Assembly: GCF_036971445.1 (NCBI RefSeq)
Contig: NC_091469.1
Location: 8,742,001-8,806,000, forward strand
DNA from: Narcine bancroftii
Lineage: Eukaryota
Reading direction: 5' to 3'
DNA length: 64,000 nucleotides
Part shown: positions 1 to 64,000 of the stretch, piece by piece
Layout: each line of letters opens with the position of its first letter
How positions within the stretch are numbered: position 1 is the first letter of the stretch
Program-made: the position numbers and the translations under genes
The notes under the pieces: generated by a model
The model's database searches: none
What the model saw: the letters and a program-made list of their open reading frames with translations, nothing else
Told to the model about the DNA's origin: nothing

Positions 1-1039
1 TTTTGCATCTCACAATCTTCACCTCAAAACCTTAAAATGTGTATTGATTTCCTCTGATGTTGAGAGTGCCTCTCCATTTCCAGGTAATGTGATAAGCAGT
101 TGACAATATATACTCCGTACACTCAATTATTCAAACTGGCAGCTTGGGTACTAATTCCAGCTCTGACAAACTTTTGTCACAGTTAATTAGCAGTGTTATG
201 ACCATGGTTATCTCTTGAAATTAATTCTGATATATAAATCAACTCCAGTGATGAAACAAATTCCCAGAAACAACAAGGATGAAAGCTTCATCAGGTTTAA
301 GGTGGACCTCGTTTTAATCTTGAAGCTCCACTCTAAGCAGATATAGAGGCTTAACATTTGATTGTTGATTTGAAGTAAAATTGACCACATCCACTAATGA
401 GCTCAGCATTTGTAAGTTGCTTGGTTCGCCTCACTGGGAAATATGTCATGCTGTGATGGTTTACATTGCAGCTGAAGGTCAGGCTGGAAAGGTTGCCTTA
501 GATGCTGCATAGAAACACAGTCACTGCTTCATTATCCAAGGAAATCTAGGTGAACTAACTGCAAATTCTGACCAATATATTTTTTAATGAATAGTCGAGC
601 TCTCTTCACTCTCTCATATGTGTATTCCCTTTAGTCCTTATCATTGTATAGAGAGCAAGCAATAAACAAATTTTTGATTTTTTTTCTTCCACCAAAATTA
701 GAAGTTTAACATTACACGCTGAGCCCAAAGCTCCAATCAATGTATTCAGAACAAAAAACTATGCAAATCTATTAAAGGAATATTTTTACCAACAATTTTC
801 TTGTAATTTTGCATTAGTCAGCCATTTTTTAAAAAAACCCACCCCACAACGTTCACACATTTAAAATGAATGACTTTCTTTGAAGCCACTATAATGTTGA
901 AAGATGTTTGAAATGATGAACAAACAATGAGGAGTTGTGGGGAGGGGGGGAGGAGGGGTGGGGCGCAGTGGTGGGAGTAGCTCAGCAGATCAGGCAGCAT
1001 CCAAAGAGAGAAATAGACAGACAAGACTGAACAGATTTA

Positions 1040-1390
1040 AGAAAGGATTCTCAACCTAAGCGTTGACAGACCATCTTTCCACAGATACTGTTTAACCTGG
1101 TGAGTACCAACTATTTTTTTTCAGTCTTGACATCTAAACCCCCTACAACTTCCCAGGTTACCTGAAAGGTCTGCACTTCCAACTGGAATAGAAGTCAATG
1201 AATTCTTATTCACCATCATCTCCCTCTGCCTAACTGAGCAGTTTCACGTTTGACTTCATTGGCTTCCTCCAAATTAAAGGTGTTGCTATGAGAAACCACT
1301 TGAGTCCTTTCCCTATTTGTCTTTCTTGGGCAAGGTGCCTTTGGTCCAGTCTGACTCATATAACTTAGCCCAAGTTTATTTCATTATATA
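1040..1390 (+). mobile_element. Degraded Penelope-like element fragments (terminal motif plus RT fragment)
   Basis: About 1240-1330 translates FTFDFIGFLQIKGVAMRNHLSP, resembling the PLE RT motif FLQIKGVAMGTRMGP. 1040-1110 resembles the PLE terminal repeat seen elsewhere in the window. Confidence 0.6.
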
Positions 1391-1419
1391 TCTCTACTCG
1401 ATATTTGAATCTCGACTAG

Positions 1420-3866
1420 GGACTGTGGGAACAAGCTGCGTCCAAGGGATGGAGCAAGCAGGTTCCGAACCGATAATGTGGCTGCAGGATCAGTAAGTGT
1501 ACTTTTGGGTCTTTCCATTAGCTAATAAGTTCTAGCTTTAAAAAGAGGGGAAGCTCAAGCTGAGAGGCCAGTGAGGAGCAGCCAGTGTGTGAGTGGCTCA
1601 GGGAAGGAATAGGGCTAAGATGCTTTGGCTCACAGGGTTTCATCAAACAGAGGCTGAGGACAAGTTTGATTCCAAAAAGGTAAGAGTTTTGATTTTAAGG
1701 TAGGAAGGGTTAATGGAGAAGGCAAATAGGGCAGTGGAATGCTTCCATTGCAGGATGTGGGAGATCTGGGACAGCATGATTGTCCCTGATAACTACACCT
1801 GCAAGAGGTACATCCAGCTGCTGGGAGTCCATGTTAAGGGACTAGAGCTGGAGCTGGATGAATTCAGGATCATTCAGGTGGTAGAGATAGTTATAGAGAG
1901 GATCTTCAGGGAAACAGTCACCCCTAAAAATCAGGACACAGGTAAATGGGTGATTGTTAGGAGAGGGAAGGGGAAGAGGCAGACAGTGCAGAGCATCCCT
2001 GTGGATGTTCCCTTCCACAACAAGTATACTATTTTAGATACTGTTGAGGGGGTTGATCTACCAGAGACAAATTGTGGTGGTCAAGTTGCTGGCACAGATG
2101 CTGGAACCTCAGCTCAGAAGGGAAGGGGGATTAAGAGGAGAGCTATGGTACTTGGGTTAGGAGAGCAGATAGAAAGTTTGGTGAATTATATTGAGGCTCC
2201 AAGATGGTATATTGTCTCCCAGGTGCTAGGGTCAGGGATGTCATAGATTATAGGAAGGGGACGACAAGTAGCCAGTAGTCGTGGTCCTTGTGGGGACCAA
2301 TGACATAGATAGAAATGAGGATGAGGTTCTGAAGAGGGAATATAGGGAGTTCAAAAGTTGTAAGCAGGACCTCAAAGGTGCTGCCTGTGCCATGTGCCAG
2401 AGAGGATAAGAACAGGAGGTGGTGGCAGATGAATGTGTGGCTGAAGAGTTGGTACAGGGGGCAGGGGTTCAGATTTCTGGATCATTGGAACCTCTTCTGG
2501 GGAAGGTCTGACCTGTACAAAAGAGATGAGCTGCACCTGAACTGGAGAGGGACCACTATCCTGGCAGGTAGGTTTACTAGAGCTGTTGGGGAGGGTTTAT
2601 ACAAGTTTGGAAGGTGGGGTGGGAATCAGAATGTGAGTGCAGAGAATAGGGTAGAAGGTCAAAAGCATTATGCTATTTGTTCTAAGTTGGTGAGGGAGAC
2701 CAGGCAGGGGGAAAAATATAAAGGTAACCAATTAGGGGTGTTTAAATGTGTCTATTTCAATGCTAGGTGTATTAGAAATAAAGGGGATGAACTTAGAGAA
2801 TGATTCAGTACATAGAACTATGATGTTGTGGCCGTTACTGAAATGTGGCTGTAGGAAGGGCAGAATTGGCTGATGTAGGTACTGGGGTTTAGGTGTTTTA
2901 AAAAGAATAGGATGGGAGGTAGAAAAGTGTGGGGAATGGAGGGTTGGGGCGGGGGAGTAGCATTAATGGTCAGGGATAGTATCACAGTTATAGAAAGGGA
3001 GGATGCAGAAGAGGAAGTGCCCACTGAGTTGGTTTGGGTGGAAGTGGGAAATAGGAAGGGAGCTATCACTGTGCTGGGAGTAGTCTATAGGCCCCCAAAT
3101 AGCCCTTGGAACATTGAAGAGCAGATAACAGGCAGATTTTGGAATGGTGCTGGAAATAGTGGGGTGTAGTTATGGGTGATTTCAACTTCCCCAATATTGA
3201 CTGTTACATATTGACTGCAAGAGGGATAGATGGGGTTGAATTTGTCAAGTGTGTTTAAGAAGGATACCTGACACAGTATGTGGACTGGCTGTACTGGATC
3301 TAGCTCTGGGGAATGAACTTGGTCAGGTGGCAGACCTCTCGGTGGGGGAGCAATTTGATGAGAGTGACCACAATTCCCTTAGCTTCAACATATCTATGGA
3401 AAAGGATAAACACAGTCAAAATCAGACAGTGCTTAACTGGGGAAGGGCTAATTATGAAAAGATGAGGCAGGAACTAGCAAGAGTAAATTAGAGATAGATG
3501 TTTAAGGGTGAAAACACAGAAGTAAGGTGGAGGAAGTTTCGAGACCACTCATGCAAGGTTCAGGATAGTTTTTTTTCCACTAGGACAAGGAAAATATGAT
3601 AGGAAAAGGGAACCATGGCTGATGAAGCAGGTCAGGCAACTAGTCAAGAGGAAGAAGGAAGTATACGTTAGATATAGGAAGCATGAAACAGGAAGGGTTC
3701 ATGAGAAGTACATGGTAGCCAGGAAGGAGCTTAAGAAAGGACTTACGAGAGCTCAAAGGGGTCATGAGAAGGCTTTGGCAAGTAGGTTTAAGGAGAATTC
3801 CAAGGTGTTTTATGCATACATGAAGAACAGAATGAAGGTGGGGCCATTAAAGGATAAAAGAGGCAA
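1420..3866 (+). mobile_element. CR1 LINE, 5' portion (5'UTR, ORF1, endonuclease of ORF2), RT missing
   Basis: ORF1 AVECFHCRMWE...; esterase motifs VGTNDI and DELHLNWRG; ORF2 APE motifs YFNARCIRNK, YDVVAVTE, GVVYRPP, GDFNFP, SDHN. Many stops and frameshifts. Confidence 0.9.
1713..2630 (+). pseudogene. CR1 ORF1 (Cys-rich N-terminus plus SGNH/GDSL esterase), disrupted
   Basis: ORFs 1713-2246 and 2378-2803 with CxxC, GTND and DxLH motifs. Confidence 0.85.
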
Positions 3867-5545
3867 CCATGCATGCCATAGACAAGTCCACACCATTCCA
3901 AGTAGAGAGCAATGCATCTGACTTTAATCAAGCAGGCAGACCCATCAGCTTTTTCTCATACACCCTACAAAGCCCTGAAATTTGCCACTCTTCCATCGAG
4001 AAGGAGGCCCAGGTCATATTGGAGGCTGTACTCCACTGGAGGCAACATCTCGCTGGGAAACAGTTCACCCTCCTCACAGATCAGTGAGCTGTAGCATTCA
4101 TGTTTAATAATACGCAAAGAGGAAAAGTCAAGAATGATAAGATCCTCAGGTGGAGAATCGAGCTGTCCACTTACAACTACGACATCCTCTACTGGCCTGG
4201 CAAACTCTGGAGCCTCTGGACACTCGATCCCGAGGAACCTGTGCTAGTGTTGAAATGGACAGACTGCAGGCTCTCCACAATGACCTTTACCACCCCAGAG
4301 TTTCTAGGTTTTTCAATTTTATCAAATCTCGAAATCTACCATACTTCATTGAGGAAGTCCAGACAATGACTAAAAACTGTCAGGTCTGTGCCAAATGCAA
4401 ATTTCAATTCTATTGGCTGAACAAAGCACATATGATCAAGGCTCTCTGCTCCTTCGAGCACCTCAGCATTGATTTCAAGGGACCTCTCCCCTACTCCAAC
4501 CAGACTGTCTACTTCCTTATTATTATTGATGAATTCTCCCATTTCACCTTCACTATACCATGCCTGGACATGACCACAGCCACAGTTATCAAGGCCCTCC
4601 ATAATATCTTCATGTTCTTTGGATACCCTGTCTTCATCCACAGTGACCGAGGGTCATCATTCATAAATGATGAGCTGCAGCAGTACCTACTGGCCATAGG
4701 CATCACCATGAGCAGGACCACCAGCTATAATCCCAGGGATAATGACCAAGTGGAAAGGGAGAACACCACAGTAAGGAAGACCATTCTCCTGGCACTGAGG
4801 TCTCTCTGTCTCCCAATGGCAAGAGTCCTCCCAGACACAGTCACTTTTATGTATGGCCACCAACAATATGCCTCATGAATGGATGTTTGTTTTTCCTAGG
4901 ATCTATGCTGCCCGCCTGGCTTACCTCCCCAGGACCAGTCCTGCTCCGGAAGCACATTAGGCGATCTAAGAGTGACCCATTGGTCGAGAGGGTCCGTCTT
5001 CTCCACGCAAACCCCCAGTAAGCCTACATTGCCTTCGCTGATGGACGTGAAGACAGAGTCTTGATCCAGCACCTTGCTCCATCGGGGGCCTCACTGCTGA
5101 CCACTGACTTTCAAAAGACACCCCCCTCACTTCAACTTTAGGGATCCTGCAATCCAACCCCTACCCCTTCCAACAATGTACTGGCTCCACACACCCCCAG
5201 CACCCCACCTGTATCTGCCCCTCAACAAACTGTTAACAGACCAACCTCACAAGCTGCTCAGGGTGCTAAGGCAATGCCCCAACCACTGCCACACTGCTCG
5301 CCGCAGCAGAGGAGACCCCAAAAGGCTTAACTTCTAAAATGTACAGTTGTTTCACCCTCTCTTTTTTCTCACCCTGCAGGACCCTTCTTAAAAAGGAGGG
5401 GTAAATGTGATAAACCACTGTAATGCCATGATTGGCTGCTGCCGGCTGGACACACCTCCCGATACCAATCCTACCCATAACCCCTTGCATGCTCCCCCTT
5501 TCTCTTTGCTTCATTCAGCCTTTTGTAATTGTTGATGCCACATCA
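3867..5545 (+). mobile_element. Gypsy LTR retrotransposon, 3' half (RNase H, integrase, PPT, 3' LTR)
   Basis: RNase H GRPISFFS..EKEA..FTLLTDQ; integrase HHCC region, SIDFKGP, IHSDRG, VEREN; PPT aaaaaggagggg 5390-5401; LTR begins TG at 5406 and ends CA at about 5545. Confidence 0.9.
4150..4878 (+). pseudogene. Gypsy integrase remnant
   Basis: ORF track 242 aa with Zn-binding region and DDE residues (IDFKG, HSDRG, VERE); frameshifted at both ends. Confidence 0.85.
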
Positions 5546-5549
5546 ATAT

Positions 5550-5890
5550 GGTAACCACTTCTCCACAGGATTGTGATGAATACGAGGATTCGAGTGGGGA
5601 AGACGGCTTCCTGATCGTGTCGGAGGTTTGGATCTGGAGCTCGAATTGCTGATGAATCGAACAGAAGTCTGTGCAGCTGCTGAGGCTTCAAGAGTGTGGG
5701 AGGCAAATCTATGGGCCATTCACCGAAGGGACTCTTTTTTTTGCTTCTCTTTCTCTTTTACTGTAAGGGGCATTAGGCAATGCTAATGGTGACTCTTTGC
5801 CTTACGGCAGGAAGAAGGAAATTTCATGCAATATTACACATTCTGTACTATTACATGACAATAAAGGAATCTTGGATCTTGAATCTTGAA
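5550..5890 (+). mobile_element. Non-autonomous retroelement 3' part with (aatcttg)n tail; same family as 15633-16305
   Basis: Shares ggcaatgct-atgg-actctttg with the reverse complement of about 15690-15720; ends aataaaggaatcttggatcttgaatcttga. Confidence 0.6.
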
Positions 5891-5904
5891 TGATTTTTAA
5901 AATA

Positions 5905-6025
5905 TATTTTTATATTTAGCCATATAGCATGGTAACAGGCCATTTCGGACCATGAGTCCATGCCACCCAATGTACTCCTCATTAACTTACACCCCAGGTA
6001 CATTTTTGAACATTTTGAATGCTGT
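5905..6025 (-). mobile_element. SINE 3' fragment (family of 41050-41290)
   Basis: Reverse complement resembles ttgggtggca...ggcctgttac of the SINE at 41050. Confidence 0.55.
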
Positions 6026-6934
6026 GATAAATGTATCATGAGAGCAGTTTATTTTTTCTAATGAAGAACAGGCTGTTGAATCTCCCTGTACTACCCTTAC
6101 CCTAACCGTAAATTACTCCAAGACCACTAAAAATCTGTCTGCACTATTGAACCAAACTCTAATTGCAAATGTAAATAAATATTAGATTTATCCTTTTATA
6201 GTTGTCATCTCTTTTTCTATCTCATGGCATTTTGTGGTCATTTAATTGATGATACCATTATAGCTTATGTGCCTTTGTGGCTGCTTCAAGAACAAATATT
6301 GCTGCATCTCTATATTGTACAACATATTTGACAAAAACTCTCATATTCATTATGAATAGAATCAAAATACATAAACTGATAAGAATGTATATCAAGAATG
6401 GTGAGAGAAGAAATTAGTCCTACTGTTTGTTGGAAAAAATGTAAAGATATATGCCGGACTTAAGAATTTAACCATATTATGGGAGCTCATTCATGTGAGG
6501 AGATGTCCATGGGTTGGACGTTTGTCATGTGTGTTGCAAGGTGATGCAGTTTCATTTCACTATACGGTTGAAAAATTACAAATTTTCTTGTAGCTCTATA
6601 AATCCCTGCACTTGATGTAGAAACGGTCAAAACAAACCAGGTGATAAATAGAATTTTTAAAAAAAACTTCAAATGCTGGAGATCTGAAATAAAAACCAAA
6701 GATTCTGGAGATGAAGTTTTCAAGCAGTTACTGTTTTTATGGCAGGTTCATCCTGGCACTCAGCTGAGATAGCTGGTCTTGGTTAGAATGAGAGAGAATA
6801 TATCTTGCTACCTGCTTCATCATTCAGACCCACTAAATGTGGTTTCACCCACCATTTTGGCCAAAGGTGGAGGTGAATCATTACATCATTGATGTAGAAT
6901 GAACAATATCAAATAGGTTAAACAAGATTTTGGG

Positions 6935-7340
6935 TCAAGTGCAATAAACAGATGTGCTGGAGAAACTCAGCAAGCAAGCTGTTCTCTGGAACCCCTCCAA
7001 ACACATCACAGAGTTCAATGCACAAACATGCTGGAGAAGCTCAATGTTTCGGGTCTGGGCCTTCATCAGCTATAAGTAAAAAGACAGAGAGGTGCTTGAA
7101 TAAATAAGTGGGGGGGAGGGGGAAGGAGAAGAGGAGGGGAAAACATTTTGGCATGCCCCTGAAATTGATTTGAGTGGACAGGTATACTGGAGGGGCTTAG
7201 AGGCCTGGACAACATCTATGAGAGGTGGGGTCAGCCAGAGTTTTGTGCCTGGGCCGTTTATCAGGTGTGGGTTGGGGTAGGCAGGCACATGAGGGGGGTG
7301 GGTGGGGGGTGGAGTAGGGTGAAGGAGGAGGAGGATGGGG
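6935..7340 (-). mobile_element. Penelope-derived terminal fragments and G-rich tract
   Basis: Two tgctggagaa-ctca motifs, gtttcgggtctgggccttcatcag (reverse complement of a hammerhead-like core), and purine-rich spacer. Confidence 0.6.
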
Positions 7341-7382
7341 GCAGAAGGAACACCCTCATTATTTCTGAGATTCTTTCTCTTT

Positions 7383-8805
7383 TAACATTATAACATTTCC
7401 ACGTATAACATTATAACAAAACCTTATAACAATTACATAACGGAATCAGGCCATATCGCCCCTTCTAGTCTGCACCAATTTAAGTGAACTCCACTAGTAC
7501 CACCTACCTGCTCCCTGCCCATAACCCTCCAACCCCCTCACACCCATGTACTCATACAACCTTCTCTTAAATGACAAAATTGACCCTGCTGCAACCATCT
7601 CTTCTGGAAGGTCATTACACTCAGTTACCACTCTGAGTGAAGAAGCTTCCTCTTAAGGTTACTTCTAAAGTTTTGCCCCCTAACCCTTAACTTACGACCC
7701 CTTGTACCAATCTCCCCTACCCTCAGGGGAAAGAGCCTACTCACATCTACTCTATCTATTCCCTTCATAATTTTAAATACTTCTATCAAATCCCCTCTCC
7801 ATCAAATAAAGTCCCAGTCTACTCAATCTTTCTCCATATTCTAGATGCTGCAATCCAGGCAACATTTTAGGAATGCACCCTCTGTCCCTTATTGATATCC
7901 TTCCTATAATTTGGAGACCAGACTGCACACAGTATTCTAAACTTGCCCTCACCAATGCCTTGAACAGTCTCAACATCACCTTCCAGCTCCTATATTATAT
8001 GCTGTGATTTATAAAGGCCAGCACAATAAAAGCCTTCTTCATCACATGAAAATCCACTTTCAAAGAACGATAAACCATAATTCCAAGATCTCTCTGTTCC
8101 TTTGCATTCCTCAATGCCTTCCCCTTTACTGCATAAGTCCTGTTTTGATTATTCTTCCCAAATGAAGCACTTCACACTTATTTACATTAAACTCCATCTG
8201 GCCACTCTTCTAAGCAGGCCAAATCCTTCTGCAGTCCCCGAAAACCATCTTCCCTATCCACAACTCCCCCTATTTTTGTATCGTCCGCATATTTACTAAC
8301 CCAATTTACCACTCCATCATCCAAATCATTAATGTAAATAACGAACAACAAGGGACCCAACACCGATCCCTGAGGCACATCGCTAGTCATTGGCCTCCAT
8401 CCTGAAAGACAATTGTCCACCATGACTCTCTGGTGTCTATATTCTAGCCACCTTTGAACCCATCTGACTAGCTCAACATTAATCCCTAGTGCCTGAACCT
8501 TCCTTACAACCTTCCATGTGGAACCTTATTGAAAGCCTTAATGAAAACCAAATAGACCACATCTACTGCTCTACCTTCTTTGACCTCTCTAGTTACTTCC
8601 TCAAAAAATTCAACAAGATTTGTCAAACATGACCTTCCCCTCACAAACCCATGTCGGGTGTCCCTGATCAATCCCTGTCCCTCTAAATACTTATACATAT
8701 TATCTCTAAGAATGCTTTATATTAGTTTACCCACCTGTGATGTCAAACTTACTGGACCTACATCTGGAGCCCTATTTAAACAGAGGAACCATGTTTGCAA
8801 CATGA
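7383..8805 (-). mobile_element. CR1 LINE 3' part (RT, 3'UTR, ataac-repeat tail)
   Basis: ORFs HGFVRGRSCLTNLVEFFE, VPQGSVLGPLLF, KYADDTK, LEYCVQ; tail (taacatta)n at 7383-7440. Confidence 0.92.
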
Positions 8806-8814
8806 ATATGATCT

Positions 8815-9024
8815 CTTAACTGCTAGCCTGAGCTCCTCCCTCCTTCTCCTCTTCATTCCTCCTCTCTCCCCTCTCCTCTCTCCCCTCTCCTCTCTCCTTT
8901 CTATTTAGATGCCCATCTGATTTTGCTCATACCTTGACGAAGGGCAAGGCCCAAAACATTGGTTACTCTTTACCAGTGGATGCTGTGTGACCTACTGAGT
9001 TTCTCAAGCACATCTGTGCATTGA
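8815..9024 (+). mobile_element. Penelope-like terminal repeat fragment with CT-rich tract and degenerate hammerhead-like core
   Basis: ttgacgaagggcaaggcccaaaacattgg at about 8934-8962, followed by gatgctgtgtgacctactgagtttctc. Confidence 0.7.
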
Positions 9025-9658
9025 ACCCTGCGATGTGTTTGGAGGTTACTGGCATATTCTGGATAACATGCAGGAAGATGGGAACAAACTCTTGGGGATT
9101 GGGGTCAGGTCTGGAAGACAAAAGACTAAGCATTTGCTAGGACTTTAAACTAGTAAGGTTGGGGACAAGGGTTCATATCTGGGAGGAGAGCAAGAACAGA
9201 GTCTTTAGGCAAAGAATAAAGGCTTTTTCACCCAATCTTGAGGTGGAACAGCAGCAGGTAATAAATAGTGGCCATAGTAACGATAGTAGAGAGGGTGAGA
9301 GGCAGAAAGTTAAATATGGAAGATCTCTGAGATGCATTTATTTCAATGCAAGGAATGTGGTAAACAAGATGGATGAACTAATGGTGTGGATTGACATGTG
9401 GCATTATGATGTGATAGCAATTAGTGAGACATGGTTGAAGGAAGGTTGTGACTGGTAGCTAAATATTCCAGGATTTTGCTGCTTTAGATGTGACAGAATT
9501 GGGGTACGAGGGGGAGGTGTGGCGTTGCTTGTCAGGGAAGATATTACAGCGGTGCTGAGGCAAGACAGACTGGAGGTCTCATCGTGGGAGGCTCTGGGGG
9601 GTGAACTAAAAAATAAGAAAGGTGAGGTTACAAATATAGGGGTATAGTATAGGCCACT

Positions 9659-10795
9659 TTCATGGCTTGGTTCAGCATCATGCTGAAGACCCCAACAATG
9701 AAGACGCTGTTTACATCCGGTACCGCACGGATGGCAGTCTCTTCAATCTGAGGCGCCTGCAAGCTCACACCAAGACACAAGAGAAACTTGTCCGTGAACT
9801 ACTCTTTGCAGATGATGCCGCTTTAGTTGCCCATTCAGAGCCAGCTCTTCAGCGCTTGACGTCCTGCTTTGCGGAAACTGCCAAAATGTTTGGCCTGGAA
9901 GTCAGCCTGAAGAAAACTGAGGTCCTCCATCAGCCAGCTCCCCACCATGACTACCAGCCCCCCCACATCTCCATCGGGCACACAAAACTCAAAACGGTCA
10001 ACCAGTTTACCTATCTCGGCTGCACCATTTCATCAGATGCAAGGATCGACAATGAGATAGACAACAGACTCGCCAAGGCAAATAGCGCCTTTGGAAGACT
10101 ACACAAAAGAGTCTGGAAAAACAACCAACTGAAAAACCTCACAAAGATAAGCGTATACAGAGCCGTTGTCATACCCACACTCCTGTTCGGCTCCGAATCA
10201 TGGGTCCTCTACCGGCACCACCTACGGCTCCTAGAACGCTTCCACCAGCGTTGTCTCCGCTCCATCCTCAACATCCATTGGAGCGCTCACACCCCTAACG
10301 TCGAGGTACTCGAGATGGCAGAGGTCGACAGCATCGAGTCCACGCTGCTGAAGATCCAGCTGCGCTGGATGGGTCACGTCTCCAGAATGGAAGACCATCG
10401 CCTTCCCAAGATCGTATTATATGGCGAGCTCTCCACTGGCCACCGTGACAGAGGTGCACCAAAGAAAAGGTACAAGGACTGCCTAAAGAAATCTCTTGGT
10501 GCCTGCCACATTGACCACCGCCAGTGGGCTGATAACGCCTCAAACCGTGCATCTTGGCGCCTCACAGTTTGGCGGGCAGCAGCCTCCTTTGAAGAAGACC
10601 GCAGAGCCCACCTCACTGACAAAAGGCAAAGGAGGAAAAACCCAACACCCAACCCCAACCAACCAATTTTCCCTTGCAACCGCTGCAATCGTGTCTGCCT
10701 GTCCCGCATCGGACTGGTCAGCCACAAACGAGCCTGCAGCTGACGTGGACTTTTTACCCCCTCCATAAATCTTCGTCCGCGAAGCCAAGCCAAAG
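9659..10795 (+). mobile_element. RTE-clade LINE, 5'-truncated with short 5' inversion; 10-bp TSD ataggccact
   Basis: Open frame with LLFADD, YLG and C-terminal CxxC..H..C; TSD at 9649-9658 and 10796-10805. Confidence 0.95.
9688..10743 (+). pseudogene. RTE ORF C-terminal fragment (RT thumb plus CCHC), uninterrupted
   Basis: 358-aa ORF in the track; nearly identical to the translation of 23427-24480. Confidence 0.9.
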
Positions 10796-23426: not shown

Positions 23427-26400
23427 TCAGCTGCAGGCTCGTTTGTGGCTGACAAGTCCGATGCGGGACAGGCAGACACGGTTGCATCAGTTGCAAGGGA
23501 AGATTGGTTGGTCGGGGCTGGGTGTTGGGTTTTTCCTCCTTTGTCTTTTGTCAGTGAGGTGGGCTCTGCGGTCTTCTTCAAAGGAGGTTGCTGCCCGCCG
23601 AACTGTGAGGCGCCAAGAGGCACGGTTTGAGGCGATATCAGCCCACTGGCGATGGTCAATGTGGCAGGCACCAAGAGATTTCTTTAGGCAGTCCTTGTAC
23701 CTCTTCTTTGGTGCACCTCTGTCACAGTGACCAGTGGAGAGCTCGCCATATAACACGATCTTGGGAAGGTGATGGTCCTCCATTCTGGAGACGTGACCCA
23801 CCCAGCGCAGCTGGATCTTCAGCAGATTGGATTCGATGCTGTCGGCCTCTGCCATCTCAAGTACTTCGATGTTGGAGATGAAGTCGCTCCAATGAATGTT
23901 GAGGATGGAGCGGAGACAACGCTGGTGGAAGCGTTCTAGGAGCCGTAGGTGATGCCGGTAGAGGACCCATGATTCGGAGCCGAACAGGAGTGTGGGTATA
24001 ACAACGGCTCTGAATACGCTAATCTTTGTGAGGTTTTTCAAATGGTTGTTTTTCCAGACTCTTTTGTGTAGTCTTCCAAAGGCGCTCTTTGCCTTGGCGA
24101 GTCTGTTGTCTATCTCGTTGTCGATCCTTGCATCCGATGAAATGGTGCAGCCGAGATAGGTAAACTGGTTGTCCGTTTTGAGTTTTGTGTGCCCTATGGA
24201 GATGTGGGGGTGCTGGTAGTCATGGTGGGGAGCTGGCTGATGGAGGACCTTAGTTTTCTTCAGGCTGACTTCCAGGCCAAACATTTTGGCAGTTTCCGCA
24301 AAACAGGATGTCAAGCGCTGAAGAGCTGGCTCTGAATGGGCAACTAAAGCGGCATCGTCCGCAAAGAGTAGTTCACGGACAAGTTGCTCTTGTGTCTTGG
24401 TGTGAGCTTGCAGGCGCCTCAGATTGAAGAGACTGCCATCCGTGCGGTACTGGATATAAACAGCGTCTTCATTGTTGGGGTCTTTCATGGCTTGTTTCAG
24501 CATCTTGCTGAAGAAGATTGAAAAGAGGGTTGGTGCGAGAACGCAGCATTGCTTCATGCCATTGTTAATGGAGAAGGGTTCAGAGAGCTCATTGCTGTAT
24601 CTGACCCGACCTTGTTGGTTTTCGTGCAGTTGGATAACCATGTTGAGGAATTTTGGGGGGCATCCGAGGCGCTCTAGTATTTGCCAAAGCCCTTTCCTAC
24701 TCACGGTGTTGAAGGCTTTGGATAGGTCAACAAAGGTGATGTAGAGTCCTCTGTTTTGTTCTCTGCATTTTTCTTGGAGCTGTCTGAGTGCAAAGACCAT
24801 GTCAGTAGTTCCTCTGTTTGCGCGAAAGCCACACTGTGATTCTGGGAAAACATTTTTGGCGACACTAGGTATTATTCTATTTAGGAGAATCCTAGCGACG
24901 ATTTTGGCTGCAATGGAGTGCAGCGTGATTCCCCTGTAGTTTGAGCAGTCTGATTTCTCGCCTTTGTTTTTGTACTAGGTGATGATGATGGCATCACGAA
25001 GGTCCTGAGGCAGCTTTCCTTGGTCCCAGCAGAGCTTGAAAAACTCATGCAGTTTGGCATTCAGAGTTTTGCCGCCAGCCTTCCAGACCTCTGGGGGGAT
25101 TCCATCCATACCTGCTGCTTTGCCACTTTTCAGTTGTTCAATTGCCTTATATGTCTCTTCCCGGGTGAGGACGTCATCCAGCTCTAGCTTTAAGGGCTGT
25201 TGAGGGAGCTGGAGCAGGGCAGATTCTTGGACTGAGCGGATGGCACTGAAAAGAGATTGTATGTGTTCTGACCATCATTTGAGGATGGAGATCTTGTCGC
25301 TGAGGAGGACTTTGCCGTCTGAGCTGTGCAGCGGGCTTTGGACTTGGGATGAAGGGCCGTACACAGCCTTTAGAGCCTCGTAAAAACCCTTGAAGTCGCC
25401 AATGTCCGCGCTGAGCTGGGTTCGTTTGGCGAGGCTAGTCCAACACTCATTTTGGATCTCCCGGAGTTTGCGCTGAAGATGGCTACATGCGCGACGGAAG
25501 GCTCGCTTCTTCTCTGGCCAGGGCGGCTTTGCAAGGTGAGCCTGGTGGGCAGCTCGCTTCTTTGTCAGCAGCTCCTGGAGTTCCTGGTTGTTTTCGTCGA
25601 ACCAGTCCTTGTTTTTCCTGGAGGAGAAGCCCAGTACCTCTTCAGTGGATTGCAGTATGGCAGTCTTCAGCTGATCCCAGAGGGTTTCAGGGGACGAGTC
25701 CGTGAGGCGGATTGCATCCTCGAGCTTTGCTTGGAGGTTTGCCTGGAAGTTTCCTCTCACTTCGTCTGACTGCAAGTTTCCAACATTGAACCTCTTTCTG
25801 GGAGCTTTACTGTTCCTGGACTTTGACTTGAAGTGAAGGTTGAGCTTGCAGCGAACCAACCGGTGGTCAGTGTGGCATTCCGCGCTGGGCATGACCCTGG
25901 TGTGGAGCACATCTCGTTTGTCACTTTCTCGCACCAGGACGTAGTCCAGGAGGTGCCAGTGTTTGGATCAGGGATGCATCCAGGTAGTCTTCAGGCTGTC
26001 CCTCTGCTAAAAAAGGGTGTTTGTAATGACAAGCCGCTGTTCTGCGCAGAGCTCCAACAGGAGGCGCCCATTGTCGTTGCAGTTGCCGACACCATGCTTG
26101 CCCAGGATTCCTGGCCAGGTTTCTGAGTCTTTGCCGACGTGAGCGTTAAAGTCGCCAAGGATGACAACCTTGTTGGCTGTAGGGGTGCATTGAATGAGGT
26201 TGCGCAGATCAGCGTAGAACTTGTCCTTTTCTGCTGGTTCCGCCTGGAGGGTTGGAGCATAGACACTGATGAGGGTGATGCGACGCTTGTTTTGAAGGGG
26301 GAGTCGCATGGACATGATCCGGTCCGAGTGGGCTGTCGGGAGGTTTTCGAGTTTGGAGGCAATGGAGTTCTTGACCATGAAGCCTACACCAGATAGGCGT

Positions 26401-26663
26401 CGTTCATCCATAGGCTTGCCAGACCAGTAGAGTGTGTAGCCCACGCCGTGTTCTTGGAGGCTGCCTACATCTGCAAGGTGGACTTCACTGAGAGCGGCTA
26501 TGTTGATGTCAAGTCTGAGGAGTTAATGTGCGATGAGGGCAGACCAACGTTCAGGTCGGTGGCTGTCAGCCTTGTCTAGCATGGTTCTGATGTTCCAGCA
26601 TGCTAGCTTGAGTTTGTGAGCATCTTTTGAGGGGGAGGACGTGGAGGGGGTGGACGTGGACAT
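23427..26663 (-). pseudogene. RTE ORF (APE endonuclease plus RT plus CCHC, about 1078 codons) with a few stops and a frameshift
   Basis: ATG at 26663: MSTSTPSTSSPSKDAHKLKLACWNIRT; ISVYAPT, LGDFNA, TDHRL, FVDLSKAF, LFADD. Stops at about 26007 and 25275; frameshift near 23487. Confidence 0.92.
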
Positions 26664-26964
26664 GTCCTAAAAGCAAAGGAGCTTTTAGGTGGAGTGTAGT
26701 GCGCGCAGTACTGGCCCCACCCTTTACACCCATGGTTCATGTGCCATGGCCAAGCAAGCTGGGACGTGGCAGCGAGGTCCTTGGATCGTAGGTTTTATAA
26801 CGGAGTGGCCTTCTCCTATGCAGGTTTCTTACCCGGGCTGGAGGGGCCTGCCTCCACTCCTAGGTCGGACCATACCTGATCGCAAATCACCTGTGGACAT
26901 GGCCTAGGTAAGTTTAATTGGGTTTTCTAACTACCTCTGAGGTAGGTCAGTTGTGAGCAGTAGC

Positions 26965-27320
26965 TGCTTCACTCTGCTGAGGCCGGGGCCACCGCTTCCC
27001 CCTCGCTTCTGCCCGGACCGGGGCCTCCGCCGCCTACCTTCTGCTCGGAATGGGGCCGGTGCCGCCGCCGCCTTCCCTGTCCCCGGACCGGGGCCGCCAC
27101 CTCCTTCTTTCTGCCTGGACCGGGGCCTCCGCCTGCTTCACTCTGCCGAGGCCGGGGCCACCGCCTCCTCCTCGATTCTGCCCGGACCGGGGCCTCCGCC
27201 TGCCTCACTCTACCGAGGCCGGGGCCGCCGCCTCCCCCTCACTCTTGCCTGGATCACGGCCGACGCCATATACCCTCTGCCCCGACCGGGGTCGGGGCCA
27301 CCACTGCCTTCCCTGTGCTC
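26965..27320 (-). repeat. CpG-rich degenerate tandem repeat (about 32-38 bp units, core ccggggcc) at the RTE 5' end
   Basis: About 10 recurrences of g(a/g)ccggggcc(a/t/g)ccgcc. Confidence 0.85.
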
Positions 27321-27325
27321 GGACA

Positions 27326-27590
27326 GTCTAAGACTGTTTTAAATATCCCAATTGTACTAACTTCCACCATCATCCCTGGTAATACATTTCAGACACCCAC
27401 CACTCTGTGAAAAAAAAACTTATCTCTGTCATCTCCTTCTTTATTTGCTATTGTCACCCCAAGAAAAAGATGCAGGCTGTCCACACTATCTAAGCCCCTC
27501 TATTCTTATATACCTCTAGTAAGTCACCTCTCACCTTTTGTCACTCCAAAGAGAAAAATCCAAGCTCATTCAACCTTGCTTCTTAACACT
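27326..27590 (-). mobile_element. CR1 3' fragment (continues 23225-23369)
   Basis: cttccaccaccatccctgg, cacccaccactctgtg, aagtcacctctca motifs. Confidence 0.7.
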
Positions 27591-28014
27591 TCATGTCCAT
27601 GATGTGCTTCCCATTATTAATTGGGTCTGTTTTTCTGCTGGCCACTCACAACCCCATCATGATCTCCCACACAGGCCCCTTCACTTCCAACTTGCGAAAG
27701 ATGTGGATTGCGACCCCAACCTTGCTGCAGACCTGAGGCTGACACCCCATCACAGTAACAAGCAGGGCCCTCAAGAAGATGCCACCTCTCTGTGTTAATG
27801 TTGAATGAAAGTTTAGCATGAAGATCGGTGATCATCGTTTTGAGGCAGACTAGAAGAATTTTCTCCTAGGGTCCCAGCCAGCATAAATTTAGCTGGGTGC
27901 TGTGAGTTAATACATTATTTTGTTTGTTAGGAGCTTTCACTTTATCATGTAGATGCGATGTTCCTTATTTTGGAACACTGGCTCCCCTTTAACAGTATTT
28001 CACTTGCTCTAAAG

Positions 28015-28850
28015 CAGTGGTTTTCAAACTGTCCCGCTAAACTAACATTCCACCTTAAGTTATCCCTATACCATAAGTGCTCTGTGATTGGTAAGGGATT
28101 GCTTAAGGTGGTATGTGAATGGGAAGGGAAGGTTGAGAATCACTGCTCGAGACCCAATTGTTTCTGAAATACTTTGCTTGAGAAAAATTGTCATTGGCCC
28201 ATTTCCTTTGGAGTTATCAAACCATGCACATAATGAAGTCAATTAGGTATGATTAAACCAGTAGTTTTCAAACTTTTTCTTTCCACTCACATCTTTTCTT
28301 CTTCTTCGTTTTCTGGCTACCCATCCCAGTTTGTAGGCTTTGATATGTGTGTCCTGGAGTGGCTGTACGGGCTTATTCTTGACAGGCACTGAGGATACCC
28401 CACTCCTCAGAAAGGAATAGCATGTGTGTGAATGGATTTAGGTGAGTAGGGGTTTGCACAGGTCCAGACCCACCCTCTTGACATCCCCTCCCAGATCTAA
28501 TGGCATGGTGAGGTCCAAGATAGCTGGGGTAAGTTATTTTGCAGTGAATGGCCAGAGCTTCGATGCAAGGGATACCCTTTCCGTGCTTCACGGCACATTT
28601 GTTGGATGGCTGTTGACCCTACGAGAGGGTTCGTCCGCCCTTTGACGGGTCTTGTTTTTCATCCTGCAGGGAGTCGAAACATCCTCTATATAATGGGGGA
28701 GCCAGTTTAGTCACCAACCACCCTACCATGCGACATGGTAACAGTAACAATCAGACGAGTGACCTGACAAGCAAATCACAGAGCACTTATGGTATAGGGA
28801 TTGCTTCAGGTGAAATGTGTTTAGGGGGAGGGGGAGTTTGAAAATCTCTG
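28015..28850. mobile_element. hAT (Charlie-like) composite MITE with 8-bp TSD ctctaaag/ctctgaag
   Basis: TIR cagtggttttcaaac / gtttgaaaatctctg; internal TIR copies; homologous to 38366-38862. Confidence 0.85.
28293..28772 (-). mobile_element. Non-coding insertion in the MITE, probably an RTE-derived non-autonomous element
   Basis: Absent from the sister MITE; (ttc)n tail at left; body resembles RTE UTR sequence. Confidence 0.5.
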
Positions 28851-29054
28851 CTCTGAAGCATTTCAGAACACCCTGAAGCAATGAAAAATATGCTGTAATT
28901 GTAACCATTGTTTTGTTCAGTCAAAATATATGTCACATTACTTTCAGGAAGGGCAAAAGGACTATGGTCTTTGGATTGGCTGTCTGCAGCTGCTTTCAGC
29001 AATCCCAATACACAGTCTCCTTCAGAATATTATTCTGATTTGGAAACTGGGTGA

Positions 29055-29145
29055 GAGCGAGGGAGAGAAGGAGGGAGGGAGGGAGAGATGGTAGGAGGGA
29101 GGGAGGGAGAGATGGTAGGAGGGAGGGAGGGAGAGGAGGGGGACA
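29055..29145. repeat. (GGGA)n purine-rich repeat
   Basis: Direct reading. Confidence 0.9.
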
Positions 29146-30152
29146 GGTGAGAACTGAGGGGAGCTTGTCTCACAAAACTTAGGAAAGAAAACCCTGATTG
29201 CCATTCTGATTCCCACTGTTGGCAGAACTGCAATCCCAAGAATGATTTGACAATTTTTTTTAATGAATACAGTCATTAGCCCACATTAAAGAACAGATAA
29301 AGGAATATTATTCAAATAGGTCAAATCTTTTGCTGCGTAAATCATCAGTAATTACTGAAATAACCAGTATGTCTTTTCCTCTATTTGTTGTGTTGCAGAC
29401 ATTTCTGACTAATTCCTTGTTGAAGCTGTGATCTGAACAAGTGAGCACATCAGCATAGATTTCTCAAAAGAATTTCTATTCAGGCACAGCAGGGTGCCCC
29501 TGAACAGCAGGTAAGAGTTGAGATACAAGCAGCTTAAAGACACCCAGCTGAATGCTACATTCTTTTATTATAAACCCTTTGTGTCAGTTTGCTTTTGGTT
29601 TGAGAAAAATATCCAATCCCTTTCTTTATTTAAAAAGGAGGGAGAATGTATATAATAGAGGTAGCTGGATTACAAATGCTGTGGGACATGAGATTAATTT
29701 TCAACAAAATGCACTTTCCCTAAATAATGACCTGAAGTTCTTGGGAAATATTGAGGACAAGTCAGGTTCTAGTTGTAAGCAAATCAACAGCGCCACAGGA
29801 GATGATTTGCAGACAGCACCACAAGACAGGAAGAATTTCATATCAGAGGAAATTCAATGTCAAGGAAGCACCTCATGCCCACACAATCAATTGATGAGGA
29901 ATTTGTATATCATTAAGCAGACAGTGGGGACCATTACACAGCTGAGCATCTCAAACAAAATGATGTGAGCTGCATTGAAACATCGCTTGTCCCTTTAATG
30001 GTTGACATTGATGGCTGATAAATTTAGCATCCAAGAGTAGATTAGGTAACATTTATACCTTGCTTTGGAAAGTGACATTTACAACTCTCGTAAGTCAATG
30101 CATTTTCAGTAGGCCCCAGATTTGATTGCAATAGATCAAACACACAAAAAAT

Positions 30153-30153
30153 A

Positions 30154-30179
<26 letters not shown>
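30153..30179. repeat. (TA)n microsatellite
   Basis: Direct reading. Confidence 0.95.
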
Positions 30180-30184
<5 letters not shown>

Positions 30185-30584
30185 TGTGTGTTTTTATTGT
30201 ACATTTTCTTGAAGCATTTTAAAAACACAATATTGCCGTTCCTATTCCATGTCAACCCTAAACTCAGCTTTCATTTTTGTCAAATGTTAGACCTGTTTTC
30301 ATTTTAGTTTGGCTGGTGGACATATAATGCAGCAACCTTCAAATGTGAATGGCTTTCATTTTTGTCACCTAATTTCCAGGGCAAATAAAATAATTTGTTG
30401 CCATAAAGAATGCAGTTAATTGCATTTATATGTCATGAAAAATCAGCTGCTGAGAGCCATTTGCATCGATCTGAAGATAACTGAAAATTGCTTATCCATT
30501 TGTTCAGAATGAATGAAGCAGCTGCCGGCAGCCTCGTCAAAAGCCAACACTTCACAGCTGAGAAGTTTATGATGACAAAGTGAG

Positions 30585-30885
30585 TCCCAGTGGCATCTGC
30601 AGTTTGGATGCTGGCATCGGAATCAGAAGAGATTGAAAAGGCTATAATACAAGGGATTTTCACATTGTAGATGGCAGAAATGGTGGATAGAATTAATATG
30701 TTGGATGCGGACATGGGTGGGTTGGACAAGGGGAATCTTGTCCTTGTCATGGCTCAGGGCGGAAGAGGGCAGAGCAGTTGTGCAGGAAATAGAGGAGATG
30801 CGGTTGAGGGCAGAGTTAAGGAAAAAGAGGGTATGCTCACATTTTATGAAGAAGGAAGACATCTCCAATGTTCTGGAATGGAAAT
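30585..30885 (-). mobile_element. Penelope-like ORF fragment (RT-to-GIY-YIG linker)
   Basis: RTLEMSSFF..SALNRISSIS..HDKDKIPLV..RIQHI..HFCHLQ. Confidence 0.75.
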
Positions 30886-31159
30886 GTACCAGAGGCAAAG
30901 GCCAATTTGCAAATTAGCTGATTCATGAATAAGCAAAAGGCTAATCCCTGGGTTGAAAAGTCTTTCCAAGCAAATGGTTGAAGAACTATAATCAGAACAT
31001 TTGGAATTAAGAAGAATTGAGGTTGGTGGGAGGTGGGAGATGATATTATTCAGGAAGTTTCTAAGGAGCAGGACTGGGCTGATGCTAAAATGTTTCCTCT
31101 CATGGTGTGAGGACATAGTTACAAGATGAGGGGGCAGGCATTTACTTCTAGGTGGGAAC

Positions 31160-31602
31160 AATGCACAAACAAGCTGGAGAAACTCAACAGGTTGCACAGC
31201 ATCCATGAGAAGTAAGCGGTAACCAGTGTTTTGGGTCTGAGCCATTCCACCAGTTCTCTAGATGTAGCCTCCCAGTCAAACTCTGCCCTGGACCCAGACT
31301 CCTATTTATTTAGATCTGTAACAGATATTCTCTTCTCGGTCTATCAAATCCTTTTGGAAACAATTCCAATTCACATTGGGTCACTCAATGCAAGAAACTC
31401 AAAGACTTTCACTCTGCCTGCTGCAACAGCAAGGACCTCTCTGTGGCCAATCAATTCCACACATCATCCCTACACTGACACCCAGGCTAGAAGCATTGGT
31501 TACCTTTTACTTCCCATGGATGCTGCGTGACCTGCTGAATTTCTCCAGCATGTTTGTGTATTGCCCTCGACCCCAGCATCTGCAGATATTCTTGTTTGAC
31601 TG
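31160..31602. mobile_element. Penelope-derived fold-back element with captured centre
   Basis: Arms at about 31160-31245 and 31495-31600 are reverse complements; the centre contains a copy of 33242-33356. Confidence 0.75.
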
Positions 31603-33356
31603 CTTTTAGGTGGGATACAAACTTGGAAGGGTTCAGTCATAATCCTGCAGATGGCAGCTTCACACCAAGAGGATACATTAAATGTCCAATCCTGGCATCC
31701 TCTCCTGCTGAGCAAGGATCACTCCTTACCATATCTTATTAAAGTGTACCCTCTGACTTATTTGCTGTTAATAATGCTCTTAAATTTTCTGTCATCTGCA
31801 GCTTTTGAAGTGGTGGCTTGTCCACTTGTATCCAAGCATTGGTTACTGATAGCTGGTGGAATGTCAGTGACCAGCCGGTCATGGTCATGGTGCCTTGGGC
31901 ACCTGTGTATTCCTTTCTGCCAGCAGGAAGCAGGACGGTGACTAGGAGAGAACACTGTCCAGCCACAATTTGCACCTGAACCTCCAATTCCCATTGGAGG
32001 TGGCCGACGTACTGACCCTGACCCCATGCCAAAGAACGGGATCACCAACTCCTCACGCCAAAGGTTCTACCTTTTCCAACTTTGGCTGCTGCTCATTTAC
32101 AATATCAACTCATTTGTCATCATTCCCTCCTGCATCCTCTTATTCACCATAGCTCTCTTCAAGTTCAAGTTCAAGTTTTTCAAGTTTATCATGTGACTGT
32201 GCATTTACAATGAGACAAAACAGTCTTTCTCTGGACCACAATGGACACACACAACACACAGCACTTAATAATACATATATACATAAAGACAAAATGTAAA
32301 ATAAAATATATAGATATTTAGGGATTATTAACTCAGTTACAAGAAACAATTAATCAATTTCACAGCCTGTGAGAAGAAGCTATTTTCCAACTGGGCAGTC
32401 CTCATTTTGATGCTCCTGTACCTCCTTTTTAATGGTAGTGGGTCAAAGAGCCAGCCAAAATGCTCCCAGAGCTTCATATGTTTCCTAAGTGGAAACATTC
32501 TTTCACTTTATTCAGAAAAAGAAATTTCATTCATCTGAGTTTTAAACTACTGCATTTGACAGAAAGCATTTAATGCCAAAAGGTGACACACTGCAATAGA
32601 AAGATTGAGGAAAGGTAATATAATTTGAAGGTTGCAATTCTCGTGGAGTGAAGTCACATCTGTGCACAAATTCTTGAAGGTGGCAAGACTGACTGAGAAA
32701 ACTATTTTTAAAGATCGCATTTGGCATTGTGAGCTTATAAATAGAACATGGAGCATAAAGCCAAGCTGGGTCTGTTGAATATTTAAAAGAGCTTTCTCGG
32801 GCACAACTCATGTAATGTATGCAGTTCTGGTCACTGTGTTATGGAAAGGACCCAATGTCCCCAGAGAGGGTGAGTAAAGGACTGCAGGAATGAGACACTT
32901 CAGTTACATGGATTCATTTTGACCTTGGTTAAAGAAAAAGTTGGCAGATTAATTGATAGAATTGGACAGGTGCATGGGTGGATTTAGACGGATGTAGACC
33001 AAATACAGGCAAGTGGGATGAGTGTGCGTGGGACATTTTGGATGGTGTGGGGAAGTTGGACCAAAGGGCCTGTTTCCATGCTGGGTGATTCCATAACTCA
33101 GTGATTGCCATCCTAAAGGCTTAAGAGAAAGGGAATACAGAAGAACAACTCCTCACTACCACACTGCCCCATCTCAGTGGGTGAAGGGTAAAGAACTTAA
33201 GGAGATAGATATTGTTATGATAACATGAGAAGAAATATTTTCATTGAGTGACCCAATGTGAATTGGAATTGTTTCTAAAAGGATTTGATAGACCGTGAAG
33301 AGAATATCTGTTACAGATCTAAATAAATAGGAGTCTGGGTCCAGGGCAGAGTTTGA
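31276..33356. repeat. Inverted duplication, arms 31276-31390 and 33242-33356 (115 bp, 2 mismatches)
   Basis: Direct comparison; shared peptide SNSALDPDSYLFRSVTDILF.. in the ORF track. Confidence 0.95.
32157..32450 (-). mobile_element. Rex1/Babar LINE 3' end
   Basis: (ttcaag)n tail; gatgctcctgtacctcc..atggtagtgggtcaaag, homologous to 45180-45250. Confidence 0.7.
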
Positions 33357-33479
33357 GAATAATGAGTAGGCCATCGAGGTCTGAAATGAGGAGCCATAGG
33401 TTCAGCAGGGGATGCGATGCTGATGCTTTGAAATTCTCTGCCTTGCTCAGTTCAGTCATTGTTTTGATACAGAACATAC

Positions 33480-33990
33480 ATGGATAGATTGAGCAGATCG
33501 ACCATTCTGCAGGTCAGAGAGCATCCATGGGTAGAAATGGTTTATCAACATTTTGGGTCAGGATTCTTTATCAAAACAAAGATAAAACAGATAGAGCTAA
33601 TATATAAAGGGGAAAGAAGCTAAGTGTGAATGGGGTGCTTGCTGCCCAGATGTGATCAATGATTGGACAGAAGGTGTGAGAGATGTAGAGTCAATGGAGA
33701 GATAGATAAGAAAAGTTTGTGAGATAGTGAAAGAGAGGGAAAGAAAAATAAAGTACAGGAATAGGTAAAGAAGAGATGAAAACAGTTGAATCAGATGGGG
33801 GTAGAGGATACCTAAAATTAGAAAAAATGATTAGTTTATGGCTGTCCAGGGGTAATATGATGTGTTATTCCTCAAGTTTACGTTTGGCCTCACCCTGACA
33901 ATGGATGAGGCTGAGGACAGAGAAGGGTTGGAATGGTTGGAGGAGTTGAAATTGTTGACGACAGGAAGCACAAGTTTAAACCCACAGCCA
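33480..33990 (-). mobile_element. Penelope-like 3' end (GIY-YIG C-terminus plus terminal repeat)
   Basis: Reverse translation HCQGEAKRKLEE*HIILPLDS; purine-rich tract; degenerate terminal motif. Confidence 0.65.
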
Positions 33991-34442
33991 GAAGAAGACA
34001 CTGTAAATTTCCATGGAAAGCTAATCCTATCCATGTAATCATCCATTTTATTTCTTAAATGTTGCAATAATAGCTGCCTTAGCCATCTCCTATAGCAGCC
34101 TGCTCCATATACTCACCACTTTCTGTGTAAAAAAAGTTACCTCTCAAGTTCCTCTTATGTTTCTCCCCCCTCACCTTAAAACTTTGTGCTCTGGTTACTG
34201 ATTCCAAAGCTCTGGGCAAAAGACTCTATGTTCACCCAATCTATTCCTCTCATAATTTTGTACACCTCCATGATATCACCCATCATCTTCCTGCACTCCC
34301 AGGAATAGAGCCCTTCCTTGCTCAACCTCTCACTCTAGCTCAGGTCCATGAATCCTGGCTACATCCTCATAAATCTACTCAGCACCCTCTCCAGCTTGAC
34401 AATATCTTTCCTGTGGCACAGTGACCAAAACTGAACACGATC

Positions 34443-35046
34443 CAGTTAGTTCCCGGGTTACAAACGAGATCCATCCCTAAGTCTGTCTTTTAAGTTGAAT
34501 TTGTATGTAAGTTGGAACAGGAACATACAGTTCTTATTTAGCATTAATTATTCAAATTTCTTGAAGTAGGCATCAAGGGAGGTTTGTACAGAGCTTTTCT
34601 TGCATTGGTTTTATGCTTTGGAGGCATGGTTATGAGGATGGATTGTTACCTTGTTGTGGTGGAGAAGCTTGCGTCGTCCTGAGATCCCGAGAGCAATGCC
34701 ATCTGGAGCTATGCTCCTGGTAAGGCCACCCATGGCGATAAGGTCGAGGGTGAGGTCCCTGACGAAGAACAATCCAATCAAGTCCTCAACAGTGGAACAG
34801 GCGGACAAAGTTACTTCGAACTCAGTGGGTGTGAAGGCAGATGAAGGTTGTATCAGCTCCAGTCACCATGGTTTATATGCCATCACCCTCGACCCTGAGG
34901 GAGAGCCATGATCAACAGGGATAGGTAACCATGGTTTGACTTAAAATGGTTGTAGGCATTCTCCTTCCTCAAGCCGATGAACCACAGAAGTCACACGTAG
35001 ACTGTTCATAACCACAAGTTGGATGTTCATAACCTGGAGACTGCCT
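34443..35046. mobile_element. Tigger/pogo-like MITE containing an RTE 5'UTR-like fragment
   Basis: TIR-like cagttagttcccgggttac / cataacctggagactgcct; tgtaagttg subterminal motifs. Confidence 0.6.
34646..34900 (+). mobile_element. Expander/RTE-type 5'UTR fragment
   Basis: ccttgttgtggtggag..tatgctcctggtaaggccacccatggc..ggtgaggtccctgac, resembling fish RTE 5' ends as recalled. Confidence 0.55.
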
Positions 35047-35419
35047 TTATTCCAAATGGGGCCTCACCAACATCTTTTCCAACTACAACAAGACTTCCCA
35101 ACTTCAGTAATCAGTATGCTGATTGATGAAGGTCAATGTGCCAAGATTTTTTTAGCCACCCCATCTACCCGGTGATACCATTTTCAAGGTACTATATACT
35201 CCTTGATCCCTCTGATCCACAGTACTCCCCAGATCCCTACCTTTCACTGTTTGTGTTCCTCCCTTTGACCTTCCAAAATTCAACACTTCACATTTTTCTG
35301 TATTAAATTCCATCAACCATTCATCTGCCCACCTGCCCAACTGATCAAGATATTGCTGCAATCTATGGCAACAGTATTCACTTTGTACATCATCCACAAG
35401 CTTATTAATTATGTCACAT

Positions 35420-35901
35420 TTTCTTTCTTTGGCTTGGCTTCGCGGATGAAGATTTATGGAGGTGGTAAAAAGTCCACGTCAGCTGCAGGCTCGTTTGTGG
35501 CTGACAAGTCCGATGCGGGACAGGCAGACACGGTTGCAGCGGTTGCAGGGGAAAATTGGTTGGTTGGGGTTGGGTGTTGGGTTTTTCCTCCTTTGCCTTT
35601 TGTCAGTGAGGTGGGCTCTGCGGTCTTCTTCAAAGGAGGTTGCTGCCCGTCAAACTGTGAGGCGCCAAGATGCATGGTTTGAGGCGTTATCAGCCCACTG
35701 GCGGTGGTCAATGTGGCAGGCACCAAGAGATTTCTTTAGGCAGTCCTTGTACCTTTTCTTTGGTGCACCTCTGTCACGGTGGCCAGTGGAGAGCTCGCCA
35801 TATAACACGATCTTGGGAAGGCGATGGTCCTCCATTCTGGAGACGTGACCCATCCAGCGCAGCTGGATCTTCAGCAGCGTGGACTCGATGCTGTCGACCT
35901 C
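35420..35901 (-). mobile_element. RTE 3' fragment, 8-bp TSD tgtcacat
   Basis: Near-identical to the 3' part of 9659-10795; TSD at 35412-35419 and 35902-35909. Confidence 0.95.
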
Positions 35902-35919
35902 TGTCACATACCCCATTGA

Positions 35920-36205
35920 TAAATCTAAAAGAGGTTCATAAAATCACGAGAAGCCTAAGATAATGTGAATGATCCCAGTCTGATACCCATTATAAGAGAG
36001 TCCAAAACTGGAGGGAATAATTTAAAGTGAGAGGGGAAAGATGTAAAAGGAAACCAAGGGGACACATTTTCACACAGAGGGTGGAGGGTCTGTGAAATGA
36101 ACTACCAGAAGAAGTGGTAGAGGCTGAGACAATGAGGATGTTTAAAATTCAAGAATATGGACTGGAAAGGTTTGGAGGGGCATGGTCCAAACTCAGGCAA
36201 AGGGG
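35920..36205 (+). mobile_element. CR1 3' fragment
   Basis: ttcacacagagggtgg, gaactaccagaagaagtggtagaggc. Confidence 0.7.
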
Positions 36206-36209
36206 ACAA

Positions 36210-36395
36210 GCATGTTCGGCTTGGTGGTTAGTGCAACACTATTACAGTGCCGGCGACTTGAGTTCAAATCCAACACTGTCTGTAATTAATTTGTATGTTC
36301 TCACAGTGTCTGCATGGGATCCTACCCACCCTCCAAAAAAAAAATGGCATGCAGGGTTTTTTAGATTTATTGCTGTATTTGGGCCTCAAAGAACC
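36210..36395 (+). mobile_element. tRNA-derived SINE, degraded
   Basis: ggttagtgcaacactattacagtg, B-box gagttcaaatcc, tttgtatgttctc. Confidence 0.7.
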
Positions 36396-37383
36396 TTAGT
36401 GAAATATTGAGTCAGTGCATTTTGTCATAAGTCACTCCAAATAAGTTGTGCATCTCCTCTACCATCTCTGGACATGCCCAGTGCATCTGTACACTAAGCA
36501 CCAGGAAGTACTCTGGCAGCAGACAAATCACACATTCCTGTTTAGCTGTCAGGGTTTCACAAATCATTTTTATCCTGAAATGTTTAAAAACACTGTCTTA
36601 CATTATAGAATTCCAAAGTCAGGATGACAACTTGCCAAACATATGACTTCCTTACTGGAAAATGTTGTTCTCTTTCCATCGATTACTCTCAGCAAACAAG
36701 AACAAAGCCATCATACTTATGATAAAATTAGTATGTGACAGTGAAGGCATAGCACAGGATAATATTTAATGAATCCATGGCTCTGATTGTTTGACCAGAA
36801 AACATAGGAACAGAATTAGGCCATTTGGCCCATCCACCCTGCTCTGCCATTTCAATTGTGGCTAATGTATTTTTCCATCTCAACCCCATTCTCTTGCCTA
36901 CTCCCCATAGCCTTTGACATCCTTACCAATCAGGAGTTAAGTAGAGAAGTTTTCAAACGCTGTGATTGTAGTGGAGATCTCCTTTGAGTCAGCACCGATT
37001 CAATCCAACATTGTAACAACATTGTGAAAACCACAACACTAACTGTGCCACCGTTCTTCTAAATTCATCCAATATGCCTCTAAAATTCCCAAAGAATTTC
37101 TAAGCCATTGCATCCTTCCAGAGTCGTAAGTCTGTTTTTTTTTTGCAAAATTTTGTTTCCAATCAAGAATATAGGCTCTTCCAAAATTCTTGCTGAGCAA
37201 TTCACTGTTAACTTGGCATCAGCCAGGACACCAGAGGAGACTGAAACAGGACGAGCTTGCCTGACCGTTCAGTGAGACCATGGCTGATCCATCTTTCCTC
37301 ATCTATTCCCCTGAACTTTTATTCTCTTACTGATATAAACCTTAGGAAATGGAGTGCTCTGGCATAGAAGATGAATAGAGGTT

Positions 37384-37560
37384 NNNNNNNNNNNNNNNNN
37401 NNNNNNNNNNNNNNNNNNNNNNNNNNNNNNNNNNNNNNNNNNNNNNNNNNNNNNNNNNNNNNNNNNNNNNNNNNNNNNNNNNNNNNNNNNNNNNNNNNNN
37501 NNNNNNNNNNNNNNNNNNNNNNNNNNNNNNNNNNNNNNNNNNNNNNNNNNNNNNNNNNNN
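37384..37560. other. Assembly gap (177 N)
   Basis: Run of N. Confidence 1.
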
Positions 37561-38335
37561 AATGAATCTATCTTGGTTTTAAGTATGTTCAAAGATTCAT
37601 CCTCCATAGTTGTAAAGATATAACCATTTCAGAGAAGAAGTTCATGCTCATCTCAGTCTTAAAAAAATGCTCCTTCATTATGAAGATATCCTCACTGGTC
37701 CTATACTTTCCCAGAGAGAGCAGCCACCTCCCAAAATTAACTCTGTGAGTTCACTAAGAATTGCATGTTTCTAAAAGATCACATCTCATTCTTCCCAGCT
37801 CCAACAAGTATGATGATAATGAGTTTATTGTCGTACACATTGTACAATGTACATATGCACTGAAATTCTTACAGTACAGCCCCATCTTGTTTACCCCTTG
37901 CTCAATATCTCCATAATTGAGAAACATCTTGTATTTTCTTCCTCTCGATTTGTTCACATCCTTCTTCTTATTTCTTGTATCATGTTCTTTCATACATGAA
38001 ATTTCAGAACACTACAGCACAGAAACAGAATCTTCAGCTCATAGTCCGTGTTGAACTATTATTCTGCCTGGTTCCAATGACTTGCATCTGGACCATAGCC
38101 CTCTATTCTCCTGCTATCCTTGTACATATCCAATTTTTTCTTAAATATTAACATTGAGCCAGCATTCACCACTTCATTTGGCAGTTTATTCCACATTCTC
38201 ACCTCACTCTGCGTAAAGAACTTACTTTAATGTTCCCCTTAAACTTTTCACCTTTCACCCTTAACCCATGTCCTCTTGTTCTTGACTCACTTAACCTCAG
38301 TGGAAAACAACTGCATGCATTGCCTCTATCTATAC
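37561..38335 (-). mobile_element. Nested CR1 3' fragments
   Basis: ESRTRGHGLRVKGEKFKGN; 3'UTR cagaacactacagcacagaaacag. Confidence 0.75.
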
Positions 38336-38365
38336 AATTTGGTTGTTGTTTGGGCATCTTTATAC

Positions 38366-38862
38366 CAGTAGTCCACAACCTTTTCCTTTCCACTCATATA
38401 CCACTTTAAGTAATCCCTATGCCCTAAGGGCTCCGTGATTAATAAGGGATCGCTGAAGGTGGTATGTGAGTGGGAAGGGAAGGTTGAGAATCACTGGTCT
38501 AGACCCAATTGTTATTGAAATATTTTGCTTGGGAAAAATTGTCATTGGCTCATTTACTTTGGAGTTATGAAACTGTGCACATAATAACTCAATTAGGTAC
38601 GATCAAACCAATAATTTCATGTCAGACAAGGGGTGTTTTGATTCCTCTAAGCCTGACCTCTACTATTGATGAAGTAAGTTCTCCATTGTTACAGCAAAGC
38701 ACTGAAATAAATCAGCTCAGCAGTAATCCACACTGTGTGATTTTCAAACTTTTTTTTTCCACCAACATACCACCTTAAGCAATCCATTATCACAGAGCAC
38801 ATATGGCATAGGGAATACTTAAAGTGGTATGTGTGTGGAAAGAAAATGGTTGAGAACCACTG
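38366..38862. mobile_element. hAT composite MITE, perfect 8-bp TSD ctttatac, with a 128-bp captured insert
   Basis: TSD at 38358-38365 and 38863-38870; TIR cagtagtccacaac / gttgagaaccactg. Confidence 0.9.
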
Positions 38863-40050
38863 CTTTATACTATTCCTAGGTTGACTTTCCCCTGCTATTT
38901 TTTACCTCTACCTAAGAGGACTTTTGATCTTATAAGCTGAGATCATCCCACTGAACTGTATGTATTAGCAGAGCTATCCTGCCATCATTTATTTTATCAT
39001 TCCTCCCTCTGTTCCTAATTCACATCTTCCAGTCCAGTGACGATATATTTGAAATATTATTAATTTAATGAACAGACATTATATTCTTTCTTTGGCTTGG
39101 CTTCGCGGACGAAGATTTATGGAGGGGGTAAAAAGTCCACGTCAGCTGCAGGCTCGTTTGTGGCTGACAAGTCCGATGCGGGACAGGCAGACACGATTGC
39201 AGCGGTTGCAAGGGAAAATTGGTTGGTTGGGGTTGGGTGTTGGGTTTTTCCTCCTTTGCCTTTTGTCAGTGAGGTGGGCTCTGCGGTCTTCTTCAAAGGA
39301 GGCTGCTGCCCGCCAAACTGTGAGGCGCCAAGATGCACGGTTTGAGGCGTTATCAGCCCACTGGCGGTGGTCAATGTGGCAGGCACCAAGAGATTTCTTT
39401 AGGCAGTCCTTGAAGACATTATATTAGCAAGGAACAAAATCACAACCACCAGTGTCAGGAAATTGTGTAAAATTATTAATTCTCCATTCCCTGATACTCT
39501 AATTTCTGAGAAGCAAATGCCACATCATTCAGACAGACCCCAGAAATACAAACTCTGCTGGCTTGTTAGCACTGAACACATTCATATAATTTTCATAAAT
39601 TTGTCCACAAATCCATCATTAATTAAAGATTATGTTTCTAATATATGGTTTTATCCATGACAGCTGGTGTGAAATGTGTTCACTGTTAAATTGCTTTACA
39701 CGTCCTTTCAAGTTTTATATTCGTCAGATCGGAATTCGTGATTTCATTTTAATGACATAGAATAGTATATTTAGAAATTAGTTATTTCATATTTAAATAC
39801 ATTTTATATTAAATTCTTGCCAATGTGTTATTTGCATAAAAAGGATTACTTTCAAAGTAACATTAGATAAATCATTAGATTGGTCTTCACAGCAAGATAA
39901 TGTCAGGAAACTTAAAGCCAATACAGTGTGGATTACTGCTGAGCTGATTTATTTCAGTGCTTTGCTGTAACAATGGAGAACTTACTTCATCAATAGTAGA
40001 GGTCAGGCTTAGAGGAATCAAAACACCCCTTGTCTGACATGAAATTATTG
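38609..40050. repeat. Inverted duplication, arms 38609-38736 and 39923-40050 (128 bp, no mismatch seen)
   Basis: Direct comparison; identical 42-aa translation on opposite strands in the ORF track. Confidence 0.97.
39086..39413 (-). mobile_element. RTE 3' fragment, 12-bp TSD agacattatatt
   Basis: TSD at 39074-39085 and 39414-39425; near-identical to about 10473-10795. Confidence 0.95.
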
Positions 40051-40199
40051 CAGCATATTTTATTTTTATTATTCCTGGCCACCTTTCTCCCACTCTTGGA
40101 ATAAACAGGAAATATTATTGTGGTTGCTTGCACAGTTATGCTTACCATCTTGTATTGTTGATGACATACTTTTGTATTCGATCTTTTTATGAAAATTTA

Positions 40200-40600
40200 G
40201 AGAAACATTGTCTTCTCCGGGATGGTCAGCACGGCTTTGTGAGAGATCTCTTTGAGGAAGTGGCAAAGAATGTTGACTCAATAGAGGTCTACAAGATGAT
40301 GATAGGCATATATAGGATAGAGAGCCTGCTCCTTTTTCCCAGGGTGATAGTAGCAAATGCCAGAGGGCATTTGTTTAATGTGAGGGGAAGAAGTTCAGGG
40401 GAGATTTTTTTTTTTACACAGTGCCTGGAATGTATTGCCAGTAGTGGTGGTGGTGGAGGCTGATAAAACAGGCACATGGATGCAAAAAAGAGAAAGGGTT
40501 ATGGGTGTGAGTTAAGGAAGGTTTAAATTGTTGAGTAGGTTTATAATCTATTCGTGGCCCAAAGGGCCTGCACTGCACTGTAATGTTCTATATTCTATGT
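40200..40600 (+). mobile_element. CR1 fragments
   Basis: LRDGQHGFV; 3'UTR ending gttctatattctatgt. Confidence 0.7.
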
Positions 40601-41047
40601 AGTGCTGTTCCTGGGATGTAACTTTCTGTTACCAGTTCTGGATAAAGATAGAAAAACTGATGCAACTTCATATTTACAACAGGTATAAATTATTTTGCTA
40701 TCTATCTGGATACTAATATTTTAGTGTGTTATCAAATGATTACAAATTGAGAGAGGGTCCGAGAACTACAGAGTGCAAAATATGGTAATTCAGCCACTGC
40801 ATCCATTCCAACCTTATTGTTCATTTACACTCATTTCATTTCCCTCATTAGAACACTATCCTTTGATACCTTGCAGTTTTTCTAAGCAATTGTTAAATGC
40901 CTCTTAAATGTAGAGACTCTATCTGATTCTAATACTTTCTCTGCTAGTGTGTGCTAGATATTAACCATTCACTGCACAAAGAACCACCTGATGCAAAATC
41001 ACCTCTGCAGCTCCTTCCTTTCCTCTTAAACCTGTGTCCTCTGTTAG

Positions 41048-41290
41048 AACAGTTAGCATAGCGGTTAGTGCAACGCTATTGCAGCACCAGTAACCCAGGT
41101 TCAAATCTGGCACTGTCTCTAAGGAGTTTGTATGTTCTCCCCATGTCTGCATGGGTGTCCTCCAGGTGCTCCAGGTTTCTTCCCTCCCTTTGAAAATATG
41201 CAGAGATTGTAGATAATTGGTGCATTTGGGTGGCACAGGCTCAGGGATGGAAAGGCCTGTTATCAGGCAGTATGATTAAAATTAACATTA
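41048..41290 (+). mobile_element. tRNA-derived SINE (V-SINE-like), near full length
   Basis: A box tagcatagcgg, B box ggttcaaatc, core gagtttgtatgttctcccc..tgcatgggt, CR1-like 3' end. Confidence 0.85.
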
Positions 41291-41309
41291 AAATTTTTTA
41301 AATTTAAAA

Positions 41310-41630
41310 TTTGATACCTCCCATAATTTTATCTGCTTCCAGCAGGTTAACATTAGTATCCAAGGAGAATGAGGCCAACCTGTTCAATCTCTCTCCATGA
41401 CTAAACTCTTTCAATTCCAGCATTATTCTGCTGCTCTCCACTCCACCCTCTCCAACCCTCACCCTCTCCTTTTGTGTGATGACCAGATTTCACACAATTC
41501 TTCAAATGTGGTCCGACCTTGTCAAGTTGCAGCATAACACCCCAGCTCTTTTATTCTATGCCCTAACCTTTCAGAATAAGCATGCCATATGCCTTTTTCC
41601 CACCCTTTTGACCAATGCTGCCATGTTCAG
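41310..41630 (-). mobile_element. Old CR1 RT fragment
   Basis: gaccagatttcacacaattcttcaaatgtgg, catgccatatgcct. Confidence 0.65.
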
Positions 41631-42309
41631 TTAACTATGGCCTTGGACCATAGCACCCTAACAGGTATTTCTGGCCGATGACCCCAAGCTGCCCAAATAT
41701 ACTCACGTGACCAATTAACTGATGAACCCTGCAAAAGGGACAGTGTTCTAGGGATGGGTGCAAAGAAAGTTTTCCAGATAAATATTGTGGAAAAATAACA
41801 GTTTGTGAATGCTAAATAGCTTCCTTGATCATACTTGCTGATCACGACAAAAGAGTGGACCTCTTTTGTAATCATTCCAAAAGAGGTTAAAAATTGAGGT
41901 AACTGCTTCACACATTTTTGCAGGAAAATCTTACAAATATGATGTCCTAGGAGCATTATCACAGATTTAAGAATGATTTTAAAAAAAGGTTTGGTTTCAG
42001 GGAAAACTAATAGAATTCAATCTCCTTTATGTGGCCATCATCAAAGGAGATCTTCAGAGAGAAAATGCACTGGTGTTTCTCAAGATACTTTGAGCAAGTG
42101 AAACCTCAGGCAGAACTACATTGGTATCTTACTAGAAGCAGTTGATTTACAGTTTGTTGAAGTTAAAATACAAGGCAAGCAGGACAGATGCCCATAACGT
42201 TCTCAAATGTGAACTGGAGATCATGATGGGAATCTTTGTGAGGATGTCCAAAACAATGAAGCTGAAGAATATTTGTGGGCATTGATAACAAAGGACTTAA
42301 TTAATCAAA

Positions 42310-43470
42310 CAATTCAACAGTCAAGTTAGGATGTCATGAAGTTGCACAAGGCATTGTGAGGACAAATGTGGAGTATTGAGTGCAGTTTTGGTCACCTAAC
42401 TTCAAGAAGATTTCTATAAGATAGAGAGAGTGCAAATATTTACAAGGTTGTTGCTGGGACATGAGAAACTGATTTACAGGGGAAGGTTAAACAAGTTAGG
42501 ACTTTATTCCCTGGCGTGTTGTAGGACGAGAGGAGATTTGAATGAGAGATACAAAATTGTAAGGGTATAGACAGAATAAATGCAAGTATGCTTTTTCCAC
42601 TGTGGCTGGGTGAGACAAGAAATAGAGGACATAGGTTAAGGGTGAGAAGTGAAATAGTTTAAAGGAACATTAGGGGAAGTTTCTTTACACAGAGAGTGAT
42701 GGGAGTGAGGATTGAGCTTCCATCTGAAGTGGTGAATGTGGGCTCAATTTTGACATTTAAGAAATATTTGGACAGGTACATGGATGAGAAAGGTATGGAG
42801 GTCTCTGATCAATGAAAGATCAATGGGACGGGGCAGAAAAATAGTTTGGCATGGGCTAGATGGCCTATTTCTGTTTTATAGTTCTATGGTTCTAAAAGTA
42901 GGGAAGTTAAAAGTTGCAACTCTATAAATCTCTGGTTAAGTTGCACTTGGAGAGTTGTATGCAATTCTGGTTACTCCCCCCACCCCCATCCCCAAATAGA
43001 TAAGATGTGGATGTTTTGGAAAGGGTACAGCGGGGATTTATTGAGATGTTGGATAGATTAGATGCTATGAATGATGTCGAGAAATTGCATAAACTTGAGT
43101 TGTTTTCTCTGGACTGTCATAGGCTGAGGGGAGCCCTGATAGATGTTTATAAAGTTATTAGAGGCATTGATAGGGTGGGCAATTGGTATCTTTCTCCTAG
43201 GCTATAATTGTTCACATATGAGAAGATATGCATTAAAAGTAAGGGACAAGTTTTTATGACCGAATTGTGGGTGCTTGGAACCAGATAAGCTAATACCACA
43301 TTAGCACATTGGTAGCAGTTAAGAGGCTTTTCGATTGACATATGCATGGAAGAGAGGATTGTTGATAATGTGCAAGCATCAGAATTTTAGTTTGACTTGG
43401 GTATCATGCCTGACGCTTACATTGTGGGCCAAAAGGCCAGTTTTTGCGCTATACTATTCAAATTTCCATT
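42310..43470 (+). mobile_element. Two tandem CR1 3' fragments (42310-42892 and 42895-43470)
   Basis: Each has a VQFWSP-like region and the 3'UTR; DVLERVQRGF in the second. Confidence 0.85.
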
Positions 43471-44378
43471 TCAACGTAGACCTCCGATCCAGGCAACATC
43501 GTGGTGATTCTCTTCTGCCTTCTCTCTATTGCTACTGCACCCTTCCTTTAGTGTGGTAACCAGAGCTGTACCTAATACTCCAAGCGTAATCGTGTATTCA
43601 TCAATCTTCAGGCAGATGTTCACATTAAATGGGCTGAATGGCCTCCTTCTGTTCCTATGTCTTATGGTCTATATTCTATGGAGGGTTTATATTGATCTTG
43701 AGAGTTAGAGTATAGGTGACTTCTGCATAAGTTGTTTCTCAGTTATATCTCAGAAAGGATTTATGTGACTTTATTTCCTTAAATCTTTTACTGATGCTGA
43801 CATTTAAAAGTCAGTTCACAGGAGCAGCATTCGATTAAATGTGACATGATGGCCCAAGCTTGTAATAAATAGAAGACATGTATGCACAGTGTTGCATAAT
43901 CTAATATTACATAATTAGAATCAGATACACAAATAATTAATAATACTCCTTTGATGGTGGAAGATTTTCTCAAGCAATAGCTTTTCTGACTTCCTGCTGA
44001 GTTTGAAGGAATTGAATTATAGGATGGAATAGAATTTTTGAAATCATTTTGATTTTACCAAACATTACTCAGCACATTTTAGATAAGTGAAGCTGATTTC
44101 TGTCAGAACATTGGGCTTACTTACAACTGGTTGTTGAAAGGAAGTGCCTGCTTTTAGCTTTCTTGCTCGATTCTGCTTGGGCATCATGAGCTGAGCACAT
44201 CCTACATTTTTCTCATTTCAATTAAGACATGTCAGTGTGAACTCAGCCTGGAACTCCTATTTTCTTTTATAGCCAACTGCCCTTTACGTGGATCAAAAAT
44301 TATTTTGCAAATAAAAAAATTGGTTAACTTTTTGTCTTTCTCCAGACAGAATATAACATTAATTAATTTCAGTATTAA

Positions 44379-44449
44379 AACTTGGTTCCATTGTGGTTAA
44401 GATTTGGTGCTCTCACCACTGTGGCAAGGTTTGATTCCTATTCAGGGAA
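44379..44449 (+). pseudogene. tRNA-Glu(CTC) pseudogene
   Basis: gtggttaagatttggtgCTCTCACcactgtggc.aaggtttgattcctattcagggaa aligns with vertebrate tRNA-Glu-CTC, mostly by CpG transitions; followed by a T7 run. Confidence 0.8.
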
Positions 44450-44829
44450 GTATGTAGGTTTTTTTCTCTGCTGTAGTCCATGGGGAGGGACTGGTCAGAT
44501 TGATGTGGAGGAAGTTAGGTCAGTAAAACATTGTGAGTACTGTGCTTTGTTCTTTTATTCATCCTGAAATGTTTGTCTGGATGCACAAATACTTCAGGTA
44601 TAAATTAACGCTTCCATGCGTTGTATCACGGAGAAGTCACTGTCTTGGAGATTAATCTTCCCTGGAGTTGACATTTAATCGGGGGTTGCTTCAGTTACTT
44701 GCCTGCATGCTTGTCCATCTACTTCCTGATCATCTACTGACTTCTTAAGATTTATTCTCATAGATACATTGATAAAATTCTATCTACCTATTGAGCTTCA
44801 ATTCTAATGAACTGTAAGTGACTCCAGAT

Positions 44830-45300
44830 GTTTTCAAGTTCAAGTTTATCGCACTCTGTGATGCTGCCACAAAACAATAAATTTCATGACATGTTCCTGA
44901 CAATAATTTCTGGTTTTGTACATATACAACCAGTCTAAACAGTATTTCTCCTGACCACAGTTCACATAAACACACATAAACACAGCAAATAATAATTACA
45001 NNNNNNNNNNNNNNNNNNNNNNNNNNNNNNNNNNNNNNNNNNNNNNNNNNNNNNNNNNNNNNNNNNNNNNNNNNNNNNNNNNNNNNNNNNNNNNNNNNNN
45101 NNNNNNNNNNNNNNNNNNNNNNNNNNNNNACAAGATGCGATTCATCAATCACACAGACTGTGGGAAAAAAGCTATAAAAGCTACTTCCCAGCCTAGCAGT
45201 CCTGATTTTGATGCTCCTGAGCCTCCTTCCTGATGGCAATGGGTCAAAGTTAGTATGCAAAGGGTAGAAAGGGTCTTCAATAATTCTCTGAGTCCTCTTT
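44830..45300 (-). mobile_element. Rex1/Babar 3' end spanning a gap
   Basis: FDPLPSGRRLRSIKIRTARLGSSFY; ttcaagttcaag tail. Confidence 0.75.
45001..45129. other. Assembly gap (129 N)
   Basis: Run of N. Confidence 1.
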
Positions 45301-45937
45301 AAATGGAAACTGGGAAGTTGTGTAGATTTGAGAGGGTGAAGAATAGTCAGAAATCAGCTTGGGAAAAATGTGCTACAACTGTGGAATGTTTATGTGCAGG
45401 GATGTGTGTTGCCCAGCTATTGGCTGAGTTGCATCCCCAATGGAAATGGCTGTCAGTGATCACTGAGTGAGATCACTCTAGCATCCTCTTGTTCTCTGTT
45501 GCTGTCATGAGTATGTGTCCTGCAGTTTATTTCTTGATCGAATTTGTGGATGAGAGCATTGACTTTACCAGTATGTGTGTACTATCTTATATTTCACTTG
45601 GTTGATGATGTGGGGATATTTTGTTTCTCAGAAATATAGGGTAGGATTGGATTTGGGATAAATTTTGAGCTTTTACAGATTATTGCTGACTTTTTGTTCA
45701 TTACAGTAAATAATTTTGTTATTGATGTGTCTGAAACAAATTGTGAAGTCCCCAAATATATTTTTTTTACTTACAAAATGTTGAATTCAACAGTTTTCTG
45801 TCTAGCAATTTCATCATGATTCAATATTCAAACAGAACCATTCGTTTTTGAATAGCTGTATGATTCAACCATGTTTCCAGAGGTTGCAATGTGCTGCTTA
45901 GGTACAATACTGTTCTTTAAGCTTCCATGGAGCTTTA

Positions 45938-46954
45938 TTGGAGGGCGGGATGGGATGAGTATTAATGTGACTGATGTCCAGAAGCTGGTTGTCACCTGAA
46001 AGGGATAAGGACGTAATGTGGATATTGGAGTAGTAAGGGGAGGTTGGAGGGGGGGATGGGATGAGTATTAATGTGACTGATGTCCAGAAGCTGGTTGGCA
46101 CCTGAAAGGGATAAGGAAGTAATGTGGATATTGGAGTAGTAAGGGGAGGTTGGAGGGGGGATGGGATGAGTATTAATGTGACAGATGTCCATTAGCTGGT
46201 TGGCACCTGAAAGGGATAAGGAAGTAATGTGGATATAGGAGTAGTAAGGGGAGGTTGGAGGGGGGATGGGATGAGTATTAATGTGACAGATGTCCATTAG
46301 CTGGTTGGCACCTGGAAGGGATAAGGAAGTAATGTGGATATTGGAGTAGTAAGGGGAGGTTGGAGGGGGGATGGGATGAGTATTAATGTGACTGATGTCC
46401 AGAAGCTGGTTGGCACCTGAAAGGGATAAGGAAGTAATGTGGATATTGGAGTAGTAAGGGGAGGTTGGAGGGGGGATGGGATGAGTATTAATGTGACAGA
46501 TGTCCATTAGCTGGTTGGCACCTGAAAGGGATAAGGAAGTAATGTGGATATTGGAGTAGTAAGGGGAGGTTGGAGGGGGGATGGGATGAGTTTTAATGTG
46601 ACAGATGTCCATTAGCTGGTTGGCACCTGGAAGGGATAAGGAAGTAATGTGGATATTGGAGTAGTAAGGGGAGGTTGGAGGGGGGATGGGATGAGTATTA
46701 ATGTGACTGATGTCCATTAGCTGGTTGGCACCTGAAAGGGATAAGGAAGTAATGTGGATATTGGAGTAGTAAGGGGAGGTTGGAGGGGGGATGGGATGAG
46801 TTTTAATGTGACTGATGTCCATTAGCTGGTTGTCACCTGAAAGGGATAAGGAAGTAATGTGGATATTGGAGTAGTAAGGGGAGGTTGGAGAGGGGATGGG
46901 ATGAGTATTAATGCGACTGATGTCCAGAAGCTGGTTGGCACCTGAAAGGGATAA
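45938..46954. repeat. 105-bp minisatellite, about 9.7 near-identical copies
   Basis: (a/t)ttaatg anchor at 45961, 46067, 46172, 46277, 46382, 46487, 46592, 46697, 46802, 46907. Confidence 0.98.
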
Positions 46955-49830
46955 AATCTTTAATCTCTTTGTCTCTTTTAATTATTTCTGCCAAAGGTTC
47001 TGTAGTTAAAGCAAATAAAAATGGCAATAACAGACATCCTTGTCTAGATAATCTTTCTAATAGAAAAGGTTTTGATACTTGTCTATTTGTAACCACTTTA
47101 GCATTTGGTTGTTTATGTAATGTCCTTATCCAATTTATTAAAGCATTTGGAATTCCAAAAGTATGTAATACTTTTAATACTTCTAACCTATCAATTTTTT
47201 TCTGCATCTAATGCAACTGCTACTGTTGGCTTCTTTTCTTTCTGTGCTACACCTATAAAACTCATAAATTTAACTATATTATCTACATATCTTCTATTTT
47301 TAATAAAATCAGTCTGATCCATTTTATTAATTTTGGTAAATATTTGGTTAATCTATTATCTAATAGTTTAGATACAATTTTATAATCAGTATTTAATAAT
47401 GATATAGGACTATAGGAAGAAGGTTGTAAAGGATCTTTTAATTTTTTTGAAATAACTGTTATTAATGCTGGTTTGAAAGATTTTGGCAAGTCTTTTGATT
47501 CTTTAATTTGATCCAATACTCCCATTAATACAGGAATTAATAATTAACAAAATCCTTTATAAAACTCCAGATGGAAGCCATCTTCTCTCGGAGCATTATT
47601 GATTTGCAGTGACATCAAAATCTCATACCCTTCTACCTCAGAAAAGAATTAGATAACTCTAGTTTTTTGTCCATATTTAACATAGGTAATTTAATTTGTG
47701 ATAGATATTCCTCTATTTTTTCATCTTTCAAAGATTCTGATTGATATAATTTTTCATAAAATTTCTTAATATTATTATTAATTTTTTGCATCTTATAGGT
47801 GACTTGACCAGTTTCTTTCTTTGTTGCAATTATGGTTCTTGACATTTGATCAGCTTTTAATTGCCATGCTAATACTTCATGAGTTCTTTCACCCAATTCA
47901 TAGTATTTCTATCATTTTCCCATTATATCTCTTTCTACTTTATAAGTTTGTATTGTATTAAATCTTATTTTTTTTATTCTAATAATCCTTTTTTCTCTTC
48001 TTTTTTTTGCACATGTAATTCATTCTCTAAATTTAATATTTTGTTTTCCAATTGGTCTACCTCTTTCATATGTTCTTTCTTTATTTTAGAAGTATAACTT
48101 ATTATTTGACCTCTTAAATATGCCTTCAAAGTGTTATTCATTACTGAATTGCCATTAGTTTCTAGGAAAAAAATTATCTTCTGTCTCATAGAATCACAAA
48201 AATCTTTTCTCTTTAGTAATATTTTTTAAATCTCCATCTATAACCTATATTTTGTACTTCCTTCAATGTAATTGAGAAAATTAAAGATGAATGATCAGAT
48301 AAACTCTTGCTTGATATTCAATCTTTTGAACCCTAGCTTGAAGCTATACAATCTTAGCTACTTTACCATTTAAAATTTTACCTGCTGATCTATTTAGTTT
48401 TGGATCAAGAGTGAAATTAAAATCTCCTTCTACTAATATTTTCATTTAGCACTTGTTAATTGCATAAATATATCTTCTATAAATTTTCCATTATCTACAT
48501 TTGGTACATACACATTCGTTAAAGTCCAATATTCTGAATAAATTTGGCAATTAACCATTACATTCCTTCCCACTATATCTATAGTTGTGTCTAATATTTT
48601 AACTGGTAAATTTTTGTATTAGTATTGCTACACCTCTAGCTTTTGAATTAAATGAAGATCCCAATACCAATCCAACCCAATCTCTTTTTAACCTTTTATG
48701 CTCTTTTTCTGTCAAATGAGTATCTTGTAAAAATTTATGTCTACTTTAGTTTTTTTCATATATATTAATTATTATTTTTTTCTGTTTTATTGGGTTCTGT
48801 ATTCCATTTATATTAAAACTCATAAAATTCAATTTTCTGGCCATTAATTACCTTTATTATATCTTTTGTCCATCCAAAATTCATCTCCTACTCCTCCCAC
48901 TCTCATAGTATTCTTGATTAATCCTGCTGTACAATAAAATAAGAAAAGAAAGAAAAAAAAGATCCCCTCCAGGTGCATCTTCAAAACCCTAATCTGTGTG
49001 GAATATGGTCAAAACCACACTTGTACTCATGATTCCGCAGCAGTTAGCTCCATACTCCCAACTAACTCACTCAAAATGCAATATAGTCTCCTGTTGCATT
49101 ATAACTATACATTCCTATTCATTCATGGATCTTTTAAACATATATAGATCACTTATAGTTTAAAACTCTCCTCCCCATTAAACTCTCTCAAAATTTTTCA
49201 GTTACGTCTGAACTAATTCAGTCATATATTCCATTCAAGTGTCAGCAATCACCTGTCTCTCTCTTTCAGGCAATGAATCTGCAAATACCTTTGCCTCATT
49301 AGGCTCCGTATAAATCCTGTTTTACCCATCTGGAACAAAAACTTACAAAACAGCCGGATACCTCAAGACAAAGGCATAACCTTTTTTCATAAAACATTTT
49401 TAACTGCGTTAAATTCTTTTATTTTTTTCATCAAATCAAAATTTATGGTAATTGGTTTTTTTTTGTTTGTTTAGCTGCCAGTTCTAAAATCTTCTCTTTA
49501 TTTTGTAACAAAGAAATGTAACAATATTGGCCAAGGTCTCTGATTTGCTTGTGGCTTTGATCTCTGTGCTCTATTTGCTCTCTCAATCTCAATCTCAATC
49601 ATTTGCCTTTCCTTTGGAAGGTTTCAAATTTTGCTTGCCTCCTTTTTTCACCTCCCACAGACAGTTTCTGTTGTTCACCTCTCCTGAACCTTCACTTTCT
49701 CTCTCCATCAACACATATCATTCAATTCATCCCATCCCAGAATATCCCTCTCAAGCCATCCCAACTTTTGCTGTAACTTCAAGCTTTCTTTTTCTCTACA
49801 TTTTCCAAATGTTGAAGAAAGATCAAAAGA
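46955..49830 (-). mobile_element. L1-clade LINE remnant (ORF1 C-terminus, spacer, ORF2 EN and N-terminal RT), 3'-truncated
   Basis: ORF2 start at 48844 MARKLNFMSFNINGIQNPIK; ALITVISKK..PISLLNTDYKI; RQGCLLLPFLFAL; ORF1-like LRYPAVL..PNEAKVFADSL at about 49260-49430; A-rich sense strand. Confidence 0.9.
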
Positions 49831-49874
49831 TCTTCAGTGAGAAACATTAATTCTGTTTCTCTCTATTCTCTGTG

Positions 49875-50210
49875 TGTAAGATTATGAAAGGCACAGATAG
49901 GGTAGATAGTGAGCACCTTTCTCCCAATGGCCTTTACCAGGGGACATCTGTTTAAGATGAGTGGAGAAAAGTTTAGGGGAGGTGTCAGAGGTACGTTTTT
50001 ACTCAGAGAGGGCTGAGTGCCTGGAATGCATTGCTGGGAATGATGGTGGAGGCTGGTACAATAGGGACATTTAAAAGATTCTTAGATAGGGACATGGATG
50101 TAAGAAAAATGGAGGGTTGTGTGTATGAGGGAGGGAAGGAGTAGGTTTACATAGATCAGCTCAACATGGTGGGTGAAAGACCTGCATTGTGCTGTATATT
50201 TTATATTCTA
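49875..50210 (+). mobile_element. CR1 3' fragment
   Basis: Homologous to 53460-53800. Confidence 0.8.
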
Positions 50211-50498
50211 AGTGTGGCATAAAGGCATTAGGAACTTCTTGTACTTGAAAGACACAATAAGTTCCATGTTCCAGTTCTTTAATCTCACACCCCTGCCTGA
50301 AATTTTAAGTATTTCTGGACAAGAGGCATCGTTCTCTTTGCACTTCAGCCTCATTAATATTTTGAGGAAAAAACCTGCAGTAATACAGCTACCAGTTGTT
50401 TCTCTACAGTAAAAGAAGTAGGTGCCACTTTTATCTCCTCTCCACCTCCCACCACCTCACTCATTCATACTCACTACGACCATCAGAGTGATCTGTGA

Positions 50499-50660
50499 GA
50501 CAGTGAATGGTCAAGGATCTCGCCCACTCTGCTAGACAGCCAGTGGTCGAGGATATCACGTCCTCTGGAAGACAGCAAGCAGTCAAGGGTCTCGCTTCCT
50601 CTGGCAGGCAGAGAGTGGTCGAGGATCTCGCCTGCTCTGGGAGACAGCGAGAGGTCAAGG
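50499..50660. repeat. Degenerate 36-bp tandem repeat, about 4.5 copies
   Basis: g(a/g)cag....ggtc(a/g)agg.tctcgc....tctgg starting at 50499, 50535, 50571, 50607, 50643. Confidence 0.85.
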
Positions 50661-50929
50661 GGTTGTTGACGGTGTTGCCTTTGACCTAGCTGCTCCAGGC
50701 ACGACTCATTCAGATTGTTTCCACATGGTTTCCAGCACCTTAGAAGGGTGGATGCCTGCAGATTCCATGCCTGACCTTGAGCCCCTGCATCCTGCTCCCT
50801 CCTCTACATGGCCCCTCCCCACTCATGGCTCTGAATCCTTGAAGCTTCTAGGAGTAGACAGTGCCCATTGCCTGACAGAAGGCCTTGGGAAACTGGGGTC
50901 AAAAAACATTAAGAATAAATCAAATTAAC

Positions 50930-51460
50930 ATATTGCACCATGAGAGAGAAATTTAAAAGGTTAAATAAATAAATATTCACAGTTATATTGCTGGAAGCAT
51001 GTGCTGTGTCAGTCATGCAGTCTTTGATGGTTCAGAAGTTATGGTTTGGGTGATATAGGGAGGTTCAAGTGCCTGTTGGCAAGAAACTATTCTTGAACCT
51101 GAAGGTGCTGGTCTTCAGGCTTTTGTACCCTCTGCCCAAAGGTAGCAGCGAGATGAGGATGTGACCAGGATGGTGGGAGTCTTTAGGATGTAGGGGGGAT
51201 AAAACTAATTAGTTGTATATTTCCTACTTATTGCTGCATGTACTGTGTAGAATTCGAGTCAATAGTACCAACTACTGAGTAGAAGTGAATTAACACAAGT
51301 TCCCTGGATCACATGATCTCTATTGCCCAATCAGCTTCCTGCTGATCTGAGCTTTACAAATTCAACTGCCTGCATCACCTGTCTCCAATTGCCAGGTGCG
51401 GCCTTCAGATAAAATCCCCGCTGGCTGTTGGCTGCCTTCTTGAGGCAATGCCTCATATGG
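50930..51460 (-). mobile_element. Rex1/Babar 3' fragment with an unclassified insert at about 51190-51425
   Basis: cttgaacctgaaggtgctggtcttcaggcttttgtacc..ggatggtgggagtctttaggatg, resuming at ttggctgccttcttgaggc. Confidence 0.6.
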
Positions 51461-52359
51461 TGGATTTGTTCAAAGCAGGCAAATGGAACTCATTCAGAAC
51501 GTCAGCTTGGTTGATATCGGGATGAGCTGGGCTGAATGATCATTCAGTGTGATTATCAGCTTGAGGGAGCTCAGAGATACCTGTCTAACTCAATATCCAC
51601 TCTCAGTTTCACCAATTGACAACTTTTTGGGGGGGCCTGTGTGCCTATTTGAGGTAGATTTGATCATGGGTGTTTACTTAAGGTTTGAGAGCTGTCCACT
51701 ACGATGGACATTTTAAACTCTCTACCCACAACAACCAGCCTCGTTCATCATTGGATGGTTTATATCAAGAACATATTTTGCTCTGATGTTCCCACCACAC
51801 CATCTTACACATTGGGACTCTGAATGAATTGGCCCTGGATTTCAGGAGGTGAGAAATACTGGTGGCAATAATGTGATGCTATGGTTGAACACCCTACCAT
51901 TTTATCTGCATGTTTGTAGGCTCATCATCAGAGCGGATCTATCAACAAAACATCTTTCAGAATGGTGGAATAGACATCAGTGCCTGGTTCAGTCATGTTT
52001 TAACATCAGAGCACATGGTACACGTAGTCTTCACAGCAGTACACAAGAGTGCTGGAGAAACTTAGCAGGTCACACTGAATCTATGTGTGTATATGGATTC
52101 TGCATGCACTTCACATGTACTCATTCAATTATAGGCTGATTTTGGTTCATTAACCAACAGCTAGCCTGAGCCTGTTAATATCCTGGTTGTCTGAAAATTT
52201 GAGAAAGCAGCCCAGGAATGGATAAATGCAGGTGGTCCAGCTCTGTTAATTATACCTGTGTTCTGATGCTGTTAATTTAACACCCTGATTCTTGACACAT
52301 TAAGCCTTTGGAACCTCTGACAGGCTTCATTTCACTTCCTTGCTCCAGAAGACAATAAG

Positions 52360-52650
52360 AAAACACACAAAACTGCAGGAGGATTTCTGGAGCTCTTGCA
52401 GCATTCATAGGAATTAAATATATATTACCAATGTTTCTGGCCTGAGCCCTTCCTCAAGGCACGAGTAAAAAGCAGGCAGTGTCTGAGTAAAAATCAGGCA
52501 TCTGCCTGCTTTTCGAATATCTTGAAGAAGGGCTCAGGTCCGAAACGTCAGTAACGTATAATTTCCTCCTTTGGATGTTGCGAGAGCTCCTGAGTTCATC
52601 CAGCATTTCTGTGTTTTTACTACAATCACAGCATCCTCTAACTTCCTTGT
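52360..52650. mobile_element. Penelope-derived palindrome with a hammerhead-like core in each arm
   Basis: Right arm cttgaagaagggctcaggtccgaaacgtc; left arm is its reverse complement tgtttctggcctgagcccttcctcaag. Confidence 0.8.
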
Positions 52651-52789
52651 TTCATTCTACAAGTCAGTAAAATCCAATCTTGTCATAAAGTGTAGATTTA
52701 CATTTGGTAGTGTTCAATGTGATGGGACATTATGGACAAATGGAAAATTCCTAATGCGATGCCCTTATTCTAAGGGCTGATAATGAATG

Positions 52790-54570
52790 GTATTTAACCT
52801 GATGCCTATTATTGGGAAAATGTCAGAATCAATCATGAAGGAGGAAATAGCAGAATAATTGTAGAGTCTTTATCGGACCAGAGTAAATCTAGCTTCGTGA
52901 AAAAGAAAAAAAATCACATCTGACAAATGTATTGGAATTCTTTGAAGATTTTTCATTGAGAATTGTATTTGACAAGGTTCACACCAAAGGTTACCCTGCA
53001 TGAAAAGTTAATTACATAAGAAGAAAGATATTGGTAATGATTGAGAACTGGCAACCTTATGGAGGTAATGAGCATGGATAAGGGGGTTATTATCATACTG
53101 GTAAACTCTTATCTGTGTAGAGCCTCAGGAAACAGGACTGGAACTGAAGGTGTGTACAATATTTATTAATGATTTACAGGTAGGTACCAAAGTGTTTAAA
53201 AATGGAGATGGCAAAACCTGCTGTAAAAAAAACACAGTGAGTCTGTAGGAAGAAGTTATCTATCGGTGTATAAAATGGGAATATGTGAATGTGTTCTCGC
53301 TGGAAAAAAGAATGACAAATCAAATTATTATCCAAATCAAAAAAAACAGGAAATGTTCCAAAGGGGATTTACTGAGATGTTTCTTGGATATGTCTTATGA
53401 GAAAGGTTGACTTAGCTCGGGCTTTTCTCTTTAGAGTGATGAAGGATGAGAAGTGGTGTATAAGATTATGAGAGGCATATGTAGGGTGGACAGCAAGCAC
53501 CTTTATCCCCAGGTGACAATAGCAAATACCAGAGAGTGCATATTTAAGATGAGTGGAGAAAAGTTAAGGGGAGATATCTGAGGTAGGCTTTTTACTGAAT
53601 GCCTGGAATGCATTACAGAGGGGTGGTGATGGAGGCCAGCACAATAAGGACATTCAAAAGATTCTTAGATAAGCATGTGGATGTAAGAAAAATAGAGGGT
53701 CATGGGCTGTGAGGGAAGGGTTAGACTGCTGTGGATTAGGTTTTCATTGGTTGGCACAATATAATGGGCTGAAGGATCTGAACTGTTCTGTCATGTTCTA
53801 ACTGTGGCATCAAAGGATTTGGAAGTCCTCATACTTGAAACTCAAAAAAGCAAATGCACAACAGGTAATTGGGCAGGTTAAAGAGTGTTAACATTTATTT
53901 CAAGAAATTAGTATAAAAGACTTCTTTAAGTCTCACGACATTTGTAAATTGGAATACTGAAGCCATACCTTCTGCTGCCTTGTGAAAGGTGGATGTATGG
54001 AACAGGCTGCCGGAGGAGGTGGCTGAGGCAGGTGCTATTGCAACATTTAAGAAAAATTTGAATGCATACATGGATAGGATGGGTTTAGAGGGATATGGAC
54101 CAAATACAGGCTGGTAGGACTGGGTATGCGCGAGGCATTTTGGTTGGTGTGGGCAAGTTGAGCCGTAGGGCCTGTTTCCATGCTGTTAGAAGGACTTCAG
54201 GGAAGATTGACAAGAATGATCCCAAATATGAAGGGATTGAACAGATTGGGTTGAACCCTGGAGTTTTGGAGAATGGGAGGTGATTTTACAGAAATATTGA
54301 ACATTCTTGAGGGATTTGACAGGCTAAATGCTGGAGGATTTCTCAGTAAAGCCTAGGAGAAATGATAGGGCTCAGAAAAGAGGACAGCAGCCCTAGCCTA
54401 AGAAGAGGGTGAAATTCTTCACTCAAAGCTCTGAGCCCTTGGAATTCCTCACACCAGAAAGCTGTGGAGACTGACTCGTCTGATATACTCAAGCAAAGAG
54501 GGAGAAATTTTTAATCACTCACAATATCAAGCAAAATGGGACCAGCCCACCATCTTGTTTAAAAGGCAGA
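52790..54570 (+). mobile_element. Old CR1 RT with nested younger CR1 3' fragments (about 53360-53800 and 53985-54187)
   Basis: tgacaaatgtattggaattctttgaag (LTNxLEFFE); repeated 3'UTR motifs. Confidence 0.7.
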
Positions 54571-55609
54571 ACAAGAAATTAAGGCCTAGCTTTTTTTCCC
54601 CATTTCTCATGGTCTTGTACTGACAATCAATCACCACTTCCCAACTCCAAAAGTTATGCAGCCACAGCTATCGAATCTAAGGACACTGAGTTTTATGATA
54701 GCATAGAAATATATTGCCAGCCTTAGGATTGTTTCTGGATTCGCAACTTCCTCCATCTGGAGTTAAAATCCAAATCAATTTATTTTAACAAAAAAAAACA
54801 GTGAAGGCATTTGGTGAGAATTTTTTTTATCTAAAGCAGATAGTTTCTCTCTCTGGAGCAAGACTGTTGTACACACGTTTGTGGAGATCACAATTAAAAA
54901 CCTGAAATCAATGTTCATTGAACGTGGAAGAAACCTGAAAACACTGAGAAGACTAAAGGTAATTCTGATATTGACTTTGTGAACTCCAATCGAAATGTAA
55001 TAAGTAAAAGTCCAAATAATTGTTTTGCTTATGGATTCTTTCTTCTAAGCATACACATTCCATTTATATGTAACTTTAAGCATTAATGTATTCAATCACT
55101 TCCTGTTTATGTTTTTAAATGATATATAGTTACCATTTTATTTGTATATATGAAGGTCAAAAGTATAATTGTAATCAGATAAATTCAGTAGTTCCTGAGT
55201 TTGGAGGGAGTGTGCTTGAATAATGTGTCTTTTGCATTTTGGGTCAGGGTTTGAATTTTGACTGATGCATTCCATAAATGAAAAAGGCTTGTGCATTGGA
55301 GGGATAATATGAGGTTTTGTGGTGCTCAGGGCTGCTGCTTTGAAGCATGATAATAACCTGGGCTTGGGGATATAAAGAATACCTTCAGCATTCATAAATG
55401 ATATAAGATGTGTTAAATTATAAGGAAGCCATAACTGCAGGATATAAACTGGTTGGAGGAATTTGTAGGTAAGATAAATGATATTCAATTCAATAAATTA
55501 TACACTGATATAAAATAAGTTGATATATTAGCTTACATTATTATTATTATTTTGAAATCAGTTGTATTTTCTACCACATCCAGGTGGGCCCAGAAAGGAA
55601 ATTTCTGTT

Positions 55610-55850
55610 TAATTTAATCTAATTTGAGATACAGCACAATAACAGGCCCTTCTAGTCCATCAGCCCATGCTGGCCAAAAACCTAACCCCTTAAGTCTTTG
55701 GAACCCCTTATGTCTTACGGGACGAGTGAGGAGACCAGAACACTCCGAGGAAATCCACAGGGAGAACGTACCATCTCCTTACAGGCAGAGGTGGATTCAA
55801 ACTCGGGTCGCTGCCGCTGAATTAGTGTTGTGCAAACCACTACATGAAAC
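55610..55850 (-). mobile_element. tRNA-derived SINE
   Basis: Reverse complement has gagtttgaatcc (B box) and gtacgttctccctgtgg core. Confidence 0.7.
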
Positions 55851-57061
55851 TGTAAGTGTGAGTGAGCATGTCCTTTATTTCTGTGATCTTCTTTTAAATG
55901 GCCACATCTGTGCTTTTCCAGCTAGAAGCAGAGCTGTGCTTTATTTACCCATGCTGTCTTCATTCTCATTTGAAATTATCAAGGTACTAAATGGGAAATT
56001 GATGGAGAAAACCTTTTTATTTATAGCCATGTAAAAGGCTTAAGAGAAAAATAAGACCCTCACACACCCTCTGGCATTCAATTGTGCCAAGGCTTATGTG
56101 AATCACAGATTTATACTTTATCACTTGGTATTGGGAACAAAATTCGACTTCAGCTTGAATTATCCCAATGTCCACCTTGTTTTGCTATGGTTCTCAATTT
56201 CCAGTGGGTAGAGTCGCACAGAAAAGTGAAACACCTGACACTTATTAGGGCTAAATTCCATTTGTCATTCGTTGACCCACGAACACAACTGACCGTGATC
56301 AGTTAGATATCTTTCTTCACTGTCCACTACACTGCATATTTTGGAGTCATCTGGAAATTTGTTAATATATTTAACTACATTGCCATCCAAATCATTTATT
56401 ATAGATCTGAAGTTCAAAGTTCAGATTTATTGTTGGAGTACAGACATGACATTACATACAATGCTGAGATTCTTTTTCCTGTGGGCGAGACAGAATTTTT
56501 GATTGGTTGTGCAAAAAAAAACTGTACTCAAGATAAGTAATGTATACAAAGGAGAGAAATGTAAACAAAGAAGGAAATGCAAACAAACTGTGCAATTCAG
56601 AAAATAAATATTCTGTAACAAATATTGTGCAAAGTCAGAGTCCTTAAATGAGTCTCTGATTGAGATGTTTGCTTTGGAATCTGATGGTGGAGGGATAACA
56701 ACTGTTCCTGTACCTAGTGGTATGAGTCTTGTGGCACCTATACCTCTTTCCTCATAGCGGGAGTACTGGGTGGTGTGGATCCTTGATGATTGCTGATGCT
56801 CCCTGACGGCAGCATTCCATGTAGATTTTATCAATGGTGGCGAGACTTCTGCCTGTGATTAACTTCTTTTTGCAGGGCTTTCCACTCAGTGGTATTGGTG
56901 CCCCCATACCAGGCCATGATGCAGCCGGTAAGCACACTTTTCACTTCTATCAGTAAAAGTTTGCCAAGGTTTTGCTGTCATTACCAAACCTCCAAAAACT
57001 CCTGAGAGTGTAGAGGAGCTGACATGCTTTCTTCACAATGATGTTTCTTTTCTGGGTCCTG

Positions 57062-57735
57062 ATGAAGGTGAACATGTATGTCAAGATGGTGGTGAAGAAG
57101 GCAAATGCAATTCAGACATTCATTCCAGGAGGAATAGACTTTAAGAGCAGAGATGTGATGTTGAAGCTTTATAGGCACTGGTGAGACCTCACCTGGATTA
57201 TTCTGAGCTGTTTTGAGCTCCTCATTTAAGAAAAGGTGTGCTGACGTTGGAAAAGATTCAAACGATTTTGACTAGAATGATTCCCGCAATGAAAGGGTTA
57301 TCATATAAGGAGTGTTTGACAGCTCTTGGCCTGCATTTGGTGGAATTTAGGAGAATGAGAAGTATCTCATTGAAACATTTTGAATGTTGAAAGGCATGGA
57401 CAAAGTAGATGTAGAAAGGTTGTTTCTTACGGCGGAGAGTCTAGGACAAGAGGGCACAACTTCAGGATTAAAAGGCAACTGCTTAGGACAGAGACATATA
57501 AAAATGTCTTCAGCCAGAGGGTGGTAAATCTGTGAAATTTGTTGCCACATGTGGTTGCAGAGGCCAGGTCATTGGGTGTATATAAGTCAGAGATTGATAG
57601 GTCAGGGCATCAAAAGTTATGGGGGAAGACCAGGCAGTGGGGCTGAGTGGGAGAATGGATCAGGGCATGATTAAATAACGAAGAAGACTCATCTGAATAG
57701 CCTATTTCTCCTCCTATATCTTATGGTCTTATGAT
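57062..57735 (+). mobile_element. CR1 3' fragment inserted in Rex1
   Basis: LKLYRHW/LVRPHL-like region; tail tcttatggtcttatg. Confidence 0.85.
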
Positions 57736-58384
57736 CTCACTGATTATGATCTGCAGGTGATAAAATCCAGCATCCAATTACACAGACGGGTGCTGAGACG
57801 CAGGTCTTGGAGTTTGCTGCTCAGTTTTGAGAGGATGATGGTTTTGAGTGCTGAACTGTAATGTATAAAGAGCCTCCTGATTCATGTGGCCTTGCTCTTT
57901 AGGTGTTACAGGGATTTATGTAGAGCTAAAGACATAGCATCTGTGTAAACCTCTGGTTGTTCTAGGCAAATTGGAACAGACCACTTTGCTGCTCAGATAG
58001 AGCTGATATACTTCAAAAACTAGCCTTTCAAAACACTTCATCACTATGGATGTGAATGCCTCTGGTCAGTAGACATTTAGACAAGTAACGCACTTATTTG
58101 TTTGATTAAAGACTGTTTGAAGCAGGTGGGTTCCACACCCTGTCAGAGTGAGATGTTGAAGATATCGGTGAATAGATTGCCAAGTTGGTCAGCACAAGTT
58201 TTTAGTACTTATTTGGGTACTCATAGAATAATTACAGCACAGAAACAGGCTAGCTTGGCAGTGAGGTAGCCAGTTTCTAATGTTAGGGAGAGCGGGCACA
58301 TAAAAGAGGTGCTACAAAACAAACCAGATGGTGAGTCAGTGGTTGAATGATGGACCACGCTGATTTTTTGATGGGATCGTACTG

Positions 58385-58645
58385 GAGCGATGGGTGAGTG
58401 AATGGGGAAGGGGCCCTGAGTCAGAGTGGCAGGGGGCAGTGTCAGAACAAAGGGTGGAGTTGGAGCAGGGGCAGAGTTGTAGCAGCGTGGGGTGGAGTCT
58501 GAGCGACGGAAAGAGCGGAGTCAGCGTGGCAGGGGGCGGAGCTTGAGCGAGGACAGAATCGGAGCGGGGTAGGGGCCGGAGTTGGAGTGGTGGTGGGGTG
58601 GAGTCAGAACAGAGGAGTGGAATCAGAGCAGTGGGAAGGAGGCAA
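58385..58645. repeat. G-rich degenerate repeat (ggggcggagtcagag-like), source of the 59732-59816 copy
   Basis: Recurring ggagtcag/ggggc motifs. Confidence 0.7.
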
Positions 58646-58679
58646 CACACCCATGGCTAAGGGCATTTTAAATATTTCT

Positions 58680-60420
58680 GCCAGATCCCCTGAAATTTCT
58701 ACACAAGCCTCCATCAAGTTCTAAGGGAATAACTAGTCAGTCTTGGGAATTTATGCACCCTTATTTGCTTTAAGACAGCAAGCACTTCCTCCTCTTTAAT
58801 CTGTATAGGTTCCTTGACCACACTGCTTGTTTTCCGTACTTCCCACAACTCTGTGCCTATTTCCTGAGTGAATACTGATTAAAAAAAAACATTTCAGACT
58901 TCTTCCATCTCTTTTAACTGCATACAAAGCCGACGACTCTGATCTTCAAGGGGACCAATTTTGTCCCTTACTATCCTTTTGTTCTTAATATACCTTTAGA
59001 AACCCTTATGATTTTCCTTCACATTGTCTGCCAAAGCGACCACACGTTGTCTTTTAGTCTTCCTGATTTATTTCTTGAGGAATTTCTTGCATTTGTTATA
59101 TTCCTCAAGTACCTCATTTGTTCCATGTTGCCAATATCAGTTGTACACCTCTCTTGTTCCGAACCAGATCCCCAATACCCACAAAAACCAAGGTTCTCTA
59201 TACCTTCTAATCTTGCATTTGATCCTGACAGGAATAAACAAACTCTGTACTCTCAAAATTTCACCTTTGTAGGTCTTCCATTTACCTTGCACATCCTTGT
59301 CAGAAACATTCTATCCCAATCCAAGAATTCTAGATCATTTCTTATCTCCTCAAAGATGGCCTTTCTCCAATTTAGAATCTCAACTTGAGGCCCAGACCTA
59401 TCCCTCCCCATTATTAATGTGAAACTAATTATATTATGATCATTGGAACCAAAATGTTCCCTTACACATAATTCTGTCACCTGTCCTGTCTTGTTTTCTA
59501 ATATGTGATTCAGTATTGCACTCTCTCCAGTTGGTACCTCTATATATTGATTTAGAAAACTTTTCTCAACATATTTGACAAATTACCAGCCACCCAGCCC
59601 TTTTACAGTATGGGAGTCCCAGGTTAAAATCCCCTACTATCACAACTTTGTTTCCTACAGCTTCTGCTATCTCTCTACAGATTTGCTCCTCCAAGTCTCA
59701 TTGACTATTGGAGGGTCTATAATACAACCCATGAGTGAATGGGGAAGGGGCAGAGTTGTAGCAGCGTGGGGTGGAGTCTGAGCGATGGAAAGAACGGAGT
59801 CAGAGTGGCAGGGGGCCCCCTGCCTCTCCGACTCCGAGACCCTTCCCCATACAACCCTCAGTTCCACGCATATAGCCTCAGTAGTCACGCCCTCTGATCT
59901 GTCCTGCCAGAGCACAGCTGTGATATTTCCCCTGATGAGCAATGCCACTCATCCTCCTTTCATCCCCCCAATTCAAAAGAAGCCCAGATTAATGAGCTGC
60001 CTGTCCTGCCCTTCCTCCAACCATGCCACAATGTAGAAATTCCACATGCCAATCCATGCTCTAAGCTTGCCTGCCTTTCCTACAATACTCCTTCATTGAA
60101 ATAGATGCATCTGAGAAAATTTCCACCACGTTGACTTCTAAGGGAGCATACAATTTTAACATAATCTTTTCCCTCCTCCACTGCTCTATCTGCTCTGACA
60201 CACTGGTTCCCCTCCCCCTGCAAATCTAGTTGAAACCCACTGGAGCAGCACTAGCAAATCTGCCCACAAAGATATTAGTCTCCTTCCCGTTCAAATGCAA
60301 ACCATTCCATCGGAACAAGTCCCACCTTGCCTAGAAGAGAGCCCAATGATCCAGAAACCTGAAGCCCTCTCTTCTACACCATGTTTTTAGCCATTTGTTA
60401 AGCTGCATTATCCTCCCAAT
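58680..60420 (-). mobile_element. CR1 fragment (ORF1 3' end plus EN), with foreign insert 59732-59816
   Basis: WDLFRWNGLHLN; ALLIRGNITAV; EHFGSNDHN. Confidence 0.85.
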
Positions 60421-61664
60421 TCTAACCTAACCAGCATGTGACCCTCCATCCAGACCACATTCTTTCTTTGGATTAACTCTCCTGAAGGCAGCCCACATGG
60501 TATCCTTGGATACTGACAATGGAGAATCATCAGGGGACATGGGGGTGCACCATGGATCGTCCTTGTTCTGGTGGTCAAATAAGGAACAGAAGGTATTGAG
60601 CTCATCTGGGAGTGAAACTTTGATGTCTCCCACTGCACTGGATTTGGTTTTGCAGCAGGTTATGTCATTTAGGTCCTGTCACAGCTGTTGGATATCCTTC
60701 GTGGTTTTGAATTTCATCCGGAAACTTCAATGCACAGGAGATGGCTTTTCATAGGTCACATCTGCTCTTTATGTAGTGTTCTGAATCTTTGGATGTAAAT
60801 GCCTGTGATCTGGTTCTCAGCAGGTTCCAGATTTCATTGTTCATGCAGAGCTTCTCATAAGGGAAATCCTTAAACGATTTGATGGGGACACACTTGTCCA
60901 CAGCTGTTTCGATAAAATCTGCAACAGCCCTGATGTAATAATTCAGATCCTCAACTGAATCCTTGAACACTGCCTAATCCATTGATTTGAGGTAGTCCTG
61001 TAACCATTCTTCAGACTCCCCTGATCACCTTCTGGCTGTTATGACCTCTGGAGCCTCTCTTTTTAGGATCTATCTGTATGCAGGCAAAAGGAGCACAGCC
61101 ATATGATCCAACATGCCAAAATGTTGTCTTTGGAAAGAATGGCAGGCTTTCCTTATCTTAGTATGGCAGTGATCAAGTGTGCTGGGACTTCTGGTATACC
61201 AGGTTATGCGCTGGTGATTATTGGGCATGGTTTTCTTGAGACAGCCCTGGTTAAAGTAATTGACTATGATTTGTAGTGCATTGGGCCAGCTGGCCCTTGT
61301 TCACTGATCACATCATGCAATTCTGTGAGTGCCTACACCACCCCCTGCAATCACACACTGAATGCAGGATTCCAATAAACAGTCCAATGTTCTACACAAT
61401 AAAGACTGATGAGTATTTTTCATTTAAAAACTCAGCCATCTCCTGTGGCTTCACACAAATATGGCCCAGGAGATGGGACCAGTCCTCTCCATTGTTTTCC
61501 TTTTATTCTTAATGTACCTGAATGTTCTGTGACAAAGTGCTCCTGTAACTTGCTACTGAACACTGCATATATTTATTATGTACATTGGTATACAGCAAAG
61601 GTCAGTGCTGGGACTTTTATTTTACATGTAAAAGGCTTGGACTAGAAAGTCTGTGGTCTGGAAT

Positions 61665-62345
61665 TATAGGCAGCAAGGTGGCCTGAGGATACAGAGGGAG
61701 ATAGATCAGGTGGAAAGTTGGGAGAGCAGTGACAGATGGAATTTCATCCAGACTAGTGTGAGGGAATGCATTTTAAGTCATTTAATGCAAGCCAGGCAGA
61801 GACAGTAAGAGGCAGGGATCTTTAAAGGGTTGATGTGCAGGGAGACTTTAGAGTGCAAATTTATAACTCCCTGAAAATAGCGGTACAAATGGATAGACAT
61901 TTGGCTTGCTTGCTTTCATGGTTAGGGGTGTTGAGAAGAATACAGAACATTCTGTTCCAGCTGTACAAGATATTTGCCTGTCCACACTTTGATTATTCTG
62001 TGCAGTTTTGGTCTCCACTGCTTGAATGAGCAAAGGAAAAAGTTCACCAGGACGTTGCTTGGAATGGAAGGTGGTAGTCACAAGGTGAGATTGGTTAGGC
62101 TGGAATTAGTTCCCACCGGAACTCAAGAGTAAGTGAAGTCTAAAACGAGTGGATGCAAGTTCAAGATGAGAAGGGAAACATTTAAAGGAAATCTGAGAAG
62201 CAAATTCTTCACAAAAAGGGTGATGGCTACATGGAACAAGCTGCCAGAGGATGTGGTAGAAGTGGGGACAATTAATATGTTTATAAAGCTTTTGCACAAG
62301 TATGCAAACAGGAAAGGTTTAGAACAGGGTTGCCAGGCCAACTGC
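61665..62345 (+). mobile_element. CR1 RT 3' fragment
   Basis: PHFDYSVQFWSP; FFTKRVMATWNKLPEDVVE. Confidence 0.85.
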
Positions 62346-63037
62346 GGTCCATTGCCCATTTTTAAGTTGCCCAGCGTGAATTTTAAAAATAAAATGAATT
62401 ATGGCCTTAGAATATAGTCTCCAACAATAATTTTCACTGAATGTACATTGTACTTCTTGTGACCACACTAGACATCACTGCCATTTTGAATAGCTCAGCT
62501 GTTGGTTGCAACGTTACTCATCAAGGAAAACATTTACCTCAGTTAAAACAAAGTTCACCTTAGCTGATTAAACATGGTGGAATGGAAAAGGTGGAAAATA
62601 GCAAGGGATTGCCGAAAATTTCAGACATAGTGGGGAAAATGAGTACTTTTTCACAGAAGTCAAAGGGAAGTGTGTTTGTTTGATTTGTAAGCAATTTGAT
62701 AACGTTAATAGCCTATCTATACAGATATACACATTGCATCATATCATTAAGGTGGACACTTGGGTCATGAATTGCATTCATTGAGAATTGTGGAAGAATT
62801 TTGGAAGCTGGATTGTCCCTTTCTTGATCTTTTCTCCTGTTCTTATTTTGCACCCAGATTTTTATTTTGCACTGAGTTTTGAATGAGTTTTAAAGAGTTT
62901 TATTTAATTTAATTTAAATTAAATTTAAGAACAGGATATACAGAAATGCTGACTGAAACATGCGAGCACATCAACAGACTACTGCAATGACAACATTTAA
63001 ACTATTCAGTAGTCATAAAGATATTTTGAAAGAAAAG

Positions 63038-64000
63038 TGTAGCGTGATCAATAACCACAAGCAGACACAAAGCAAATGATTAAAGGTTTTAATATCCTGA
63101 ATTATCCAGCAAATAACTTCATGCTTCTGGCCCGGATTCAATACTGGTACTGATGGAGGAGACTTGGGCTATCAGCCTTTATTGGGAAACTACTGGGAGG
63201 AGTTACCAGGTCAGAGGCAGATGAGCCTGAGCAGTCCAGTGAGGTCCCCACCTGCACTATTGTGTTCCACCAAATTCACTCCTTCCTTTTAGATAAAGAC
63301 CAGTGGTGTGAAGTGGGACAGTGTCCATCATCTCCAGTCATGCAGTCAATACCAATTCACAGATTCAGTCGGTCCAATGGCTTTATCCACTGCTGTGATT
63401 GGTGCAGCACTGGTGGCATAGTCATCGACTCTCGTGGGCAGTGACCTCTCTGGTGACCTGAATGTCTGGAGGCTGAACTTTGGCAATGTGAACTGGTTCC
63501 AAGGAGGGTGGAAGCATCAGTTGTTCCTCTGGAAGTTGCAATGGTGGTGGGGAAGGGGGCTTGAGGGGTTGTGGTGGTGGTTTGGGTGCACCTCCCATGC
63601 TGGGGCTCCTGCTCAAGCCAGGTTCCAGACTGACACTATGTCTTCCCACCTGTCCGGGTACCATACATTGGCATACTGGGGTTTTGCATGCATGAGTTGT
63701 ACTTCTTCGACCACTGAGTCCCCCTTGTGAGTCCTAATGTGTCTGTGGAGTAGCACTGGCCCAGGGTTCATCAGCCAGACCAGCAGCATGGTTCCCAACG
63801 CCGACCTCCGAGGGAAGGAGAACAGTTTCTCGTACAGGGTGGCCTTCTGTACAGAGTAGGGACCTAGTGGCATGTAGGGCCTCTTGAAGGACCTCTTACC
63901 ACTGGGAGACAGGGATCCTTTTCGGTGAGTGCCAAGAGAATTGCCGTCCAGATTGTGCTGTTCTCCCTTTCCACCTGCCTGTTCCTGCAGGGGTTATAGC
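63038..64000 (-). mobile_element. Gypsy 3' end (integrase C-terminus, PPT, LTR at about 63038-63272), related to 3867-5545
   Basis: PGPVLLHRHIRTHKGDSVVEEVQLMHAKPQY, homologous to 4928-5090; minus-strand PPT aaaaggaaggag at about 63279-63290. Confidence 0.8.

Follow-up and report, generated by a model that had tools for sequence, protein, structure and literature searches.

A short inverted 5' junction in a young RTE retrotransposon copy of Narcine bancroftii, with twin priming as its probable origin

RESULTS

A truncated RTE copy with an inverted 5' end

The window analyzed here is a stretch of 64,000 nucleotides from Narcine bancroftii (assembly GCF_036971445.1, contig NC_091469.1, positions 8,742,001 to 8,806,000); coordinates count from its first base. 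Four copies of one LINE family, denoted A to D, lie within it (Table 1). Copy A is a front-truncated LINE, assigned below to the RTE clade, with an insert of 1,137 bases (9659-10795) placed inside another LINE. The two 10-base sequences that border it are identical and form the longest repeat found between the two ends of the insert. The edges of the left target-site duplication (TSD) are ambiguous, its first base being common to the 3' tail and its last 2 to the inverted piece, and this single TSD encloses the inverted and the sense pieces together. In the sense part, a frame stays open for 350 codons (9691-10743) and is followed by a short 3' untranslated region and one AAAG tail unit.

Table 1. 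Features of copy A, its host element, and the sister copies in the window
Feature	Position	Strand	Remarks
Host element, left part	9337..9658	+	Endonuclease-type LINE frame, resuming past the right TSD
Left TSD	9649..9658	+	10 bases, identical to the right one
Match of target end to RTE template, candidate second-priming site	9657..9658	+	2 bases
Inverted RTE piece	9657..9689	-	Unambiguous core 9659-9685; 31/33 to 24482-24514
7-bp hairpin within the flipped piece	9671..9687	.	Fold analysis; present in the template too
Microhomology at the inversion joint, common to antisense and sense pieces	9686..9689	.	4 bases
Sense 3' part of RTE, copy A	9686..10795	+	End of the reverse transcriptase (RT) domain and C-terminus
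Right TSD	10796..10805	+	10 bases
Host element, right part	10806..11271	+	Exo_endo_phos_2, E 2e-6
Copy B, near-full decayed RTE, uninverted	23380..26960	-	5' end approximate; comparison template 24482-24514
Copy C, 5'-truncated RTE	35412..35909	-	8-base TSD, 2-base 5' microhomology, no inversion
Copy D, 5'-truncated RTE	39074..39425	-	12-base TSD, 1 additional base at the 5' joint, uninverted

Between the left TSD and the sense part lies a piece of 27 to 33 bases, depending on the assignment of the ambiguous edge bases, which on the minus strand reads as the RT coding sequence immediately upstream of the sense part. It matches copy B in the same direction, and copy B is itself on the minus strand, so the piece is antisense RTE. 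The match has two mismatches (9670 and 9680), ends abruptly on both sides, and reaches E = 1e-6 in a self-BLAST of the window; shuffled versions of the 33-mer (n = 200) matched copy B at 21/33 positions at best and 17.9 on average. The sense part begins at 9686-9690, at the same template position where the antisense piece begins, and aligns to copy B (24484-23380) with 1049 matches and 55 mismatches. The two breakpoints abut within 3 bases, with 3 bases lost, none, or 3 doubled according to the side to which the shared bases are allotted. In the template, the flipped piece comes from upstream of the sense start; it occurs once, with nothing duplicated, and is ∼35 times shorter than the sense piece (about 30 versus 1,110 bases). 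At the outer joint, the target end matches the template by 2 bases only, for which the chance is 1 in 16.

An earlier reading of this DNA, made from the sequence alone, had reported an antisense segment of ∼30 nucleotides right after the TSD and drawn from just upstream of the sense part, a sense part resuming at the same template point, and a TSD end matching the template. All three elements of that description hold: the segment agrees with 24482-24514 at 31 of 33 positions, the breakpoints lie within 3 bases of each other, and the last 2 TSD bases (9657-9658) continue the template antisense. The 4-base overlap at the inner joint and the 7-bp hairpin are additions to that description. The 5' micro-inversion in this young RTE copy, private to the locus, is confirmed as real.

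The flipped piece carries no stop in the RT C-terminal frame, and an open frame of 367 codons (9640-10743) runs through it, beginning in the flank without an ATG start. Fold analysis of the template also predicts a stem-loop at 24481-24526, of average stability for the element; the sense part of copy A starts at the 3' foot of this structure.

The host element and the sister copies

When the insert and one TSD are removed, the host flanks join into a single endonuclease-type frame. The left part (9337-9658) has multi-copy cover and uninterrupted paralogous sites in contigs from sequencing runs; the Exo_endo_phos_2 match of the right part scores 28 bits against a cut-off of 27.4. By its motifs, we take the host to be a CR1-type element.

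Copy B, which the sequence-only reading had used as the full copy for comparison, is indeed near full length and uninverted but decayed: its endonuclease and RT, matching Exo_endo_phos and RVT_1, fall in three open stretches of one frame with stops between them. Neither a TSD of at least 7 bases around copy B nor an upstream open reading frame (ORF) of at least 150 codons within it was found. Immediately upstream of its 5' end lies a GC-rich imperfect tandem repeat (26964-27324).

Copies C and D differ from copy A by 11 mismatches in 480 aligned bases and 1 mismatch in 323, respectively. Given these few differences and the 350-codon open frame, copy A is placed in a young subfamily. One of the three TSD-flanked truncated RTE copies in the window is inverted (A, not C or D).

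Elsewhere in the window, self-comparison indicated several palindromes, of which two (13206-13239 and 30138-30195) are AT-dinucleotide runs and a third (59795-59836) lies within a GC-rich repeat; further palindromes are at 22592-22713 and 52358-52621. A tandem array with a period of 105 bases occupies 45938-46954 (about 9.7 copies, 95 to 97% identical). Open frames at 4141-4878 and 16824-17300 are presumably LTR-retrotransposon integrase fragments, judged by motifs.

Assignment to the RTE clade

The membership of copies A to D in the RTE clade is well supported by comparison of layout, ends, and proteins. In RTE elements, the ORF encodes an APE endonuclease followed by the RT. This single-ORF layout is found in copy B, with endonuclease then RT in one frame. 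A single ORF and a short 5' UTR are described for the clade (PMC13174262). The 3' ends are short tandem repeats without poly(A), namely, AAAG units in copies A, C, and D and AG units in copy B. The target signature Tn-TA of Bov-B comprises a T stretch ∼10 bases before a cut between T and A (PMC13295347); a T-A step marks the TSD start in all three copies with TSDs (A, C, and D), and the upstream T stretch is present in C and D and absent in A.

The nearest named proteins are from Narcine bancroftii itself (up to 93% identity), followed by those of marine invertebrates, fish, and suboscine birds. The solved L1 ORF2p and R2 proteins match over only ∼150 residues (E 2e-14 to 4e-10), and the best L1 entries match the protein of the copy over about 155 residues with E values of 7e-12 to 3e-11. 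AviRTE, an element of suboscine birds, clusters with the RTEs of aquatic animals (PMC4844689), and the seven suboscine proteins compared here, 61 to 70% identical, may correspond to it under different database names. By eye, the AviRTE primer pair 4F/R resembles the RT sequence of copy A and matches the 3' end motif before its tail, the tail repeat itself being different; the TSDs of copies A, C, and D measure 8 to 12 bases versus 13 in the AviRTE example (PMC4844689).

DNA pattern scans for the family gave no loci in viral and metagenome contigs, and a protein scan for RTE relatives gave none in viral contigs. The protein scan did recover three metagenome loci (61 to 68% identity) and one genome locus (37%), none of which (0/4) has an antisense match; these relatives are too distant to reveal a 30-base flip. 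A search for shorter homologs returned no ray proteins among the best 120. The 37% RT relative (L004, 3001-4611) is broken and lies in a contig of a Metamycoplasmataceae metagenome-assembled genome, where it is probably host DNA in the bin.

Sequencing-run contigs over the locus

Contigs of four runs carrying four organism labels (of eleven listed) were compared with positions 9000-11400; 32 of 86,390 contig pieces and 15 of 88 joints were listed from this comparison. The uninverted arrangement, a joint of 9657 to 9689 on opposite strands, occurs in all four runs (depths 858.6, 23.9, 90, and 64.5). The loose ends at 9657 and 9689 run on into ordinary RTE sequence, which beyond 9689 is the normal upstream RTE in X1, X6, and X9. 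Since 4/4 runs and copy B have the uninverted joint, the master form lacks the flip. Among the 15 listed of 88 joints, the inversion is private to the insertion and absent from the source element, though rare inverted sources may exist; an inversion shared with a master subfamily, which the sequence-only reading had named as the observation that would speak against its interpretation, is not what the listed joints of the four runs show. The junction of flank and inversion is bridged by none of the 32 listed of 86,390 pieces, which neither confirms nor refutes it.

At four of the 15 listed joints, all in X1 and each with the depth of a single locus, the antisense piece is followed by the sense body: 9689 is joined to 9920, to 9959, and to 10027, and 9682 is joined to 10616. 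Three of these resume within 340 bases (rough p 0.015, with contig depth as proxy and from a partial list); at the 10027 joint, the two intervening letters continue the antisense sequence, after which 3 bases overlap. All four are antisense-to-sense junctions belonging to other copies and may reflect inversions or opposite-strand nested insertions, and the resumption of three of them near the antisense end is only a hint at inversion. RTE-in-RTE nested or tandem insertions are common in the family of copy A, with the 3' tail (10794-10796) joined to internal RTE positions in 8 of 12 listed rows.

Joints that skip the insertion (9648 to 10796, 9651 to 10806, and 9654 to 10806) were considered as an empty allele; they have other letters at the site and are read as paralogous host copies. 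Base 9670 of copy A, within the flipped piece, differs from copy B, from the X1/X5 loose-end consensus, and from the Narcine protein P0029, against which it gives an Asn instead of a Lys codon; it may be a subfamily variant or a copying error. Finally, contigs of X6 and X9 are identical to copy A over 203 and 373 bases, respectively (within 9689-10415), at depths far below that of X1. This identity may stem from close kinship, recent horizontal transfer, or contamination.

Antisense RTE in Narcine gene models

Fifteen proteins of Narcine, two of them isoforms from a single locus, were compared with the RTE. In nine, the N-terminus lies outside the sense RTE, and in two of those nine, antisense RTE directly precedes the sense part. 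In P0196 (XP_069761066.1), residues 14-36 are the antisense of copy B (22/23, E 6e-16), starting about 180 bases upstream of the sense start; the inner joint is compatible with a GT..AG splice, and neither copy A nor copy B offers an acceptor that would suit the left edge. An origin of its first 13 residues from the CR1 host, an idea based on motifs, is unsupported by the window. In P0029 (XP_069745531.1), residues 1-9 match the antisense at 8/9 positions about 770 bases upstream of the sense start, with no evident GT..AG fit. A match of 8/9 was not reached in 300 shuffles; the E value, 0.004, does not stand out from the decoys, which gave 31 hits at E ≤ 0.02 across 319 proteins, and the case rests on position. 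Three others of the five antisense hits at E ≤ 0.02 in the 319 proteins (P0158, P0168, and P0264) were set aside as decoy noise or as lying off the N-terminal junction. Both retained antisense pieces, known as protein sequences only, come from upstream of the sense part, as twin priming requires. Splicing or nested insertion could be the source of the antisense-sense order in these gene models and in the X1 joints. RTE sequence makes up nearly all of a further Narcine protein, P0193, annotated as small ribosomal subunit protein mS40 isoform X1, through either misannotation or exonization.

DISCUSSION

Origin of the inversion

Twin priming is reportedly the model that Ostertag and Kazazian put forward in 2001 for inverted L1 copies. 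We consider it probable that this process, acting during target-primed reverse transcription of an RTE RNA, made the inversion of copy A; the likelihoods given here and below are judgements rather than computed values. After a nick in the bottom strand by the endonuclease, a first cDNA would be started at the 3' tail and extended over about 1.1 kb. A nick in the top strand, 10 bases away, would free a 3' end that forms 2 base pairs with the RNA where the first cDNA had got to and primes a second cDNA running the other way. Annealing of the two cDNAs would follow at the nearest 4-base complement, some 30 bases along the second, after which the excess of the second cDNA would be trimmed and the gaps filled. 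What is observed is the end product, with both microhomologies, in a young copy of an element whose master form is uninverted; each of the reaction steps is inferred. Stalling of the first cDNA at a strong RNA structure is unsupported: the stability of the 60-base segment there is at the median, 52% of 1,174 such segments being at least as stable.

Several features favor twin priming. The pieces follow the order of TSD, antisense upstream piece, sense piece, tail, and TSD, with nothing duplicated; microhomology is present at both junctions, as in inverted L1 copies (PMC2912911); and the 10-base TSD falls in the 10- to 20-base range of inverted L1 inserts (PMC4245944). The uninverted joint in all four runs, with loose ends that go on as normal RTE, points the same way, as does the antisense-then-sense order in two of the nine Narcine gene models whose N-terminus is not sense RTE and at four of the 15 listed joints. 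Conversely, the flip of 27 to 33 bases is far from the L1 median of 0.54 kb, and its ends abut, whereas 83% of inverted L1 copies have an internal deletion or duplication (bioRxiv 2024.08.27.596794); both points disfavor twin priming. The case is further weakened by the 1-in-16 chance of the 2-base priming match and because no listed contig piece (32 of 86,390) spans the junction. The sequence-only reading had held that this geometry defines twin priming, which goes too far: the TSD and both microhomologies fit, but abutting breakpoints also allow a hairpin or a microinversion.

The hairpin alternative, which we regard as unlikely, is that the cDNA end annealed to itself and the loop was opened by a nick. 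Here, the cDNA would have reached the far end of the flip, and its last 4 bases would have folded back across 26 and primed the second strand; a repair nuclease would then open the base of the loop, which would be ligated to the top strand of the target, and one reverse transcription would be enough. When the ends abut, this yields a sequence identical to that left by twin priming. It also predicts a short flip, and the short loop, seemingly unusual in that a 4-base inverted match exists within 30 bases at just 11.9% of template positions, suits this route. Self-annealing and cleavage of a 3' flap have been proposed for inversions at L1 ends, one of which lay on the primary RT end (bioRxiv 2024.12.14.628481). 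However, the cDNA end prefers an inner 7-bp hairpin (-5.9 versus -3.2 kcal/mol) that would give another junction; that the fold for self-priming is 2.7 kcal/mol worse than the preferred one (end-pair probability 0.013, computed on the copy B sequence) favors twin priming. The 2-base match of the target end would also have no role and must be chance, and antisense pieces 180 to 770 bases upstream in other copies, if genomic, would be left unexplained.

The same end product could arise from an ordinary truncated copy, joined by a 2-base 5' microhomology, in which 26 bases were later flipped in place at 3- to 4-base inverted repeats through template switching or break repair. The size would be in keeping with human-chimpanzee microinversions, which include cases of 17 to 33 bases with flanking inverted repeats that can be as short as 3 (PMC8755829), and a hairpin does lie inside the flipped piece. 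We judge such a microinversion to be very unlikely, as comparison of the human and chimpanzee genomes yielded only 59 definite cases (PMC8755829) and the event would need to have fallen precisely on the 5' junction of a copy 1 base in 323 from its sister; given that youth, a later rearrangement had little time to occur. An assembly or library artifact at a repeat edge is highly improbable. The great abundance of the family (summed X1 contig depth in millions), a gap of N in the window, and the lack of a bridging piece among the 32 listed of 86,390 speak for it; against it, the TSD is intact, the host frame is continuous across the site, the breakpoints abut with microhomology at both ends, and the flip has the family-type base at 9680 (loose-end consensus), where the change is private to copy B. 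We give almost negligible probability to fold-back (snap-back) synthesis of the R2 or polymerase-theta kind, whereby a cDNA end is extended with its own sequence as template. Like copy A, R2 snap-back products have antisense element sequence joined to the upstream target, and such antisense 5' junctions are documented for R2 inserts (PMC11371274); they duplicate downstream sequence within the insert, whereas the flip of copy A derives from upstream of the sense start and occurs a single time, without duplication.

Comparison with known 5' inversions

About 30% of young human and chimpanzee L1 copies are 5' inverted, versus 1 of 5,554 Alu copies (PMC2912911). Copy A resembles mammalian twin-primed L1 in the order of its parts, in the microhomology at both joints, and in its 10-base TSD. 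It differs from L1 in having one ORF, a short-repeat tail without poly(A), and a protein remote from L1 ORF2p, as well as in its flip of about 30 bases against a median of 540 and the lack of an internal deletion or duplication. In inverted L1 copies, the median inverted and forward lengths are 0.54 kb and 1.51 kb, and the two lengths correlate (R 0.76; bioRxiv 2024.08.27.596794); in copy A, they are out of proportion, the inverted part being ∼35 times shorter than the forward part versus 2.6 times. In cultured cells, every inversion but one came from L1 in human cells, RTE not being among the elements tested, and 5' inversion is regarded as almost exclusive to mammalian L1 in human cells (PMC4245944). 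The exception, a single insert of Nimb-2_DR in chicken DT40 cells, is like copy A a non-L1 LINE with a 5' inversion, and has a TSD near 12 bases; it belongs to another clade and was engineered in cultured cells, unlike the natural genomic RTE copy (PMC4245944).

Literature searches gave no report of RTE 5' inversions; Ichiyanagi and Okada 2008 and Kojima and Okada 2009 may hold counts for RTE. The word "inversion" occurs only in the references of the RTE-signature paper (PMC6007223) and is absent from the main texts of the Bov-B (PMC13295347) and AviRTE (PMC4844689) papers; in the available text of PMC4476161 and PMC13174262, twin priming is invoked for L1 chimeras only.

Implications for RTE retrotransposition

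The finding is most likely that of a known mechanism in a clade for which no report of it was found, with one direct locus and hints from others. The proposal of the sequence-only reading that this RTE can twin-prime receives suggestive, indirect support from other copies, but it concerns a single locus at which rival routes yield the same sequence; that the family twin-primes generally is likewise suggestive. That twin priming is a regular pathway of the RTE clade, affecting a few to ten percent of the longer copies, seems to us plausible, at a little under an even chance. The copy A locus itself has no evident function.

An inverting RTE, with a single ORF and no poly(A), would separate the possible causes of inversion, namely, overhang length, ORF1p, tail type, and host repair. 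The family is abundant and young, with TSDs of 8 to 12 bases, and can therefore serve to test the proposed overhang of at least about 10 bases for second priming. The finding also bears on the timing of the second-strand cut in RTE insertion and, if RTE proteins serve as insertion tools, on junction fidelity. If true, very short flips would be systematically missed by repeat annotation, twin priming would proceed without need of ORF1p, a poly(A) tail, or a mammalian host, and the pathway would be general to APE-type LINEs with a staggered-cut overhang of about 10 bases or more.

Follow-up and report, generated by a model that had tools for sequence, protein, structure and literature searches.

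Short copies separated from their templates by a characteristic one to a few kb have reportedly been encountered in at least two settings: Abyzov et al. are said to have described distal templates of micro-insertions at deletion breakpoints in 2015, and the "nearby doublets" attributed to Thomas et al. in 2004 are reportedly shorter and mostly of the same strand. In the abortive excision of hAT elements (Ac/Ds type) with filler DNA, nearby DNA is captured at the transposon end. For human genomes, the accessible part of the 1000 Genomes report gives 54% of 229 sequenced inversion sites as inverted duplications, nearly all of them shorter than 1 kb and at most 5 kb from their source (PMC4617611). 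For induced breaks, the available text of the Indel-Seq study describes 59% of templated insertions as blunt on one side and showing a 2-3-nt microhomology on the other, with one third of the donors at most 2 kb from the break, a distance set by the length of resection (10.1101/2022.09.30.509517). Cleavage by hAT transposases, as outlined in the portion at hand of a study of its chemistry, produces a hairpin at the end of the flanking DNA, and the element is joined through its intact end (PMC5499845).

We have analyzed a 64-kb stretch of DNA (the window), a repeat-rich eukaryotic scaffold whose repeat types suggest a cartilaginous fish, in which a segment of neighboring DNA recurs in inverted orientation inside a hAT-type MITE. 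This insert is probably a real, host-made local templated insertion, that is, a proximal inverted duplication. A literature search, admittedly thin and therefore not proof of absence, found no paper on such copies in sharks. The coordinates of the features are collected in Table 1.

Table 1. Positions of the insert, its donor, the host MITE and the other local copies (window coordinates).
Feature	Position	Strand	Remark
hAT-type MITE, 497 bp	38366..38862	.	a spacer flanked by two oppositely oriented TIR-bounded units
Left unit with TIR-like ends	38366..38496	.	outer TIR with 2 mismatches to the pattern
Spacer	38497..38608	.	forms the loop when the empty-site model folds into its long hairpin
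Inverted templated copy	38609..38736	-	126 new bases (38611-38736) plus 2-base overlap CA (38609-38610)
Right unit, remainder	38737..38862	.	opens with the internal TIR, of which the first two letters are missing
Target-site duplication (8 bp), left copy, CTTTATAC	38358..38365	+	
Target-site duplication (8 bp), right copy, CTTTATAC	38863..38870	+	
3' piece of a young RTE-like LINE, located between copy and donor	39086..39413	-	99.4% to 10473-10799
Donor	39923..40050	+	intact, unique-looking; unique depth in bins 39909-40108
Sister MITE showing the empty site (reference only)	28015..28850	.	
Inverted pair	13609-13766/15564-15721		spacing 1797 bp
Inverted pair	19384-19621/21436-21662		spacing 1814 bp
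Inverted pair	31276-31393/33239-33356		spacing 1845 bp
Complex direct copy	59732-59853, donor 58395-58537		1.2-1.3 kb from donor

Anatomy of the insert and its host

The two arms, 38609-38736 and 39923-40050, are exact reverse complements over 128 of 128 letters, which confirms the perfect 128-bp inverted copy described in the first-pass annotation of this DNA; a match of this kind cannot be chance. The absence of any difference sets the upper 95% bound on their divergence at 2.3%. The arms lie 1186 bases apart, in support of the earlier proposal of templated copying from about 1.2 kb away. Part of the intervening DNA is a LINE piece bounded by a 12-bp duplication (39074-39085 and 39414-39425), without which the spacing is ∼846 bp; this would be the original distance if the LINE arrived later. 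The piece belongs to a young RTE-like LINE with four copies in the window (39086-39413, 35423-35906, 9686-10799 and 23371-26522), 93-99% alike, one of them with long open frames.

The assignment of the host to hAT-type MITEs, also made from the letters at first pass, is well supported by the 8-bp target-site duplication (8 of 8 letters here and 7 of 8 at the sister element), the short TIRs with a 15-bp motif, the noncoding character (no ORF of at least 120 aa in the MITE) and the high depth of the family. The latter reaches ∼10^6 in summed form against ∼20 in unique bins, a figure that is not a copy number. The element and its sister are identical at 233 of 279 positions (83.5%), and the internal TIR continues as GTGATTTTC in this copy and as GTAGTTTTC in the sister. 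The right unit of the sister is itself interrupted by ∼480 bp of foreign sequence (28292-28774).

The direction of copying is established by the same element. Once the arm is taken out, the flanks can be aligned over the insertion site with the sister MITE (28058-28292), at 86% identity in 235 columns. Since the sister thus displays the empty site, and since the joined donor flanks have no other match within the 64-kb window, 39923-40050 served as the source of the copy at 38609-38736. An insert at the same position was found in 0 of 1 sister elements within the window, and a metagenome scan with a 19-letter MITE motif returned 10 loci, none of which (0/10) matched the window in BLAST. Inversion of the whole spacer through staggered breaks was rejected, as the MITE resumes directly after the copy and the DNA on the donor side is not MITE.

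The anatomy of the junctions can be read directly from the letters. The right end of the insert is blunt and the left end carries a 2-base overlap, the CA at 38609-38610 being common to the internal TIR and the donor. Around the insert, the acceptor shows neither a target duplication nor poly(A), and nothing was lost from it. The event can be counted in two equivalent ways, as 126 bp inserted after CA without loss or as 128 bp inserted at the TIR edge with CA lost. The initial description, which had 128 bp entering the TIR two bases from its edge, counted CA twice.

Contig and depth evidence for the junctions

Five sequencing runs were available, four of them from one sample (0.92-0.93 of words) and one, X5, from organism B (0.13). 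Contigs were used throughout, namely those of three of the four sample runs and of X5, with X4 left out. Since the assembly was probably made from this sample, its contigs test for artefact rather than for polymorphism.

In each of the three sample runs a contig ends at 39952 and the next one starts at 39923, with a 30-letter overlap. This fork lies exactly at the donor edge that matches the right junction and is what is expected where a second context meets the donor. In addition, a contig of run X1 (record 4) starts within the insert, of which it covers 30 letters, one below the bridging rule applied, and runs on into the MITE, at a depth of 11.3 versus ∼17 and with 10 other letters and 2 gaps among its 118 placed letters (34 were unplaced). 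The right junction is present in the contig data. Record 4, over 38707-38826, may represent a graph chimera, or else the assembly is inexact in this half of the MITE; an alternative reading, in which it joins a different MITE half of the window, was rejected, each of the five halves tried giving at least 15 mismatches.

The left junction was crossed by no contig among the 32 pieces listed (223,915 further pieces lay outside the listing), and the donor contig passes 40050 unbroken, with no fork, in all three runs. Both observations may reflect graph cleaning, in which short single-copy links to very deep repeats are lost. The depth of 2.4-4.6 in the insert bins is uninformative in this respect, because contigs fitting both arms were placed at the donor. 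This asymmetry, together with the low depth of record 4, the differences of its MITE part from the window, the 100% identity of the arms and the N gaps of the scaffold (37384-37560 and 45001-45129, the nearest 1 kb from the site), could be taken to mean that the right junction alone is genuine, for instance because 38737-39922 is inverted on one haplotype and the junction is an end of that inversion, and that the 128 bases and the left join were grafted by the assembler. We consider this unlikely. An inversion would demand a second fork at 39922, which was not seen in the contigs, and the left join gives back the MITE without any loss. Moreover, the three other inverted copies of the window differ from their donors by ∼1.6% and, in one case, by an 11-bp indel, unlike products of an assembler.

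Depth weighs against such a graft as well, since an inversion adds no copy and yet the depth of the donor is raised. The donor-bearing contig has 1.14, 1.31 and 1.31 times the depth of the other listed single-copy contigs in the three runs (repeat-like records with other letters being excluded from the baseline), and no rise in depth accompanies GC among the other contigs. In simulations with assumed read lengths of 100-250, a mean depth this high arose with a chance of no more than 0.008 if there was no extra copy, of 0.003-0.043 with a heterozygous copy and of 0.08-0.21 with a homozygous one. The simulation also excludes a heterozygous duplication of the whole donor contig, and a heterozygous long foldback duplication was rejected on account of too low a depth (p ≤0.008). 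The donor depth, to which an old repeat piece in this contig may contribute, fits a homozygous second copy and favors two copies on both haplotypes of one individual. A pure artefact is unlikely. The polymorphism raised as a possibility at first pass is unproven from this one individual. The joint expected of an empty allele was absent among the 15 joints displayed of 386, and paralogous MITEs would yield an identical one; the empty state is seen in the sister MITE only.

In organism B the depth at the site is 0.07, too low for this organism to serve as an outgroup. One contig of this run (X5 record 27) matches 190 letters of 38913-39102 without difference, the LINE junction included, and continues for 107 unfitted letters that point, by strand, towards the MITE.

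Transposase end or hairpin stem at the insertion site

The position of the insert at a TIR edge raises the question of whether a transposase was involved, and nicking at the internal TIR had been put forward at first pass. In its explicit form this reading supposes that the internal TIR was cut by a hAT transposase during an abortive, single-end excision, with the loss of two letters and repair by the host from nearby DNA. With CA assigned to the donor, the left junction indeed falls exactly at the TIR edge; more generally, the acceptor break is at this edge or 2 bp inside it, as CA is common to both sides. One of the five local copies of the window lies at most 3 bp from one of eight TIR edges, a coincidence with p ∼0.004 for five events (a post hoc value), so that the insertion site is not obviously random. 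On the other hand, the chemistry of cleavage, as far as the available text describes it, would lead one to expect traces that the junction does not carry (PMC5499845): inspection of the junction letters revealed no palindromic footprint in the acceptor flank, and the TIR end at the right junction is missing its first two letters, CA, so that no intact TIR end is present. The insertion event is also much younger than the MITE family, as judged from the 233 of 279 identities with the sister against no difference within the insert, and no transposase-like ORF was recognized by eye among the 33 ORFs of the window. The TIR motif is found at 1 of 5 acceptor sites, the other four having no matching motif.

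The first-pass annotation had noted a resemblance between the start of the donor and the TIR. The resemblance exists (7 of 10 letters, against either the GTGATTTTC or the GTAGTTTTC version) and would be in line with a transposase end, but it is near chance: the same level is reached at 41-56 of 8772 nearby sites and at 22-31 of the 680 nearby sites that start with CA. Selection of the donor for its likeness to the TIR was rejected, the likeness being near chance given CA and the product carrying donor letters from the third base on.

The structure of the element offers another view of the same position. The empty-site model folds as one long hairpin (-88.6 kcal/mol, a value computed without a shuffle control), with the insertion site 4 bp inside the loop end of the long stem; the right unit also folds alone, with the site 2 bp into its stem. 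Because the TIR edge is also a stem end, position cannot separate enzyme from structure. The absence of footprints and the sibling copies favor structure or chance over a transposase, whose involvement we regard as rather improbable. Nicking at the internal TIR, as first proposed, is thus a weak reading given the missing footprint, the missing intact end and the position of four of the five copies off hAT TIRs. The hairpin break suggested along with it is a fair description of the site at the stem's loop end, while the break itself is a matter of interpretation.

For the host-made insertion that we favor, the following course can be envisaged. A break or a stalled polymerase at the end of the hairpin stem in the old MITE would leave a free 3' end, which would copy, in reverse orientation, 126 bases of a template 1.2-1.4 kb away; the copying strand would then be released and the ends rejoined, one through the 2-base overlap and the other bluntly. 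A switch from the leading to the lagging strand at an uncoupled fork would account for the zero loss, and a foldback of a resected tail would account for the distance; the sequence cannot separate the two variants. What the anatomy of the site leads us to infer are the initial break or stall, a role for the hairpin, and the enzymes involved. The insert implies no function and is most likely a neutral repair scar in a dead repeat.

Sibling copies and comparison with described insertions

The insert is one of five local templated copies in the window, about one per 13 kb, which seems a high density for the inverted-duplication class. The four others lie 1.2-1.85 kb from their donors, are 93.5-97.5% identical to them, and none is situated at a hAT TIR. 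Four of the five copies are inverted. The three other inverted pairs are 93.7-97.5% identical, with spacings within 50 bp of each other, and their copies have 8 internal differences in 485 positions (∼1.6%, counted by eye) and an 11-bp indel in one case; such internal differences would argue against assembly copies. The suggestion that the insert studied here is the youngest of the five is plausible from its 0 differences in 128, although the contrast with 8 in 485 (Fisher p 0.22) leaves it unproven. The acceptors of the three inverted pairs seem to have lost some host-repeat sequence. The fifth copy (59732-59853) is of a more complex type, with direct pieces followed by an 18-bp perfect palindrome and an inverted piece.

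The acceptors comprise a CR1-like 3' end, two inverted-arm cassettes, the MITE at 38366-38862 and a CR1-like piece. The names CR1, RTE and Penelope are our assumed family labels for the window repeats, RTE being taken from ORF translations. The inverted-arm cassettes form a family (21393-21737, 22225-22713, 31159-31563 and 52358-52621), two members of which hold templated copies; we take them to be Penelope-like, and a search of Rfam at the gathering score gave 0 matches, hence no hammerhead support for this label. The direction of the 31276 pair rests partly on its interrupting a cassette, and partly on flanking translations that are presumably GIY-YIG protein-like. Hairpin elements make up 4% of the window and yet harbor three of the five acceptors (p 0.0006, rising to 0.005 with either arm counted, both post hoc). 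The arms of these acceptor hairpins are 78-84% alike, from which it follows that the copies postdate the hairpins.

The window contains further features of a different nature. These are a 105-bp tandem repeat (45938-46954; 96% matches across 9.7 copies) whose minus strand holds a 329-codon open frame, an old inverted pair (7554-8760 and 11954-13205) that is 75% alike over 1.25 kb with a LINE copy between its members, and two decayed frames (4141-4878 and 16824-17300) that appear by eye to resemble an LTR-retrotransposon integrase.

Distances and orientations of the copies bear on one more origin of the insert, a patch of RNA or of a released DNA fragment (an antisense transcript, a flap or an Okazaki fragment) ligated into a break, as in class 2 TSIPs. 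The length of 126-128 bp is within the 73-414 bp reported for such patches, whose junctions are of the end-joining type in the part of the report available (PMC5110952), and eukaryotic Okazaki fragments are given as ∼150 bp in the accessible text of another study (PMC10766186). However, the known patches come from distant sites according to the same portion of the TSIP report (PMC5110952), while 5 of 5 donors here are less than 1.9 kb away, in a one-window search that finds near donors only; moreover, a free fragment should enter in either orientation, and 4 of 5 copies are inverted. An origin of this kind is therefore highly improbable.

A wider reading of the local templated insertions, doubtful but consistent with the five copies, is that a dense record of this type extends through the lineage, made of 80-240-bp copies with a reach of 1.2-1.9 kb, mostly inverted and preferring old hairpin repeats (the MITE and Penelope-like arms). 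If it were true, the copy distance would read out the length of germline resection or fork uncoupling, and decayed palindromic repeats with ∼80% arm identity would remain fragile sites. The single scar is unimportant alone and matters as one of five in 64 kb. Should the density, distance and hairpin preference hold genome-wide, thousands of dated natural events would become available, on which the template reach of broken or stalled ends, and hairpins versus transposases as triggers, could be tested.

The comparisons that follow refer to the accessible parts of the reports cited. In its size and its intact donor, as well as in the lack of a target duplication or poly(A), the insert is like class 2 TSIPs, the donors of which are, unlike the one 1.2 kb away here, distant and often RNA-derived (PMC5110952). 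It differs from the products of abortive hAT excision in the missing hairpin footprint, the age of the element and the position of the siblings off hAT ends (PMC5499845). An inverted copy arising through a strand switch at a fork or through a foldback is shared with ODIRA (PMC10766186) and with yeast foldbacks (PMC11724301). ODIRA, however, involves 5-6-bp inverted repeats 40-80 bp apart and yields large triplications (PMC10766186), and yeast foldback insertions are mostly of 5-34 bp (PMC11724301), whereas the present event requires a jump of more than 1 kb and back. The resemblance to Indel-Seq insertions lies in the combination of one blunt and one microhomology end with a donor less than 2 kb away, with the difference that the 0-2 kb of that study are distances to breaks induced genome-wide in cultured human cells (10.1101/2022.09.30.509517). 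By the features tested the insert belongs to the local inverted-duplication class, and it lacks the footprint of a transposase. As with the inverted duplications of the 1000 Genomes set, it is short (less than 1 kb), runs backwards, lies at most 5 kb from an intact source and is unrelated to retrotransposition; unlike the human cases, which are polymorphic and validated by long reads, it is a single assembled site in a non-human vertebrate, with the right junction only in the contigs (PMC4617611). Overall, scars of this type are known in humans as well; unusual here is only how many lie close together, five in 64,000 bases.
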